This document shows positions 1-64,000 of a stretch of DNA of 64,000 nt, in pieces. The notes below the pieces were generated by a model that did not search any database, had not been told where the DNA came from, and was given only the letters and a program-made list of their open reading frames with translations. Position numbers and translations under genes: made by a program. Numbering within the stretch: the first letter of the stretch is position 1; each line of letters begins with the position of its first letter. Origin of the DNA: a virus; IMG/VR virus record IMGVR_UViG_3300003690_000002, positions 64,001 through 128,000 of that record, one strand, 5' to 3'.

Positions 1-3000
1 ACCGGTTTCGTCGTTGGGGTCGTCTGGGTCTGGTGTAAAAGTTGTGAGAGTAACGCCCTCTATATCATAAAAACCAATCTCAATTTTATCTTCAAAATCT
101 TCTCTAAGGGCAAATCCATTTTGCTTTAAAAATACTTCAAGATTTGCTACCCACGAATTTAATCGCTCGGCTTCTTTTTTAAGATCTATGGCGGGAACAA
201 TCTCGTGGTGAGGTCCAGCGACGGCTGCTTGGTTTATATCTTCACTATACTTTTCAAGTATTTCAACAACAATAGCTATCTCTTTTCTAAAAGTCTTAGA
301 ATTAATAACAGTCGTTCTTGAAGCGTTTTTTTGCGCAACTTCCATAAGAAGGCTTGGGTCTTTCGGAGAAAGCGCATCGAAATATACTGCTGGCACTTTT
401 ACCACAGCTCTTACTATGGTCCTGGTTTTTAGTTTCACATCCGCCTGAGCGCCAGCGTCGGGGGTGGTAGTGGTGATTGTGGGCACCGCGTTATAATCAG
501 GGCGCTCATCATAAATGATATCATCTGCTGAGATTGGATCTACAATGCGATCTCCTGCATCAAGAAGCCACATAGCAGTTTGGGCATCTGATAAACTATC
601 AATTGCTAAAGAAACAACGCCGTCCATTGTCTTGACGCCCTCAATGCCCCCAGCAGCCGTTGCTGCCGTCAAGATGGGCTCGGGTAATGCAACCCTGCCA
701 GGTTGACCGGGAATACTGACGTCGGGGGGGAGTTTTTTAAAATGATACTGTAGAAGCTGGGTTAATCCAGATAATTGTATTTTTGCTAGTTCTCCTGAAC
801 CAACTAATTCTTGTAATTTTAAAGTCGCGCTTCTCCACTTTTTAAAAGCTGTGGCGGATTCAAAATCTGGATATGTTTTTGTGACAGCATTATCTAACTG
901 ACCTATCATGGCGCCCGCTATGCCCGCTCCAGGAAGACTCTCCAACTCTAACGTTAACGAGGGGGTGAGGTCAAAGCCGCCCGGTTCGTCGGTGGCGGGT
1001 GATACAAAACTTTCATCTGGAACTTGCCCCTGGCTCGCCAAGCTCTCCAGCCCTTTGTGCCCTGGTAGGGTCACTGGATACTCCTCCGAACTCTGGTGTG
1101 TACCATCTGGCCAATTTACTGTCATTGCTGCCGCATAAGATCCGCGACCCTTGGATATATCTAACTCTGCAAATACGCCTTTTGGCAGACCCTTCATCAT
1201 AAATCCAGATTCTTGAACCTCTTTTATTTTTACTTTCCAATCGATTGGCATATCGCCAGAGGTGATCATTCCATCATTATCTATTGCTTTTACTCTAGAC
1301 ATAGCAGCTTTGATTGCTTCATTATATGAAGCCTTAGCTTCGATTTCTGCTGCGATCTCTTCTGGGGTATTACTTAAATCTACTTCAACTGTGATACAAT
1401 ATCTATTAATTCTAGAATCATAAAAAGGTTGGCATGAATCTAAATTAATCCAATTTGGAGTTGTTGTTTTTTTCACAGTGGCAGTTGGCTTAGCAAGAGG
1501 AAGCCTGGGTTTGGATGATCGTCCTAATATAGCTTGTCCAAGCGGTTTTGTTTGGCTAACTTTAACATAAAGATTGGGCATCGCGATTGGATCATCGTCA
1601 TGAGATACTGTTACTCCAAATTTTTTTGTTGCAATAGATTTCATAAAAAGTTTATCATTATAAATTCTATGAAAATTAAGTTCTGGACCCACATAAAGAC
1701 TTCCAATAGATAAAGGCATCCCTGCTGGAATTGTTCCAATTTTATTGCCTTGCGTATCTACCGGGCTTGCATATATATCAACCCTCCCTGGTTCGAAAAA
1801 ATCGGGGATCGTTGTTTTAAAGTCTTTTTTAATTTTCTTCTTTTGTGTGTCAATGATACCCTTTTTGGTTTTGATTTTCGTTTTTAACGCTTTTATTTGG
1901 TTTGTCCATTGAACGTCTAAATTTGGACAATATGTACCCCCCCAACCTTTTAATTTGCTCTTTGCGCCTACTTGGACGTCGTCTGGACCCGCTCCAATGG
2001 AGCTTGCAAAAGTATCCTTTAATATCAACCCTGCTTCTTTAGCAGCTGCTGGGCTTTCAAAGCCCATTCCTGGCACCAGTGGGTGAGACAAGTGGATATT
2101 ATCTGGGAATCCTGCTGAAAGTATTTTTTGACTATCAACGTTTTGCCAAAAAGAATAAGCAAACATCTTTCCGTTTGGATACTTTTTTATAAAATTAATA
2201 TATTTTTTCTCGCCTTTTGTTAATAACTTCCACACCATAAGGGCTGTAACTGTTTTTCCGCCAGGGGTATCTGGTAGTGGCTGAAATCCGAGCGTTTTAT
2301 ATATAAGACTTATATATAAATTTATTCCATCCATCCGCACCTCGTTTTCAGTCGCGGCGTCCGCAGCGGTGGGCTCACCTTCTGAGCCTTCTTCGGGGTC
2401 GAGGGCATAGATTGCGGCGGACCCATCCCAAATTGTCTTGGGTGAGCGAATTAAATTAAGATGTGCAAAAACTTTGTCGTTATCGTACTCAATAATTTGA
2501 TAAACTTTCCCTTTTACCTTCGGATTGCCTTTCTGTGCTTTTGATATCCATTTACCTGTAGGTGAAAAGCTATCTAATTGATTTTTTAAAAGACTTACTG
2601 ATTCCAACTCGGCTATAAGTGTAAATAGCTCCTCGTAAGTATCATAAATTGTATCTAAATTGTTCGCTATTATTGCATTTACTACTGATGGAGCTGTCGC
2701 ATAATGTGTCGCCGTTTCTGGAAGTTCTATAATGCTTTTTATCTTCGTGCCAATATCTTCTTTATATAGGGTATAAACACCATGTACAACCGGGCTGTTA
2801 AAAGCGCCTTTTGCGCCATCAGCCCACATAAAATATTCTTTAAACGTTTCCAATGTTTTGTCACCAGCTGGTGTGGATCTTATATCCTCAAGCATGTGAT
2901 CGGCAGACGACGGCTGGTATTCCAAATCGATAGGCGTCTCAGGGGCGAGATCCGTCGCTATAGCCCAGTCGTTGGTGAGCGGCTGACCGGGCGTGGTGCC

Positions 3001-3159
3001 ATTTCTTGCTATCCAGCTGCTCTGTCCCTTGTTTTTCTTTCCTCCGGCGCCAATTGAATATACTATTTCATCTTTTACACCATTCAACCCCTTTGGACAA
3101 ACAACTACATATAGTATAGGCTTTTTATTCTCACGAATAAATTTATGTGACATTCCCAT
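1..3159 (-). CDS. large hypothetical protein, >1053 aa, 3' end runs off the window; probably virion/tail structural
   Basis: Manual translation from ATG 3159 (MGMSHKFIRENKKPILYVVV...) is stop-free to position 1. It is absent from the ORF track and lies directly downstream of spike-like genes. Confidence 0.8.
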   Translation of the reverse strand, partial: MGMSHKFIRENKKPILYVVVCPKGLNGVKDEIVYSIGAGGKKNKGQSSWIARNGTTPGQPLTNDWAIATDLAPETPIDLEYQPSSADHMLEDIRSTPAGDKTLETFKEYFMWADGAKGAFNSPVVHGVYTLYKEDIGTKIKSIIELPETATHYATAPSVVNAIIANNLDTIYDTYEELFTLIAELESVSLLKNQLDSFSPTGKWISKAQKGNPKVKGKVYQIIEYDNDKVFAHLNLIRSPKTIWDGSAAIYALDPEEGSEGEPTAADAATENEVRMDGINLYISLIYKTLGFQPLPDTPGGKTVTALMVWKLLTKGEKKYINFIKKYPNGKMFAYSFWQNVDSQKILSAGFPDNIHLSHPLVPGMGFESPAAAKEAGLILKDTFASSIGAGPDDVQVGAKSKLKGWGGTYCPNLDVQWTNQIKALKTKIKTKKGIIDTQKKKIKKDFKTTIPDFFEPGRVDIYASPVDTQGNKIGTIPAGMPLSIGSLYVGPELNFHRIYNDKLFMKSIATKKFGVTVSHDDDPIAMPNLYVKVSQTKPLGQAILGRSSKPRLPLAKPTATVKKTTTPNWINLDSCQPFYDSRINRYCITVEVDLSNTPEEIAAEIEAKASYNEAIKAAMSRVKAIDNDGMITSGDMPIDWKVKIKEVQESGFMMKGLPKGVFAELDISKGRGSYAAAMTVNWPDGTHQSSEEYPVTLPGHKGLESLASQGQVPDESFVSPATDEPGGFDLTPSLTLELESLPGAGIAGAMIGQLDNAVTKTYPDFESATAFKKWRSATLKLQELVGSGELAKIQLSGLTQLLQYHFKKLPPDVSIPGQPGRVALPEPILTAATAAGGIEGVKTMDGVVSLAIDSLSDAQTAMWLLDAGDRIVDPISADDIIYDERPDYNAVPTITTTTPDAGAQADVKLKTRTIVRAVVKVPAVYFDALSPKDPSLLMEVAQKNASRTTVINSKTFRKEIAIVVEILEKYSEDINQAAVAGPHHEIVPAIDLKKEAERLNSWVANLEVFLKQNGFALREDFEDKIEIGFYDIEGVTLTTFTPDPDDPNDETG

Positions 3160-3173
3160 TTTTTATATTCCTA

Positions 3174-4712
3174 TCAATTCGTATTGTTAAATCGGCTACA
3201 AATAAAATCTGCTCCGACTTGCTTTGTAAAATTGATTTTCCAAGCTATTAAATTTTTTCTATTTGTCGCAAGTGCAGTTTTTGTGCCCGATGCGGCTTTT
3301 ATTAATGCCAATGAGCCACCCTTCGCACAGTCCGTCGATGGAGTGGTGGGCTGAGCAAACCAAGGAGAAAAGTGCCAATGTGTTGCTACGGAGCTATTAA
3401 ACTTCATTTGATATAATACATGAGAGTCTAGTATTCCATTCAGTCCTTCTATATATTCAACTAATTTCTCAAATGCTCTGACGAGAGCTTCTCCTTTTAC
3501 TAATGGTTCTAGATCAGTATCATCATTTCCAGCGATTAAATCAATTCCAGCAACGCTTAACTTTCTTCCGCCTTGTGAATTTTTTGCATCTGTGCCAGTA
3601 ACAAGTTTTATTCCTTCGCGTGCAACTAATCTAATCCCATCGGCTTTTAAGCCAATTGCTGAACGAGGTATCGGATTACCCACACTACCAGCAACCAGCC
3701 CAAAATGTTCATCAATTTTAGTTTTTTGACTCATATAAATCCTTGCAGAGTCAATTTTAAAGTTTGGATCCGCATATATTTTTTCACCGCCTAAATTAAC
3801 AGATCTAGGTCTAGCCCCCATCATTCCAACACAAAGATCTATACATCCAGCCTGGGTGTGTCCTAGTCCGCCATAGCCGCTCATTCTACTGGCTGGTCTA
3901 TCTCTCCCCAAAATTATCCAGGCGTTGTGATCGTTTTTAATAACATTTTCTGATGGGGTATCGATACGATATGGAACTGGCTCGTTAAGCTTATCTCCAG
4001 CAATACCTTTATCTACGCCTTTTAATTCTTGCGGCGTATTTTCTTCCATTGCTAAAACAGATGCAGGTAAGCCATCTTTTAAAACAGCTTTTTTTGAGTT
4101 AAACGTTCTTGGATCGTAATTTGGTGGCATATCTATTGTTGGTATGTCGAAAGCTACAGGGTCTTCCCCTTTCATTGTCTGGCTTGCGCTTTTTAATTGC
4201 TTTTTAATTTCTTTTATAGAGTCAATAGCATCATCGTGAAATTGCGCTTTGTCAGGAAAAACGTCTTCTACTGCACTTCCAGGTACTATAACGTTCGGAT
4301 TAACTGTGGATTTAACTTTTGATAGTTCTTCTTCGGTTTTAGGAGTAATTGCTATAACTGCCGCTGCGGATGGTGTTTTTAGGGCAGCCTCCTTTTCTTC
4401 TAGTATTAATTTTTGATTCTTTATATCTTGTTCTAAAGCTTCCATCTCTTTTTTTACTGCTTCGTCTGGAACCAGGGTTCCGCCACTTCCAGGTGTGCCC
4501 AATAAAGCACCTTGAATTTTATAATTTGGATACATACTTTTATAGTTGGGTAAGATGACGGTTTCTGCTATTTTCTGAACAGAGGCTTTTTCACCAGTAA
4601 GACCCCATGCTTGTACTATAAGAGAAGTTGCTACTTCAACTACTCGTATGTCGGCGCGAGATATAGAACCAATATCAAAATTGCTAATTATTATAAGATA
4701 GTCTGCTGCCAT
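3174..4712 (-). CDS. putative baseplate spike/hub protein, gp5/VgrG C-terminal-like
   Basis: 512 aa. The C-terminal half has short beta-strand repeats (ARIYMSQKT, AIGLKADGIRLVAREGIKLVTG, GIDLIAG, EPLVKGEALV) like phage spike beta-helices, and it follows an OB-fold gene. Confidence 0.5.
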   Translation of the reverse strand: MAADYLIIISNFDIGSISRADIRVVEVATSLIVQAWGLTGEKASVQKIAETVILPNYKSMYPNYKIQGALLGTPGSGGTLVPDEAVKKEMEALEQDIKNQKLILEEKEAALKTPSAAAVIAITPKTEEELSKVKSTVNPNVIVPGSAVEDVFPDKAQFHDDAIDSIKEIKKQLKSASQTMKGEDPVAFDIPTIDMPPNYDPRTFNSKKAVLKDGLPASVLAMEENTPQELKGVDKGIAGDKLNEPVPYRIDTPSENVIKNDHNAWIILGRDRPASRMSGYGGLGHTQAGCIDLCVGMMGARPRSVNLGGEKIYADPNFKIDSARIYMSQKTKIDEHFGLVAGSVGNPIPRSAIGLKADGIRLVAREGIKLVTGTDAKNSQGGRKLSVAGIDLIAGNDDTDLEPLVKGEALVRAFEKLVEYIEGLNGILDSHVLYQMKFNSSVATHWHFSPWFAQPTTPSTDCAKGGSLALIKAASGTKTALATNRKNLIAWKINFTKQVGADFICSRFNNTN

Positions 4713-4738
4713 TTATATTCTTGTATCCTTTATGTTTT

Positions 4739-7705
4739 TTATAATTTTAATCCAGGTTGACGCCACCCGTCTGGTAGGGCTTTAATATACTCTTTAGTTA
4801 TTATTATTGGCTGCACTTCCATTGAGGCTAAATCTGGAAAGTGCTTTCCTTTATTAGTCCAACCCTGCACGTTTCCAGTATGATTACCATAAAGGTGACT
4901 GCGCAGTAGGAATCCACCCTTTACTTGACCTTTGCTTGAATATCGATCAACTTTGCGGGAAAAGTAATTCCATAGACCCATCCATTTATTGTAAAAAACC
5001 GCAGGTGTACAATATTTAGACATTTGACCATTTCTTTTCCCCTCTGCAGCTGTGATGCCGTTGATGCCCTGACAACCTGTTCCAGTCGCAGGCAGCTTTG
5101 ATCTTTTAGATCTACACCCGCCATGACATCTATATTTAACACCTTCTACCCCAGTCGATACTGCTGTCTGCCCGTAATTGGAATAAGCATTTCTCCAATC
5201 TGACCAACCCTTACTCCAACCAGGCGAGGCACTAGTACCAAGCGGATCGCCCCAGGGCTGACCTGCTTTAGCTCTCTTCATGAAGTTTGGACCTCCTGCT
5301 GGTCCTTGTTGGTGTAACATATACAGGTGTGCTCCATTTACCTCATACCCCATCGCCAATAATATTCTTTTACTACCCATCATCATCTTTACTGTCATCA
5401 TTGCCTGATTGTGTGGGTTTAGCCAATGCTCTAGATCTTTTACAGCGCGGACTTTATTCTGCGCCTTGGATCCTGGACCTCCTGATACCCACGATGGATA
5501 GCCATGTGCCCACAGTCCGGAATATCCATTTTTGCCCATACTGTTTATATAGCCTCCTGATTCAATCAAGCACTTCACTCGTAACATGCCTGCTACGTCG
5601 GGGGCGGACATGCCGAGGCCGGGGGCAGCCCAGACTGCCGCCTTTTCTATAGCGTCTTCAACGACTGGCACCAAAGCTCTAGAAGCTGCATTTGGATATG
5701 CCACGGCCGCTGCGCCTGCAATACCGCCGACACCGCCGCCAGTTGCGCTACCTGGTCCGCAGGCAAGCGAGCCCAATGCTGCAGCTAATATAGAGACAGG
5801 ATCTACTGGAGCAGGGGGGGCAGGGATTGGTGTTGTTTCGATTGTTGTTTCTGGTACCTTGGCTACACCTAGTGATTTTAACTGCTCCTCATATTGCTTT
5901 AACTGAGATTTCAACTTTAGAACTGTAGGCTCTCGCTCCTTAAGATAATGCTGAGCATCTTTGTATTGTTTGTCGGTGGGCGTAGCGGTGCCGCCCATCA
6001 ACTGGAGCGCTCCAGCGTGCACATCGCTGTCAGCTAAGGACTTGTCTGGGGTGGCTTGCGAGAGGAATTCCTTTCTTTTGAGCAGGTACATATTAGCTCT
6101 CCTAACAATGTCCCTTAATGGGTCATTCTCGGTTTTGTATCCGGCGATCTGCTCTTTGTGTTCTTTTACTTTAGCTTTTAGTGTTGCAGCTGTGGTATCG
6201 GCGGCGGGGCTAGCTATGCCTTCGGCGGGTTTCGTTACAATCTGATCTACTCCGGGTACTGCTTTCTCAGCAGAACCGGGCATAACTGTTTGACCAGCAC
6301 CCCTAGCTTGAAATATCGTTTCTAGTGTTCTTGTGTATGCCTCCGCAGCGGCTTTGCCACAATGTATCCCATCTCCAATTGGATGACCAGGTATCATACC
6401 AGGACCAACAAGAGAGTGCACTTGAGCTAAATTTAGAAGTACAACATATTTTTCATCTTTTAACTGTTCAAACATATTTTTTGTTACAATTTGCCGACTT
6501 TTAGCGTATGGAATATATTTCGGGTCGTCTCTATATTTATTTCCAGGCTTTATCCCGCTTCCGGCTGGGGGGGTGTATTTGCGGCAGCATGCCCACTTAT
6601 GGCTTAGAGAGGCGGGGCGGACGCCTGCCGGGACAACACCATTAAAAAGTATTGTTGCCTTTGGGGCTGCGGCTTTAACTGCTTGGCAAAGCTCTTTAAC
6701 TTTTTCTAACCCTTTGCCTTTTGAAAAAGACAGTGAGTCATTGCCTCCAAGATTTATCCATACCAATCTCGTAGTTGGATCTTTTAACTGAAGATGGATT
6801 TTACTCCACTGATGTCCGAGTTTGCTTTTAGTCCAATCACGATTTTTTGTGCTTGGGAGCCAGTGTCTGTGACCTGACCCGGCTTTGCCATGGCGGTAAG
6901 TTTTCCACCCTTTTGATTTAAACCATGCTTGTGTAGCCTTGCCGAGGTGTCCAGAGCACTGACTATCGCCAAATAATACAACTTTTTCATTTTTTGTTAC
7001 ATTTAAATTTGGCAATCCTGTGTGTCTTAAATTTTCTGGCACTTGTGACCATGTTGCTGTCGGTGTTGGTACTGTCTGCAATGAACCCTGCGTACATAAG
7101 CCAATCTGTGGGGAAGTCAGGGCTGCTCCAGCTGTTGCAACCTCGGCGATGGGTTTGATATATATTCCATCGCGAAATTCTGTTTTGTTTTTAAAATCGA
7201 CCCAAACCAAACTTCCAACTTTTGGTTCCTCTACTCTGTTACTTTGAGCAATAAAAGTTGGGTACATCTCAATTATTTGTTGATGATTTCCTTCGGCAGC
7301 CCTGATATCTCCATATTGCGAAGGATCCGGATACATAGCGTGTATTTCTGGTATTCGTACCCTTATTTTTACTAAATGTGTTTGTACGGCTTCTTCGGTT
7401 CGTTCTGGCATAAGACCTGCTAGGGCTCTAAAAAGTTTTGTTATTGGATCGAAACCTTGGCGTGTTGGCTTTCCTTTATTTGCTGTTCTTTCCCCTGCTC
7501 CAACATCAACTCTAAGTACTTGTCCAATATATGGACCAGTGCCTTCTAGCCCTTTTGGTCTAAAAGTTTCTCGCGCAGTTGCCGCAGTAATATCCCATAG
7601 GCTATGCCGTTTATTATCCATCAGTGGCTCTATTAGGGGTTTGTTTACATCATTAAGTACGCCAAAAGGAAAAATCTTTGCTGACTCATTTTTTGCTTTA
7701 CTCAC
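4739..7705 (-). CDS. gp5/VgrG-like OB-fold protein fused to an SGNH/GDSL hydrolase and a lysozyme/SLT-like domain
   Basis: OB-like segments GQVLRVD, KIRVRIP, PKVGSLVWVDF. SGNH blocks LFGDSQ, NLGGNDS, GDGIH. Lysozyme-like CLIESGG and LYMLHQQGPAGG. Confidence 0.7.
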   Translation of the reverse strand: MSKAKNESAKIFPFGVLNDVNKPLIEPLMDNKRHSLWDITAATARETFRPKGLEGTGPYIGQVLRVDVGAGERTANKGKPTRQGFDPITKLFRALAGLMPERTEEAVQTHLVKIRVRIPEIHAMYPDPSQYGDIRAAEGNHQQIIEMYPTFIAQSNRVEEPKVGSLVWVDFKNKTEFRDGIYIKPIAEVATAGAALTSPQIGLCTQGSLQTVPTPTATWSQVPENLRHTGLPNLNVTKNEKVVLFGDSQCSGHLGKATQAWFKSKGWKTYRHGKAGSGHRHWLPSTKNRDWTKSKLGHQWSKIHLQLKDPTTRLVWINLGGNDSLSFSKGKGLEKVKELCQAVKAAAPKATILFNGVVPAGVRPASLSHKWACCRKYTPPAGSGIKPGNKYRDDPKYIPYAKSRQIVTKNMFEQLKDEKYVVLLNLAQVHSLVGPGMIPGHPIGDGIHCGKAAAEAYTRTLETIFQARGAGQTVMPGSAEKAVPGVDQIVTKPAEGIASPAADTTAATLKAKVKEHKEQIAGYKTENDPLRDIVRRANMYLLKRKEFLSQATPDKSLADSDVHAGALQLMGGTATPTDKQYKDAQHYLKEREPTVLKLKSQLKQYEEQLKSLGVAKVPETTIETTPIPAPPAPVDPVSILAAALGSLACGPGSATGGGVGGIAGAAAVAYPNAASRALVPVVEDAIEKAAVWAAPGLGMSAPDVAGMLRVKCLIESGGYINSMGKNGYSGLWAHGYPSWVSGGPGSKAQNKVRAVKDLEHWLNPHNQAMMTVKMMMGSKRILLAMGYEVNGAHLYMLHQQGPAGGPNFMKRAKAGQPWGDPLGTSASPGWSKGWSDWRNAYSNYGQTAVSTGVEGVKYRCHGGCRSKRSKLPATGTGCQGINGITAAEGKRNGQMSKYCTPAVFYNKWMGLWNYFSRKVDRYSSKGQVKGGFLLRSHLYGNHTGNVQGWTNKGKHFPDLASMEVQPIIITKEYIKALPDGWRQPGLKL

Positions 7706-8017
7706 TTATCCAGACTCCTGAATTAAGTCGAATAGTTCGTTTTTGTCTTTTTCTGTGAGGTCTTCAGAAGAACTTGTTTTTTTATGCAATAATGAGGTTA
7801 TTTTAACTAATTGTTCATTGGATCTTTGTAGTGTTTCTACATATTTAGCGGCTATAGATCCGAGATCTTTGTGTGTTTCATGTGAAGTAGTGGAATTTTT
7901 AATTTGTACGATGACATCGGACAGGAGGTCTGCTGTCACAGTGCGATCATTTCTAATATTTAAAATTGCTTCTTCTAGATACGATTCAACATCTTCACTT
8001 CCTATACGTCGTCCCAT
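7706..8017 (-). CDS. hypothetical protein, helical
   Basis: 103-aa ORF abutting neighbours in the same-strand operon. Confidence 0.65.
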   Translation of the reverse strand: MGRRIGSEDVESYLEEAILNIRNDRTVTADLLSDVIVQIKNSTTSHETHKDLGSIAAKYVETLQRSNEQLVKITSLLHKKTSSSEDLTEKDKNELFDLIQESG

Positions 8018-8682
8018 TTCTTTTTAAAGCTCCTATATTTAATTCTAATCTTGTTAAGATTATTAACCACTTGTTTTGTGTTTAAACCAGTGATCTCTCT
8101 TATGTATAGGTAAATAGCTTTTTTATTAAAAATTTCGATATTCTCAGAGTTCTCAAAAAGTATTTTTACAGCCTCTAAAACCTTTTTTTCATTCTCTTTA
8201 AGTTTTTCCTGTTCCCAAATTTTTACTTCTTCCCACAAGAAACTCCAAAACTCTTTTTCGTCTCTTAGTTCGTAATAATTATTATGGACAACCATGTGCT
8301 CAAGTTCTAGATTTTTTTTAAGATCGCTATATTGAATCTCTCTTCTGTGCCTCATTGCATTCTTCTTAATTTTATGAATAAACCAATTTTTTGTTACAAC
8401 GCTAAAATAAGAAAATGCTTTAGAGCCTTTATTTGGATCATATTTATTCAATATCGTCGTAAGCCATGTTTTACACTCTTCTTTAAGAAGATCTATATTG
8501 GGGAGATTAGTAAATTTATAAGTATAAACAATTTTATCAACCAGTTCGCTGAAAGCCGGTCTTATATATGTAATATATAACTCCGTCCTCGTTTTTAAAT
8601 CGTCGGTTGCCATATATTGAATTATGGCATTTTCATGTACTTTTGTAAAATAGTGGTTACTTGTTCTCCTTCGCCTAATCAT
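8002..8682 (-). CDS. RNA polymerase sigma factor, sigma70 region-2 / T4 gp55-like late sigma
   Basis: LNKYDPNKGSKAFSYFSVVTKNWF parallels sigma region 2.3-2.4. Helical C-terminus. ATG at 8682. Confidence 0.7.
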   Translation of the reverse strand: MIRRRRTSNHYFTKVHENAIIQYMATDDLKTRTELYITYIRPAFSELVDKIVYTYKFTNLPNIDLLKEECKTWLTTILNKYDPNKGSKAFSYFSVVTKNWFIHKIKKNAMRHRREIQYSDLKKNLELEHMVVHNNYYELRDEKEFWSFLWEEVKIWEQEKLKENEKKVLEAVKILFENSENIEIFNKKAIYLYIREITGLNTKQVVNNLNKIRIKYRSFKKKWDDV

Positions 8683-8992
8683 CAATTATATCCTCTTCTT
8701 CCAGATCCATTTCTCTTTCAAGCTCTTCTTCTGAATCGACTATTGCATACATATTCCTGTGGGATTTAATTTCTTTGACAACGGCTCTTGAATGCTCTAG
8801 AAGTTTTTTTAATGTTTGATCACCATAAAATGTCTGCATGTTATAAATTTTATCTATATGTGATGAATATTCGTCCAACATTTCAAGTAATTCATCTATA
8901 TTGTCAGAAATATATAAAAGCCTTTTGAGTAGCTGTGCTATGCACCATATTAAAAATATATTAAATATTATCAAAATTGTTAAAATAATCAT
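8675..8992 (-). CDS. hypothetical membrane-anchored protein
   Basis: N-terminal hydrophobic helix IILTILIIFNIFLIWCIA followed by a coiled coil and acidic tail. Confidence 0.65.
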   Translation of the reverse strand: MIILTILIIFNIFLIWCIAQLLKRLLYISDNIDELLEMLDEYSSHIDKIYNMQTFYGDQTLKKLLEHSRAVVKEIKSHRNMYAIVDSEEELEREMDLEEEDIIDD

Positions 8993-9237
8993 TCTTCAAT
9001 CTTCCGTTTTTTAAAATTTTCTTTTTCTTTCTTGATTTCTTTTTTTGCATCTTCAATAAACGAATTGACAATCTTACCCGCTTTTTTCTGATTGTTAATA
9101 ATTGTAAAATTACTTAATAATCTCATTAAACTATTGGAAGATTTACAATCTGGACAATCTTTTAATTTTTCTTTTATGGAGTGTTTTATTTTAATCGAAG
9201 CATTACATAACTTACACTCATAACTATAGATTGGCAT
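8989..9237 (-). CDS. FmdB-family zinc-ribbon protein
   Basis: Start moved to MPIYSYECKLC...CPDC, the typical MPxYxYxC..C...CP.C pattern. Confidence 0.8.
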   Translation of the reverse strand: MPIYSYECKLCNASIKIKHSIKEKLKDCPDCKSSNSLMRLLSNFTIINNQKKAGKIVNSFIEDAKKEIKKEKENFKKRKIEE

Positions 9238-9499
9238 TTTTTTCTGACTGTCCTCCAATGCTCGTGTCTGCTGTTGGATTATCTGTAGATGTTGATAATT
9301 TTTCTTCAAAATCTTTATCAAATTTAACAATAGGAGGATTCATTATTACCAAACCTTCTTCAGAGAGTTTAAACTTGAATCCTTTCAAAGTTAGAACAAT
9401 ATCGCTCTGCTCCATCAAACTTTTTTGAAGCGCTAACATCAACGCGCCGACTGCTTGATCTGTCATATACATATCTTTTGTCATTTTAATCTCCTTCAT
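9224..9499 (-). CDS. hypothetical protein
   Basis: 91-aa ORF with ATGA overlap to the upstream stop; alternative start at 9484 has an AAGGAG SD. Confidence 0.65.
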   Translation of the reverse strand: MKEIKMTKDMYMTDQAVGALMLALQKSLMEQSDIVLTLKGFKFKLSEEGLVIMNPPIVKFDKDFEEKLSTSTDNPTADTSIGGQSEKNANL

Positions 9500-10353
9500 T
9501 TATTTGTCGTACTTATCGCACGACCTTTAAGTTTTTCCCAATCTTTTTCTGGGCGGACTTCTAAATTTTTATACCATATAGCCCTAAGCACAATTGGGTC
9601 AATATTTAAGCTTTCTGCAGTTTTAATTAATGCATTTAAATCTTTTGGGAAACAAGAACCGCCGAAACCAGCTTTTCCATCTGGACCTGGTACTGAAAAG
9701 TGGGTTTTACCTAGTCTTTTATCGTATAAACTATATTCTATAACTTTATCATAATCTATGTTAACTTTTTCACATATTTGTTTGATTTCATTAGAAAAGC
9801 TTACTTTCAGAGCAAGAAAACAATTTGTAAAGTATTTTACCATTTCTGCAGTATCAGATCCGGTTTTAATTAAAACAGTTTCTGGAAAGATCTTTCGATA
9901 CAAATTTTTAACTTTTGTTGAAGCCGGTCGGGGTCCGCCGATTACAATTCTTGTTTGGTTTTTAAAATCATTAATAAAGTTTGCTTCTGTTAAAAACTCT
10001 GGGTTAAATACAATTTGAATATTTTTGCATTCTCTATTCAAATTTTGTGTTGTTCCTGGTGGCACAGTCGACTTAATAATCACAACATGATTTGCTCTTT
10101 GTGTTTCGGATACTTTATCTATTTCATATACAGCTTCTTTAACAATAGACAAATCACAAGAACCATCTTCTCTCATAGGAGTCGGCAAGCAAATAAAAAC
10201 TATATTAACTTTCTTGCAAAGCTCTTCTAATGAATTGCATGTAGAGTGTTTAAACTTATCATAAGTTTCTACTTCTAATTTTTCTTTAAATCCCTCTTTG
10301 ATAGCAGTTCCAACAAAGCCTTGCCCAACAATCCCAATATTTTTAAAATTCAT
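9496..10353 (-). CDS. ugd: UDP-glucose/GDP-mannose 6-dehydrogenase family, short form lacking the C-terminal domain
   Basis: GQGFVG Rossmann motif, CLPTP, KSTVPPG, NPEFL, AEMVKY, GFGGSCFPKD. Confidence 0.9.
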   Translation of the reverse strand: MNFKNIGIVGQGFVGTAIKEGFKEKLEVETYDKFKHSTCNSLEELCKKVNIVFICLPTPMREDGSCDLSIVKEAVYEIDKVSETQRANHVVIIKSTVPPGTTQNLNRECKNIQIVFNPEFLTEANFINDFKNQTRIVIGGPRPASTKVKNLYRKIFPETVLIKTGSDTAEMVKYFTNCFLALKVSFSNEIKQICEKVNIDYDKVIEYSLYDKRLGKTHFSVPGPDGKAGFGGSCFPKDLNALIKTAESLNIDPIVLRAIWYKNLEVRPEKDWEKLKGRAISTTNK

Positions 10354-11224
10354 TTTTTAATCTCTTAAAACACTCATTGATCCCTTCAATTATATTCACT
10401 TTAGGTTTCCATCCTAACTCTCTCAATGGCAGTGTATTGGCTTGTGTATATAATACGTCGCCTTTACGCTCTTCTATATATTGAAATTTTACTTCTGGAA
10501 AATGAGTTAAAACAATATTTTTAATTTCATTTAGAGAAATATTTGAACCTGTCCCTACATCAAAATGTTCGCCACAAAAATTTTCTTCGTGTTCCATGGC
10601 AAATATATTTGCAAAAACAACGTCCTTTATGTGAGCCATATCTCTTCTTTGTTCTCCAGTTCCAGTAATATAAAGACAATAATTATTTCTAATACATGCC
10701 ATAAAATTTGCTATAGCTGTTGGATATGCTCCCTCTGCTTGTTGATCAGGAGAGTAAACATTAAAATACCGCAAAGAAACCGTATCTAGTTGATATAATT
10801 CAGAATATAGTTTACATTCCATTTCAGATATTAATTTTTGTAGCCCATATGGACTATTTGGTCCTTTCCCATTCCCAACGACAGATGATGATCCTGAATA
10901 TATCACTCTTTTTGCCCCAACTTTTTTAGCAAAATTTAAAACATAACTTGTTGTTAAAACATTATTTTGCATTGTAGATACAGGGTTTTCAATACTATAT
11001 GGAACTCTTGGGATGCATGCTAGGTGAAAAACATATTCTGGTTTAAACTCCCAGTAATGTGGGTGAAATCTGCCACTACCGTCACTATATTCCTTGAGGT
11101 CTTTGAGAATATCATGATCCTCCTTGAGATCAATTCCCTGCACTTCGTGCCCTAATTCTTTTAATTTTTTATATAGATGTGAACCTATGTAACCTTTATG
11201 ACCGGTTACTAAACATTTTGTCAT
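10343..11224 (-). CDS. NAD-dependent nucleotide-sugar epimerase/dehydratase (extended SDR)
   Basis: TGHKGYIG, SSS, YGLQK (YxxxK), LRYFNVY. Confidence 0.9.
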   Translation of the reverse strand: MTKCLVTGHKGYIGSHLYKKLKELGHEVQGIDLKEDHDILKDLKEYSDGSGRFHPHYWEFKPEYVFHLACIPRVPYSIENPVSTMQNNVLTTSYVLNFAKKVGAKRVIYSGSSSVVGNGKGPNSPYGLQKLISEMECKLYSELYQLDTVSLRYFNVYSPDQQAEGAYPTAIANFMACIRNNYCLYITGTGEQRRDMAHIKDVVFANIFAMEHEENFCGEHFDVGTGSNISLNEIKNIVLTHFPEVKFQYIEERKGDVLYTQANTLPLRELGWKPKVNIIEGINECFKRLKNEF

Positions 11225-11231
11225 GTTTGCC

Positions 11232-11594
11232 TCACTTTAAAATTTCATTTATATCATAAATATAATCATTTTTATCAAAATTTGTTGAACATAGGACCAA
11301 AAGAACATCATCTCCAGTCATATACTCTTGTTCGCCCCAAACCATTTGATCCATGAATATGCAATCGCCTATTTTTAAAATCTTTTCTTCTTCAAGATCT
11401 TTTCCTGTTAATTTAACTCGCACTTGTCCCTTGACACAAATTAAATATTGTTGATCCTGCCTGTGTCCGTGATTTCCTCTGACTTCGCCTTGTGGTACAC
11501 CATAAATGAAATACATTCTCTTTGGTTGAAATTTTAAATCTTTAAACTCAACGTAACTTAAAGCTCCTCTATCTTCTATGTGATGTGATAACAT
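11232..11594 (-). CDS. FdtA/QdtA/WxcM-like cupin sugar 3,4-ketoisomerase
   Basis: DRGALSYVE, KRMYFIYGVP, RGNHGH. Confidence 0.85.
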   Translation of the reverse strand: MLSHHIEDRGALSYVEFKDLKFQPKRMYFIYGVPQGEVRGNHGHRQDQQYLICVKGQVRVKLTGKDLEEEKILKIGDCIFMDQMVWGEQEYMTGDDVLLVLCSTNFDKNDYIYDINEILK

Positions 11595-12507
11595 ATGGCT
11601 TTATCTCCTTGATTATATATTCAATTTCTTTGTTGGTAAGTTTTTCGTGATAGGGTATACTTACTGTTGTTTTATTCTCAAATTCAGATTTTTCAAGACT
11701 CGCATTTTCAACTTTATAACAGTCCATTAAATGTAATGCATTATAATGTATACCGCACTGCACTCCAATTCCTTTCATAAGTTTTAAAAAATTATTATTA
11801 TTTTCCACATTGATTCTATATAAATGCTCACTTGTATTATTTAACTCAAAAGCTAAATTATATCTCTCACGCATTTCTTTAAGTCGATCCATTTTGTTAG
11901 ATAGTTTTTTAAAGTTTTCATTCGCAATAAAAGCCTGGATTGAATTCATATATAATTTCCATCCTGGTAAAATTATTTTTCTTTCCCAACTATTTTCCTC
12001 TAAAGAAATTCCATTTCGAGATAATACTCTCAATTGATCAATTTTGTTTTTATCGTTTGATACTACCATGCCGCCGTCAGAGCTGCCTACTGGTTTTGTG
12101 GGATAAAAACTGAAAATCATTATGTCTTTATCATTGGCTTGTTGTGCAAACTGATCTTTGCATAGCTGTTGTGCAGAATCAATAATTTTATAATCTTCAA
12201 ATCTATGTAAAATATAAGAATTTCCTACCCAGCCTATATCATCTTTATAATTAATTTTATTTCCTGAACATAGAATCGCATTCGCCACCACAGGAGGTAA
12301 AATGCTCGGTATCGTAATGGTAATATCTTTTTGTTCGAATAAAGAAAGAAAAATTGCACTAGTTGCGCTATTCAATGAACATGCATATTTTGCCCCAACA
12401 AAATTAGCGATCTTGTTTTCAAATTCTGTAACCACCTCATCGTGTAAAAGCGGTTGGAATTGTGAAGTATCTACTACATAATCATTAATATGCATTAATT
12501 TAATCAT
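11569..12507 (-). CDS. DegT/DnrJ/EryC1/StrS sugar aminotransferase
   Basis: NSATSAIFL, IIDSAQ, FSFYPTKPVGSSDGGM (PLP lysine). Confidence 0.9.
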   Translation of the reverse strand: MIKLMHINDYVVDTSQFQPLLHDEVVTEFENKIANFVGAKYACSLNSATSAIFLSLFEQKDITITIPSILPPVVANAILCSGNKINYKDDIGWVGNSYILHRFEDYKIIDSAQQLCKDQFAQQANDKDIMIFSFYPTKPVGSSDGGMVVSNDKNKIDQLRVLSRNGISLEENSWERKIILPGWKLYMNSIQAFIANENFKKLSNKMDRLKEMRERYNLAFELNNTSEHLYRINVENNNNFLKLMKGIGVQCGIHYNALHLMDCYKVENASLEKSEFENKTTVSIPYHEKLTNKEIEYIIKEIKPYVITSHRR

Positions 12508-12815
12508 TTTTCACCTTTAGTATTGAAAAATATTTCAGAATTTATTGCTTTATCACAAATAAAATAATCGTAATGTGGTTTGCCTACCCGAACATCGTGA
12601 TATTTCACGCCCCAAGCACGAAGTTGAGCTTTAGTTAAAGAAAGCCAATTTATTCCTGTTACCGAGCCCCTTGCCGTCCAATATATAATGGTCTCACCCT
12701 CATCATATAGTTTGTTTATTTTCTTAATATTGTCTTTTAACGGCATAGCCTTTTTATAATCTCCATCTGTGTTCATACATATGGTACCATCAATGTCAAT
12801 ATAATAAATTTTCAC
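12504..12815 (-). CDS. small HAD-superfamily phosphatase
   Basis: IDIDGTIC (DxDGT), YWTARG, GKP..D...DK. Confidence 0.85.
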   Translation of the reverse strand: MKIYYIDIDGTICMNTDGDYKKAMPLKDNIKKINKLYDEGETIIYWTARGSVTGINWLSLTKAQLRAWGVKYHDVRVGKPHYDYFICDKAINSEIFFNTKGEK

Positions 12816-13675
12816 TAATATCCTCTAAGCTTCTTTCTAATTATTAATTCGCTTTTTGTTACTTTTTTTTCATCACTTCCAAGTATTATATCAATATCTT
12901 TAACTCTTTTATAGAGCATATCCATGGCTATAACTTCCAAACTAGCCCTTTGATCAGTTCCCCACATATTATGTGATAAAGTAATGTGTCTTTCAATTAC
13001 TTTCGCGCCTAACACAGCTGCTATAACTGTGGGTTCTAAATCCTGTTCGTGTCCTGAATATCCAATAACACATCCGTATCTTTTTTTAAGAAATGGAATA
13101 ATTCTTAAATTTAATTCCTTTTTTGGAGTTGGGTAGCTTGAATTTGTATGCATAATTACTGGATTCTTACCTGACTTCATAACTGTATTGACGGCAATAT
13201 CAACCTCTTCTAAAGTAGACATTCCAGTTGACATTATAATTGGCTTATTTGTTCTCGCTGTCTCTATTAATAATTCGGTATTTGTTATTAGTGCCGAGGG
13301 AATTTTTATAAATGGTACGTTGTAATTCATAATAAACTCAAGACTATCCAAATCCCACACAGAGGCTGTCCAGTCAATGGGTTTTTCTAAACAATATTGA
13401 TTTATAGTACTATATGCTTTGTAACCAAATTCAATTTTATGTTTATAATCTATGTAAGCCATGGTACCCCAAGGCGTTTCTCGTAATTTATTTTTTTGAT
13501 GGTTTGGTACGCATATGTCTGGATTACGCTTTTGAAATTTGGCACAATCCCAATTACATGCTGAAACTGCGTCAATAAGTTTTTTTGTCACTTGCATATC
13601 CCCATTGTGATTGATTCCAATTTCTCCAATAAAATATGGATATTTAAGATTTTCAAAATCTACCATATCGTCCAA
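12815..13675 (-). CDS. neuB: NeuB-family nonulosonate (N-acetylneuraminate/Pse/Leg-type) synthase
   Basis: IGEIGINHNGD, AKFQKR, MSTGMS, GYSGHE, IERHITL. No C-terminal SAF/antifreeze-like domain. Confidence 0.9.
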   Translation of the reverse strand: MDDMVDFENLKYPYFIGEIGINHNGDMQVTKKLIDAVSACNWDCAKFQKRNPDICVPNHQKNKLRETPWGTMAYIDYKHKIEFGYKAYSTINQYCLEKPIDWTASVWDLDSLEFIMNYNVPFIKIPSALITNTELLIETARTNKPIIMSTGMSTLEEVDIAVNTVMKSGKNPVIMHTNSSYPTPKKELNLRIIPFLKKRYGCVIGYSGHEQDLEPTVIAAVLGAKVIERHITLSHNMWGTDQRASLEVIAMDMLYKRVKDIDIILGSDEKKVTKSELIIRKKLRGY

Positions 13676-14355
13676 CCTCCATCTATATTGAATACAGCTC
13701 CAGTCGCGTATGATGAACTATCAGAGCACAAGTATTCGATCATTCCGTTTAGTTCATTAATTTTCATCATACGCTTCAAAGGAGTTTTGCTCTTATAAAG
13801 ATCAATAAATTTTTTACTTTGTTCTGTTGATGGTTTAAAAGTTACCCCACCTGGCGCAATACAATTAACTCTAATATTGGGTGCCAAGTGTACAGCTAAA
13901 TATCTTGTTAATTGAACTACTCCAGACTTTGAAACGCAATATCCAATATGTTTTTCTTTTCCTTCCTCATATAAGGCGGGGTTTGGTGAAACAACTCCAT
14001 AAATTGAAGAAAAATTTATAATAGAACCGCTTTTGTTGTTTCTGGCAAATTCGCGACATACCGAAAATAAACTTAACAAATTTACCTGTAAATAAGAATT
14101 GAGTGAATCTAGTGTTATATCAAATAAATTTGTTGAGTCATCTGCAGCATCAATATGTGGATTTAAAGCATATAAGTTGATTAAATAATCGGCTCTGTTG
14201 TCTTTAAAAAATCTTTTTACAAACCCTTCATCAGTTAAATCATGTCCTAGTTGAAGATCGCAGTGAATTACTTCATATCCTTTAGAAATTAAATAAGAAG
14301 AAGTTTCAGTTCCTATTAGCCCTTCTGAACCAGTTATAATAACTTTCTTATTCAC
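13660..14355 (-). CDS. short-chain dehydrogenase/reductase
   Basis: TGSEGLIG, SSIYG, YCVSK, IRVNCIAPGG, IDGG. Confidence 0.9.
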   Translation of the reverse strand: MNKKVIITGSEGLIGTETSSYLISKGYEVIHCDLQLGHDLTDEGFVKRFFKDNRADYLINLYALNPHIDAADDSTNLFDITLDSLNSYLQVNLLSLFSVCREFARNNKSGSIINFSSIYGVVSPNPALYEEGKEKHIGYCVSKSGVVQLTRYLAVHLAPNIRVNCIAPGGVTFKPSTEQSKKFIDLYKSKTPLKRMMKINELNGMIEYLCSDSSSYATGAVFNIDGGWTIW

Positions 14356-15364
14356 TTGAAGTTCCTAACATTGCGCCTGAAAGGCTTACCTGCGAGCAAT
14401 CTTTAGCCCATTCTCTAAGTTGTTTAACAAAATCAACACCAATATTGTCTGACCAAGTATTACATATTTTTTGAGTAATTGTACCCATAGGGTTTTCTTT
14501 AACGATATCATTAAAATACTCACCATTTAGTCTATTACATGGCAATAAATTAATAAAACTACTAGTAAACATTGCTTCATCACAATCCATGACGTCATAT
14601 GGTTCAAAATTTTTATATACCACTTCTAAATTAATCTGTGGTGCTAAAACTTCAAGCACATACATCATGCTCGAACCCCTGAGCATATTTCTTAATTCGG
14701 GAACTATTAATTTCTCATTCTTTACCATCAAAAAGTTCGCACCAGTGCTTTCTGTGATAAATCCATCTTCGTCGAGCAAAAGAGGCATAGCATCTTTTCC
14801 AAATGTCTTTGTTTGTAAATTTGCCATCTGGTAATGTAACCTACTCCTATTTTTTACCTTGTTTTCTAAAAGTCGCGATGGTATTTGTCTTTGTGATGGT
14901 ATAACAGCATTCGCTCCTGTGTCGTAAAAATGCCCTAAAGATCCAGCAGTTTTATTCAATGGCCATACATTTATAATCCAAGTTGGATCACTCCACGCTT
15001 CTCCTTTTTGTAATTCAAAAACTTCTTTATAAATGGGCAGAGGACCTCTAGAAACATTAATTAAAATACGGCATTCTTCCCCTAAAGAAAAGTGCTCGAT
15101 ATTGCGCTGGAGCGTCTCTTGGCATAAATTATAAACTTCTTTTTTTGATTTTGTAATTGGTATTTGCAAATATCTCATACTTCTAAAAAGTCTATCGATG
15201 TGTTCATCTAAGAGAAAAAATTTATTATTAAAAGTTCTTGCCATTTCAAAAACAGCATCTCCAAACATAAATTGTGAATCGTATATGTGAATCGAAGCTT
15301 TAGATTCGGGCACCCACTCTCCAGAGTGATATGTTACTCTTTCTTTTTTACTGGACATATGCAT
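14348..15364 (-). CDS. class IV PLP aminotransferase (IlvE/D-amino-acid aminotransferase fold)
   Basis: FMFGDAVFE, HIDRL, KVKNRSRLHY, ITESTGANF, DEAMFTSS. Confidence 0.85.
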   Translation of the reverse strand: MHMSSKKERVTYHSGEWVPESKASIHIYDSQFMFGDAVFEMARTFNNKFFLLDEHIDRLFRSMRYLQIPITKSKKEVYNLCQETLQRNIEHFSLGEECRILINVSRGPLPIYKEVFELQKGEAWSDPTWIINVWPLNKTAGSLGHFYDTGANAVIPSQRQIPSRLLENKVKNRSRLHYQMANLQTKTFGKDAMPLLLDEDGFITESTGANFLMVKNEKLIVPELRNMLRGSSMMYVLEVLAPQINLEVVYKNFEPYDVMDCDEAMFTSSFINLLPCNRLNGEYFNDIVKENPMGTITQKICNTWSDNIGVDFVKQLREWAKDCSQVSLSGAMLGTSSE

Positions 15365-15367
15365 CTC

Positions 15368-16171
15368 CTAAATTAATCGCTTGTTGAGCTTATTTTGATT
15401 ATCTAAATAATCTTGATGTTTGTGCCTATTAATTAATGCAATCTCTGGTTGCTCATCTATAAGCCTAATCACATCCATTAAAGAGAAATTATAATTTCCC
15501 ATATTATAAAAATATTCAGAAATAGTAGTAAAGAATTTTAAATCCTCTTCGTAATCTAAAGTTGCTCTAATTTCTGGTCTGTTATATTCTTTTGGTACAT
15601 TTTTAAGTAATTTTGTTTTAAACATTTTCATACTTGAAAGAGTAAGCCATGCCGCTTCTGTATCATTAGTGTTTTTAAGCTCGCACACTTTTTTAATCGT
15701 ATCAGTCTTTACACCAAACGTAAATGCTCCACAAATCATATTTTTCTCATCTATTCTAACAAAATCATGTAATTCTCTTTCATATTGTTCAAAGGCTAAA
15801 TCTATTAATTCTGGTTCGCAAAATAAATCGTCGCCGTCAATGTTGACAAAATAATCAATATTATATTGTAAGGCGGCTTTTAGCCATCTATCAAGCTTGT
15901 CTTCTAAGCTTCCTTGAAAAAAATCAATATGATGAGCTTTAGCAATTTCACAAAGTACCCTATCTTCATCCATAGCGCTAGTACATAAAATTATTTTATT
16001 TGTTTTGTTAGATTTTTTAGCTCGCTCTATACAAAATTCAATTGTTTTCTTGCCACAAATTGTTCTAAGTGCTTTATTTGGAAGCCTGGTTGAACCTGTT
16101 CGAACTGTAATAAATATTCCTTTTGTCATAAAGCCTCCACTACATTTCAAGTACTTTTTCAATTTGATCAC
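15368..16171 (-). CDS. SpsF/NeuA/KdsB-like cytidylyltransferase
   Basis: TVRTGSTRLPNK, GSLEDKLDR, IDGDD, ATLDYEEDL. Confidence 0.85.
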   Translation of the reverse strand: MIKLKKYLKCSGGFMTKGIFITVRTGSTRLPNKALRTICGKKTIEFCIERAKKSNKTNKIILCTSAMDEDRVLCEIAKAHHIDFFQGSLEDKLDRWLKAALQYNIDYFVNIDGDDLFCEPELIDLAFEQYERELHDFVRIDEKNMICGAFTFGVKTDTIKKVCELKNTNDTEAAWLTLSSMKMFKTKLLKNVPKEYNRPEIRATLDYEEDLKFFTTISEYFYNMGNYNFSLMDVIRLIDEQPEIALINRHKHQDYLDNQNKLNKRLI

Positions 16172-17843
16172 TGTCTACATATTCTCTAGCTTTTAAAAAT
16201 TGTTCTAATGGCATGGCGCCAAAACTAACAGGATTTCCATCTTTGTCATTTAAAACTTTTGTAGCATCATCAAGCTCTAAAACATAATTATGAAAAGAAT
16301 CATCACAAATAGGATCTCCGAAATTATCAAATGAAATTCCAAAATGTTTTTGCAGATTCGGTCGCACAACATTCCACATCGCTGTGCCAGGATAAGCAGT
16401 CGCTGTAAACATTTTCTGATTCACTGCCAGTGTTGCTAGTTCATATTCTGAGGTTCCTTGCGTTAACCCTTCGCGCCAAAAGTCGCGCTGCCATAAAATA
16501 AATGCAACGCTTGTCTTAAGATGTTGCAATTCTTCACCTGGATACCCCATAATCCAAGTACAGTTTGGATGTATATTAGTAGATTTACAGTTTTTAATTG
16601 CATTGACCATGGTAGTTGGAAATTGATAAGTATTTCCATTTATAACAGTGGGCGTTGAGCCATTTTTGAGAATAAAGCCGCCCTTGTTCATATTTTTCAG
16701 TGTATGTTCGCTAGCTGATTCTGCACCAAAACCAATATATACACATCCCGATGCTGACATATCAACCAATCTTTCATCAGCTTCATCCATGCGAGTGTGA
16801 GTACCCCATCTGATTTGATCAAGATCATAATTTTTAAAAACAGAAACCATACGTTTAATGCGTCTTTTATCAACTGCAAAGTTATCATCTGGAAAACCGA
16901 TAAAATCTAAATTATATTTATCAACATAATTTCTTATCTGTTTTGCTATGTGCTCACAAGAACGCATTCCATAATTTCTTTCTCCTTGCGCGCCACGATA
17001 GCAAAATGCACATGCATATGGGCATCCTCTGCTGCTTACTGTTGTTAAACTTCTTTTCATAGAAAAGGAAGTAGCAGAGCTATTATTTGCAGCCAAGCCC
17101 CAAACTGGTACTTTGATATAATCTTCTAAGACGTTATAACCATAAGGATCAGATTCTAATAAATCTAAAGCAGCATATGGTAAAGAATCTAGATTCATAG
17201 GTCTATTACCTTCATATATAAATCGATGTTTATCATTAAACTCGCCTCTATAAAATGGACTTAGTTTTGTAGATTTTATAGCCCGACTAATTCCCAATTC
17301 TTTAATAACTTTAGAATCATGCATTATTAATAAAATAATATCATCTCCCTCTGAACGCCCAACAGCATCAAGTTCAGGAATCCACTCGAAAAGACCGCCA
17401 CTAATTTCGGTTGCCAGTCCATTTCCGGATACTAAAAAAGTATCAGGTTGGTGTTTTCTTATTATTTTTGCGATTTTCTCTTGCCATCGGAGTGTTGTTA
17501 TTTTACCTGAAAATGCAATGACATCTTGATCCCCAACATTATTCAAGTGACGTATAATCATTTTCTCAGCTTCATCATAAGTTAAATGTCTACCATTAAT
17601 AAGATTTTGTTTCTTGGCTAAATCGTCATTAACACGATAAGCATTTAAATCAATTATGTAAGCTTCGGCTCCATATTGTCTAGCAATTGCAGCAAGAATA
17701 CCTGGTCCTTCTGGGGGCACGTTCGGCTTAGCTGATTCTCTCAATGGCATATTAATAAACGTTATTTTCAACCCCTTAAAAGCATCATAAGAAATATTCT
17801 TTATCAATTCATAAGGGTGTGGTGATTTAATTCTTATTTTCAT
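16140..17843 (-). CDS. cobalamin-binding radical SAM enzyme
   Basis: SSRGCPYACAFC (CxxxCxxC), DDNF, FGAESAS, preceded by a B12-binding-like N-terminal domain. Confidence 0.85.
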   Translation of the reverse strand: MKIRIKSPHPYELIKNISYDAFKGLKITFINMPLRESAKPNVPPEGPGILAAIARQYGAEAYIIDLNAYRVNDDLAKKQNLINGRHLTYDEAEKMIIRHLNNVGDQDVIAFSGKITTLRWQEKIAKIIRKHQPDTFLVSGNGLATEISGGLFEWIPELDAVGRSEGDDIILLIMHDSKVIKELGISRAIKSTKLSPFYRGEFNDKHRFIYEGNRPMNLDSLPYAALDLLESDPYGYNVLEDYIKVPVWGLAANNSSATSFSMKRSLTTVSSRGCPYACAFCYRGAQGERNYGMRSCEHIAKQIRNYVDKYNLDFIGFPDDNFAVDKRRIKRMVSVFKNYDLDQIRWGTHTRMDEADERLVDMSASGCVYIGFGAESASEHTLKNMNKGGFILKNGSTPTVINGNTYQFPTTMVNAIKNCKSTNIHPNCTWIMGYPGEELQHLKTSVAFILWQRDFWREGLTQGTSEYELATLAVNQKMFTATAYPGTAMWNVVRPNLQKHFGISFDNFGDPICDDSFHNYVLELDDATKVLNDKDGNPVSFGAMPLEQFLKAREYVDSDQIEKVLEM

Positions 17844-17869
17844 TGTAAAAACCTAATGTAATTATAACT

Positions 17870-18514
17870 TTAAAATCTACAGACTTTAAGATTTTTTAAT
17901 CCGGGATCAAAAGAAGAGTAAGTAAAATAATGAAATAAAATTTCCGGAAATAAAGATGTTATTGTCTTATGAGAATTTTTTATCTTATTTGAAACTATCT
18001 CATCTTGAGGATCCGCCTCATTATGTCCTAAAAAATATTCTGTTTCGTAAAAATCAATTCCAATTACATATATTTCATCTGCTTTTAATTCTAGGGCGGC
18101 ATGCAATAAAGCCATATCAGAGGAATTTTCAACAATATTCATATATTTCTCTAGAGAATCTGAATGATAATTATACGGTATCTTATACAGGCTTTCGAAA
18201 TTGCGTCCTTTGTATCCAGTTCTCCACCAATTTGTATTTCCATCTGGTCGCAATCTGGCTATGTAGACTTCTTGGACATTAAAATTATTTACAAAATCAT
18301 GATCCAAGCCTGACTCACAAATATTAACTTGTTGAATTATTTTTTTATTTTTTAAAAAATTATGTATTTTTTGATTTTCTTTAACAAATAAATTAAATTC
18401 ATTTATTAATATTACATGATCAAAATCAATATCTAAATTTGAATGATCTATGCGCTCTAGTGAGTTACCCCTGCCGCATATTAATATCTTTATTTTTTCA
18501 GCTGTTTTTTCCAT
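17870..18514 (-). CDS. Cst-II/GT42-like sialyltransferase (or Maf-like nonulosonate transferase)
   Basis: ILICGRGNSLERIDHSNLDIDFD and ELKADEIYVIGIDFY resemble Campylobacter Cst motifs IAGNGPSLKEIDYSRL and KEIYLSGIDFY (recalled, not aligned). Confidence 0.55.
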   Translation of the reverse strand: MEKTAEKIKILICGRGNSLERIDHSNLDIDFDHVILINEFNLFVKENQKIHNFLKNKKIIQQVNICESGLDHDFVNNFNVQEVYIARLRPDGNTNWWRTGYKGRNFESLYKIPYNYHSDSLEKYMNIVENSSDMALLHAALELKADEIYVIGIDFYETEYFLGHNEADPQDEIVSNKIKNSHKTITSLFPEILFHYFTYSSFDPGLKNLKVCRF

Positions 18515-19434
18515 AATTCAGTTGTTATATCCAAACCCCTATCTAATGAAATTGTAGGCTCCCAGTTTAAAACTCTCTTGGCTTTTTCCGAAGTTGAATT
18601 AAGATAATAGATTTCACCTGCGCGGGGTGGTTTCGTTCCCCAATTAACTTTCCCTTTCCAATTGAGTTTTTTTGCGACTAAATCTACTAAATCTTTTATT
18701 TGAATGGCATTATCCGGACCAGTACAGAAGAATTCTCCTTTTGCTAAATCAACATTTTTCAAAATTGTTGTATATAAATTAATCAAATCATCAATAAATA
18801 AAAAATTTCTATATGGTTGTCTGTATCCTAAATTAATTTCGTTTGGGTTTTTTAGCATTTGGACTATTATTTGCTCAACAACAAAAAAATCATTATCCCA
18901 TCTTCCATATGTATTCGTCTGTCTAAGTGCAGTAAATGGAAAATCATATGCTCTTTCAGCATAGCTTAAATAATATTCGCATCCAATTTTAGCTACTGCA
19001 TATGGGGCATTGGGGTATTGTTTTGTTTCTTCATTAAACGCTTTCCATTCTGATTTTGGCACTGCGCCATATGTCTCCATGGTCGACGAAAAAACAAATA
19101 ATTCTAAATTTGTTAAATCTTTTGATTTTTCTATTAAATTAACAGTTCCATCATAATTTACAGTTTGAAAATGAATTGGATCATAAAAACTTTTTTCTAC
19201 TTCCGTTCTTGCTGCTAGATGAATAATAAAATGTGGGTTTGCTTCTCTTAGGTGCGCACCAACTTGCTCAAAATCTGTTAAAGAGCCAACCCACGGTGTA
19301 TATTCGAATCCTAAATTTCTATCGGGATCTTTTTCTACCAAGCCGTGTATTTCATAGCTGCCATCTCGAATTAATTCTTTGGCTAAATATTTTCCTATAA
19401 ACCCGCTTATTCCTGTTATAAACACTTTTTTCAT
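18490..19434 (-). CDS. NDP-sugar 4,6-dehydratase/epimerase (extended SDR)
   Basis: TGISGFIG, HLAA, SSTMETYG, YAVAK, RNFLFIDD. Confidence 0.9.
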   Translation of the reverse strand: MKKVFITGISGFIGKYLAKELIRDGSYEIHGLVEKDPDRNLGFEYTPWVGSLTDFEQVGAHLREANPHFIIHLAARTEVEKSFYDPIHFQTVNYDGTVNLIEKSKDLTNLELFVFSSTMETYGAVPKSEWKAFNEETKQYPNAPYAVAKIGCEYYLSYAERAYDFPFTALRQTNTYGRWDNDFFVVEQIIVQMLKNPNEINLGYRQPYRNFLFIDDLINLYTTILKNVDLAKGEFFCTGPDNAIQIKDLVDLVAKKLNWKGKVNWGTKPPRAGEIYYLNSTSEKAKRVLNWEPTISLDRGLDITTELWKKQLKK

Positions 19435-20174
19435 TTATTTTCTCCTTTTAACTTGCAGTGCTGCAACTTTGATATGTTATAAAAATGATGCCAGACTTTG
19501 TATATTTCATTATCTCCCATGCGCCATCTGCAACTGTGATCTGGATCTGTTAACCAGGGTTTTTGACCATTATAATGATAAATTTTAACTCCGGGGGATA
19601 AAACAAATCTTTTTTGATGTACATTGTATTGTAATGGGATCTCATTAAATAAGTTATGTTTCTTCGTATACCAATTTAGAAAACTTTGATCACTATAGCT
19701 ATTATCATAATCTTTGTGATTTATATTATCTAACATATCATCAAATAACTCTTTATCTGGCTTAAGTACTAAAACCCCTCCACTTAATCCACCATAAGAA
19801 GGGTCTTTAATGGCAGAAATGGGTGGAAAATCAAAAAGCTCATCAATTGGCTCAATCGCGATACAGTCAGCGTCTAGATAAACTAATTTATCAAACTGAG
19901 TTTGATTCCAAATATTCAATTTTGTGAACATCATCCAACTATTATCTTTATATCTATCGATTATTCCATCTACTCTATTAGGAATAATCTTATCAACTAC
20001 GATTAGTTCTAATCCGCTATCTAACAATTGTTTTCGTCCATCTTCTGTCACTTCTTCTGTAACCATACAATATGTTGGAAATTTAACCTTAACATATTCT
20101 AAAGATTTTTTTAACGCAACTGCACCAGGTATAAAATTATCACTACATAAATATGTTATATACGCATAGTTCAT
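19431..20174 (-). CDS. GT8 glycosyltransferase (glycogenin-like)
   Basis: FTKLNIW, VYLDAD, DQSFLN, YHYNGQKPW. Confidence 0.9.
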   Translation of the reverse strand: MNYAYITYLCSDNFIPGAVALKKSLEYVKVKFPTYCMVTEEVTEDGRKQLLDSGLELIVVDKIIPNRVDGIIDRYKDNSWMMFTKLNIWNQTQFDKLVYLDADCIAIEPIDELFDFPPISAIKDPSYGGLSGGVLVLKPDKELFDDMLDNINHKDYDNSYSDQSFLNWYTKKHNLFNEIPLQYNVHQKRFVLSPGVKIYHYNGQKPWLTDPDHSCRWRMGDNEIYKVWHHFYNISKLQHCKLKGENK

Positions 20175-20184
20175 TAATAAAACC

Positions 20185-21084
20185 TCATATCTGATTGTCT
20201 GATTCTTTTACTGAGGGAGCAAAAGGTGGAAGATTTGGTAATTTTGGCTCATATAACCCCTTGTTCCTTAAATCAAAATCATATAGTGGATTGTCAAAAT
20301 GTGTATAGGCAAATAAGCCAAGTGATTCTAAATCGCCCCAACGATGCTTATAAAGACCACCATATTCGTTTATTTTGCTCATCCACTCTGCCCAGCCATG
20401 CTCTAGGAATGTTTTTACATTATAAATATTAAAATTACCACAAGACCAGCGTAAACTGTGCATCTTCATTTCATCATTGTCCTGAATGGCGGCGTTTAGT
20501 TGCTCATCTTTCGGTTTATAGCTATTTTCTGCTAGGTATTCTTTAAAAAATGACCAAAGATTCTCCCTAGTTTCAAGATGATTTTGTCCAACGTGAGACC
20601 ATGTAAATCCAGTGGCAAGTGGGTATTCTTTCATAACGTCAAAAAAATCATAATTAATTTTTGTTTTAAACCAAGAATCATCATCAATTCTCATTATATA
20701 CTCATATTCTTCCAGTTCTTTACCCACACAACCTTTTTCTCCAAATTTATGAAAATTAGATGAAAAATGTTCCATATGTAAGTATCCCAATCGAGAGGAG
20801 GGAAATGAAGAACGGACATAATTTAGGTAACTTCTATTATAAAAAAGCTCACTCTCGGGAATATGAGAAGGAACACCATAATCTATTTGCCTAAAGTTTA
20901 TATCAACACTAACATTCTCTTTGACGTCATCAATATACTCTTGGCTATAAATATCATCAAAATAATAAATATAAACAGGATATTGAAACTCATTATTCCA
21001 ATTTTCATAAAATAACTCTAGTGCTGTTTTTAGCGAATCTGTTCTAGAAGATAATATATATACACAAGCGTTATGCTTTCCCAT
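20185..21084 (-). CDS. GT15 Kre2/Mnt1-like alpha-mannosyltransferase
   Basis: GYLHMEHF, YEYIMRIDDDS, GNFNI, YKHRWGDL resemble Kre2/Mnt1 family motifs. Confidence 0.65.
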   Translation of the reverse strand: MGKHNACVYILSSRTDSLKTALELFYENWNNEFQYPVYIYYFDDIYSQEYIDDVKENVSVDINFRQIDYGVPSHIPESELFYNRSYLNYVRSSFPSSRLGYLHMEHFSSNFHKFGEKGCVGKELEEYEYIMRIDDDSWFKTKINYDFFDVMKEYPLATGFTWSHVGQNHLETRENLWSFFKEYLAENSYKPKDEQLNAAIQDNDEMKMHSLRWSCGNFNIYNVKTFLEHGWAEWMSKINEYGGLYKHRWGDLESLGLFAYTHFDNPLYDFDLRNKGLYEPKLPNLPPFAPSVKESDNQI

Positions 21085-22000
21085 GATAACCCTCCAAGGC
21101 TTTATTTAAAATGTTTGTAATTTTTTGTCCCCTGTGCGCCCAGGTATGATTGCCCAATACGTGTTCATGTGCGCGTTTAATAATTTTTTCTCTTTCTATA
21201 TCATGTGATAAATAATATGTAATTTTTTCTTCAAACTCTTCTAGCGAATCAAACATCACGCAATGAGTATCCTCTTCGAATAAATCATTATATTCTTCCT
21301 TCATCCTATTGCAAATTAATAACGTTGTTCCAGATGCCATTACTTCATAATAGCGAGGACCAATAATATTGGCGGGTCCAGAAGTACTTAGCCATATTTT
21401 CGTTGAATTAATCCTTTTTGCATATGAAGTTAAATTATCATGTTGGTGTGATGTAAAAAAAGTTCTTATGTTTTTCCAACTTTTTATACTTTCTCGTATT
21501 TTTTCTCGCCAATTACTAATTTGCTCCGGTCGCACAACACCAGAAAAACCAAAATCATATTCATTTTTTTGTCCATAGTCTTTAAAAATTGTCTCATTCA
21601 CTGCAAAGGGTATTTTATGAAAAGGAATAAAGGTATATTCTTCATATATTTCGCAATTGTGATGAACAGAAAATGCTGCAACAGGGTTTAAGTTTTTAAT
21701 CCAATCTAACTTTTTAACTAACCCTGTATATTCTTTATTTAAAATAATTGCTATAGGAATATTGCACTCTTTTATGCCTTTTATTTCTTTAGGGTAATTA
21801 TCGCCACAGTCTGTCCAGCCAAAACCAAAACAAATTAAATCTGGCTTTTCTGGGCAATTTGACAAAATATCGCTAATAGTGGAACTGTTAGCCCAGTTTG
21901 CAAATTGATATATTTTATTATATTTCATAAGGGCGCGCATCATCTCATTATAATATGAAAAAGAATTACCGTGGTGCTTTTCAATATATAAAATTTTCAC
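21071..22000 (-). CDS. CgeB/YkvP-like (Glyco_trans_1_2) glycosyltransferase
   Basis: DFGFSG, RYYEVMASGTLLI, HTWAHR. Confidence 0.8.
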   Translation of the reverse strand: MKILYIEKHHGNSFSYYNEMMRALMKYNKIYQFANWANSSTISDILSNCPEKPDLICFGFGWTDCGDNYPKEIKGIKECNIPIAIILNKEYTGLVKKLDWIKNLNPVAAFSVHHNCEIYEEYTFIPFHKIPFAVNETIFKDYGQKNEYDFGFSGVVRPEQISNWREKIRESIKSWKNIRTFFTSHQHDNLTSYAKRINSTKIWLSTSGPANIIGPRYYEVMASGTTLLICNRMKEEYNDLFEEDTHCVMFDSLEEFEEKITYYLSHDIEREKIIKRAHEHVLGNHTWAHRGQKITNILNKALEGYHGKA

Positions 22001-22665
22001 GCAAACCTTCCCTGCATAATTAACTGATGGGTGGGATTATTACTTGCTGTTTTTCCGGGAGAATAGACCATGTATTGACTAGCGGCTTTTGTAATTTTAT
22101 TCAAATCATAAAAGCATCCAAATCTCTTATCGTAATCATCAAATACCCATATGGGTATTCTACTAGTTGTTTGTAGTTTTTTTAAATTTAAAACATCATT
22201 AATTACAGCGCCTTCTTCATGGGACCCATCTATATAAAAAAGGTCAACTTCTACTCCCAAATCTTCAAGGTGGTCCGCTAAAGCTTTGCTGTCTCCTTGT
22301 ATAAAGGTGGCTTCCTCTTGATATTCTTTTGCATATTTTTTATGATGCACATCTCTTAAATCACAACTCCAAACTTTAGCATCATTTTCTCTGCAATATT
22401 CAGCAAAACTATAAAATTGCCAGCCTTCTGCCGTACCCACCTCAACAATGTTTTTAGCTCCGAACTTCTTCGCAATCAAAGTTAAATAATATGCCCTTTT
22501 AGATATTTTATCAAAAATTGCATCTCTTTCTTGTAGGTTCAAATGGTGAAAAGTAGCTTTATTTATTTGAATAGGTAAATTTATATCATCCCATAATTTT
22601 TGATATCGAGATGGTAAAGTGATATCGTCAAATCTATCATATAATATTTCAATTAAATCAGGCAT
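21997..22665 (-). CDS. class I SAM methyltransferase (Methyltransf_24-like)
   Basis: IVEVGTAEG, LFYIDGSH, VFDDY. Confidence 0.85.
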   Translation of the reverse strand: MPDLIEILYDRFDDITLPSRYQKLWDDINLPIQINKATFHHLNLQERDAIFDKISKRAYYLTLIAKKFGAKNIVEVGTAEGWQFYSFAEYCRENDAKVWSCDLRDVHHKKYAKEYQEEATFIQGDSKALADHLEDLGVEVDLFYIDGSHEEGAVINDVLNLKKLQTTSRIPIWVFDDYDKRFGCFYDLNKITKAASQYMVYSPGKTASNNPTHQLIMQGRFA

Positions 22666-23371
22666 TATAACTCCAAGTGTGTTTCTTAATTACAACAGAC
22701 ATTTTTTTTGCTTGTCTGTCTTTATCTTCTCTAGTTAATCCATTATCTCCTTCAAATTCTTTATGGTGAAAAATCATAGCTCTGGGATTAAATTGATATC
22801 CGTATCCTAAATAAGACAATCTCGTAAAAAATTCTTGTCCGCAGCCGCCATACCCCTCAAATCTTTCAGAAAACATACCACAACCAATCCAATCTTTCCG
22901 TAACATGCAACAATTATTCTCGACCAATATTTCACCAATTTGTTTTGGAGAACAGTCGCCATACTTAGTCAACAAATGAGACATTTTAAAATGCATGGGA
23001 TCTTGTGAATCGTGAGAATTTCTGTATCCTCCAGTTAATATTCTATTTTTAACGGACTTTTTATGTTCTTCTACAAACTGAGGGGTTGGAAAACTATCAT
23101 CATCTAAAATAACAACAGCTTTTCCAGATGTTTCTAATATTCCCATGTTTCTTGCTTTCGCAAGACAATACTTATCTGTCTCTTTTGTGTCTATCCACTT
23201 AATGGAGAAATCAGACTTATAACTTTCCAACATTTTAATAGTATTATCTGTTGAGCCATCTATAGCAACAATTACTTCAAAATTTTTGGCTGCTTGCTCT
23301 TTAAATTTATCTAAATTCTGTCTAAGTACGTCGGAGCGATTATATGTAACAATAACTACAGATAATAACAT
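22658..23371 (-). CDS. GT2 glycosyltransferase
   Basis: SVVIVTYNR, IDGSTD, ARNMG, ILDDD. Start moved to 23371. Confidence 0.9.
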   Translation of the reverse strand: MLLSVVIVTYNRSDVLRQNLDKFKEQAAKNFEVIVAIDGSTDNTIKMLESYKSDFSIKWIDTKETDKYCLAKARNMGILETSGKAVVILDDDSFPTPQFVEEHKKSVKNRILTGGYRNSHDSQDPMHFKMSHLLTKYGDCSPKQIGEILVENNCCMLRKDWIGCGMFSERFEGYGGCGQEFFTRLSYLGYGYQFNPRAMIFHHKEFEGDNGLTREDKDRQAKKMSVVIKKHTWSYNA

Positions 23372-23372
23372 C

Positions 23373-24065
23373 TTACCACCTTTGTAATTCATAATTGTGT
23401 GGCAACCATTGAAACCAATAGTTGTTTCGTATATCTACATTCGGATATTTAAGAAGATACGATTTTGTAGACAACTTCCACTTGCAATAATAAAAACTCA
23501 ATTGGTCGCGGCGACTAAAGTTTCTAATTTCATCCCACCACATATTTGATAAATTTATTATATCATCAGAATTATGCTTTCTTAATAAAATTGAATTGGC
23601 ACAAAGTCCATTATTTTTTGGATACTCTTCCTTTTTATATTTCTCCATCTGTTTTCGGACTATTTCAGGATTGTCCTTATTATCTAACACAACCATCTTA
23701 GCTTCATCATATATGCACTGCCGACCCTGGTCATGTTCAAATAGAAGCATATTTGCGTTTTTTAAAAAATCTACTTTTTTAAGAAACGAATTAATATCCT
23801 TTTTAATTAAAAAATTTGCATCAATCCATAGACTAATGTCATATTCTTTCAAAAACTCATGAGGCTTTACTTTAAATATCTTAGCGCCCCTAACAGGATC
23901 TTTATGAGCCGATGCTCTATAAACAACTTGCCATATATCTGATTTTACCTCTTTATTATCTGTAAAGCATATATAATCAAAATCATTATTTATAAAAAGA
24001 GGATTTTTTAATGTATCTTTTTTCCCATATATCGCAGTATAAACAACTTTTTTATTCATATACAC
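23373..24065 (-). CDS. DUF616/TOD1-MUCI70-like glycosyltransferase
   Basis: VYTAIYG, CFTD, KVKPH, LWIDAN, RDQLSF. Confidence 0.75.
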   Translation of the reverse strand: MYMNKKVVYTAIYGKKDTLKNPLFINNDFDYICFTDNKEVKSDIWQVVYRASAHKDPVRGAKIFKVKPHEFLKEYDISLWIDANFLIKKDINSFLKKVDFLKNANMLLFEHDQGRQCIYDEAKMVVLDNKDNPEIVRKQMEKYKKEEYPKNNGLCANSILLRKHNSDDIINLSNMWWDEIRNFSRRDQLSFYYCKWKLSTKSYLLKYPNVDIRNNYWFQWLPHNYELQRW

Positions 24066-24750
24066 CTCTTTTATTTATAAAAAAAGACGTATCTTTGGGT
24101 ATTTTAAAGCCCATCTCGCTTCTTTTCAGTTTGCCAATATTTATTTTTCTTCTTCTAGCTAGTTCAAATATTGTTTTTCTTTCTGTCCCGACATGAACAA
24201 CTCCTTTCATTTCCGACAGGGTATGATTTAAAATTATTGGTGCAATAATATCAACATAATCTCTGCTTGTATATTGATCAACAAATGCTTTTTCATATGG
24301 AAAAATATGCTCACAAAAACTGGTTCTAATGATTAATGAATTATTGTAAGTCTTTGTTGCCAACTCTCCCGCAGCCTTCGTCATAGAATATATATTAATT
24401 GGATTAATAGAATCTGTTGTTTTATATCTACCCTCTGTTCCATCAAATACATAATCAGTCGAAATATATACAAACCTAGTTGAGTGTTCCTGGCACAGAT
24501 CTATAAGATTTACTGTACCGAGAATATTTGTTTGTCTTGCCAAGTCTGGTCTATTATCGCATCTAGGGGGAGATGTGAAGGCAGCAGCATGTAAAACTAT
24601 ATCTGGCGTGTATTTTAAAAGATGCTTTTCACATATTTTCTTATTTGTAATATCCATTTCTTTATGAGACGGGGCTAAGATATTATCATATAAGTGTTGT
24701 ATCTCCTGCCCTAACAAACCACTACCCCCAGTTAATAATATTTTTTTCAT
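24052..24750 (-). CDS. rmlD: dTDP-4-dehydrorhamnose reductase
   Basis: TGGSGLLG, HAAAFT, YISTDYVFDG, YSMTK. Confidence 0.85.
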   Translation of the reverse strand: MKKILLTGGSGLLGQEIQHLYDNILAPSHKEMDITNKKICEKHLLKYTPDIVLHAAAFTSPPRCDNRPDLARQTNILGTVNLIDLCQEHSTRFVYISTDYVFDGTEGRYKTTDSINPINIYSMTKAAGELATKTYNNSLIIRTSFCEHIFPYEKAFVDQYTSRDYVDIIAPIILNHTLSEMKGVVHVGTERKTIFELARRRKINIGKLKRSEMGFKIPKDTSFFINKRGVYE

Positions 24751-25718
24751 TTCATTTCTAATTCTTTAAAGGTTTGAATATTGTAATATTTTTTGTCTAA
24801 AAAATTATAATCTTCTATTGGGTCAATATTGGCTAATATCTTCCGTACCGATTCGCGGGGGGAGGTCTTGGAGACAAAATCAAGTTCAATTTTTGCTTTT
24901 ACATTAGATGCTTTATAGTTTCTAATGTCTTGGCGATTTAATGTCTCTATTTGAATATCATATCCATGACTATTCAATTCTTCTTTTATTTCATCAGCTA
25001 AGCGACCAATTGTATAATTATCATAACATAAATTATATATACCACTATTTTCAAGATTTGCTTCAATTGCTCTTATATAACCCGTTGCAACATCATCAAT
25101 ATCGATTAGCGGTCTCCATAAATTTGGATTATGAACAACTATTTTCCCTTCAGTTAAAGCAGTTTTTGTCATAGCGTTAACAACCAAATCATATCTCATT
25201 CGCGGAGACCAGCCGCCTACAGTTCCCTTTCTTAAAATAATTGGTCTAAAATTCTTACTTGTCAAATTTAAAATAGCCTGTTCTCCAATTAATTTAGAAA
25301 TACCATATGGGTATTGCGGAGCAACTGGGGATTCTTCATCCATTAGTTCGTTTGCTGTATATCCGTAAATACTACACGAACTAGCATAAATAAAGCGAGA
25401 TATTCCCGCTCGTTTGGCTGCATATGCCAAATATGCTGGTACTGCACTATTTTCTACAAAATTCATTGATGGATTAAAATCTGCCATTGGGTCATTGGAA
25501 AGCCCTGCCATAAAAACAACTACATCATATTTTTCTGCATTCAACTCCTGGTGGGAGACATTCATAATATTTTTTTCTTTAATTTTTGCCGCTTTTGGTA
25601 AAAAATTACCAAACCACATAAGGTCAACTACAGTAACATCATATTTTCTTTTTACTAATTTATGAACTAGGTGGGTGCCGACATATCCGGCGCCACCGGC
25701 TACGAGAATCTTTTTCAT
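24747..25718 (-). CDS. NAD-dependent epimerase/dehydratase (SDR)
   Basis: AGGAGYVG, ASSCSIYG, YGISK. Confidence 0.9.
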   Translation of the reverse strand: MKKILVAGGAGYVGTHLVHKLVKRKYDVTVVDLMWFGNFLPKAAKIKEKNIMNVSHQELNAEKYDVVVFMAGLSNDPMADFNPSMNFVENSAVPAYLAYAAKRAGISRFIYASSCSIYGYTANELMDEESPVAPQYPYGISKLIGEQAILNLTSKNFRPIILRKGTVGGWSPRMRYDLVVNAMTKTALTEGKIVVHNPNLWRPLIDIDDVATGYIRAIEANLENSGIYNLCYDNYTIGRLADEIKEELNSHGYDIQIETLNRQDIRNYKASNVKAKIELDFVSKTSPRESVRKILANIDPIEDYNFLDKKYYNIQTFKELEMK

Positions 25719-25738
25719 TTTATTGTTTTATCTTCCTT

Positions 25739-26320
25739 TTAATAGAACTTTGGGTCTCTATCATATTCTAAAAAATTTTGTGCTTCTTGATCCTTCAAGG
25801 ACAAAACAGCATCTTTTTTATCTATACCCCATTTGATATTTAAAAATTTATCAAATGGATTAATACCAGATTCTCCATTTTGATTATAAACACTAGAGCA
25901 TTTATATAAAACAACAGTATCTTCTTCGAGTGCTAGGATTCCATGAGCAAATCCGGGTGGTACCCATAATTGTTTGTGATTTTTATCTGTTAATGTCACT
26001 GACATGTATTCTCCATAAGTTACAGAATCTTTTCTTATGTCGACAATAATATCTTTCACAGATCCCCTTGTTGCCCTTACAAGTTTTCCCATTGGTTCGT
26101 CCCACTGGTAATGTAACCCTCTTATGACATTCTTTTTTGAGATTGATTGATTATCTTGTTGCATATTCTCTGTAAACCCTAGATCGAAAAGATTGGCTAC
26201 ATTATAAGATTCATAAAAATATCCACGATCATCATCAAAAATGCGCGGAATAATAATCAAAACTCCTCTGAATTTAGTTTTTTTAATTTCAAATTTATTC
26301 ATCTGCAGCCCTTTTTTCAA
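25739..26320 (-). CDS. rmlC: dTDP-4-dehydrorhamnose 3,5-epimerase
   Basis: DDRGYFYE, QDNQSIS, IRGLHYQ, LWVPPGFAHG. Confidence 0.95.
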   Translation of the reverse strand: MKKGLQMNKFEIKKTKFRGVLIIIPRIFDDDRGYFYESYNVANLFDLGFTENMQQDNQSISKKNVIRGLHYQWDEPMGKLVRATRGSVKDIIVDIRKDSVTYGEYMSVTLTDKNHKQLWVPPGFAHGILALEEDTVVLYKCSSVYNQNGESGINPFDKFLNIKWGIDKKDAVLSLKDQEAQNFLEYDRDPKFY

Positions 26321-27348
26321 AAAATCAAGCTAGGTATTTTTTCTTTCCATAGCTTTGTGAATAATGCATTGTCGCTTCTGTATTGGTTGTCTATCTTTTT
26401 TTCAGTTTTATTTGAAAAATGGTTAAATGATTCATCATGGAAAAAATGAATATCTTTTCCAAAATACATTACTTTTCTATTCTGTTCCAATGCTCGCAAG
26501 CATAAATCCACATCTTGCAAAATTTTTGACAAAGATGGATTAAGCCCCCCAATGGATATAAACCACTCCAAATCAATTATTTGTAAAGCACCAGTAACAA
26601 AATCAGTTCCAATGTCGCAATTTATTCGTGGATCATTTTTATTCGTAAACCTTCGATAGTGTATTGGCACAAAAGAACCATTTGGTGATGAAATCCATCT
26701 TGAGCCGCCAAACTGAACTGTTCCTTTGGATTTCCCGTCTCTCATTGATGGGAAATGCGTTAAAATATTTATACTATCTTTATCATTATGCAGACTTTCA
26801 TGTGGATATAATAATTTTGACCCTGAGATGACTGCTCCGGCTTCTATGTGTTTTTTTAAGAAAGTATCGAAGTATTCAAGTTTATCTATCCACAAATCAC
26901 TATTCCAAAGTATAATTTTTTTCACGCCTGATTTATAAGCTAATAGTGCAGGAATATTATTCAACATCGAAAAATTAAATCCTTTATCATTATCAATACG
27001 TAAATAGTTTACATCGTATTTGTTGCAAACTTTTTCAATATCTTCGTCCGATCTATCATCAACGACTATTAAATTGATGGTATCAAAAAAATTATTTATT
27101 TTAAAATTTAAAAGTGTATAGTTTAGTAAATTTATATTATCTTTAATCGGCAATATTACAAGCGGTTTTGTGTTGTCAAATTGCTTTTTTTGTTTCCATA
27201 TGCATATATATAAAATATTTTTTTTAGAATATTTAGAATCAGCAACATGAACTAATTCATCTTGGTGGGTTTCAAATTCTTTTTCTATAATAAAATTTTC
27301 GTCTTCAAATAAATTACAACTAAAAAATTTAACATTTTTATTTTTCAT
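26317..27348 (-). CDS. GT2-like glycosyltransferase
   Basis: VVDDRS, FNFSMLNN, WNSD, VTGALQ, QDVDLCL. Confidence 0.75.
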   Translation of the reverse strand: MKNKNVKFFSCNLFEDENFIIEKEFETHQDELVHVADSKYSKKNILYICIWKQKKQFDNTKPLVILPIKDNINLLNYTLLNFKINNFFDTINLIVVDDRSDEDIEKVCNKYDVNYLRIDNDKGFNFSMLNNIPALLAYKSGVKKIILWNSDLWIDKLEYFDTFLKKHIEAGAVISGSKLLYPHESLHNDKDSINILTHFPSMRDGKSKGTVQFGGSRWISSPNGSFVPIHYRRFTNKNDPRINCDIGTDFVTGALQIIDLEWFISIGGLNPSLSKILQDVDLCLRALEQNRKVMYFGKDIHFFHDESFNHFSNKTEKKIDNQYRSDNALFTKLWKEKIPSLIF

Positions 27349-28574
27349 ATAATGACAATATCATCATTTTCATCGGATATAAATAATTGTGCAAATTTCT
27401 CATATTGTTTTTTTTCAGTAAAGTTTTCAAGAAGCCATTGTTGTAGTTCTTTTGCTTGTTTTACAAATCTTCCATAATCTTTTCGAACTTCGCGAAGTTT
27501 CATCTTATAACTACCTTGTTTCGCATAACACCATTGTGAATCTTGTTGCAAAACTCCTTCCCAAACAGCCTCTTTTGGTATGGGTGCCAAATCATAATCA
27601 ATTTTTGCAAAAAACGCTTTAGTTTTCATTCTACCATTTTTTTCAACTGCTTTATAAAGAAAGTCACAATAGCCACTCCAGTCAACAGCTAAAATCGGTA
27701 ATGCATTATATGCAGCTTCGAATAGTGGTAAACCAAAACCCTCACCATGAGTTATCGAAATCAAAGCTTTAATTTTTGGATGCAAATAAAGAGCCGTCAT
27801 TTCCTCATCTGTCATATCTCCATGTAATAAATAAACTTTACATTTTCTTTGCGGATATTCTTTTAATAAAGATTCAACTGTTTGTTCGGTATGATATTTA
27901 TCGATATTTGAGTTATTTTTAATATTAAGTTTAAGTACTAATCCTATTTGTTTATCGATAAATTCTTCAACAAACCATTTAACTGTATTTACAATATTTT
28001 TTCTTGGACCCCATTGTGCAACTGTTAAAAAATTAAAATTTGTTTTAAAATCTAAAGATATATCTGCTGATTTATGATTTCTAACTGGATAGTGTACAAC
28101 ATGAATCGGGGTCTTGCATTTTAAATGTACTTCTTGCTCTGTTTGTGGATGTTTAGCAGAATAAACTGTATTCTCATAAACAGATTTTGAATGATTTGAA
28201 ATTGTTATAATTTGATCCATAAGAGAGGCTTTTTCTATCCACACTGGGGCTACTTTTGTTGTCTCAATCCCTGCTGTCACACCAATATTTATGGAAGCTA
28301 ATTTTTCCCATTCATTTGGGATCGTAACTTGAAACGATATATCATATTGACCATTCTTCTGTTGGTGTTCGATAGTTTTGGCTAGTATACTATCCATCCA
28401 CCTTCTTTCTTCATTATCTTCATATAACCAGCCGGTTTGTCCCCATCCTGTGGTTATTAAATGTATGTCAAAGTGTTCTTCATACGCCCTTAAAGCTCTT
28501 AAAACAAACCTTGTATGTTCACCATACCCACTTCTACTTAAAGCGGGACCTCTTACTAAAGCTTTTTTTCTCAT
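27345..28574 (-). CDS. GT4-like (GT-B) glycosyltransferase
   Basis: SGYGEH, RKN, GEGFGLPLFEA (Ex7E). Confidence 0.85.
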   Translation of the reverse strand: MRKKALVRGPALSRSGYGEHTRFVLRALRAYEEHFDIHLITTGWGQTGWLYEDNEERRWMDSILAKTIEHQQKNGQYDISFQVTIPNEWEKLASINIGVTAGIETTKVAPVWIEKASLMDQIITISNHSKSVYENTVYSAKHPQTEQEVHLKCKTPIHVVHYPVRNHKSADISLDFKTNFNFLTVAQWGPRKNIVNTVKWFVEEFIDKQIGLVLKLNIKNNSNIDKYHTEQTVESLLKEYPQRKCKVYLLHGDMTDEEMTALYLHPKIKALISITHGEGFGLPLFEAAYNALPILAVDWSGYCDFLYKAVEKNGRMKTKAFFAKIDYDLAPIPKEAVWEGVLQQDSQWCYAKQGSYKMKLREVRKDYGRFVKQAKELQQWLLENFTEKKQYEKFAQLFISDENDDIVII

Positions 28575-29836
28575 ATTATCTCTTTAAAAGTCCATAATTT
28601 ATAATTTTCTCTTGTTGACCATGATCCATATTCATTATATACAAAAGTAAAAACTTCATCCCATTTTTTAATAAAATTTTCAAAATTATAATTTTTTGTA
28701 ACATGTTTACGACCCAGTGTGCCAATTTTATTTCTCTCTTCTTTTGACATGTTATAAATTTTAAGTAAAGCATCAACCACATCTTTACCATTTAATCTAT
28801 CTTCGTAAATCCATGGAATATCCTGGGAGCCAATTATTGCTTTTGAAGCTGGCTCAATGCCGACACCAAACCAATTTTCACCATCAGTTACTTGTTCTTG
28901 CAATCCTCCAGTCATATTAACAATAACTGGTGTTCCGCATGATAATGATTCTAAAGTTGATAGCCCAAAACCCTCTGCATCAGATACATTTATAGTACAA
29001 TCTGCCATATTATAAAGCATTGATAAGTGCTCAATTGATAATTTCTGTTTTGAAAATAAAACTTGACCTTGTTTTAATTGTAAGTACTCTAATATTTCTT
29101 CTAGATCTTGCCCATTTGGATCTTTAGGGTCAGTGTGCATTATTAAACAAGCATTGTCGTGTCCAACAATATCTAAAAACTCTTTAAACCAAAAAATTAA
29201 ACTGCCGCTTTGTTTTCTTCGTGCGTTTCTATTATTCCAAAAGAAAACTAATTTATCTGGATTTGAATCATCTGAAAAATGTTCTTTTTTAAATCCTAAA
29301 ATATCTTCTTCTGGTATTGTTCGAAAAATATTTGTATCAACCGCGTGTGGAAGATACATGCTTTTAACTTTTGGTGCGACATTCTTAACAATCTTGTCCG
29401 TAAGTTTAGATATACTAACGATTAAATCATTTGACTCATAAAACTTCTTATTAAAAACTGGATATGGGTAATTATCCCACACGTGGTAATACACCATTGG
29501 GATTAAAGGTCTAATCTCGTTTTCTATCATCCACAACCACCCCCAAAATCGTGGATCTGTCATAAGCCAAAGAATATCTGGTCTTTCATTACGTATTACA
29601 GAACGAACAACATCTTGTGTGCCATATCCATCGACTGGATGGATTATCCAATCATCTTTAAATTCTTCGACTCGAACAGGTTGGTGGTTTTCATGTTTAA
29701 TTGCTCCACCAAGGCTTATAAATTTATATTTTCCTGTGCGAAGCATTCCCTCGATCATATATTTAGATTGTGTTCCAATCCCGGAGGGGGAAAGTGGGTG
29801 GTCCCCCAATGTTAAAATTTTAATTTTTTTGGTCAT
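28571..29836 (-). CDS. GT4 (GT-B) glycosyltransferase
   Basis: SGIGTQ, RNARRK, AEGFGLSTLESLSCGTPVI. Confidence 0.9.
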   Translation of the reverse strand: MTKKIKILTLGDHPLSPSGIGTQSKYMIEGMLRTGKYKFISLGGAIKHENHQPVRVEEFKDDWIIHPVDGYGTQDVVRSVIRNERPDILWLMTDPRFWGWLWMIENEIRPLIPMVYYHVWDNYPYPVFNKKFYESNDLIVSISKLTDKIVKNVAPKVKSMYLPHAVDTNIFRTIPEEDILGFKKEHFSDDSNPDKLVFFWNNRNARRKQSGSLIFWFKEFLDIVGHDNACLIMHTDPKDPNGQDLEEILEYLQLKQGQVLFSKQKLSIEHLSMLYNMADCTINVSDAEGFGLSTLESLSCGTPVIVNMTGGLQEQVTDGENWFGVGIEPASKAIIGSQDIPWIYEDRLNGKDVVDALLKIYNMSKEERNKIGTLGRKHVTKNYNFENFIKKWDEVFTFVYNEYGSWSTRENYKLWTFKEII

Positions 29837-29849
29837 CTATTCCTCTTAA

Positions 29850-30626
29850 TCAAGGGCAGTGTTTTGTTTTATAAAATTCACATGTGCCATATGGCTTATG
29901 GCATGATAGTTTATTTTTAAGGTATCTTTTTTTATTAATATTATACACGGCTTTAGAAAGAAATTTTAAGGCATTATCTGTTTTTTTCTTTCCACTTGTG
30001 ACTCTAAATATTTCAACATTATTTTTGGTGGCAGTTCTTTTTAACAAAGCAAAATGTGTTTCTATTAAATCTGGGTCGATATCATGCTTTAATGCGAAAA
30101 AATGCTTATATAAAGTAAGTTGATAGGTTGTCAACTTATCGCTTTTTCTACGAGCATCCCAACCCCAAGAACAAGTTTTCCAATCAATAATATGATACCC
30201 ACCATCCACAGTTTTGATGACTAGATCAATAAAGCCTTTAAAGTTATATTCTGTAACGTCCGCCATCGGCTCAAATAGTTTTTCTTCTATCGAAACTATC
30301 TCATATTCTCCAAAATAATCTTTTACTGCTGGTATTATAAATCCAATCAAGAAACACCCTTGTACCCGCATGTCGCTTACAAGTTTTTTATTTAGTTTAT
30401 AATCTTCTGGTAGCTGTTTTAATTCTTTTAAAAATTGTTGTTGAAAATAGGAGGGTGCATTTTGAATATTCTGCTCCACAAGCCCTTCACATGTAATATG
30501 AATGGCTTTGCCAAAAGCAGTATATTCATTGCCTTTAAACTTTTTTATATTATCTAAATAAACTAATTTATGTTTCCAAGGACAATCGTTCCATATTTTT
30601 AATTCCGAGAATGATATGTGGGGCAT
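29850..30626 (-). CDS. PD-(D/E)xK nuclease, Cas4/AddB-like, with probable Fe-S staple
   Basis: ISFSEL..W..CP, GFIDLV, IIDWKT, and three C-terminal Cys (CHKPYGTCEFYKTKHC). Confidence 0.85.
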   Translation of the reverse strand: MPHISFSELKIWNDCPWKHKLVYLDNIKKFKGNEYTAFGKAIHITCEGLVEQNIQNAPSYFQQQFLKELKQLPEDYKLNKKLVSDMRVQGCFLIGFIIPAVKDYFGEYEIVSIEEKLFEPMADVTEYNFKGFIDLVIKTVDGGYHIIDWKTCSWGWDARRKSDKLTTYQLTLYKHFFALKHDIDPDLIETHFALLKRTATKNNVEIFRVTSGKKKTDNALKFLSKAVYNINKKRYLKNKLSCHKPYGTCEFYKTKHCP

Positions 30627-30637
30627 CTATTACCTTC

Positions 30638-30979
30638 TTATTTGGAAGTGTTCGAACTTTTTTTAGAGGAAGTCTTCATAACTGACTCTACTTTCGGAGG
30701 GGTGGGAGTTTTTTTGGATTGTTGACTGCTCGAAGAAATTACTTCAAATACCCACATGCATTCGTTGTTATTATAACGACCTCTGTTTGAGATCGTATTG
30801 TTTTCTAGACAAGCACCAAAAGTGATATTTTTGTTGTGTAGAAAAGATTTGATATCCGATGTGTAATATGTTCTATATTCGGATGGGTTGGTACCATTAT
30901 ATACTGGCAATTTTACACAAAGACATACCGTATTATCTTGTTTGTTGTGTGTTAGTGTACATTCACTGTCTTTTAACAT
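30638..30979 (-). CDS. hypothetical protein
   Basis: 113-aa ORF in the operon; basic Ser/Lys-rich tail. Confidence 0.55.
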   Translation of the reverse strand: MLKDSECTLTHNKQDNTVCLCVKLPVYNGTNPSEYRTYYTSDIKSFLHNKNITFGACLENNTISNRGRYNNNECMWVFEVISSSSQQSKKTPTPPKVESVMKTSSKKSSNTSK

Positions 30980-31003
30980 TTTTTATGCTCCTATTTGTTG
31001 TCC

Positions 31004-31678
31004 CTATTCGTAATTAGAGATCAAACTTATTTTATTAAAAAGTTGTGGGCTGACATTTTTCAAATATCTTCTGTCTCCTAAAAAATATTCTTCGAATCCT
31101 CTAGCAAAATATTCCCTAAGAGAAGTTACTGCATATGGTGAAATAAATAGTCCCATTACATACATTAATAATTCAGAGTATCCAATTTTTTTATAAAGAA
31201 AGTCATCTAGCTCTTTGGAGTAATTTGTTTTATTAAAATTATATTTTAAAGTATCATGACCATATTCCTTTAATATAAAATTTAATTTATTTCTTTTGCC
31301 AATAAATTCTTTCTCTAATATGCCATCGGAATAAATATCACTTGGCATCAATTCTTCAACGCTATGAGCTATTTCGTGCACAATGTCATCAATCATATCT
31401 TTATCGTCACTCTGTTCGTTTGTTAGGTAAATAGAACCATCCTCATATACAGCATTGACATGTTTTTCTTTAAAAACATCAAAATCTCCAATAAATATTG
31501 AATCAATTAAATAAACAAAGTGCCTTGGAATAATATTTTCAATTTTTAATAATACAAAATCTATATCAACATTTTTAGGTAACTTATCCTTAATATATAC
31601 ATTTATAGTACCATAAAAATGCCTTTCGTTCAACTCTTTTTTTGTTTTTTTTGATGATTTTTTTATATAATCTTTCAC
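31004..31678 (-). CDS. HExxH zincin-like hypothetical protein
   Basis: VHEIAHSVEE plus distal EYFARGFEEY. Confidence 0.65.
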   Translation of the reverse strand: MKDYIKKSSKKTKKELNERHFYGTINVYIKDKLPKNVDIDFVLLKIENIIPRHFVYLIDSIFIGDFDVFKEKHVNAVYEDGSIYLTNEQSDDKDMIDDIVHEIAHSVEELMPSDIYSDGILEKEFIGKRNKLNFILKEYGHDTLKYNFNKTNYSKELDDFLYKKIGYSELLMYVMGLFISPYAVTSLREYFARGFEEYFLGDRRYLKNVSPQLFNKISLISNYE

Positions 31679-31695
31679 TTATATTTTCCAAACAT

Positions 31696-31986
31696 TTAAT
31701 CAAGAATTTCCTCTTGGTGTTTTTCTTTATATAGCTTTTCTCCAACTTCGACATCGGTCAATGCCTGTTTATAGCCTCTAATAAAGTTCTCTTCAGCTAT
31801 TGGCAATAAGAAATCTGGGAACTCCTTCGCCATTACTTCAATTACCATCTCAATAGTCACTTCATCATTTTTTGGTTTAAGTTGTGAACCGACGTAATCT
31901 ACTATCCATGTTTTTAACTCGTTATCTTTCTCAACTGGTTTAAAAATATCGGGATTGTCATCATAATCAATTTCATCATTATTCAT
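31696..31986 (-). CDS. hypothetical protein
   Basis: 96-aa acidic ORF with AAGGGG SD-like upstream sequence. Confidence 0.65.
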   Translation of the reverse strand: MNNDEIDYDDNPDIFKPVEKDNELKTWIVDYVGSQLKPKNDEVTIEMVIEVMAKEFPDFLLPIAEENFIRGYKQALTDVEVGEKLYKEKHQEEILD

Positions 31987-32043
31987 ATTATTGCCCCTTC
32001 CTCATTAATACCAATTCTAATTCTACACAAATATATCAAATAT

Positions 32044-33360
32044 TTAAAGTATTTTTGCTGCTAATGACGCAACGTCGCTCCGCTCACCTTTTATTAAAGT
32101 CATATGTCCTGTAAGGTCATAATTTTTAAATTTTTCTATTGCATACGTTAATCCATTTGACGTTTCATCAACATAAACATTATCAATTTGTTCGATATCG
32201 CCAGTTAAAACAATTTTTGTATTTTCTCCAACTCTTGTGATAATTGTTTTAAGCTCATGGGCAGTTAAATTCTGCGCTTCGTCAATAACAATATATGCAT
32301 TTGCAATCGAACGACCTCTTATATATGTTAAAGCCTCAATCTCTATTAAACCTTGTGATATATACATCTCTAATGTTTCTCTATCATTTCCCATTAAAAA
32401 CTGAAGATTGTCTTGTATTGGCGCAAGCCATGGGGTCATTTTTTCTTCCAACGTTCCAGGTAAAAATCCAATATCTTTTCCCAAAGGTTGGATGGGTTTG
32501 GATACAACTAGGTGTTTATATCTACTTTCCACATTTTTTTCAACTACTTGCGCCAAACCTGCCGCTAATGCTAATAAAGTTTTCCCGCTTCCAGCTTTTC
32601 CAACAAGTGTAACAATTGGAATATTTTCATCTAATAATAAATCTAAAGCAAAATTTTGTTCTTTATTTCGCGGTTTAACACCCCACATTCCTTTTTTGTA
32701 TTCTCCATTAATTCTTTTAAGAGGGATTGAATAATTGTAAAACCTCGCAAGCGCTGTTTTCTTTTCGTTTGCATTTGACACAAGCATTAAAAATTCATTC
32801 GGTTTAGCTAAAATATTTTCTTTTTCTAGAAATATTTCTTCTCCGCTGTAAAATTGATCAATCATCTCTTCATCAACTAAATGTTTACTAAAGCCAGTAT
32901 ATAATCCAGTAGTGTCTGCAACAATCTGATTTAAAATATAATCTTCAGTTAACAAATCTAGCGCATCACACTTAACGCGCATATTAATATCCCGAGATAC
33001 AACAATCACTTTTTTTTTCGGATTATCTCTTTTTTCATTTAACGCTACATCGATAATTTCATTATCAGATATAGACATGTCTAATTCTTTTGATAAATGA
33101 TCGCAATTTTTTACGAAAGCCAAACCTTTACCTTTGTCCAAGCGCACACCTTTATGTAGACTACCTTTTTCTCTTAAAGAATCAAATTTGCGTATAATAT
33201 TACGAGCATTTGATCCAACACTATCTTGACGTTTTTTATGTTTGTCTATTTCTTCTAAAACTTTAAAAGGTATTATAATATCATTATTTAAATAAGAGGT
33301 TAACGCACTAGGATCTGTTAAATAAACGCTTGTGTCTAGAACATATATTTTTTTAGCCAT
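32044..33360 (-). CDS. phoH: PIN-PhoH (PhoH2/YlaK-like) protein
   Basis: PIN YVLDTSV...VLEEID, Walker A GKAGSGKT, IGFLPG, RGRSI, DEAQN, GDIEQID. Confidence 0.95.
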   Translation of the reverse strand: MAKKIYVLDTSVYLTDPSALTSYLNNDIIIPFKVLEEIDKHKKRQDSVGSNARNIIRKFDSLREKGSLHKGVRLDKGKGLAFVKNCDHLSKELDMSISDNEIIDVALNEKRDNPKKKVIVVSRDINMRVKCDALDLLTEDYILNQIVADTTGLYTGFSKHLVDEEMIDQFYSGEEIFLEKENILAKPNEFLMLVSNANEKKTALARFYNYSIPLKRINGEYKKGMWGVKPRNKEQNFALDLLLDENIPIVTLVGKAGSGKTLLALAAGLAQVVEKNVESRYKHLVVSKPIQPLGKDIGFLPGTLEEKMTPWLAPIQDNLQFLMGNDRETLEMYISQGLIEIEALTYIRGRSIANAYIVIDEAQNLTAHELKTIITRVGENTKIVLTGDIEQIDNVYVDETSNGLTYAIEKFKNYDLTGHMTLIKGERSDVASLAAKIL

Positions 33361-33435
33361 ATTATAATATAACTAGTTTATAACTTATATTTGTATATTG
33401 ATTTAAATTTTATTACTTCCCGCTCTAGTTATTTT

Positions 33436-34221
33436 ATGAGAAAGCTTAAATTAATATTTAATTTTATCTTAATTGCATTGTTTTTATTTATTTTTCTTTC
33501 TTGTGGGATAACTACTTCTACAAATAACCATGAAACAAGTATAAATGAAATTTTACCAAGAAAATCTTTTCTCTTTATTAATAAAAAAGTGTCAATACAG
33601 TTATGTCAAGATGATTTATGCCTACAAAAAACTAGAAAATTTTTAGGTTCTGGTGCGGTTGTTAGAAACAATACAAATGGATCATTTGTTCTTACTGCTG
33701 GGCATGTTTGTCATACCAAATATGCCGAAACTAAAAACCCAAATCTAAAAGTGGAAACAAGTTTTAAAATAACAGATATAGACGGAAATCAATATCCCGC
33801 CAAGGTGATAAAATATATTAATGATGAAAAGCTTGATATATGTATGCTATATGCTCCCGAGGCGGATTTGGAACCCGTATCTGTATCAAAACGCGCTCCG
33901 AAAGAGGGTGATAAAGTTTATAATCTAGCTACCCCATTGGGAATATTTACCAATAATACTATTCCAATTTTGGAGGGGCGCTTTATTGGATATAAAGATA
34001 CCAATGCTCTATATTCAGTTCCTGCTGCGCCTGGAAGTTCTGGTTCTCCAATTTTCAACTACAAAGGAGAATTAATTGGAGTTATTCATTCTGTGTATGT
34101 TTATTTTCCAAATATATCGATTGCTGTAACATATAAAGATGTAAAAAAGTTTATTAACCAAATTATGGATGATTACTACCTTATTGGTAATCCAGGCTGT
34201 CATAATCTCAATTTACCGTGA
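33436..34221 (+). CDS. trypsin-like serine protease (S1) with signal/lipoprotein-like N-terminus
   Basis: LTAGHVC (His), DICML (Asp), GSSGSP (Ser). Start moved to MRKLKLIF...FIFLSC. Confidence 0.9.
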   Translation: MRKLKLIFNFILIALFLFIFLSCGITTSTNNHETSINEILPRKSFLFINKKVSIQLCQDDLCLQKTRKFLGSGAVVRNNTNGSFVLTAGHVCHTKYAETKNPNLKVETSFKITDIDGNQYPAKVIKYINDEKLDICMLYAPEADLEPVSVSKRAPKEGDKVYNLATPLGIFTNNTIPILEGRFIGYKDTNALYSVPAAPGSSGSPIFNYKGELIGVIHSVYVYFPNISIAVTYKDVKKFINQIMDDYYLIGNPGCHNLNLP

Positions 34222-34228
34222 AGTTAAA

Positions 34229-34573
34229 TTATTTTCTCCATACTAAAAGTCCAGATTTTGCTCTTGCTTCTTTTAATTTTTTTACTGCATATCTTGCCAC
34301 TGCAACTTTGTCAGATGCGACCCATTTATAAATTAAATCATCTTTTAATTTTGTTACTTCATTACAAAATATCGCGACATTATTGTTTATTTCTCCGGAT
34401 TCTAATGTATCAATCGAATATAATGAACTTATAGCTTCTTTATTATTAACATATAATATTATAGTAACTCTTCTGTTCGCAGTAGTGGCACTTTTTGCCA
34501 CAATATGAATCTCATTTGGATCACAAACATAGCGACGCTCTCTTATTCCAATACTTCTTTTTTTATATCTCAT
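34229..34573 (-). CDS. hypothetical basic protein
   Basis: ORF fills the gap between GAPDH and the protease; start uncertain (34573 or 34591). Confidence 0.5.
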   Translation of the reverse strand: MRYKKRSIGIRERRYVCDPNEIHIVAKSATTANRRVTIILYVNNKEAISSLYSIDTLESGEINNNVAIFCNEVTKLKDDLIYKWVASDKVAVARYAVKKLKEARAKSGLLVWRK

Positions 34574-35642
34574 TGAATAAAAACTCATCAAATATTTTCA
34601 TATACTTTATATAATCTTCTCCACATATCCCGTATAGTGCTGCAGCTATGCTGCTTAAAAGTGAATTTCCATCTTGTGGAGTAAAACAAAATCCAGTTAT
34701 TCTTGTACCATTATATACGCTAAAAGCGTGTAAAGTGGGTATAGAAATAACGGTTTGATTAAAAATCCTTCCGTAATATCCATGGTCGCGACCAAAAGAA
34801 AATACTTTATTGGCTAAATTTTTATAAGTAAGCGCTGCAAATGGATTTTCTTTAAACTTATTTATTATTCTATTTACGTTCTCATTGCCCTTGACAACAA
34901 TGTTAAATCTGATTGCATGCATATATTGTGAATTCACTTTCATTGCACTTGAATAAATTGGTAAATGACAATATAGCGTGTTTAATACTCTAGAAGCATC
35001 AGCCGCATGGTGGGTTCCAAAATGTACGTTATTATGTACTCCAACTTCAGGAGAGGCAATAAAACTATTATTCTGACTAATATCATTTGCTCTGCGGATA
35101 CAAACAAAATCAGAATCAACGATACTATCAAAATTTGGCGATAAACTTTTCAAAATATTACATATATTGTGTGTATTACAACTAACAACTTGAATAAAGT
35201 GAGAATCTGATTCTAAAAGTGCTTTATCATTAATTCCATAAGCATATGGCAATCCAAATTCTTTTTCACTACCTTGCGCAATAAATATCTTCTCTGGGTA
35301 CTTTATATAATGTTTTTCTTTATGAATATTACCAGCAGGGGTGCAATCAATAACTACATCGGCTTTTTCTAGAGCCCGTTGAAAATCGTAAGAGATTTTG
35401 TGTCCCAATTTTTGAAATGCAATTGCTTTGTCCTCATTAACAGATAATTTTGCACCTCTTTTAATCAAACTATTAACTTTTGCTATTTCATCTATCATAG
35501 GTGTTCTTTTGTGAAAAATAACTTCATCAATATTTAATCTCTTTTTTAAATCTGCCAAAAGTCCAATCAAAGGCTCTCCAATTGTTCCAGTCCCAACAAC
35601 AAGTATACAACGTGGTGCATAGTATGCATTTTTTTTATTCAT
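34563..35642 (-). CDS. archaeal-type (class II) glyceraldehyde-3-phosphate dehydrogenase-like protein
   Basis: VVGTGTIG, DVVIDCTP, IAQGSEK, VVSCNTH (catalytic Cys), RRAND. Confidence 0.75.
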   Translation of the reverse strand: MNKKNAYYAPRCILVVGTGTIGEPLIGLLADLKKRLNIDEVIFHKRTPMIDEIAKVNSLIKRGAKLSVNEDKAIAFQKLGHKISYDFQRALEKADVVIDCTPAGNIHKEKHYIKYPEKIFIAQGSEKEFGLPYAYGINDKALLESDSHFIQVVSCNTHNICNILKSLSPNFDSIVDSDFVCIRRANDISQNNSFIASPEVGVHNNVHFGTHHAADASRVLNTLYCHLPIYSSAMKVNSQYMHAIRFNIVVKGNENVNRIINKFKENPFAALTYKNLANKVFSFGRDHGYYGRIFNQTVISIPTLHAFSVYNGTRITGFCFTPQDGNSLLSSIAAALYGICGEDYIKYMKIFDEFLFNEI

Positions 35643-36090
35643 TGTTATCCACTTTATACTCATAATCAAACATTGTTTTACCTTTTAAGTGACTTATCTC
35701 ATGTTGAATGCAGATGCATTTTAATATATCAGGGGATCCGAATGTTAACTCTCTATTAAAATTATCTGCTTTTACAATAATATTTTTAAATCTTTTTGTA
35801 GTTATGGTTACATCTGGAAAGGATAAACAACTTTCTTGAAAAATAATACTTTCAAATCCGCCAATATATACTGGGTTCATAAGCCATAATGGATTATCAT
35901 ATGGTATATTTATTACACAAATCTCTTTATTTATGCCAATTTGATTGGCTGCTAATCCAATTCCATTTTTTGATTTTGATAAAACTTTAAATAGCTTTTT
36001 TGCAATAATCTCGCCCTCTTTAAAAGTTTTAACTTTTTTACAGGGGATGGCAAGTTTATTAATATCTTTTATGATACGAGAACGAGGCAT
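35635..36090 (-). CDS. def: peptide deformylase
   Basis: GIGLAANQIG, ESCLS, QHEISHL. Confidence 0.95.
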   Translation of the reverse strand: MPRSRIIKDINKLAIPCKKVKTFKEGEIIAKKLFKVLSKSKNGIGLAANQIGINKEICVINIPYDNPLWLMNPVYIGGFESIIFQESCLSFPDVTITTKRFKNIIVKADNFNRELTFGSPDILKCICIQHEISHLKGKTMFDYEYKVDNNE

Positions 36091-36299
36091 TATATAATTT
36101 TCTTTTTTAATACTACGTCTCTTGGTGAGATATATTGTAGAATTTTATTTTTGTTATTTATCGACTTTAACGTCAAATACTGCTCTCTATTCCATGAAAT
36201 AAATTCCATATTTTCAACATAAAAATATTTATTATTATATTGAACTAGGTTTCCAATATAGGTTTTTGTTCCATTTCTATCAATCGCGAACATTGGCAT
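36090..36299 (-). CDS. hypothetical protein (IGNLV, SH3-like start)
   Basis: 69 aa with TAATG coupling to def. Confidence 0.6.
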   Translation of the reverse strand: MPMFAIDRNGTKTYIGNLVQYNNKYFYVENMEFISWNREQYLTLKSINNKNKILQYISPRDVVLKKKII

Positions 36300-36496
36300 A
36301 GTTATCTTCCCCTAGTTGCGTTGTACTTTTTTCTTTTTGAATTTAGTTAACTTCTTGTTTATGATCATTATTAAATTTAGAACCACGCTTAATTTTAACT
36401 TCTGTACATTTTTCATGTAACTGTCTTTTAAAATTACTTGCCTCTTCATAGGTTGAAAAAGTTGCAGCTATTTTCCATGTTTTATTTTTTTGTACA

Positions 36497-36688
36497 TCAA
36501 CCATTTTCTTTTTCACTCTTATCGTCAGAATTGAGTTCTAAAGTGTTTTTCTTTTCAGTTTCTGCACTTGGTATAAAACTAGCAACTGCTTGTGCCACAA
36601 CAGAGGCTTCTTGTAAAGAAAAAACTCCTTTATCTTGAGCTAAATTAACTGCTTGTACCAATATAATTACAGCCTGTTCCTGGTTCAT
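36497..36688 (-). CDS. hypothetical protein
   Basis: 63 aa, amphipathic helices, GGAG SD upstream. Confidence 0.65.
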   Translation of the reverse strand: MNQEQAVIILVQAVNLAQDKGVFSLQEASVVAQAVASFIPSAETEKKNTLELNSDDKSEKENG

Positions 36689-36788
36689 TATACTACTCCC
36701 TTTTTAGCCAATACCATCCCTACAACAAATCCCACCACCAGTGGAACTATAAATCCTATTAAACTATCCATAATATTTTCCTTTCTAG

Positions 36789-36959
36789 TTAATCGCAAAG
36801 TAATTTTTTATTATATTTTTTGTTTTTGCAAATATTTTGTTCTTCTAATTGCTCTTCATATTGAAGCTTTACAAGGTGCGGATATTTTTCAAATAACTCT
36901 GGAAGAGTCAAATTTTCTTTTCTTTGAATTTCTGTAATTGCTTCTGTAATTTTACCCAT
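36789..36959 (-). CDS. hypothetical protein, 56 aa
   Basis: Start moved to MGKITEAI with a GGAG SD. The longer track ORF overlaps the tmRNA. Confidence 0.6.
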   Translation of the reverse strand: MGKITEAITEIQRKENLTLPELFEKYPHLVKLQYEEQLEEQNICKNKKYNKKLLCD

Positions 36960-36984
36960 TATTTTCTCCGCATTATATTTTAAG

Positions 36985-37366
36985 TGGAGGCGCTGGGAGT
37001 CGAACCCAGGTCCAAAAGACTGCAAAAACACGATCATTCACAAAAATAGACGCATTCACCACCGAAGCGTCAACCACCTGATATTCCTATCAGGGAATCC
37101 ATTTACCAACTTAAAGGTGTTGACTACCGGAATATATAGTCATAAAAATGGCTAAATACCTACTACGCCCACCACCAATTTTTCTAAAAATTGGAAACGG
37201 CTAATATTTCTTTAGAAAGCTATTAACAACTTCCGATTATGCCGCCATGGCATAATCAAATTCAACGTTATCGTTGGCATTTATAAAAGTCAAGTATTTT
37301 TACTGTGTTACTTACACAGTTTTGCACGTTGTTTTATTCGTATTTTGTCGAAACCGTTTCGCCCCC
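36985..37366 (-). ncRNA. ssrA: tmRNA, tag peptide ANDNVEFDYAMAA*
   Basis: 5' GGGGGCG pairs with 3' CGCCTCC-A, including G3:U70. 5' motif GAAACGGTTTCGAC, T-arm GGGTTCGACTCCC. Tag ORF 37278-37237 ends in AA. CCA is not encoded. Confidence 0.95.
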
Positions 37367-37408
37367 ATATTTTAAAAGAACAAGTCCCATGTATAATTAT
37401 TACATGTA

Positions 37409-37437
37409 ACTATAAACTATAATAGTATATTTGTCAA
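37409..37437 (-). promoter_or_regulatory. sigma70-type promoter for the tmRNA
   Basis: TTGACA-17 bp-TATAGT, about 40 bp upstream of the tmRNA 5' end. Confidence 0.7.
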
Positions 37438-37800
37438 ATTATTTTCATTATTTTTTTCGAAAAAATTTTCTGTATTATATTTTTTAAGCAAAGCTTTAAA
37501 TTCTCCATATGTTAATCCTAAAAATCTTGCTGCCTCTTTTTTTGATCTACAAATAGAAAGAGCTGTTTTAAGCACAGCATCCTGTACTATTTCTCTGGTG
37601 GAATACCATATCGGTATTCCATAACAATTACCTCCAAATGGCTTTGTTGCTAATTCTAATTTAAGTGCGATAACATCTTCTAAACTCAGAGCGCTCAACA
37701 TCACCTCGAACTCGTCATTACTCTTGTTATCGTTTCGTAATTTTCTAGACATACTATAATTTTTATTAGTACCGAAATATTTTCTTTTTTTCCATCTCAT
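37417..37800 (-). CDS. hypothetical protein with C-terminal Fis-like HTH
   Basis: ALSICRSKKEAARFLGLTYGEFKALLKKY. Confidence 0.65.
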   Translation of the reverse strand: MRWKKRKYFGTNKNYSMSRKLRNDNKSNDEFEVMLSALSLEDVIALKLELATKPFGGNCYGIPIWYSTREIVQDAVLKTALSICRSKKEAARFLGLTYGEFKALLKKYNTENFFEKNNENNLTNILL

Positions 37801-37868
37801 ATTGTAATTATATATTAATTTTTATAAAATTTTATGATATTCTTGGTCGGATGGTTGGCAATTAATGC

Positions 37869-38684
37869 TTAAATAGACATGTCTGCTTCTTCTTCTGCTT
37901 CTTCTTCTGGTATTTCTTCTGCGTCCATCTCTTCTGCTGCTTCTTCTTCTTTTTCTTTTTCATATTCTGGTGTAGTTGGTTCTTCAATTGAAGCTGCCAA
38001 TTCGTCTTCAAATTTATCAAAATAAAGTTTTAAATTTGTTAATAAATAATCATAAAATAATTCTTTATCTTCATCATTTTGAAGACTTCCATATGAATCT
38101 AATATCTGAGTTTCAACTTTATTATAACTTTGATATGCAAAATTTCTTCCTGTCATATCTTCACCAGGTATAGTAAATGCACCTTCTTCTTCAGGTTCTT
38201 CTTCGTCGGTATCTGTTTCTATATCCACACCTCTAACTGGAATGAATTTTTCAGGCTCGTCTTCAACGCTAATTTTAACATTTTGCTCATCTAAATCTTC
38301 TTCTTCCCCTGCCGCATCCAACACATCTTGAGGGGCTAATGAATTTTTTACAGCTTGTACGATATGCGCTCTAAAAGATTTTCTTTGTTCTTCATCTGTA
38401 GTTAGTGATTTATAATCGTCTTCTAAAACAGGTATAATTTTTTTCAAAAGTGTTTCTAGCACGTTTATTCCGGTTTTCTGATGAGGTACATCTGATTGTA
38501 CATCAGCTGCAGCTTCTTTAATCAAGGTTTGTATAATGCTGCGTAATTTTTGTTCTTCAAATATCAATTCTTCTTGTTGGTGTTGTTTTCTTTCAAAAAT
38601 TATCTTGATTGCTCTTTGTATATTGCTCCGTAGCTTTTGTTCTTCGTTTAATTCTTTAATTAATTCTTTTCTATCAATATACAT
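37869..38684 (-). CDS. acidic hypothetical protein, possibly head-associated
   Basis: 271 aa, Glu-rich, with repeated LIxE/LxEEQKLRS segments at the N-terminus. Confidence 0.7.
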   Translation of the reverse strand: MYIDRKELIKELNEEQKLRSNIQRAIKIIFERKQHQQEELIFEEQKLRSIIQTLIKEAAADVQSDVPHQKTGINVLETLLKKIIPVLEDDYKSLTTDEEQRKSFRAHIVQAVKNSLAPQDVLDAAGEEEDLDEQNVKISVEDEPEKFIPVRGVDIETDTDEEEPEEEGAFTIPGEDMTGRNFAYQSYNKVETQILDSYGSLQNDEDKELFYDYLLTNLKLYFDKFEDELAASIEEPTTPEYEKEKEEEAAEEMDAEEIPEEEAEEEADMSI

Positions 38685-38688
38685 TATT

Positions 38689-41600
38689 TTATCCTTTTAT
38701 ATTTATACCTGATATTTGTAGTAAATAGTCTAAGACTTCTTTAACTGGCTCGTTTTTATTAGCTTCTTTTAACTTAAGTTTTGATTTCCTTCTTTCTCTT
38801 TCATTTTCTTTATCAAAATCGATGCCTGGCCATGGACTTTTAGTATAAGCGCCTTCTACATTCCCACCACCCATAGTAGAAATTTCTTCTATTTCTTCTT
38901 TCCCTGTTTCTTCTTCTGTTTCTTTTTCCATTCTTTTTGCTGCTTCTGCCGATGCTATATCTGTTGCCCGCTCAACTTCGCGGGCAGTTTGTTCAGATTC
39001 TTTTTCTGTTTTTTCTGTCTTTTTTGCTTGTAGATCAAATTCGGTGCTTAATTGTTTAAACGTTTCTATATATTCTTCTTGTTTTTTAAACAAACTTTCA
39101 ATTGATTTATATACGTCTTCTAGAAATTTTTGATCTTGCATTAGTTCTTTAGTTTTTTCTTTTGCAAAATTACTTTTTTCTTTAAAGTCCATTGTTTTTA
39201 CATTAGAATTGTCTTTTTTAGCATCTCTAAAAAAATTTGCATCTTGTTCTTTTAAGGAATTATAAAAATATTTGGACCAACTTTCAAATAATAGTTGATC
39301 TTTTTTGTTTTCATTCATCGTTGGTATGTGATGTTGTCTAGAAACATCTCGACCAGTTATTTTACCTATATATTTTTTTCTGAACGCGGCTGATGGGTTG
39401 GTCTCTACTCCTTTAATATTTTTTGAATAATCATTCGGCACAACATGTACAGAGCCATCTGGCATTGTTACTTTGAGATCATCTTTTATATTAATTTTTT
39501 TAGCCACTAATTCTACCCAAGAATCCCATAGTTTTCGCGAAATATCTTCGGCGCCAGTTTCTTTTGCAATTTGCCTTAGAAACTCTACGTATTTTTGAGC
39601 TAATTCAATACCACCAGAAGTAAGTTTGATTATATTACTGTCGAATTCTCCAGCCTGGATAACTTTTTTACCAGATGCAGTAACTGAAGGTGTCCTAAAT
39701 CCTTTATCGCCGGGAGTCAGTATATTAAATTCTTTTGAGATTCCTTTATATATGTTTAGATTAATCGAATCAATACAACCCAATCGACCAATGATTAATT
39801 GGGTTGCAAATGCCGCTTTCGGTAAACCAAGTCCAGGTAATTTAATTGCTTCCAAATAAATATTAAATAATGCTTCTTCTTTTCTTAATCCACTAGAATT
39901 ATTATATTCATTGAACAAACCACTAAAACTAGAATATATGCTTTCCCTGTTTTTCCATAGATAATCAATTGCATGTTTGCGAGGACCCATAACCAATTGA
40001 CCAAACCCTGAAAAATCATATTTAGGTTGTTTTTCGCCTGGGTTTAATAAATTTCTGTCAGTCATTAAACCATCGTTTTTATGAACAAAATTTAATAATA
40101 TCGGGAACTTTGGCACCACATCATACCATCTCATTTGCTGAGTGCCAATTACAAACATCAAAACATCAGCTAGTTGGTCTGGAGAATACTGTGCATATTC
40201 ATTTATAAGAGGGTTATATTTGCAAAAACCAGAATCAAATTCTTTTGATAAATCTAATATAGCATCTTCAGAAGCCTCGTCTTCTTCTTGTTCTTTTAAG
40301 GTTCTCACCTCATCGTTTTTAATATTTTTCTCCAGCTGCTCTTCTACTAGCCGCAGAAATATACCCACTGGAAGTGAGCCGCCCTCCTTTATCATGTCCT
40401 GATCTTTTAATTTAATGTTGAGTATTCCGAGCACACTATCCGGATTGGAACCCGCAGGCATAAAATCTTCAAAAAGTTGTAGCGCAATAGGGCTCTCTGT
40501 AGCTAATTCAGCCATATAGCGCATATCAGAACCATGAAATTCTAATATATCTAGACCTTCCTTGAAGCTGGGTAAATTATCTAATATTTCTGTATTTTCT
40601 CTTAATATTGTAATGTAATTATCACTGTGGGTGATAACATCTGCTTGAGCGGCATACGTAATAGGATCTAATATGTTTACATCTGGTGTATATTTTTGTA
40701 TATTTTTTCCAAACCTTTGGGCGGCATCACCTCCTTTTGTGCTAGCGCCTAATATAATATTGGATCCTGCCACTTCTGGCTTATTTCCATATTCAATTGC
40801 TGCCTGGACCGGGGAGTTATATTCAGATACTTCCACATCCGCACTTAACCCAGAATTATTTAAATACAAGTTCCATATTTTCTTAGATTGTGCTGCTGTT
40901 ATGGGGATTCCCTCTTTTGGAGTTTTCCTTTCTAGCGGAGAAATTAAAATAATAATTTTATCTGCCAAGTCTATATAATGTTTTGCCATGGCTAAATGAC
41001 CAACATGAGGTGGTTTAAATGCTCCCGGAATTATTGCTAGTGTTTGGTGTGTTTCTTCTTCTGTTATTTCTGTTATCTCTTCCTCATTTTTATTACTAGA
41101 TTTTATTGGTGGTATTTTTCCTCTTCCATATTTAAAAAGACCCAATAGTTGATTTATTGGCGCAAAATTGCCAGTAAATTTGTACATTTGTTCGCCATAT
41201 TGAAAAACAAACCCTTCAACTGTTGTATTAATGTTATCTAAATGTTTAATTTTTTGAAGCTGTTTTGCTAAAATTTCATGAGCTTTGCTCGCACCGGGTC
41301 CGGCATATGTTTGTATATTTTTGATAGCTGTAGAAATTTCTTTCTTTTGCCTTGCAAGCTCTGCTTCATTATTTAAAATATAAGCACTTTTTAAACCTTT
41401 TAAAAGTTCAACAGAAAAAGTATGAATCGCTTCTTCAATCGGCCATATAGCATCATTAATCAGTGAAATTTCTGCAAATTCTACAAATTGCTTAATTCTT
41501 TGTTTTATGTCAATAGGAAAACCTTTATATATTTGAGTAAGAGATTTTGCTCCATCTTTTTTTAATATTCTATTAAGCACATCTTGTTGGATATCAGGGC

Positions 41601-42333
41601 TTAAAAAATTTAACTTTCTTTCTACCTCTCCGCGCAAATAGTTTTCCATATATTCTTCAATCGTCATATTTTTAGAAAAACCAGCTTTTTGTATTTTTTG
41701 TAAAGCAATATTTAGATCATAATCATTATCAAGTTGATTGAGTTTTAAAAATGCGGTACGGCGTACTGAAAATGGTATATCACTAGTTGCTTCTTCAAAT
41801 CTGTCAATTAAATCATCTAATAAATTTGAACCTTTTGATGCATCGACCGTTTCTAATGTATTTTTCTCTTCGTTATAAAATTTATGACCAACGTGGTGAA
41901 TGTTAATAACGTCTTCATCATAATTAATTATATTCTTAGCTGATGGACCTTGTATTTCAGCATTATAGAAGACTTCTTTATTTTCTCCAAAAATAATGTC
42001 TAATTCGCCTTGCGATAAACTATCTAATGTTCTCTCATAGGCTTTAAAAGCGTTTAAATATACTTTTTTAATTTCATCGCCGCCCTTAAACTTTCTTGCC
42101 GCTAAATCAGCGAATGTGCGACCACCTATTTTCATATCGCCTTTGTTTCTTGCCCAAGCGGGAGCCCATACAGCTTTATTACCTTTAATTCCCAAATAGA
42201 TATTAAAGCCATCAGTTTTTTCTGTGCCTTGAAGTTCTCCTCTTGAGGCAGCTGAAAGGATTTTTTTAATTTTATTAAAAGTTAGGTCTCTATCATCATA
42301 GAGATGCATTAAATGCTTAGCGACACCGCCCAT
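38689..42333 (-). CDS. multidomain protein: RNA-ligase-like NTase (DUF6267-like), cytidylyltransferase-like domain, HhH glycosylase-like domain and acidic tail
   Basis: TEKTDG (KxDG), NAEIQG, EGFVF...YK, PGAFKPPHVGH (HxGH), LPGLGLPKAAFA...GCID. Confidence 0.7.
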   Translation of the reverse strand: MGGVAKHLMHLYDDRDLTFNKIKKILSAASRGELQGTEKTDGFNIYLGIKGNKAVWAPAWARNKGDMKIGGRTFADLAARKFKGGDEIKKVYLNAFKAYERTLDSLSQGELDIIFGENKEVFYNAEIQGPSAKNIINYDEDVINIHHVGHKFYNEEKNTLETVDASKGSNLLDDLIDRFEEATSDIPFSVRRTAFLKLNQLDNDYDLNIALQKIQKAGFSKNMTIEEYMENYLRGEVERKLNFLSPDIQQDVLNRILKKDGAKSLTQIYKGFPIDIKQRIKQFVEFAEISLINDAIWPIEEAIHTFSVELLKGLKSAYILNNEAELARQKKEISTAIKNIQTYAGPGASKAHEILAKQLQKIKHLDNINTTVEGFVFQYGEQMYKFTGNFAPINQLLGLFKYGRGKIPPIKSSNKNEEEITEITEEETHQTLAIIPGAFKPPHVGHLAMAKHYIDLADKIIILISPLERKTPKEGIPITAAQSKKIWNLYLNNSGLSADVEVSEYNSPVQAAIEYGNKPEVAGSNIILGASTKGGDAAQRFGKNIQKYTPDVNILDPITYAAQADVITHSDNYITILRENTEILDNLPSFKEGLDILEFHGSDMRYMAELATESPIALQLFEDFMPAGSNPDSVLGILNIKLKDQDMIKEGGSLPVGIFLRLVEEQLEKNIKNDEVRTLKEQEEDEASEDAILDLSKEFDSGFCKYNPLINEYAQYSPDQLADVLMFVIGTQQMRWYDVVPKFPILLNFVHKNDGLMTDRNLLNPGEKQPKYDFSGFGQLVMGPRKHAIDYLWKNRESIYSSFSGLFNEYNNSSGLRKEEALFNIYLEAIKLPGLGLPKAAFATQLIIGRLGCIDSINLNIYKGISKEFNILTPGDKGFRTPSVTASGKKVIQAGEFDSNIIKLTSGGIELAQKYVEFLRQIAKETGAEDISRKLWDSWVELVAKKINIKDDLKVTMPDGSVHVVPNDYSKNIKGVETNPSAAFRKKYIGKITGRDVSRQHHIPTMNENKKDQLLFESWSKYFYNSLKEQDANFFRDAKKDNSNVKTMDFKEKSNFAKEKTKELMQDQKFLEDVYKSIESLFKKQEEYIETFKQLSTEFDLQAKKTEKTEKESEQTAREVERATDIASAEAAKRMEKETEEETGKEEIEEISTMGGGNVEGAYTKSPWPGIDFDKENERERRKSKLKLKEANKNEPVKEVLDYLLQISGINIKG

Positions 42334-42334
42334 G

Positions 42335-42586
42335 TTACTTGCTCTCTTCTAATATCTTAAGCTCTTCTTCAAGCATTACCACGCGGCTTTCTAATTTTCT
42401 GGTTAGATTTTTAATTTCTCTGAGTTGTGCTTTTGCGATTTCCAATCTTCGAGACTCTGTTTGCGTTTTTGGGGCAAAATTATCTAGAATCTCTTTTAAA
42501 TTTTGAATATAACTACGAACAGTTGGCCTGGTTCTTTGCTCACCAAGTAAAAAGTTTCGTGTTAATTTGCGGAAATCTATTTTCAT
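42335..42586 (-). CDS. coiled-coil hypothetical protein
   Basis: 83 aa with AAGGA SD and a C-terminal heptad pattern. Confidence 0.7.
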   Translation of the reverse strand: MKIDFRKLTRNFLLGEQRTRPTVRSYIQNLKEILDNFAPKTQTESRRLEIAKAQLREIKNLTRKLESRVVMLEEELKILEESK

Positions 42587-42595
42587 TTTTGTTCC

Positions 42596-42760
42596 TTATT
42601 TTTTTGCTTTTTCTTTAGAAGAAAACCCAAGAGCTTTTTTCAATTTATTTGCAGTTTTCTTAACCACACTCTCTTTCTTTTCTTCTAAATTGCTCGATTG
42701 ATCAGGATTATCTAGAGCTTCGAGCAAACCCAATTTTCGCAATCTTCTTCTTAAGCCCAT
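42596..42760 (-). CDS. small basic hypothetical protein, 54 aa, not in the ORF track
   Basis: MGLRRRLRKLGLLEAL...KAKK* fills the intergenic gap; AAGGGGG upstream. Confidence 0.55.
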   Translation of the reverse strand: MGLRRRLRKLGLLEALDNPDQSSNLEEKKESVVKKTANKLKKALGFSSKEKAKK

Positions 42761-42774
42761 TATATATTTCCCCC

Positions 42775-43935
42775 TTATTTAGTCCATAATTTTTTAAGTT
42801 TTGTATAAATTTCTTTATTGTGCCATTCGCTGAGAGGTTCATGTTCTTCTTCAGGAAAACCATTAAGTTCCTCTTCTTCATCGCGATTATATGCAGGCTC
42901 TAGCCCTTTGCCTAAACCTGGGTGTTCTCCGTAGTCCTCAAGCTCTTTTCGACCAGGATATGGTGTATCTTTTTCGAATTCTGCCTCTTCTGGGTTTTCT
43001 ACTGGCTCATCTTCGACTTCTTGAAGATCTTTAACAAAATATTGGAGTAAGCTTTTTGCCTCTTCTGGAGAAAATCCTGCTTTTACTAATTTATCATATC
43101 CGTTCTTAACATCTCCTTTTTCTGGAGGTGCAATTTTATCCTGTTTCATTTCTTGCTCGCCTGGTTGCTCTTCTTTAATGTCTTCTAGAAATTCTAAAAC
43201 TGCTTCTTCAATAATTTCTTTGATATCCACTGATTCGCTAACTTCTTTTTCCCTGTTGCTAGGATTGTGAGCTAATTTTGAAGCTGGGCTCATTGGATGT
43301 TCTTCTTGTTCTTCTACTTCTTCTTCATCATCATCTTTTTCTTCTTCATCATATGTAATGAGTTCAGTTTTATAATCATCATGCCAAGAGGCTCCACCTC
43401 TTTCTTCGGCTAAGTTAAAGTTATTTAAATTAAACTTCTTTGCTAGAGCGGCACTTAGTTTTTTATTTCTTTCTGTCATTAGAGACATAATATCATTTCT
43501 CCCATTGTTGTAATTAGTTTCTTGCATTGCCATCTTCCTTGTGTCTTCCCAATCTCTAAAAATAATATTTCCTTGTAAATAGGCTTCTTTTTCCATATTT
43601 CTTAAATGAGTATTATTTTGTGCATATCCTTCTTCAGCGGCAATATCCCCAGCAAGCTTGCCTTCACAATTCTGAGAGTGGTGTACTAATTCATGTGAAA
43701 ATGATCTTAAAATATCTTTTGGATGTCGTTTATCAACATATATAACAATTGTATATGTCGATGGGTTGTAATACCCTGTCTTTCCAAGAGTTTTTTTTGC
43801 ATTTTCAATATCTGAATTGAATACAAGTTCGGGACGTTTATCAAAGCCTAATTGTTTTTTTGCATAAGGATAAAAATCTTTTACTAATGATTCAAGTTCA
43901 GAAATGTCTTTTTTTGCATTATTTTGAATATTCAT
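42775..43935 (-). CDS. HExxH metallopeptidase-like N-terminus plus acidic C-terminus
   Basis: RSFSHELVHHSQ...EKEAY, followed by a Glu-rich tail. Confidence 0.7.
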   Translation of the reverse strand: MNIQNNAKKDISELESLVKDFYPYAKKQLGFDKRPELVFNSDIENAKKTLGKTGYYNPSTYTIVIYVDKRHPKDILRSFSHELVHHSQNCEGKLAGDIAAEEGYAQNNTHLRNMEKEAYLQGNIIFRDWEDTRKMAMQETNYNNGRNDIMSLMTERNKKLSAALAKKFNLNNFNLAEERGGASWHDDYKTELITYDEEEKDDDEEEVEEQEEHPMSPASKLAHNPSNREKEVSESVDIKEIIEEAVLEFLEDIKEEQPGEQEMKQDKIAPPEKGDVKNGYDKLVKAGFSPEEAKSLLQYFVKDLQEVEDEPVENPEEAEFEKDTPYPGRKELEDYGEHPGLGKGLEPAYNRDEEEELNGFPEEEHEPLSEWHNKEIYTKLKKLWTK

Positions 43936-45445
43936 GGTAAAAATATTCCATTAATTTATCTTTCTTCAAGACAAGAGCTTCCTTAACAACTCTTTTTAAC
44001 TGATCTTCTTTTAATCTTTTAGTTGATTTTCCAACATTATATTCCGAAGCTATCCATTTTGCCATCAATTTTGGTAAATTTTTAGCTTGATTTGGGCTCA
44101 ATAAACCAACACCTAGTGGTAACTCTTTCATTTGCGCACCTGTGGCTACAATTGGTTTACCAACTTTTCCACTTTCTGGTTTATATTCTTGCTCTCCCGT
44201 GCCATATTTAAAAATCATATTTTGTATACTTTTTCTAAAAGTTCCATCTGATAATTCTTTTTCTATTGCTTTTAAACCACGTACATCTTCTGTTGTATCT
44301 TGTGTTGGTTCTTCATCTGGTGCTTGTGTAGTTTCTTTCTCTGGCGGTTCTGTGGGTTTGAGCGGGGTGGGACCTCGTTCTCCAATTCTTTTTACTTCTT
44401 CTCCGGCACCATGTTTGTCTGATAAATATTTTGCAACCATTTCTGCTAAATTTCTAGCCATTGATCTAGTGATTTTTCCGACCCCATACGGTTGTTTTCC
44501 ATCTCGCTGTTGAACGTGAACGAAAGGACCGCTTTCCGAGGGTCCTCTTTTGGGCATATTTACTTGATCTTCTGTACCATACTTTCTAAAAACCTGATAT
44601 AATTTGTCTCTAAAAGATCCTGTCTCTAAATCGTTGGAGATTTTTTCTGGTGCTTCTTCTTCGCCCTCGCCTTCTTCTTCCCCGGTTTCTTTCCCGATAT
44701 CTCCCGTTGTTAGTATGTTTTGCAAATTTCCAACCGTTAAATCCCCACCTTGGCTTAGTTGATTAATGTTTTGTGAAACTTGTTGAACTGTTATGTTCGG
44801 ATCTCCACCTCGGGCGGCGGCAACAAGTGCTATAATTTGATCAAAAGATGGAGTCCCAGCGCCACCGCCGTTGCCGTTGTCACCCTGATCAGGGCTAGGA
44901 GCGCCCCCCCCACCTGTTCCTTTTGGCACTTGACCAATATATTTTATAAATTGCATTGGTCTTTTATTCTTGACAACATGATCCATATAGAAATTTATTC
45001 TATCTTCTTTTGACTGTCCTAGTTTATTAGCCCAAGTATTCCACTTTTCTAGAGAATCTCCACGAGGGAGCCTATATTCAAAATTTGGATAGCGAGTCTT
45101 TTCAGCTTGATCCATTCCGTATTTTGGGTCATCTGGGTTTAAATCTCCAGATTGCATCCTTTGTTCTATTTCACTTTTAATATCATCGACTGTGATATTT
45201 TTTGACTCGTCACCAATGGGATCTCCTTTTTTAAATTTTTTAAAAATCTTTGCATATCCCTGTGCTTCAACATCCTCACCACCGTCACCAGCGCCGCCGA
45301 GGGCTAATTCCGGTGCGCCATATTTTTTTGCCGCAAGACCTCCTTTGGCATAACCAAGACGCTGACCAGCTATAGCTTCTTTTAAAGGTAGAGAGTATTC
45401 TAAAATTGCTTTTTTTATTTTTTCTCTAAGTGATTGCTTAAGCAT
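43919..45445 (-). CDS. hypothetical Gly/Glu-rich protein with an internal duplicated domain
   Basis: 508 aa; two diverged copies of a L..G.FR......F.KYGT..Q...P.GVG......A.NL....AK module. Confidence 0.7.
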   Translation of the reverse strand: MLKQSLREKIKKAILEYSLPLKEAIAGQRLGYAKGGLAAKKYGAPELALGGAGDGGEDVEAQGYAKIFKKFKKGDPIGDESKNITVDDIKSEIEQRMQSGDLNPDDPKYGMDQAEKTRYPNFEYRLPRGDSLEKWNTWANKLGQSKEDRINFYMDHVVKNKRPMQFIKYIGQVPKGTGGGGAPSPDQGDNGNGGGAGTPSFDQIIALVAAARGGDPNITVQQVSQNINQLSQGGDLTVGNLQNILTTGDIGKETGEEEGEGEEEAPEKISNDLETGSFRDKLYQVFRKYGTEDQVNMPKRGPSESGPFVHVQQRDGKQPYGVGKITRSMARNLAEMVAKYLSDKHGAGEEVKRIGERGPTPLKPTEPPEKETTQAPDEEPTQDTTEDVRGLKAIEKELSDGTFRKSIQNMIFKYGTGEQEYKPESGKVGKPIVATGAQMKELPLGVGLLSPNQAKNLPKLMAKWIASEYNVGKSTKRLKEDQLKRVVKEALVLKKDKLMEYFYHEYSK

Positions 45446-45530
45446 GCCAATATATCCTATATTTATGTAGAATTATATTATAAATAGTATATTATACCTT
45501 TAACGCTAGAAAATTTAATCATTGTTTTTT

Positions 45531-45725
45531 CTAATCTGAAAGATTTGTAATATAATTTTCTAACTCTTCTTCTAAAACTTTAATTACATTTTCTAATCGT
45601 ATTAAAAGATCTCCTGGTACATCAACACCTCTTATTACAAGCTCTCTAGCTTCTCCAAGTGCCCTCTCCGCCGCTATTAAGTCTTTTTTAATTCTTACTT
45701 CCCTTAAATAAATGATATTTCCCAT
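45531..45725 (-). CDS. hypothetical protein
   Basis: Start moved to MGNIIYL (TAATG coupling). Confidence 0.55.
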   Translation of the reverse strand: MGNIIYLREVRIKKDLIAAERALGEARELVIRGVDVPGDLLIRLENVIKVLEEELENYITNLSD

Positions 45726-45949
45726 TATATAGTTGAAACTGGCACTAATGTGAACTCCAAGCACCAGAACTCCTCTCCATCCATCCAATTGACTTTTACA
45801 TCTAACACTTTTTCATGAGGTTTAAACTCTTTAGCTATTTTAATATCAGTTATTATTCCTAAAACTTTATCAGAGTCAAATTGAACTAAATCTCCAATTT
45901 TAAATTTATTTTTTGATTTTGTTATATCTGTGTCGGTATTTATCTTCAT
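45725..45949 (-). CDS. small GDLV (SH3/KOW-like) protein
   Basis: FKIGDLVQF...GIITDI...VKVNWMDG; start moved to 45949. Confidence 0.65.
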   Translation of the reverse strand: MKINTDTDITKSKNKFKIGDLVQFDSDKVLGIITDIKIAKEFKPHEKVLDVKVNWMDGEEFWCLEFTLVPVSTI

Positions 45950-45983
45950 AGAGGTGGAGTTTCTTCTCGCATTGTAATATTCT

Positions 45984-47825
45984 CTACGGACCCTCCTCAC
46001 CACAAGCAGTTTCATTTAAAATCTCTGAGAGATATGCATATATTTCTGTTGCTGAGTTTGTTAGTTCATACCATTTTCCTAGCGCACTGGTTAAAGAAAG
46101 AGGTTCCCAACCACCTGCTTTACCAAGAAAATTATATGTTTTATAATATAATGAAGTAAATGTATAGATTGATAGTTTAGGATCTTGTTTAATCAAGTCT
46201 AATAAAATAGGTTGAGTAATATAACCATTGCCATATGCTGTCTTCCCGTTGATCGGGGCTATCGTGGGAGAATTCATATAGCTTTGTCCCTCTTCATCTG
46301 TAAAAACAATTATAACGTGATTCGCATTGGGTCGCCAACTTACCGAGAAATTTTGGAGATCAGGAACCGAGTCAACCCAAGGAATCCATTGAAGATCGGA
46401 TATTTGATAAGGCATTGAAGTTTGCGGTACAATTCCTTTCATAAGAAGATATATCATATCATAAAGCATTTCATAACCACCCTGTGTTTGAAAACCAGTA
46501 CTGGCAATTGTATTATAAAAAATATCAAAAGGCTCTAGATCAGAAACAAGAAGCGCTTTTTCACCCCACCCCAGATTATATGTGGGAGCGTATATAAAAC
46601 CCCATTTAACAGCAGATTGATCAGCGAATTCTTGTGAAAAAATGCTTAGTGCCGCTAAAACACCACTAATTTCATCTTCCATTGAACCAGAGCCGTCGAC
46701 AACAAAAATTATATCAGTATCTTGCATTTCTTTGCCATCGTCAATTAATCCATCACAATTATCATCTTGACCATTGCAAGCGTCTTTATCGTCTGGCGTT
46801 TTTTCATCGAGGCATAAATTTGGAATGAAATCATTATTACCGTCGTAGTTACCCCAATACCCGGCATCACAGATCATTTCACCAGGTAGACATATTCCAA
46901 TATTGAGAGTATCTATCGGACCGGTATAACACTCCTGAGCTAAACCCTCATCGATTAATTGGTTGCAGTTTTCATCATGATTGTTGCAAACTTCATTTTG
47001 TATGATCTGTCCAACTAGCGGATCGCACGGATTTGGTCCCGCTGTGGGGATATATGTACATAAAGCTTGGCAAGGTGACATTTGGAGCGCTTTACATTCC
47101 TCAGTAACACATTCGCACGTTTTAAAGCCTTGTCCGCACAAAAGAGGAGGTTCCTCACAAGGATATAAAACGCCAATTTGATCCCAAGTACATAAACATA
47201 GTAATTCTTCGTCAACTAACCCATCGCAATCATCGTCTTGACCATTACATACCTCCTCCTCGGGCTGTTGCGCAGTACAAAACCAACTACCATCTACACA
47301 TACGTTTAAATTTTCTTCACACGCCGTATTGCATTTTTCTATTAATCCTTCGTCTATTTTGCCATTACAATCATTGTCAAATCCGTCGCAAACTTCATCT
47401 GGGATGGGTCCGCATACATTACATGCATTTAATTGTCCCTCATCAACTAAGTCATCGCAATCATTATCAACATAATCGCAAACTTCCTCTGCTGGCTGTG
47501 GTGCATCACATGCCACAACCTTTCCTTCAACACAAAGACCATTCCCATCTCCGCATTCTGTACTACAAGGGTACTCGCCTTCATCTGTGGCACCATCACA
47601 GTCATTATCGATACCATCGCAGATTTCTTCTACGCAAGGATCACATATGCCGTATTCAAAATAACCTTTAAGGCAATAAACCTTTACAAAGCCATTAATT
47701 CCGTCTTCTGTGACACATTCTTCTTCTCTAATGACTTCATTGGTGGGAATACACTCTAAAATTTCTTCACATTCACTCATTTCGATAACTTTGTCATCAT
47801 CACAAATATCTACAATTACTTTCAT
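45984..47825 (-). CDS. vWA-domain protein with six Cys/Asp-rich putative metal-binding (MopE-like) repeats; C-terminal part of a frame-split gene
   Basis: Six EE[IV]C[DN]..D[ND]DCDG..DE repeats, MIDAS VVDGSGSM, VFTDE. The frame stays open upstream to 47861 (YYYCPPLNEVWR). Confidence 0.85.
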   Translation of the reverse strand: MKVIVDICDDDKVIEMSECEEILECIPTNEVIREEECVTEDGINGFVKVYCLKGYFEYGICDPCVEEICDGIDNDCDGATDEGEYPCSTECGDGNGLCVEGKVVACDAPQPAEEVCDYVDNDCDDLVDEGQLNACNVCGPIPDEVCDGFDNDCNGKIDEGLIEKCNTACEENLNVCVDGSWFCTAQQPEEEVCNGQDDDCDGLVDEELLCLCTWDQIGVLYPCEEPPLLCGQGFKTCECVTEECKALQMSPCQALCTYIPTAGPNPCDPLVGQIIQNEVCNNHDENCNQLIDEGLAQECYTGPIDTLNIGICLPGEMICDAGYWGNYDGNNDFIPNLCLDEKTPDDKDACNGQDDNCDGLIDDGKEMQDTDIIFVVDGSGSMEDEISGVLAALSIFSQEFADQSAVKWGFIYAPTYNLGWGEKALLVSDLEPFDIFYNTIASTGFQTQGGYEMLYDMIYLLMKGIVPQTSMPYQISDLQWIPWVDSVPDLQNFSVSWRPNANHVIIVFTDEEGQSYMNSPTIAPINGKTAYGNGYITQPILLDLIKQDPKLSIYTFTSLYYKTYNFLGKAGGWEPLSLTSALGKWYELTNSATEIYAYLSEILNETACGEEGP

Positions 47826-47835
47826 GCGCCAAACT

Positions 47836-48009
47836 TCATTTAAAGGGGGACAATAATAATACTATTATAGCGTCGGAAGGGGTATATAAGACTACATCAG
47901 GGAGATTATATACAATTGGCTGCGAATTTCCGACACCTCCGCCATGATTTTTACTACATGACACTAGAAATGTTAAAAATAGTAGTAAAAAGTACTTTTT
48001 ATAGGTCAT
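47836..48009 (-). CDS. lipoprotein signal-peptide ORF, 57 aa; probable N-terminus of the vWA gene in another frame
   Basis: MTYKKYFLLLFLTFLVSC (lipobox LVSC). Not in the ORF track. TGATATAAT extended -10-like element upstream. Confidence 0.6.
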   Translation of the reverse strand: MTYKKYFLLLFLTFLVSCSKNHGGGVGNSQPIVYNLPDVVLYTPSDAIIVLLLSPFK

Positions 48010-48087
48010 ATTATAATTATATCAAACAATTATTTAAAATTAAAAACAAATGTTTTTTCCAGATATCCGGGCGAGAAAATAAAAAAA

Positions 48088-48429
48088 TTATGTTCTTTTT
48101 GGTATTGTAGTGAATTTTACGCCTAAAATTCTATCTCCCTCTTCATCTTTAATCTTTAATATTTTTGATCTTAAATAATCTCTATATGTGGCTATTGGTA
48201 TGTTTTTTGGCATGAATCTAACAGTTAAAACTGTTATTTTTTGAGTTGGACCGGTCTTTCTCGTCGCTGCCTCTGATTTGACAATTGTAACCCCATCAAT
48301 TGCCCTTATTTTGTTAAAAACGCTTGCATATAATGCCAAATCTTTAGAATATTTTATTAATATCTCTATTTCAAAGTGTTTTTCTTCCTCAAAGAGGTAT
48401 TTCTGCCAATTTTCAAATAATTTTTCCAA
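48088..48429 (-). CDS. ENW-leader protein 1, hypothetical
   Basis: TTG start; MEKLFENWQKYLFEE. Confidence 0.7.
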   Translation of the reverse strand: MEKLFENWQKYLFEEEKHFEIEILIKYSKDLALYASVFNKIRAIDGVTIVKSEAATRKTGPTQKITVLTVRFMPKNIPIATYRDYLRSKILKIKDEEGDRILGVKFTTIPKRT

Positions 48430-48440
48430 AATAATTGTTC

Positions 48441-48653
48441 TTAAAGGTCAATTATGACCACTCCATCTGTTTTTTCATCTTTTTTTTCTTGTGTGGGTGG
48501 GATTTGTAAGTTTTCTAACATTGGAAGTCGTAAAAAATCTTGTTCTTGATCAATATTCTGCTTTTCTTGTTCTTCTTGCTCTTTTTTGATCAAAATATTG
48601 ATTAAATTTAGATCATTTATATCAATATCCCATATTTTTGGATTAAATGGCAT
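48441..48653 (-). CDS. hypothetical protein
   Basis: 70 aa; ACTAATTA motif upstream. Confidence 0.6.
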   Translation of the reverse strand: MPFNPKIWDIDINDLNLINILIKKEQEEQEKQNIDQEQDFLRLPMLENLQIPPTQEKKDEKTDGVVIIDL

Positions 48654-48715
48654 TTCTATTACTCCTATATTAGTAATTAGTACCAGTTACTTGTCATATG
48701 TTCTTTTTATTGAAT

Positions 48716-49411
48716 TTATGTTCCTTGAAATCCCGGAGGGGCTGTTTTTGAGCGCTCGTAAGAAGGTTTTTTAATATATGGAGGATTTTTTGACCTATTT
48801 CCACCCATGCCAATATTTTTTTTCTTTGATTTTTCGTGCCCTTTCTTAACTGAAGCTTGATAATCTTCATCTAATTCTTGCAAAGCTAAATGTATTGCTT
48901 TTTTTTGATCGGGGAGAAGACCTCTAAATCCGTCTATCTCATGAATATCTACCCATTCATATTCTAAATTCTCTTCTAAATCAAGATCTATTGCCCCGGA
49001 ATACCTGTCTGTTTTGAAATAAGCTACATTTTTATGTTTTTTAACAAGCTCTAATTGACTAATTTCCAAATTTGTTTCTTCTTTAACCTCTCTTTTGCCA
49101 CCTGTTGCTACATTTTCACCTTTTTTAACATGACCTCCGGGGAGATCCCAATCATGATTCTTGTCAGCACGCTTTAAAAGTAAAAATTGCTTCTTCTCAT
49201 TAAAAATAATAACTTTTGAGACCTCATTTGTATCACCACCCTCCTCTGGAAATCTAGTTTCAGAATCAGGCACAGAAGAAGCATCAGCATATTGCCAAGA
49301 CTCTTCTCCCGAGCCTCCATATTTTAATGGATCCCTATATTTCCAGTTTCCTGTGGACTCTGGCTGTTCTTTTATGTATTTTCGCCAACTCTCAATCAAT
49401 AATTTCATCAT
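48716..49411 (-). CDS. ENW-leader Nudix hydrolase
   Basis: Leader MKLLIESWRKYIKE; Nudix box WDLPGGHVKKGENVATGGKREVKEETNL. Confidence 0.9.
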   Translation of the reverse strand: MMKLLIESWRKYIKEQPESTGNWKYRDPLKYGGSGEESWQYADASSVPDSETRFPEEGGDTNEVSKVIIFNEKKQFLLLKRADKNHDWDLPGGHVKKGENVATGGKREVKEETNLEISQLELVKKHKNVAYFKTDRYSGAIDLDLEENLEYEWVDIHEIDGFRGLLPDQKKAIHLALQELDEDYQASVKKGHEKSKKKNIGMGGNRSKNPPYIKKPSYERSKTAPPGFQGT

Positions 49412-49435
49412 ATTTTTTCCTCACTAAAACCAATA

Positions 49436-49609
49436 TTAGGGTTTAAAAAACCCCCAGTCACCATTAGCTCTATACATCTCATCCCAGAGCATATCTTCAA
49501 CCTCTTTTATATGATCTTCATTGAGGAAATCTTTCATCTCGGCTAAATTGTCAAATGCTTCAGTAATATTTAATTTACCTTTTTCATATTCAATACAAAT
49601 CAAACACAT
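49436..49609 (-). CDS. small hypothetical protein (MCLIC...), 57 aa, not in the ORF track
   Basis: Manual translation MCLICIEYEKGKLNITEAFDNL...; GAGGAGAG SD upstream. Confidence 0.65.
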   Translation of the reverse strand: MCLICIEYEKGKLNITEAFDNLAEMKDFLNEDHIKEVEDMLWDEMYRANGDWGFFKP

Positions 49610-49637
49610 TATAACTCTCCTCTTTGTTTATAAATAG

Positions 49638-49838
49638 TTATTTGTTTTTCATATCTCTTATCAATCTATTAAAGCGTTTATCTTGGCTTTTCAATGCGCG
49701 GACTTGACCATTGAGAAAAGAAATTTCCAGTTCAAGACTGTTTAATCTAGATTCCATTGTATAATAAAGACCCGCCATCACACAAGTTGTTGTAATAATT
49801 AAAATAAGTGTTTTAAAATCGATTTTTAGTTTATCCAT
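49638..49838 (-). CDS. membrane-anchored coiled-coil hypothetical protein
   Basis: One hydrophobic helix followed by heptads. Confidence 0.65.
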   Translation of the reverse strand: MDKLKIDFKTLILIITTTCVMAGLYYTMESRLNSLELEISFLNGQVRALKSQDKRFNRLIRDMKNK

Positions 49839-49843
49839 TAACC

Positions 49844-50431
49844 TTATATCCCCTCATATAAATCAACGTATTCTTCCCAATCTTCTTCCGGGTCAAACGG
49901 TTTAACATCCGGCTCTGTTATTTCAGGCTTTTCAGGTGTTTTTTCAATAATTTTATTAGAAAATTGTTGCAAAGTTGACATATTTTGCTTAAAAAACACG
50001 AAAAAGAAGGGATTTTCATCACCTTCGTACTTAAATTCCTCTTTTTTTTCTTTAAATACCCCAAATTTATTATTTTTTGGTATAAATTTTTTCCAAACTC
50101 GAACTGCATCTGGGCTAGTTTCGTAGCTATCTGGTGAAAGACCTTTTTCTCCTGCCAATTCTAGAGCCATTAAGTACATGATTGTACCCACCCTTTCGCT
50201 ATTCTTGGGAGAAGATGACCACGATACTTCCCAATTAGGTACATCTATGCGTTTTTCAATAGAAATATAGGCATTTGTACCACTTTTTTTACTTGCTACT
50301 GGTTCTTTTGTGCTTATATCAAGTATATTTATGGTTATATCTTTTGAAGATTTTGTGATGTGATAAAAAAAATCATATGGGCTCTTATTCATATTTCTAT
50401 ATTCTCGCCAATTTTCAAGTAGGAGTTTCAT
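49844..50431 (-). CDS. ENW-leader protein, possible GNAT-like fold
   Basis: Leader MKLLLENWREY; ERVGTIMYLMALE...GLSPDSYETSPDAVRVWKKF resembles phage GNAT-like domains. Confidence 0.6.
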   Translation of the reverse strand: MKLLLENWREYRNMNKSPYDFFYHITKSSKDITINILDISTKEPVASKKSGTNAYISIEKRIDVPNWEVSWSSSPKNSERVGTIMYLMALELAGEKGLSPDSYETSPDAVRVWKKFIPKNNKFGVFKEKKEEFKYEGDENPFFFVFFKQNMSTLQQFSNKIIEKTPEKPEITEPDVKPFDPEEDWEEYVDLYEGI

Positions 50432-50637
50432 TTATTTTCTCTCTTAATAGTATGTTTATTCCACTTTTGTAATTTTTTAATTAAATTCTCAAGGTTCCAT
50501 TTTCTTGGAACACAACACATTGGGAAAATAGCATGCAATAAAAAAACAATACCTCTAAATATTAAAACTAAACCAACTTTGCTAGCAAAAATTAAATGGC
50601 TCAAATAAGTTTCATTATTTTTCTTAAAATGATTCAT
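50428..50637 (-). CDS. DUF6356-like small membrane protein
   Basis: NHFKKNNETYLSHLIFA...LLHAIFP. Confidence 0.7.
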   Translation of the reverse strand: MNHFKKNNETYLSHLIFASKVGLVLIFRGIVFLLHAIFPMCCVPRKWNLENLIKKLQKWNKHTIKRENK

Positions 50638-51266
50638 ACTTTAACTAGTTCTTTTTTTTCAAGGTCTAGTTTGTATCCAATTATTTCAGGATCAACTTCA
50701 CCTACGTTAAAAAAATCAAAACCAGGCAATATTGCTATTTTTTGTTCTGGAAAGGATCCTCTTTTTATAAAATAGCTAGCTTGACCTATAACTTCTGTAA
50801 ACAATGCTCCTGCGGCTTTAGGAGGGACCGTTTTCATATGTCCATTATATGCTGCTATTTCTCCTTGTAATGTAAAATCTGCACCTCTTTGACAGTGTGT
50901 CATGTAATCGTGTACTGCTCGTGTTTTTAAATTAAACTCGGGCTCAAATATAGGATGCTCCGTCCCGCCAGTCCAAATTTTTAAAACGCCATTTTGTGCG
51001 GCATCAGCGCACATTTCTTTCTCAGATGGGTAAGGATCTTCTTCTACAAACTGAACATCTACTCTAGATTGGATTCTTTGAAACATTTTATTGACAAATG
51101 GCTCTAGAGCTTCAAAAGAAGAAACTGCAGTGGGGTCAAACTCCGGAGCATTTTCATACGCTTGTGTAACTAATTCTCCATAAAGATCCCAACCATTTGG
51201 ACCAGGCTTAAGCATTAATTTTTCTGTTAATATAAATTCTCGCCAATTTTCAAGTAAAAGTTTCAT
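50634..51266 (-). CDS. ENW-leader protein with RAVHDxxxH motif
   Basis: Start moved to MKLLLENWREFILTE (ATGA overlap); RAVHDYMTH...GE...H. Confidence 0.75.
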   Translation of the reverse strand: MKLLLENWREFILTEKLMLKPGPNGWDLYGELVTQAYENAPEFDPTAVSSFEALEPFVNKMFQRIQSRVDVQFVEEDPYPSEKEMCADAAQNGVLKIWTGGTEHPIFEPEFNLKTRAVHDYMTHCQRGADFTLQGEIAAYNGHMKTVPPKAAGALFTEVIGQASYFIKRGSFPEQKIAILPGFDFFNVGEVDPEIIGYKLDLEKKELVKV

Positions 51267-51802
51267 GCCTGTACCCCCATAGGTGCACCGCCCCACAAAT
51301 ATCGAAATTTAAGAGAGGGTTTGTACGGATCGCCGTCGTCAATATAAACGCTGATATTCGTCACCGGGATCTCCTCGCCCTTTTTAAAAGCCACCTCCGA
51401 TTCATCATAAAACATTTTAGGTTCTTCACCAGCTGCCTGCGGATCGTAACCAAAATCTTCTGCAACCATTGCTGAGAGAATGACATGGAGTGTTTTCCCG
51501 CGATTTTTAGCGCCCCACGGGCTTGCAAAACTCACGGCAACCCTTCGGTCAAGAGTCCAAGAAATTCCAATGCCTCGATCAACCGCCTGGGCAAGTAGAA
51601 TCCGTGCGGCTTCTGGTGCGCTTAAGCCTGCGGGTTTGTCCCGAGCAATCTTTCTAATTTGAGATGCCAAAGTTGCAGAAGGCATATCCAATGCCATGCC
51701 TCTATATATTTTTCGCATTTTCTTGGGGCGGGATGGCTCTGATTGTTCTAGCAAGTACTCTCGCCAATTTTCAAGTAGGAGTTTGATTGCTAATCCTCCC
51801 AT
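51263..51802 (-). CDS. ENW-leader ADP-ribosyltransferase (R-S-E clade)
   Basis: IYRGM, GISWT, DESEV. The leader begins at ATC 51787 or at the upstream ATG 51802. Confidence 0.7.
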   Translation of the reverse strand: MGGLAIKLLLENWREYLLEQSEPSRPKKMRKIYRGMALDMPSATLASQIRKIARDKPAGLSAPEAARILLAQAVDRGIGISWTLDRRVAVSFASPWGAKNRGKTLHVILSAMVAEDFGYDPQAAGEEPKMFYDESEVAFKKGEEIPVTNISVYIDDGDPYKPSLKFRYLWGGAPMGVQA

Positions 51803-52200
51803 TGTGCTGGTTCTCTATGGCGCGTTAAATCAGTTACTACATTCTTGATGCGATTATGATAATCCTTTAAAGATTGTTCACCATATCGATATGGATCGAT
51901 ATAATCTTGTAATGCCACCTCTTTTGTTTTATATTTAAAATCATCAGAATTGCCGCTGTAAATATACATTGTTTTTAAAATACTATTAATTTCATTTTTA
52001 TCTTCTGTGGTTTTAAGTTTATCAAAAAAATCTAATAGTGTATTTGTCTGGTGAATGTTTTTGGATGGGTTCTTAATGATATCTAACTTTGTGATTTGTG
52101 AAAAAGTTTTTCCAATATCCCATGGTTCATCTTTAGGAGGAGGAAAAGAATCAATTCGTTCGTTTAAATATCGCCGCCAATTTTCAAGTAGGAGTTTCAT
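51790..52200 (-). CDS. ENW-leader hypothetical protein
   Basis: MKLLLENWRRYLNE. Confidence 0.75.
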   Translation of the reverse strand: MKLLLENWRRYLNERIDSFPPPKDEPWDIGKTFSQITKLDIIKNPSKNIHQTNTLLDFFDKLKTTEDKNEINSILKTMYIYSGNSDDFKYKTKEVALQDYIDPYRYGEQSLKDYHNRIKNVVTDLTRHREPAQWED

Positions 52201-52205
52201 ATTAT

Positions 52206-52213
52206 TAATTAGT
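52206..52213 (-). promoter_or_regulatory. putative phage late-promoter octamer ACTA[TAG]TTA (representative copy)
   Basis: Also found just upstream of starts at 33370, 38722, 45481, 48674, 49631, 56406, 56646 and 59328. Confidence 0.5.
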
Positions 52214-52238
52214 TCAAATATATTGAATTCTTCTTATA

Positions 52239-52559
52239 TTAGACCGCGAAGGAAGAACCACAGCCGCAGGTGCGGGTCGCGTTGGGGTTCTCGAAATGGA
52301 AGCCGGAGAACTTAAAGGACTCGATGTAGTCGATGGTCGTGCCATCCAGATATTGGTGGCTCATGGGATCGACGTACACCTTCAAGCCATCACGCTCAAT
52401 GACTGAATCGCCCGCATTCTCTTGGTTTTCCAGATCCATATCGTAGGTGAACCCGGAGCATCCACCGCCGACGACCATCAGCCGAAGACCATAGCCTTCC
52501 AACCCTTGCTGATTGGCTAATTCTTGTACTTTTTTAATTGCTTTTACTGTAATGTTCAT
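52239..52559 (-). CDS. iscA: A-type Fe-S carrier protein (IscA/SufA/ErpA, HesB family)
   Basis: GGGCSG...Y, VDPMS..YLDG..IDY, F.NPNA..TCGCGSSF. Confidence 0.95.
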   Translation of the reverse strand: MNITVKAIKKVQELANQQGLEGYGLRLMVVGGGCSGFTYDMDLENQENAGDSVIERDGLKVYVDPMSHQYLDGTTIDYIESFKFSGFHFENPNATRTCGCGSSFAV

Positions 52560-52592
52560 TTAAATATCTCTACTAGTTTTTAAGTATATGTT

Positions 52593-53039
52593 TTACTGTG
52601 GGACTTCTTCTACTATGCCCTTTATATTAATCCCGCTCAAAGGTTCAAAACTTTCTTCTGGTATTTTATTGGAATGGAAAGGTTTTCCACCTCCTTCGCG
52701 ATTTACAGCAACCGTGACGTGAGGAAAAGATATCTTTTTACTAATCTCACCAGGAGCTTGGACCTTTACTGCCATAGCACGTTCATCTCGCCCCACGGCA
52801 ATAACTGATAATGTGATTTCAGATCCCAAAGGGTAATCTTTTGAAAAATCATGTTTGCCTTTGGGGTGAACTAGCGAAGCAAAAGGAGCAATTGTCATAT
52901 GATGTACAACCGGCTCCCAGCCTTCAGGGATATCTAATTCTAGAAGCTTATTACGCGATTCTTCATCTAATACTACACCGGAATAAGCAATTGCTTCGGT
53001 TAATGTATACTGTCGCCAATTTTCAAATAAAAGTTTCAC
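52593..53039 (-). CDS. ENW-leader 2H phosphoesterase
   Basis: GTG start, MKLLFENWRQY; two HxT motifs HHMTI and PHVTV. Confidence 0.75.
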   Translation of the reverse strand: MKLLFENWRQYTLTEAIAYSGVVLDEESRNKLLELDIPEGWEPVVHHMTIAPFASLVHPKGKHDFSKDYPLGSEITLSVIAVGRDERAMAVKVQAPGEISKKISFPHVTVAVNREGGGKPFHSNKIPEESFEPLSGINIKGIVEEVPQ

Positions 53040-53965
53040 TATTGTCTCCTCGTTTTTTTATAAACATCGTATACTTCTTTACTCGATTCTGTGCCTTTTT
53101 TAGCTAGGGATTTACCATAATCCAAGGTTTGCTGCAAATTACCTTCCCACTTAATAGTTACTTCACGGTACCAAGCTTCTGTACGAGCGCCAATATCAAT
53201 CCACCGGTCAAGTAATTCTACTCTGTCTCTTTCCGGAAGATCTTTCGCAAAATCTTCACCTCGGACCACATCTTTAAGCCCATCATATAAGACATTTAAA
53301 CCTTTATCGATCCCTTCCTTAGAGTTCATAAAATCATGTTTACCTTTTGCTTGGTGTAAATCGTCAATGCTGGCTAATAGTTTATATAAATGAGTGGGAG
53401 TTTTACCCTTCTCTTGACGTATATCAATAATGTCGACCAATTGTCCTTTCATTCCATCGACAATATTATCAGATACAGGCTTACCGCCGTAAGTAAGCTT
53501 CGCTTGGGCTTCGTTCTCAAATAGTACAGCAAAAGCAATATAAAAAGCAACTACAGTTAGCGTCATAGTCGCGACTTTACATACTGTGGGGTGGCTGCCG
53601 CAAAATCCTTGTACCTTCCTAATTAACCATCCTATTGATTTTAATGCTGCCATACCTGCCCTTCTAGCCAAGTCGACAAGCTGTACGGATTTTTCTAAAA
53701 TCCAATCATTTATCTTTTCCCACCCTTTCTGCAACAAGCCTGAACGTTCAGATGGAGGCTTATAATCAGGATCTGCTGTTAATTCGGCTTCTTTTTCCCA
53801 ATCTATTCCTATTTCTTCATTTAGAGAATTAAGTTCGAATAGTACAATATCTTGCCATCTTTCAATTAATTGATTATCAGAAATCAATCGTTTATCATGT
53901 TGTTCGCATATTAATTGAAATGGATTATCATTATATTTTCGCCAGTTTTCAAGTATGAGTTTCAT
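53039..53965 (-). CDS. ENW-leader hypothetical protein with one hydrophobic helix
   Basis: MKLILENWRKY; VATMTLTVVAFYIAFAVLF segment. Confidence 0.75.
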   Translation of the reverse strand: MKLILENWRKYNDNPFQLICEQHDKRLISDNQLIERWQDIVLFELNSLNEEIGIDWEKEAELTADPDYKPPSERSGLLQKGWEKINDWILEKSVQLVDLARRAGMAALKSIGWLIRKVQGFCGSHPTVCKVATMTLTVVAFYIAFAVLFENEAQAKLTYGGKPVSDNIVDGMKGQLVDIIDIRQEKGKTPTHLYKLLASIDDLHQAKGKHDFMNSKEGIDKGLNVLYDGLKDVVRGEDFAKDLPERDRVELLDRWIDIGARTEAWYREVTIKWEGNLQQTLDYGKSLAKKGTESSKEVYDVYKKTRRQ

Positions 53966-53980
53966 TTAATCCTCCTTAAG

Positions 53981-54748
53981 TCAAAGTGCTTCATTTATAT
54001 ATTCTTGTGGTTCAAGTTCAATCTTCGCGTGGGGATATCTGCTCATTAAATAATATCTCCATAATTCTCTAATTCTTCTTACTAGTGGGGTCAATTCTTC
54101 TTCTGCATATCCATAATTTAATCCAGTGTAATAAATTTCATTAATTATGTTATCAAGAAGCTCTCCAATTGGTTGTTTTTCTGTTTTTGCTCTTTTATAA
54201 ACTCCTGCGACGTGTCCTTTTACTTCAGATTCGCTTGTATAATAATCTTTAGCGGTTTGTAAAGTTTTCCATATTTCTTTGTCAGGAATCTTTTCGTAAA
54301 CTTTTTTAAGCATTTCAGTTGGCTGTCCGCTATGTTCTAACTCGTGGCGTAACGTTTCTTTGAGTTTTGGAATTAATTCTGAAAAATCTTTATTGGTATA
54401 AAGTTGTGGGAACTCAATATTAACATATACATCTGATAATTGTCGATCCTCTTCTGGTGCGTCTAAAATCCAATCATAGCTTCCATGTACAATAATACTG
54501 TGATCGTCTTCTAAATCAGATATTTTAACATTAACAATTATATCTCTAACCCATTTCAAATCTTCTAGCAGATCTGCTACTAGTGTAAATGTGGCTTCTC
54601 CGTTACTTTCAATATATGATCTTAGATCTTCATCTTTGAGCGCTTTAATAATTTCTCTTGAAAAATCAGTTGCATAACGATCTAAGCGTCGACCAGTAGT
54701 CCCAGCTTCATTTATAAATGTACGCCAATTTTCAAGTAGGAGTTTCAT
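53981..54748 (-). CDS. ENW-leader HExxH metallopeptidase-like protein
   Basis: MKLLLENWRTFINE; LRHELEHSGQ...ESEV.GH. Confidence 0.7.
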   Translation of the reverse strand: MKLLLENWRTFINEAGTTGRRLDRYATDFSREIIKALKDEDLRSYIESNGEATFTLVADLLEDLKWVRDIIVNVKISDLEDDHSIIVHGSYDWILDAPEEDRQLSDVYVNIEFPQLYTNKDFSELIPKLKETLRHELEHSGQPTEMLKKVYEKIPDKEIWKTLQTAKDYYTSESEVKGHVAGVYKRAKTEKQPIGELLDNIINEIYYTGLNYGYAEEELTPLVRRIRELWRYYLMSRYPHAKIELEPQEYINEAL

Positions 54749-54972
54749 TTCTTTAGTAACTCCTCAATATCATTCATTATTTGTTCAAGTTTTTCAATCT
54801 TTTCTACGGGGATTGACGCCATATTATAGTGTATGTCTGCTAATTTTTGTCCTAGCGCATCTTCAAGTTGAATAACATATTGTAAATTATCTTCACTGAT
54901 TTTTGGGCGATGAGGAAATTGTATAACTTCACCTTCAAGAAGTTTTCGCCAATGTTCCAGTAAAAGTTTCAT
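54745..54972 (-). CDS. ENW-leader small protein
   Basis: MKLLLEHWRKLLE. Confidence 0.7.
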   Translation of the reverse strand: MKLLLEHWRKLLEGEVIQFPHRPKISEDNLQYVIQLEDALGQKLADIHYNMASIPVEKIEKLEQIMNDIEELLKK

Positions 54973-54982
54973 TTAGTATTCC

Positions 54983-55765
54983 TTATACTATGTTATTTCC
55001 ATTAATTGACATCATTTTATCATAAGATAATATTCTTAAGCTCGATAATTTTTGAAGATAATCGTTTCTTCTTAGGACTTTGAATGCTAAGTTTTCAACT
55101 GAGAATGCTCCTCTCGTCTCTAACCCACACTGTCTAAATTTCCTTATTTTTTCCCTAAGCTGTTCTGAAGCGTTTAATGCTAACTTGTACTCTTTGTTAG
55201 AAAACATCTCATAGACTTCATCTATATCTTCCATTAATCTTGCAGCTTTTTTCTTAACATTTATATAATCAATCTTTGGGTTTTCTTTTGAGGGCTCTGT
55301 TACCCATCCATTATCAATTATTGAATATACTCCTGTTGAGTGATGTGGTTCACCTGAGTTTTGTACGTATAGTTCTACTTCAAATCCTTTTATTTTTATA
55401 TTGTGATTTTTATTCCATATACTTGAGCTTTTTCTTAAAAAATCTCCAACTAATTCAAAATTTTCATCAACTTCTTTATAATCAATTATAATATGTAAAT
55501 CTATATCTGAATATTTAGACCAAGTATAGTTTGCTAAAGACCCCGTAATTGTAATATCTAAAATTTTAACCCAATGCAGCCCAAGGCTTTCAAAAAAATC
55601 ATTTGCTACTTTATAAAGTTTATTTTTTATTTTTGATTTTAATTTGCCTCTTTCCCACACATCTGAATTAAGCTCATCTTGTATCTCAAAGCTTGAAACG
55701 TCAACGGATTCTGGATTGACTAATTCTTCAAGGTAAATCTCCCAATTTTCAAAGAGTTTTCGCAT
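54983..55765 (-). CDS. ENW-leader pol-beta-superfamily nucleotidyltransferase
   Basis: MRKLFENWEIYLEE; ITGSLANY...SDIDLH (GS..DxD), EVELY. Confidence 0.85.
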   Translation of the reverse strand: MRKLFENWEIYLEELVNPESVDVSSFEIQDELNSDVWERGKLKSKIKNKLYKVANDFFESLGLHWVKILDITITGSLANYTWSKYSDIDLHIIIDYKEVDENFELVGDFLRKSSSIWNKNHNIKIKGFEVELYVQNSGEPHHSTGVYSIIDNGWVTEPSKENPKIDYINVKKKAARLMEDIDEVYEMFSNKEYKLALNASEQLREKIRKFRQCGLETRGAFSVENLAFKVLRRNDYLQKLSSLRILSYDKMMSINGNNIV

Positions 55766-56393
55766 ATTTTAATTCCTCTAGCTCTTCAATTGTTTTATTA
55801 ACAGATGTATGTAATATTGCAATTCCGCCGACCTTTTCCCATGGAACTGTGTTTATTGTGAAGTCATCAATTAGCACATTAGGTTTTTCATCTGCAATTG
55901 CCCATTTATATTTTTCGTGCGACATAAATATTTTTTTTGGTTCTGGGTGAAGATTGTTTTTAATCCAAATTTCTTTTCCTCTTTTTGATCCTTCACCTTT
56001 CATCGGTGCTGTTAAAATATAAGGATCGAATTTGCTTATATAAGACCATAATTCTTTTCCGCCTTCAGCCCAGGGGAGATTTGCCCAAAAATCTTCATTA
56101 TCTTCAAGTCGTTTATACATATATTTTCTTGCAGCCTGTAATCTATTCTCTTTATCCATTTTATCTAAATCTTGCGGAGTAACTGAATCGCGTCCAAGTT
56201 TAGAAAGTACGTGCCTTAATTTCTCCATTTTTTTGTCAGTAATGTTTTTATCTTTTAAATCTAAATTTATTTGTTCAAGTGCGCCAGTTTCAAAATCTAC
56301 CAACACTCCATCCATGTCGCAATAAATTTGATATGGAAAACTTTCATTTCCTTCTTGTAAATAATTTTGCCAATTTTTTAAATATTTTTCCAT
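55749..56393 (-). CDS. ENW-leader HAD 5'(3')-deoxyribonucleotidase-like protein
   Basis: MEKYLKNWQNYLQE; YCDMDGVLVDF, ILTAP, GK..W, LIDD. Confidence 0.85.
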   Translation of the reverse strand: MEKYLKNWQNYLQEGNESFPYQIYCDMDGVLVDFETGALEQINLDLKDKNITDKKMEKLRHVLSKLGRDSVTPQDLDKMDKENRLQAARKYMYKRLEDNEDFWANLPWAEGGKELWSYISKFDPYILTAPMKGEGSKRGKEIWIKNNLHPEPKKIFMSHEKYKWAIADEKPNVLIDDFTINTVPWEKVGGIAILHTSVNKTIEELEELKYAKTL

Positions 56394-56423
56394 AATTACA
56401 ATATATAAATAGTTTTTAATTGA

Positions 56424-56636
56424 TTAAGCTTCTGACAGCACTTCAATTAATTCAAGTTTTATTATCTCCATATATGGTCTTTTTTTTAAACTCTGTTCAC
56501 CTTTTGGGAACCATATAACATCTGCCCTTGGGGGATGTTTATCAATTATTCTAATAATAAAACCATAACGCCATATACTAATACCTCTATCTAAATAAAT
56601 TTTTTGTCTAATGTATGTTCCAGTTGGTAAACACAT
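56424..56636 (-). CDS. small hypothetical (SH3-like) protein
   Basis: 70 aa; ACTAATTA motif 10 nt upstream. Confidence 0.55.
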   Translation of the reverse strand: MCLPTGTYIRQKIYLDRGISIWRYGFIIRIIDKHPPRADVIWFPKGEQSLKKRPYMEIIKLELIEVLSEA

Positions 56637-56678
56637 CTCATAAGTTAATTAGTTAATAAATTGCATGTATGGTTTATT

Positions 56679-56891
56679 TTATAGATTATAGAAAGATTCA
56701 TTCATATGTCCACATGACGAGCAGTGGAATAGTTGAACAGGTACCATCATTTCTTGACCAGTGGGGGAGATTAGCGCAGACAATTTTTTAATAGCATATA
56801 CTTGTTTAAAAAATAAGCAGCCACACTCTTCACATGTGGCATCTTCAGCATCGTTTAAATTAATATTTAAATTTTGATTATCTTGATTCAT
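56679..56891 (-). CDS. zinc-ribbon protein
   Basis: CEECG...CSSCGH; start moved to 56891. Confidence 0.75.
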   Translation of the reverse strand: MNQDNQNLNINLNDAEDATCEECGCLFFKQVYAIKKLSALISPTGQEMMVPVQLFHCSSCGHMNESFYNL

Positions 56892-57201
56892 CTTCACTAA
56901 CTCTACTTGGGTCACTATCATTAAGTTTTCTAATAGCATGTCTAAGCAGTTCTTTTGCCAACTTGCTTGGATCTACTTCAGGCGAAGTGTGATCTATGCT
57001 ATCTTGTGCTAATCGTAGTGCTAACTCTCTTAATTCCTCTGCCGCTCCCTCATGGGCTTTGGATAATTCTTTTTGATACAACGCAGAGGCGAAATCTGTT
57101 TGTGGGGGGTTTTTAAAATAACTAAACTTATCATCATTATAGTCTAATTCGACAAGGCTTTCTTGAATTAGATTTTTTAATTGATTTCGTGTAAGTTTCA
57201 T
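56878..57201 (-). CDS. MKLT-leader hypothetical protein
   Basis: MKLTRNQLKNLIQE. Confidence 0.7.
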   Translation of the reverse strand: MKLTRNQLKNLIQESLVELDYNDDKFSYFKNPPQTDFASALYQKELSKAHEGAAEELRELALRLAQDSIDHTSPEVDPSKLAKELLRHAIRKLNDSDPSRVSEDESR

Positions 57202-57241
57202 TGCATTATAACTAGCAGTTGAGTATGTAAAGTGGTAAATT

Positions 57242-57260
57242 GTCCCCGTAAAACGGGGAC
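57242..57260. terminator. GC-rich hairpin, probable intrinsic terminator
   Basis: GTCCCCGT-AAA-ACGGGGAC perfect 8-bp stem just past the stop of the 57274-57852 gene; the U-tract on the minus strand is weak. Confidence 0.55.
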
Positions 57261-57273
57261 TTAAAAAAATTTT

Positions 57274-57852
57274 TCAATGTCTGCGACGTTTTTGCCTATT
57301 ATTGTTAGGATGTCGCTTTTGTTGTCGATTGTTTTGACTATTATGGCGATTATACCTAGATCTTCTATTCGATCTATTTGATCTCTTTTTATAGTGCTTA
57401 TTGTTTGATCTCTTCTTGTAATGCTTGTTGTTCTTTTTATGATGCTTGTTGTTCTTCTTATAATGCTTACCCTGTTGATTATGGTTGGGCTTCCAAAATC
57501 CCCATGAATTATTGTGTCGTTTATGATTATGGCGATTGTGATGTCGTACATAAGTATTTCGATGACGGTGATATCTAACAGATTGATAATGATTATAATA
57601 TTGATATGGGTTTACATTCACATATACCTGATTACCGTTGAAATAATTATCCCAATAGTAATATGCATCTAGATGTTCGTCTGACCATCTGTCTATATTG
57701 AGAGAAAATCTTTTTACATTATCGCGATATTCATACGGTAAGTGTGAAACATATACAACCTCGTGTGAACTAATTGCGTCAGTTACATGATAACAAGATG
57801 GTGTAGCAAACATGATATTGCTACTTAAGATGATGAAAATTATACAATTCAT
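57274..57852 (-). CDS. secreted-type protein with His/Asn/Lys/Arg low-complexity tail
   Basis: Hydrophobic N-terminus; KKNNKHH / KKRSNNKHY repeats. Confidence 0.65.
   Translation of the reverse strand: MNCIIFIILSSNIMFATPSCYHVTDAISSHEVVYVSHLPYEYRDNVKRFSLNIDRWSDEHLDAYYYWDNYFNGNQVYVNVNPYQYYNHYQSVRYHRHRNTYVRHHNRHNHKRHNNSWGFWKPNHNQQGKHYKKNNKHHKKNNKHYKKRSNNKHYKKRSNRSNRRSRYNRHNSQNNRQQKRHPNNNRQKRRRH
57380..57468. repeat. coding tandem repeats with 21-bp and 27-bp periods
   Basis: ATGCTTGTTGTTCTTyTTAT units at 57421 and 57442; GATCTCTT... units at 57380 and 57407. Confidence 0.8.
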
Positions 57853-57869
57853 AGAATAAACTCCTAATG

Positions 57870-58301
57870 TTAATTATCTATATACTTTATTGTTGCACGT
57901 TTCGGGCCAAATATCTTCTCAGTTTCTTTTTCGAAGTATAATATAAGTGCTAGGTCTCTTTTTACGTTATCGAGTTCAAATTTGGTTTTATATAAAAGCG
58001 TGGCAGCTCTCTTGTTTTTTTCGAGAGAAAGAAAAATTTTAAGATTTTCATAAACTTTATCGAATTGGCTTCTAGCTTCATTATATTCTAGAACCGCTTC
58101 TCGCATCTCTCCACTATTTGCTTTCTTAATTGCCTCTTTCTTAGATTGCAATGCTTCATTGTAATACTTATCTAGATTATCTAAATTAAATGTTTTGGTA
58201 TTAATCTCAACAGTTTTATCGGTTGTTTTAACGCTAGTAACGGGTGCGCATCCATTGAGTATATTTATAGCCATGGCTGTAATGATTAATAAATAATGCA
58301 T
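57870..58301 (-). CDS. putative lipoprotein, helical
   Basis: MHYLLIITAMAINILNGC lipobox-like. Confidence 0.65.
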   Translation of the reverse strand: MHYLLIITAMAINILNGCAPVTSVKTTDKTVEINTKTFNLDNLDKYYNEALQSKKEAIKKANSGEMREAVLEYNEARSQFDKVYENLKIFLSLEKNKRAATLLYKTKFELDNVKRDLALILYFEKETEKIFGPKRATIKYIDN

Positions 58302-58325
58302 AATTCAGGTTCCTTTTTCCATACT

Positions 58326-58354
58326 ATTATATACTATTATCGATAAAATATCAA
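58326..58354 (-). promoter_or_regulatory. sigma70-type promoter
   Basis: TTGATA-17 bp-TATAAT, overlapping a 10-bp tandem duplication (ATACTATTAT x2, 58321-58340). Confidence 0.6.
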
Positions 58355-58683
58355 CAAAAAAGAAACAAAAAAAATGCCCACATTATAGCTGAATATGAAA
58401 CAAAACATATATATATACCAATCTTACTAATCGAAGTATGGCGATACTTCCACAGCAAATAGACTCCTACCCCAACAATAAAAGTTTTGAATATGACAAA
58501 GGGGATATCCCCAATGCTCATCATATACTTTGTTATAGGGTTTAGCTCGTCTAATACAGCTGCGTGCTGTATAAACCAGATTGATAACACGGCATCGATA
58601 GCGTTCATTACCAATATCATACCGAGCATTATTTTCATTAAGTATTCTACATTGGTATATTGCTGTTCTCTGCTTAATTTCAT
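58351..58683 (-). CDS. DUF5658-like membrane protein
   Basis: NAIDAVLS...ELNPI...FVIFK; three to four hydrophobic segments. Confidence 0.7.
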   Translation of the reverse strand: MKLSREQQYTNVEYLMKIMLGMILVMNAIDAVLSIWFIQHAAVLDELNPITKYMMSIGDIPFVIFKTFIVGVGVYLLWKYRHTSISKIGIYICFVSYSAIMWAFFLFLFC

Positions 58684-58774
58684 TCATATATAACTATAAA
58701 TGAACAGCTGTTTTTTTTAAAATTTTATTTTTGTGATTTTTTTAGATAGTCTGTTTCTCTTGTTTTTGCTTCCT

Positions 58775-59029
58775 CTACGTCGTACGCCGTAGATCTACGT
58801 CGTATTCTTCAAATTTAGCGATCCAACGTAATGCGGATTCCAACTTTTCCGAAGGCTTATTACCTGGTAAACTAGACGTTGCAAGAAAATCCCACAATTC
58901 GTAATAAGCCTCGCTATGTTGCGTTTGCTCCTCATCTGAAAAAGGCTCTGCTGCAAGATCTTCCTCGTTAACATATTTTTGTACTTCTTCTTTAATAATA
59001 TGTCTTAAATTTAATTTAGTTAACTTCAT
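58775..59029 (-). CDS. MKLT-leader hypothetical protein
   Basis: Start moved to MKLTKLNLRHIIKEE (TAATG overlap). Confidence 0.7.
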   Translation of the reverse strand: MKLTKLNLRHIIKEEVQKYVNEEDLAAEPFSDEEQTQHSEAYYELWDFLATSSLPGNKPSEKLESALRWIAKFEEYDVDLRRTT

Positions 59030-59298
59030 TAGATTTCCTCTACAGAAGTTCCGGAAAGATCTTCCTCTTCCGGATATCCGGCTTGTTCTTTTTTCCACTC
59101 CTTAACATACATTTCGAAATTTTCTGTTAAAAATCGTTTACCTACGGGTGGCATTACCTTATACAGTTTATCCGCGCTCGTCATCACTTGTCTCATCTCA
59201 GTAATCCACCATTGCTCACCCCTTGGCTTATCGGGATCAATGGCTTCTTCCAAAGTTTCTTTAATGAGTTGTTTAAGTCTAGATTTGGTTAGTTTCAT
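59029..59298 (-). CDS. MKLT-leader hypothetical protein
   Basis: MKLTKSRLKQLIKE. Confidence 0.75.
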   Translation of the reverse strand: MKLTKSRLKQLIKETLEEAIDPDKPRGEQWWITEMRQVMTSADKLYKVMPPVGKRFLTENFEMYVKEWKKEQAGYPEEEDLSGTSVEEI

Positions 59299-59389
59299 AT
59301 AGGAATCCTAGCTTTGTTTAGTATTAATAAATAGTTACAATCATTGAGAATGCCTTAAAATCTCATATTTTTTCAGCGGTATCACGAAC

Positions 59390-59472
59390 GTACTTAGTCA
59401 GCTCTCCTAAGTACCTGTATTCATTGGGACATAGATTCCGGTAGAGGGGGGGAGGGGCCCGGGGGGTACCCC
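59390..59472. other. structured intergenic element: 8-bp inverted repeat, G-quadruplex-capable G-tract and palindrome
   Basis: GTACTTAG-9-CTAAGTAC (59390-59414); GGGGGGGAGGGGCCCGGGGGG (59446-59466); GGGGTACCCC (59463-59472). Confidence 0.7.
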
Positions 59473-59500
59473 ACAAAGCGTAGCTTGTTAGCGCTTGTTC

Positions 59501-59692
59501 TTATCTATACTTAAGGAAACCTTTTAACTCTTCTAGTGTACATACTGAATCACCTTTGACTGTACTAACCTTGCAGCTATTACAGTGTCTCCATGAGCGC
59601 GTTACTACTCCCATACGTAATGTATTCGTAGTGTACTGTACCTTACCTTTACTACACTTAGCACATGTACCTATCTCTTTTGTTAACAACAT
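59501..59692 (-). CDS. zinc-ribbon protein
   Basis: CAKCSKG...WRHCNSC. Confidence 0.65.
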   Translation of the reverse strand: MLLTKEIGTCAKCSKGKVQYTTNTLRMGVVTRSWRHCNSCKVSTVKGDSVCTLEELKGFLKYR

Positions 59693-59739
59693 TTATTTTT
59701 TATATCCTCGCCCCTTTTTCTTACGGGGCTGGTCATATG

Positions 59740-59907
59740 CTATTGGGATCGTTTGGATGGGAAGGGGCGGTCGATGCTGCCGGTGGTGGCATTCTCTTTA
59801 GTACACTTGCCGGTGTTCCACCAGTTCTTGCGCGTTTGCTCTTGAAGGGCATCTAGCGCGTCTTTGTAATCTTCTGGTTGCGTTGTATCTTTTGTTGCTG
59901 TTGCCAT
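59740..59907 (-). CDS. small hypothetical protein
   Basis: Start moved to MATATKD, directly after the upstream stop. Confidence 0.5.
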   Translation of the reverse strand: MATATKDTTQPEDYKDALDALQEQTRKNWWNTGKCTKENATTGSIDRPFPSKRSQ

Positions 59908-59908
59908 A

Positions 59909-60082
59909 TTAATTAGCCTCCGTACATGCATTGATAAAGAGTTGTGCATTAAAACGCGGGTTAGTTTTTGCTAGTTCATTAGCAAAGCTAACCACTATGT
60001 CTTGGACGACGCAACGATTCATTGGCGAAGTGCCATGAGCCTTGAGTACGTCTGCGATAAGTTGGAAGTCTTTCTTGGTCAT
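59909..60082 (-). CDS. small phage early-type protein (KKDFQLIA...NPRFN...F..AC)
   Basis: Start moved to 60082; lies behind a strong promoter. Confidence 0.7.
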   Translation of the reverse strand: MTKKDFQLIADVLKAHGTSPMNRCVVQDIVVSFANELAKTNPRFNAQLFINACTEAN

Positions 60083-60116
60083 AGCTTTATACCTTTTTTC
60101 TCCACTGTACATGTAT

Positions 60117-60145
60117 ATTATCTCACATGTTCAATGGTTTGTCAA
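60117..60145 (-). promoter_or_regulatory. sigma70-type early promoter
   Basis: TTGACA-17 bp-GATAAT with TG extended -10 (TGAGATAAT). Confidence 0.8.
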
Positions 60146-60182
60146 GTACTTTATTTTTTGTTTTTACTCTCGCCAGTATATC

Positions 60183-60437
60183 TTATTGCTTGTAGACTCT
60201 CTTGGGTTCTAGGCGCAACATTTCATTCAGATAGACTATCAGCGCTCCTAGCTTGTAGCTAGCTGCATACTCTATCGCGCTAGCTTCAGACCAACACAGC
60301 CCGGTATACGGGCTAAAAGGTCCAATCTCTTTCACTTTCTCAAATTCAGATTGCAATGCATCTTCAAGCTGTTGCTCGTAGTCTTGCTGACGTTTCAATG
60401 CTTCGTCGTATTTACTAATTTTGCTGTCCTCACTCAT
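60183..60437 (-). CDS. hypothetical protein
   Basis: 84 aa with GAGGAG SD. Confidence 0.65.
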   Translation of the reverse strand: MSEDSKISKYDEALKRQQDYEQQLEDALQSEFEKVKEIGPFSPYTGLCWSEASAIEYAASYKLGALIVYLNEMLRLEPKRVYKQ

Positions 60438-60591
60438 AATAATTATCTCCTCAAATAGAAAATGCTTGACAATTAGCGGAAGTACCTATGTACTTAGTAT
60501 TCCCCATATCATCCCACTTTGCCCCACCCTATTCAACTTACTTTCATTTATAAAAGCTTTATGTAAGCTTTCTGTACCACCACTACCCATT

Positions 60592-60789
60592 TTACTTCCA
60601 CAGCGCTGATTCACGGGTTGTGAACACTGCCATGCCTTTGGATGAGTGAAGGTCGCAAGAATCGCACCATCGCACCGCAGACATGTCAAAGGATTTATAG
60701 TAAATATTTCCCTTTTTGCATTGAGCACATTTGCCTAATTTCTTTTTCTTTGGCTTCGAAGTACTTTTCTTTCCAAGATTAAAAATCAT
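60592..60789 (-). CDS. zinc-ribbon protein, paralog of 59501-59692
   Basis: CAQCKKG...RWCDSC...G..VFT..E; start moved to 60789. Confidence 0.6.
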   Translation of the reverse strand: MIFNLGKKSTSKPKKKKLGKCAQCKKGNIYYKSFDMSAVRWCDSCDLHSSKGMAVFTTRESALWK

Positions 60790-60918
60790 TAGAAAATTGC
60801 CATAGCAAAAGTAAAAATACCTACATGTGCTGCAACAATCAGATACACCCAACCTTTGTTGGTTAGTTCTCCTGATGCGTCTCGAAGGGTTGTTGTGTCG
60901 AATTGATTTAGTACTTTC

Positions 60919-61167
60919 TTAAACATTGTTTTTCTTCCTTTCTTTTTTCTTATAAATTTCTAAAAACTGTAACATGGTCGCATTAAGCGTGGTGATATGA
61001 TCCTGACCAATGATATGAACCAAGTGGTTTGTGACTTCATGTCCGTTGCGGGAATAAATGATTTTATCTTTACCTAGATATAAACCAATCTTACCACTGA
61101 GATCATAACAATGTGTGACTTCTCCAAACTGTACCAGATCACCGATTTGTACTTGTTTTAAGTCCAT
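60919..61167 (-). CDS. GDLV (SH3/KOW-like) small protein
   Basis: VQIGDLVQF...GKIGLYLG. Confidence 0.7.
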   Translation of the reverse strand: MDLKQVQIGDLVQFGEVTHCYDLSGKIGLYLGKDKIIYSRNGHEVTNHLVHIIGQDHITTLNATMLQFLEIYKKKERKKNNV

Positions 61168-61343
61168 GCGAATTTGACTATTTCTTCTTTTTCTTTATTA
61201 CCTTCTTTTTAGACTTTCGCCATGCGCTGAATACTGTTTCTGGACCTCTTGCATCTGGTGGTAATTGTATTACACCATTGTCTTTGATATACATTTTAAG
61301 TTGTTTTAATTCTTCTTCTCTCGTCATTATTTTTTACTCTCTC

Positions 61344-61595
61344 TTATTTGGTACATCGTGCTTTTGTCAAACTAAACACGCTGTACTGATTATGAATGTT
61401 TATTGGCGAATATCCGTACTGACGATTATAATCGTATGGTGCGGGTCCCGACCACTCTACAAACACTCGTCCACTACCAATTCCATATGGATTGGTTTCA
61501 ATTTTATAAATGAGTCCTATATGTGCTTTGTCTCTAGTGGCAAATTTCGCTGTTATCAAGTCTCCAACTTGTGGCCATCTATTATTGTCGCTCAC
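61344..61595 (-). CDS. GDLV (SH3/KOW-like) small protein
   Basis: GTG start behind GGAGG; PQVGDLI...IGLIYKI...VFVEW. Confidence 0.7.
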   Translation of the reverse strand: MSDNNRWPQVGDLITAKFATRDKAHIGLIYKIETNPYGIGSGRVFVEWSGPAPYDYNRQYGYSPINIHNQYSVFSLTKARCTK

Positions 61596-61779
61596 TGACA
61601 ACCTCCACGTCTCGTGGGCTTTCCCAAGTCATCGTTTTTCCAATGTGCGCTGGCTTTGCAGGCCAACTGATTTTATAACGATAAACACCAGTGGAAACCT
61701 GTTCTTTTGTATGTATTAAGCCTGTACCTTCATAAGTGCTGGCATGAGGTTTGTAAATAACTAAATCACCGACTTGCAT
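61582..61779 (-). CDS. GDLV array protein
   Basis: MQVGDLVIY...VEVVSERQ. Confidence 0.8.
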   Translation of the reverse strand: MQVGDLVIYKPHASTYEGTGLIHTKEQVSTGVYRYKISWPAKPAHIGKTMTWESPRDVEVVSERQ

Positions 61780-61951
61780 TTAGTACCTCAAGCAGTTCTC
61801 CACGACAATACAGTGTGGAGTCGCGACCATCCTTTGTCCACAAAACTTTGTAATCACCGTTGTTCGTTTGTTCTGGTGTTTGGAGCACTAAACCATGCGC
61901 GGCATATGGCTGGTGATGCACTTTATACTTTACTAAATCACCGACTTGCAT
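61766..61951 (-). CDS. GDLV array protein
   Basis: MQVGDLVKY...LEVLNASR. Confidence 0.8.
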   Translation of the reverse strand: MQVGDLVKYKVHHQPYAAHGLVLQTPEQTNNGDYKVLWTKDGRDSTLYCRGELLEVLNASR

Positions 61952-62108
61952 TGATAACCTCTATTTCACTGCTCCAGTGAGAACCTTGTGATCCGTCATT
62001 CCATCGAATATGATGTAAAACTCCATCGCCGAGCGCCATTTTTGTAGTTTTATAAACTATTCCAATATATTTTCCCGAATTATGTTTCACTAAGTCACCG
62101 GTTTGCAT
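61938..62108 (-). CDS. GDLV array protein
   Basis: Start moved to MQTGDLVKH...IEVINASR. Confidence 0.8.
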   Translation of the reverse strand: MQTGDLVKHNSGKYIGIVYKTTKMALGDGVLHHIRWNDGSQGSHWSSEIEVINASR

Positions 62109-62262
62109 TAATAACTTCCAATTCGTCAACCCAACGATTGCCGACATGTCCATCCATCCACGAGATTGTGTACATTTTGTCTCCAAGATGATCCATCGCC
62201 AATTTCACGACTAAGCCAAGCATACCATTATTTTTGAACTTTACTAAATCACCGACTTGCAT
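62095..62262 (-). CDS. GDLV array protein
   Basis: Start moved to MQVGDLVKF...LEVINANR. Confidence 0.8.
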   Translation of the reverse strand: MQVGDLVKFKNNGMLGLVVKLAMDHLGDKMYTISWMDGHVGNRWVDELEVINANR

Positions 62263-62434
62263 TGATAACTTCCAAAGCACGTTCGTCAAGAAGACGTGCA
62301 CGTCCATCCAAGAGGACGCGGACAATGTGGTCGCCGGTTGTACCCAGTCGGTCCCGTCCTATCACAACGCCAACTTTATGCCAAAGGGCACTAATCGTTC
62401 GCTTGTTGACTTTTACTAGATCACCGACTTTCAT
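62249..62434 (-). CDS. GDLV array protein
   Basis: MKVGDLVKV...LEVINASR. Confidence 0.8.
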   Translation of the reverse strand: MKVGDLVKVNKRTISALWHKVGVVIGRDRLGTTGDHIVRVLLDGRARLLDERALEVINASR

Positions 62435-62621
62435 TTACAACCTCTAAGTCTCGTTCCAATCGTCGAATCACGCGATTCTTACTATTACAAAGTTGAATTT
62501 CGTGATACAAAATATCGTACTCGTTGGGTCGTGGCTCAACAGTTTTAAGAATCAATCCAACCATATCTGTTGGGACGCCGATACCGGCTCTCGTAATCTT
62601 AACTAAATTACCGGGCTTCAT
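62421..62621 (-). CDS. GDLV array protein
   Basis: MKPGNLVKI...LEVVNESR. Confidence 0.8.
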   Translation of the reverse strand: MKPGNLVKITRAGIGVPTDMVGLILKTVEPRPNEYDILYHEIQLCNSKNRVIRRLERDLEVVNESR

Positions 62622-62941
62622 ATAGCTACCTTTATTTTGATGTTCTCAATGTGCTTGCATTTTCTTCGAAAACCAAACCCAACGCAAGTACAACTCCATG
62701 TGTCGCTAGCAGAGCGTTTAACGGTGTACTTATTCTTTTTTGATCCCTCAACCTCGAATGTTTCTTTCCGTGCGTTAGGGGTGCCTTTCTCGGGTTTATA
62801 AGAAAGAATCCAGCGTACGTCATTGAGTGTTGTTCCTTTTGGAACTTCAATCCACGGCTGGTTGCCTGCGACGACGTACGTTTTACCCGAAGTCAGGCTA
62901 TCAAAAATGGCTGGGTTTAATGTGCTTTTGACGCTAATCAT
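62618..62941 (-). CDS. SWIM zinc-finger protein
   Basis: WSCTCVGFGFRRKCKH (CxC...CxH); start moved to 62941 (ATGA overlap). Confidence 0.8.
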   Translation of the reverse strand: MISVKSTLNPAIFDSLTSGKTYVVAGNQPWIEVPKGTTLNDVRWILSYKPEKGTPNARKETFEVEGSKKNKYTVKRSASDTWSCTCVGFGFRRKCKHIENIKIKVAI

Positions 62942-63237
62942 TTGATTGACTTTCCTGATACTTTGCCCCAAACAGATGCGTTATAAAGCAAATGGTCCTC
63001 GACGCTGAAAAACTCGGTTTCTCCGGTAATCTCGCTCCAATTGTTTAGCAAGTCCTCGTCGTTGACGTCTTTGTAAGAATCGTCTTCCCAATCCTCAAGT
63101 GCGCCACGCGCCCATGCAGCAAGTTGCTTTCGCGCACCGTCTTCGGTTGTGTGGATGGAAATGTCTTGACCGTGTTTGTGGTCCCATTGAGCGACATACA
63201 CGGTTTCAGATGTTTTTGATTTTGGAATTACTGGCAT
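62938..63237 (-). CDS. hypothetical protein
   Basis: Start moved to MPVIPK, 1 nt after the upstream stop. Confidence 0.65.
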   Translation of the reverse strand: MPVIPKSKTSETVYVAQWDHKHGQDISIHTTEDGARKQLAAWARGALEDWEDDSYKDVNDEDLLNNWSEITGETEFFSVEDHLLYNASVWGKVSGKSIK

Positions 63238-63238
63238 G

Positions 63239-63679
63239 TTAATTATCCTCCGCGCAACCATTGGCGCATTGTTGTAAGACCAAAGTAGGATAGCCCATGC
63301 CATCGGAAGCATAGTGATTGCGTACCGAAGCACCAATCAATCCACAGGCGTCACATACACCAATGCCATGCTCTGGGGGGCAATCCTCTGCCATAAAATG
63401 CTGGAAACGCTCAGACCTAAGCTTATTCGCAGCTTCACGGTTGTCATACGATGACGCTAACTCGTAACAGCCTTCCGCAACAGCAACAGCAATCGAGGGC
63501 ATGCCATTGGCAATTGCCTGAGTGGTGTTATAGGCAACACGCATCGTTGGCGTAACTTCGCGCCCATCCTGCAAGACTACGCGAGCTTCTTTCATCCAAG
63601 AACGTGCTGCACTGATGCGACGACCAGAACGAGCTTCAGCAACGACGGTTGCAGAGGGAGCGGGGAAAGCGGTTGTCAT
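63239..63679 (-). CDS. hypothetical protein with C-terminal Cys pair motifs
   Basis: Start moved to MTTAFP behind an AAAGGA SD and a promoter; CDAC...CANGC. Confidence 0.65.
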   Translation of the reverse strand: MTTAFPAPSATVVAEARSGRRISAARSWMKEARVVLQDGREVTPTMRVAYNTTQAIANGMPSIAVAVAEGCYELASSYDNREAANKLRSERFQHFMAEDCPPEHGIGVCDACGLIGASVRNHYASDGMGYPTLVLQQCANGCAEDN

Positions 63680-63713
63680 GTGATTAAGTCCTTTTGCCAT
63701 TGTTTCTATATAC

Positions 63714-63742
63714 ATTATCTCATAAAAACAAGGATTTGTCAA
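63714..63742 (-). promoter_or_regulatory. sigma70-type early promoter
   Basis: TTGACA-17 bp-GATAAT with TGAGATAAT, the same architecture as 60117-60145. Confidence 0.8.
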
Positions 63743-63781
63743 GGATAAAGTGAAAAATTTTTTCGATTCGTGATTTCGATA

Positions 63782-64000
63782 TTAACTACATGCGGTGGGG
63801 TGCGACCAGTTTTCGTATTGCCAGTCGGAAATGAGTTCGTCTTTGCAAAGAGAATCGGTCCAGTTATTCCACGCTTCGCTACGGGCTGGAATGTCTTTGA
63901 TACCGTCTTGTTCAAACTCTTTTTGAACTTGCGGAAGAATATTCTCGTTGAATTGTTCGACTGCTTCTTTCCAAGTAATTACGCTATAAAGATTGTTTGC
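63782..64000 (-). CDS. partial hypothetical protein; 5' end outside the window
   Basis: Stop-free ...ILPQVQKEFEQDG..D.PARSEAWNNWTDSLCKD...WSHPTACS*. Confidence 0.7.
   Translation of the reverse strand, partial: ANNLYSVITWKEAVEQFNENILPQVQKEFEQDGIKDIPARSEAWNNWTDSLCKDELISDWQYENWSHPTACS

What the first reader, a model, noticed from the sequence alone, without database searches (positions are those of the whole stretch)
48088..56393. Twelve unrelated cargo genes share a T4-CTS-like N-terminal leader: candidate modular capsid-loading and effector-injection system
Seen: twelve ORFs begin with M-[KRE]-[LK]-L-x-E-[NSH]-W-x-x-[YF]-...: 48429 MEKLFENWQKYLFEE, 49411 MKLLIESWRKYIKE, 50431 MKLLLENWREY, 51266 MKLLLENWREFILTE, 51787 (I)KLLLENWREYLLE, 52200 MKLLLENWRRYLNE, 53039 MKLLFENWRQYTLTE, 53965 MKLILENWRKY, 54748 MKLLLENWRTFINE, 54972 MKLLLEHWRKLLE, 55765 MRKLFENWEIYLEE, and the most diverged, 56393 MEKYLKNWQNYLQE. 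Ten end the leader in [IL]-x-E. Sequence after the leader is unrelated: Nudix, GNAT-like, ART, 2H phosphoesterase, HExxH, pol-beta NTase, HAD nucleotidase and unknowns. Known: T4 internal proteins carry a 10-aa capsid-targeting sequence (IPIII MKTYQEFIAE) that the gp21 prohead protease removes after [IL]-x-E. The same domain types make up the phage polyvalent proteins thought to be delivered with the DNA. Inference: this is a 'disassembled polyvalent protein', a portable tag that loads any fused enzyme into the head for injection at the start of infection.
Basis: partly seen in the sequence, partly recalled or inferred. Interest (0 to 1): 0.92.

Follow-up and report, generated by a model that had tools for sequence, protein, structure and literature searches.

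The report
Shared capsid-loading tag on phage proteins
An uncultured 186-kb marine T4-type phage starts about sixteen unrelated proteins with one 14-residue peptide whose key residues match phage T4's "load into the head, then clip off" signal, so it probably carries a swappable set of enzymes inside its capsid; no experiment shows this yet.

Summary
Twelve minus-strand ORFs in 48088-56393 begin MKLLLENWRxY[LI]xE, and ten end the leader in [IL]-x-E. Four more copies lie elsewhere in the genome. A second 14-residue leader (MKLTKxKLKQIIKE) heads 12-13 further ORFs.

The genome is a complete 186-kb far-T4-type phage with an S77 (gp21-type) prohead protease. Leader 1 occurs in at least 118 marine viral contigs, on at least 105 unrelated cargo families. 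All seven complete leader-bearing relatives have the protease.

Three points favour a T4-like capsid-targeting propeptide:
- Conservation stops at E14.
- W8-x-x-[YF]11-[LI]12-x-E14 repeats the spacing and chemistry of the T4 CTS residues shown to drive targeting (4, 7) and cleavage (8, 10).
- Leader-bearing genes fill the variable slot beside the protease gene in several relatives.

Four points complicate this reading:
- Nucleotides 1-27 are also constrained at DNA level.
- Orphan leader mini-ORFs exist.
- Most cargo is acidic.
- Some cargo are housekeeping-type nucleotide enzymes.

Packaging and cleavage are unproven. I rate it a new variant of a known kind. The "disassembled polyvalent protein" idea is only an analogy. 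The scan has noted the same kind of tag on other DNA (e1-5376900, e1-5651009, e1-3862018).

The parts
48088..48429 (-). Leader-1 ORF, 113 aa, TTG start, MEKLFENWQKYLFE; cargo unknown
   Evidence: 13.5 bits
48716..49411 (-). Leader-1 ORF, 230-231 aa, (M)MKLLIESWRKYIKE; Nudix hydrolase cargo
   Evidence: (PF00293 E=9e-18)
49844..50431 (-). Leader-1 ORF, 195 aa, MKLLLENWREYRNM (no [IL]xE); GNAT-like lead only
50634..51266 (-). Leader-1 ORF, 210 aa, MKLLLENWREFILTE; phrog_3170 domain. The same domain is annotated as a structural protein in Rhodococcus phage E3 gp205
51263..51802 (-). Leader-1 ORF, 174-179 aa. The leader starts at an ATC codon (51787) behind a GGGAGGA; the ATG at 51802 would add MGGLA. 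ART-like weak lead
51790..52200 (-). Leader-1 ORF, 136 aa, MKLLLENWRRYLNE; cargo unknown
52593..53039 (-). Leader-1 ORF, 148 aa, GTG start, (M)KLLFENWRQYTLTE; 2H phosphoesterase-like (HHMT, PHVT)
53039..53965 (-). Leader-1 ORF, 308 aa, MKLILENWRKYNDN (no [IL]xE at 12-15); holds one predicted membrane-spanning stretch
53981..54748 (-). Leader-1 ORF, 255 aa, MKLLLENWRTFINE; HExxH motif (HELEH)
   Evidence: 31.3 bits
54745..54972 (-). Leader-1 ORF, 75 aa, MKLLLEHWRKLLEGE; cargo unknown
54983..55765 (-). Leader-1 ORF (diverged), 260 aa, MRKLFENWEIYLEE; pol-beta-type nucleotidyltransferase
   Evidence: PF01909 23.4 bits; phrog_36119 E=7e-40
55749..56393 (-). Leader-1 ORF (most diverged), 214 aa, MEKYLKNWQNYLQE; HAD 5'-3' deoxyribonucleotidase
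   Evidence: (phrog_2643 E=4e-21)
56878..57201 (-). Leader-2 ORF, 107 aa, MKLTRNQLKNLIQE
   Evidence: 19.6 bits
58775..59029 (-). Leader-2 ORF, 84 aa, MKLTKLNLRHIIKEE
59029..59298 (-). Leader-2 ORF, 89 aa, MKLTKSRLKQLIKE
   Evidence: 28 bits
56685..56712 (-). Sigma-70-like promoter candidate (TGGACA-16-TATAAT) upstream of the leader-1 cluster; consensus match only

Best explanation
Leader 1 (MKLLLENWRxY[LI]xE), and probably leader 2 (MKLTKxKLKQIIKE), is a portable capsid-targeting propeptide of the T4 CTS type. The proposed mechanism has four steps.
1. The amphipathic N-terminal helix docks the fused protein onto the scaffolding core while the prohead assembles.
2. The S77 (gp21-type) prohead protease then cuts after the Glu of [LI]-x-E (residue 14), and perhaps also after E6.
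3. The mature enzyme is freed inside the head.
4. It leaves the head with the DNA at the next infection.

New genes join the set by recombination at the near-invariant first 27 nucleotides of the leader.

Shown: the tag, its peptide-level conservation, its portability, its link to S77 phages, and its placement beside the protease gene.
Inferred: docking, cleavage, packaging and injection.
For: 1. The genome is a complete T4-type phage with an S77 protease (112.6 bits) and a Gp23 capsid protein.

2. All seven genuine leader-bearing records that are at least 90% complete have S77. The one exception, G039, is a chance out-of-frame match in a high-GC phage.

3. In 249 unique leader proteins, residues 10-14 were not part of the search pattern. 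They are conserved as [YF]11 (91%), [LIV]12 (88%) and E14 (80%), and conservation then stops. [LIVM]-x-E sits at 12-14 in 197 proteins and at 13-15 in 21.

4. W8-x-x-[YF]11-[LI]12-x-E14 has the spacing and chemistry of T4 MKTYQEFIAE (Y4, F7, I8, E10). In T4, residues 4 and 7 carry targeting and residues 8 and 10 carry processing (PMC9026906). T4 carries that leader twice, with identical DNA.

5. L-x-E specificity is probably kept in this phage.
- The T4 gp23 site LTE|A aligns with LRE|AS of this phage's capsid protein.
- The putative scaffold has LLE-6, IKE-37 and LLE-44, with I35-K36-E37, L5-E6 and L43-E44 invariant.
- The protease has invariant L6-x-E8 and LTE-24.

6. The variable slot next to the protease gene holds leader genes in at least 5 of 16 head modules. 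Leader 2 is there in this genome (E=1e-6), L131 and L134. Leader 1 is there in L126 and L133 (E about 0.007). L127, L128 and L129 hold weaker look-alikes.

7. The tag is portable.
- 207 proteins fall into 105 cargo families.
- The same cargo families occur with leader 1, with leader 2, with a short leader (Nudix MKYTWNRFLTE) or with none.
- The tag ends 2-8 residues before the first strand of HAD domains.

8. Amino-acid constraint is real. Leu3, Leu4 and Arg9 each use all six codons.
Against: - No virion proteomics, cleavage data or cultured relative exists. No isolate in the phage collection matched the one widespread leader-1 cargo tested, and the two isolates whose gene N-termini I read over about 20 kb (immuto, HTVC008M) lack leader 1.
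- Most predicted mature cargo is acidic (pI 4.3-6.3). From my own knowledge, T4's internal proteins are basic. One cargo (53965) has a membrane-type segment.
- Several cargo are ordinary nucleotide-metabolism enzymes (guanylate kinase, dNMP nucleotidase, Nudix) that have no obvious need to be injected.
- Two of the twelve lack [IL]-x-E at the end of the leader.
- The cluster lies behind sigma-70-like promoters in an early-gene-like region, and the T4 late promoter TATAAATA is not enriched.
- Nucleotides 1-27 carry a strong codon bias, and orphan mini-ORFs (MKLLLENWRG[ILM]-stop-ATG) reuse them without any cargo. Part of the conservation therefore acts on DNA or RNA.
- The leader HMMs do not match T4 head proteins. 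The likeness to the T4 CTS is a pattern, not demonstrable homology, and the pattern is partly that of any amphipathic helix.
Confidence: 0.55

Rival explanations
1. The leaders are shared docking or recognition tags for something other than the prohead. Candidates are a common modifying enzyme (RiPP-like leader recognition), a hub that gathers nucleotide and RNA-repair enzymes into one complex, or a timed-degradation signal.
For: - Many cargo are nucleotide or RNA-metabolism enzymes: guanylate kinase, nucleotidases, Nudix, 2H/CPD, CCA/polyA polymerase, kinases.
- The cargo is mostly acidic.
- The cluster lies in an early-type region behind sigma-70-like promoters.
- An earlier scan case (e1-127136) found a shared phage N-terminal tag that tracked a radical-SAM enzyme rather than the capsid.
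- This genome has a large glycosylation island and a radical-SAM gene (first-reader notes; not checked by me).
Against: - No single non-leader gene family was seen to accompany leader genes beyond ordinary synteny.
- This reading does not explain why conservation ends in [LIV]-x-E, why the spacing matches the T4 CTS, or why leader genes sit in the slot beside the prohead protease gene.
- Leader 1 has no Ser, Thr or Cys to modify.
Confidence: 0.2
2. The conserved unit is mainly a nucleic-acid element: a 27-nt cassette junction used for recombinational gene shuffling and/or as a strong translation-initiation module. The peptide it encodes would be largely a by-product.
For: - Codons 3-5 and 9 are strongly biased against the codon usage of the same genes' bodies: CTC 58% against 9%, CTA 67% against 13%, CTT 95% against 25%, CGA 55% against 15%.
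- The 27 nt stay identical where the downstream orthologous gene has diverged. They also occur as orphan 10-11-codon mini-ORFs whose CGAGGA serves as the Shine-Dalgarno sequence of the next gene. This is seen in four different gene contexts, and in a fifth (L082) TGGAGG of a 16-codon mini-ORF does the same for an overlapping start.
- The same genome has other conserved gene junctions (first-reader notes e1-5808103 and e1-5808091).
- There is a weak excess of pairing between the Shine-Dalgarno sequence and CUCCU (2.4 against 1.2 expected pairs).
Against: - Residues 10-14 are conserved as amino acids with ordinary codon usage.
- Leu3, Leu4 and Arg9 each use all six codons, so the peptide is under selection.
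- The widespread short-leader Nudix group keeps only the second, peptide-level half, WNxFLTE.
- Leader 2 shows no such codon bias.
- T4's own CTS is also DNA-identical between ipII and ipIII, so DNA identity and a peptide function can coexist.
Confidence: 0.13
3. The leaders are an ordinary paralogous N-terminal domain or a chance resemblance, with no common function.
For: None beyond the shortness of the motif.
Against: - There are 14 matches at E<0.01, all at N-termini, and nothing else significant.
- The leader heads 105 unrelated cargo families.
- Cargo differs in Pfam family and in length, from 66 to 919 aa.
Confidence: 0.01

Closest known systems
Phage T4 capsid targeting sequence (CTS, MKTYQEFIAE) of internal proteins IPII/IPIII (and the related IPI propeptide), removed by the gp21 prohead protease
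   Same: - A short N-terminal amphipathic peptide on otherwise unrelated proteins.
- It ends in [IL]-x-E.
- The spacing is the same: aromatic(-6), aromatic(-3), aliphatic(-2), Glu(0).
- The phage has an S77 protease.
- Leader DNA is near-identical between paralogues.
- Reviews already suggest the CTS as a way for T4-like phages to load varied proteins (PMC9026906, PMC3012670).
   Different: - It is 14 residues rather than 10, with an extra conserved KLLLEN half.
- There are about 16 (+13) tagged genes per genome against 3-4 in T4.
- At least 105 cargo families carry it.
- The cargo is mostly acidic enzymes, not small basic proteins.
- There are two coexisting leader classes.
- No detectable sequence homology to the T4 CTS.
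- No experimental evidence.
Propeptide-bearing ejection / inner-body proteins of giant phages phiKZ, 201phi2-1 and SPN3US
   Same: Dozens of head-internal proteins are processed after Glu by a gp21-related protease (PMC9026906, PMC5694885). Large cargo loads are therefore feasible.
   Different: Here a single short leader is reused.
Polyvalent proteins of phages and conjugative elements (as I recall, Iyer, Burroughs, Anand, de Souza and Aravind 2017)
   Same: Some cargo domain types overlap with conflict effectors: NTase, 2H, Zeta-toxin kinase, protein kinase, papain-like toxin domain, metallopeptidase motif.
   Different: Polyvalent proteins are single giant multi-domain polypeptides. Here each domain is a separate gene. 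Many cargo are plain metabolic enzymes or of unknown function.
Encapsulin cargo-loading peptides
   Same: A short portable peptide that directs unrelated enzymes into an HK97-fold shell.
   Different: From my own knowledge, encapsulin loading peptides are usually C-terminal, are not cleaved, and their shell carries no DNA and injects nothing.
PeSL mobile regulatory cassettes of T4-type phages (as I recall, Arbiol, Comeau and Krisch 2010)
   Same: Short conserved DNA at the 5' ends of genes in hyperplastic regions, which could promote modular shuffling by recombination.
   Different: PeSLs are non-coding promoter and stem-loop units. Here the conserved DNA is in-frame coding sequence under peptide-level selection.

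Membership tests
T4-type capsid targeting sequence / gp21-processed propeptide | One short N-terminal peptide shared by otherwise unrelated proteins of one phage | tested here: met
   About 16 ORFs in this genome carry it. The leader HMM gives 14 hits at E<0.01. The sampled leader proteins fall into 105 cargo families.
T4-type capsid targeting sequence / gp21-processed propeptide | The peptide ends in the protease motif [LI]-x-E | tested here: met
   10 of 12 here. 218 of 249 in the contig sample, at positions that were not part of the search pattern.
T4-type capsid targeting sequence / gp21-processed propeptide | The genome encodes a gp21-type (Peptidase_S77) prohead protease with L/I-x-E specificity | tested here: met
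   The protease is present and is in 7 of 7 complete leader genomes. Specificity is inferred only. The capsid protein's LRE|A aligns with T4's LTE|A, and the scaffold and protease have invariant [LI]xE motifs.
T4-type capsid targeting sequence / gp21-processed propeptide | Targeting residues (T4 positions 4 and 7) and processing residues (8 and 10) in the same register | tested here: met
   W8, [YF]11, [LI]12 and E14 against Y4, F7, I8 and E10 (PMC9026906; T4 sequence confirmed). This is a pattern match, partly generic for amphipathic helices.
T4-type capsid targeting sequence / gp21-processed propeptide | Detectable sequence homology to T4 head propeptides | tested here: not met
   The leader HMMs give no significant hit in the T4 head-gene region. 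The ip genes themselves were not scanned with the HMMs; the likeness to the T4 CTS rests on the pattern match only.
T4-type capsid targeting sequence / gp21-processed propeptide | Tagged proteins are present in virions with the leader removed; the leader is sufficient to encapsidate a reporter | not testable with these tools
   No cultured relative matched the one leader-1 cargo searched in the phage collection, and no proteomics was found in the literature searches.
T4 internal proteins (IPI-III) | Small, basic, DNA-associated proteins (from my own knowledge of the family, not from a tool or paper read here) | tested here: not met
   Predicted mature cargo has pI mostly 4.3-6.3 and lengths of 61-905 aa.
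Polyvalent proteins | Several effector domains fused in one very large polypeptide | tested here: not met
   Each cargo is a separate ORF of 75-919 aa, with at most one recognised domain.
Leader recognised by a dedicated modifying enzyme (RiPP-like) | One maturase gene reliably encoded next to the tagged genes | tested here: inconclusive
   Clustering of 2164 ORFs from 118 loci shows widespread neighbour families, but all loci come from related phages, so synteny cannot be told apart from linkage.

The most novel reading that the evidence does not exclude
This would be a two-layer gene-capture system. A 27-nt DNA handle lets recombination place any gene behind a leader. The encoded peptide (W-x-x-[YF]-[LI]-x-E) then loads the product into the prohead, where the S77 protease releases it.

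A whole clade of 180-205-kb marine phages would thereby deliver a large, fast-changing kit of more than 100 enzyme families (RNA repair, nucleotide metabolism, kinases, toxin-like domains) into the host together with the DNA.

Two interchangeable leader classes and free leader mini-ORFs would be parts of the same system.
Probability: 0.3. Interest if true: 0.8.

Novelty: new variant of a known kind. Interest (0 to 1): 0.6.

Why it matters
If the tag works as in T4, the sequence alone would name the proteins that a large group of abundant, uncultured marine phages inject at the start of infection. Proteins injected by uncultured phages are otherwise hard to name from sequence.

It would also show that the T4 CTS is one instance of a general, expandable address system. 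It would offer a second, natural tag for loading foreign proteins into phage heads.

The DNA-level conservation of the first 27 nt suggests how new cargo is recruited.

If the tag instead addresses something else, roughly a tenth of the genes of these phages share an unknown common fate, which would also be worth knowing.

Tried and rejected
- **Complex prediction.** Complex prediction with the putative scaffold (A4), the protease (A3) and the first 40 residues of leader-1 proteins (A5) gave no support (score 0.00, controls not run). This is neither for nor against binding.
- **T4 late promoter.** TATAAATA occurs 13 times on the coding strand against 15.5 expected. There is no late-promoter signal, so timing of expression could not be read.
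- **Leader HMMs against head proteins.** The leader-1 and leader-2 HMMs were run against the T4 head genes and this phage's capsid protein, protease and scaffold. No hit was significant. The likenesses seen by eye (T4 gp21 QLLIETW, own protease KLLKEYYEL, capsid protein ALLDKWEQTGLLEG) are leads only.
- **Nearest isolates.** These are Flavobacterium phage immuto, RM378 and Microcystis Mel-JY01. The immuto and HTVC008M stretches read have no leader 1, and a search with the commonest leader-1 cargo (HAD) finds nothing in 50,697 phage records. The cluster's DNA also has no match there.
- **Literature.** The leader strings appear in no relevant paper. CTS papers cover T4 and giant phages only.
- **G039/L084.** This looked like a protease-less complete genome with a leader. 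It is a chance out-of-frame match in a high-GC phage.
- **RBS hairpin.** Sequestration of the ribosome-binding site by CUCCU shows only a modest excess and is not universal.
- **Slot proteins.** The proteins in the slot beside the protease are not homologous to one another beyond the leader, so "one conserved core protein with swapped leaders" is rejected.

Full report
**1. What is there**

The window is bases 64001-128000 of a complete 186,398-bp virus record with direct terminal repeats and 35.7% G+C.
- It has T4-type head genes: a Peptidase_S77 (gp21-type) prohead protease at genome 17536-18144 (112.6 bits, phrog_207 E=7e-54), a Gp23-family capsid protein, a portal and a large terminase.
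- The nearest isolates are distant: Flavobacterium phage immuto (49% identity over about two thirds of the capsid protein), Rhodothermus RM378 and Microcystis Mel-JY01.

- Ten of the twelve carry [IL]-x-E at residues 11-15.
- An HMM built only from leaders of other contigs finds 14 N-terminal matches in this genome at E<0.01, two weaker ones, and nothing else.
- The four members outside the finding are a guanylate-kinase-like protein (window 75547, variant MQPLLEAWRKYLKE), a 922-aa protein (83280), and ORFs at 83894 and 84118.
- Not every gene in the cluster is tagged. The IscA-like Fe-S protein at 52239-52559 is not.

**2. A second leader**

Twelve to thirteen further ORFs begin MKLTKxKLKQIIKE(EL).
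- Three are in the window: 57201, 59029 and 59298.
- One (genome 17532, 203 aa) is the gene immediately after the protease, in the head module.
- Both leaders place hydrophobic residues at 8, 11 and 12 and Glu at 14.

**3. Distribution**

- This gave 249 unique leader proteins.
- Residues 10-14 were not in the pattern. They are conserved as [YF]11 (91%), [LIV]12 (88%) and E14 (80%). Position 15 drops to background.
- Most contigs are 20-50% fragments of phages of about 180-205 kb.
- Of the eight records that are at least 90% complete, seven have the S77 protease. The eighth is a chance out-of-frame match in an unrelated high-GC phage.
- The strict DNA pattern counts 1-5 copies in five complete relatives. 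This genome is among the richest.

**4. Cargo**

The 207 complete leader-1 proteins fall into 105 families, 68 of them singletons.
- Pfam names only a minority: protein kinases, tRNA-ligase CPD (2H), polyA/CCA polymerase, Zeta-toxin kinase, RNase T, DUF192, PGDYG, GNAT, NTase, a papain-like toxin domain and HAD_SAK_1.
- In the window, Nudix, NTase and the HAD nucleotidase are confirmed. 2H is supported. HExxH rests on the motif alone. GNAT and ART are weak leads.
- The same cargo families occur with leader 1, with leader 2, with a short form (Nudix MKYTWNRFLTE) or with none. Examples are the nucleotidases of HTVC008M and immuto and the CPPATQDLELNTKNR family.
- In HAD cargo the tag ends 2-8 residues before the first strand of the fold.
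- The tag is therefore an add-on, and the two leaders are interchangeable.

**5. Peptide or DNA?**

It is both.
- Leu3, Leu4 and Arg9 each use all six codons, and residues 10-14 use ordinary codons. The peptide is therefore selected.
- Yet codons 3, 4, 5 and 9 are CTC, CTA, CTT and CGA in 58, 67, 95 and 55% of leaders, against 9, 13, 25 and 15% in the bodies of the same genes.
- The same 27 nt also occur without cargo, as mini-ORFs MKLLLENWRG[ILM]-stop followed at once by the next gene's start codon. The CGAGGA of the mini-ORF serves as that gene's Shine-Dalgarno sequence. This is seen in four gene contexts. In a fifth (L082) the TGGAGG of a 16-codon mini-ORF does the same for an overlapping start. 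The 27 nt are unchanged where the downstream orthologue has diverged.
- I read this as homogenisation by recombination, possibly with a role in translation initiation, laid over a peptide function.
- T4's ipII and ipIII leaders are likewise identical in DNA.

**6. Why a capsid-targeting signal is the best reading**

(a) In T4 the first ten residues of IPIII suffice for packaging. Residues 4 and 7 carry targeting, and residues 8 and 10 carry processing (PMC9026906).
- Leader 1 repeats that register: W8, Y/F11, L/I12, E14 against Y4, F7, I8, E10.
- The short Nudix form, MKYTWNRFLTE, is almost the length of the T4 CTS.

(b) L-x-E specificity is probably retained.
- The experimentally known T4 gp23 site LTE|A aligns with LRE|AS in this capsid protein.
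- The putative scaffold has three conserved [LI]xE motifs.
- The protease has two. Its N-terminus parallels the LIE-9 motif that the review proposes as a CTS-like propeptide of gp21.

(c) In 16 head modules, nearly all of the roughly dozen extra ORFs in the variable slots beside the protease start with a leader or a look-alike.
- Five are statistically supported (this genome, L131, L134, L126, L133), and L127, L128 and L129 hold weaker look-alikes.
- Leader genes are roughly a tenth of all genes. By my rough estimate, five or more among about thirteen slot ORFs has a probability of about 0.006.
- These slot proteins are otherwise unrelated to one another.

**7. What argues against, or stays open**

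- Nothing shows packaging or cleavage.
- Mature cargo is mostly acidic, and one has a membrane-type segment.
- Guanylate kinase, the nucleotidase and Nudix look like ordinary replication-phase enzymes.
- The cluster sits behind sigma-70-like promoters, and no T4 late-promoter signal exists in this genome.
- The leader pattern is partly that of any amphipathic helix, and there is no detectable homology to T4 propeptides.
- An earlier case in this scan (e1-127136) shows that a shared phage N-terminal tag can belong to a modifying enzyme instead. I could not exclude such a partner.

**8. Verdict**

- Observation: confirmed.
- Interpretation: partly supported.
- Best explanation: a CTS-type prohead-loading propeptide, confidence 0.55. 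Its DNA is also a recombination handle.
- The concept is known for T4 and was already proposed as a general mechanism (PMC9026906, PMC3012670).
- New here are the leader sequences, the two-class system, the scale (about 29 tagged genes in this genome and at least 105 cargo families) and the enzymatic cargo.
- I found no paper describing it.
- The scan has reported the same kind of tag on other genomes.

Noticed in passing
L033:2166, L035:5884, L041:3536, L052, L082, L086:4779, L090, L101 (offsets on the strand of the hit, as printed): Orphan leader mini-ORFs (ATGAAACTCCTACTTGAAAATTGGCGAGG.. = MKLLLENWRG[ILM]-stop) abut the start codon of an untagged gene. The CGAGGA (in L082, TGGAGG) acts as that gene's Shine-Dalgarno sequence. 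Seen in five different gene contexts; the 27 nt stay identical although the downstream orthologue has diverged.
   Followed up: partly
window 56878-57201, 58775-59029, 59029-59298; genome 141780-144047 and 16921-17532: A second leader family, MKLTKxKLKQIIKE(EL), heads 12-13 small ORFs. One is the gene right after the prohead protease. Leader-2-like segments also occur at the C-termini of two head-module proteins in relatives (L134 330 aa, L133 182 aa).
   Followed up: partly
L123 (Flavobacterium phage immuto, MW353176.1 100812-119405): This cultured distant relative has leader-2-like N-termini (MKKSQLRQIIKEAL, MKKSELVKLIKEEL) and a third shared leader (ME(N)FDLKKFLVENKLT) on several hypothetical proteins. 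It could serve as an experimental model for such tags.
   Followed up: no
window 36984-37366 (-): ARAGORN calls a phage-encoded tmRNA gene with tag peptide ANDNVEFDYAMAA.
   Followed up: no
genome 16236-16469 (-), outside the window: An ORF that I read by eye as ribosomal protein S21-like (MAKRPINVEV...; no family search was run) lies inside the head module. It is conserved at that place in nearly all of the 15 relatives examined.
   Followed up: no
window 45984-47825 (-): A 613-aa protein with MopE-type Cys/Asp metal-binding repeats and a weak vWA match lies just downstream of the leader cluster. Such repeats may hint at the host group.
   Followed up: no
window 51787-51802: The leader of this ORF begins with ATC behind a good Shine-Dalgarno sequence (GGGAGGA). 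The only ATG lies five codons upstream, inside the preceding gene. This is either a rare start codon or a decaying copy.
   Followed up: no
L131:8104 (299 aa) and L134:6455 (330 aa) (strand offsets as), beside the protease gene: These two leader-2 proteins are 45% identical to each other and share an IMDGHHRW motif that I read by eye as ParB/sulfiredoxin-like (no family search was run). They would be a nuclease-like candidate head cargo.
   Followed up: no
window 52239-52559 (-): An IscA/HesB-type iron-sulphur cluster assembly protein (PF01521 E=1e-21) without a leader sits in the middle of the leader-1 cluster.
   Followed up: no
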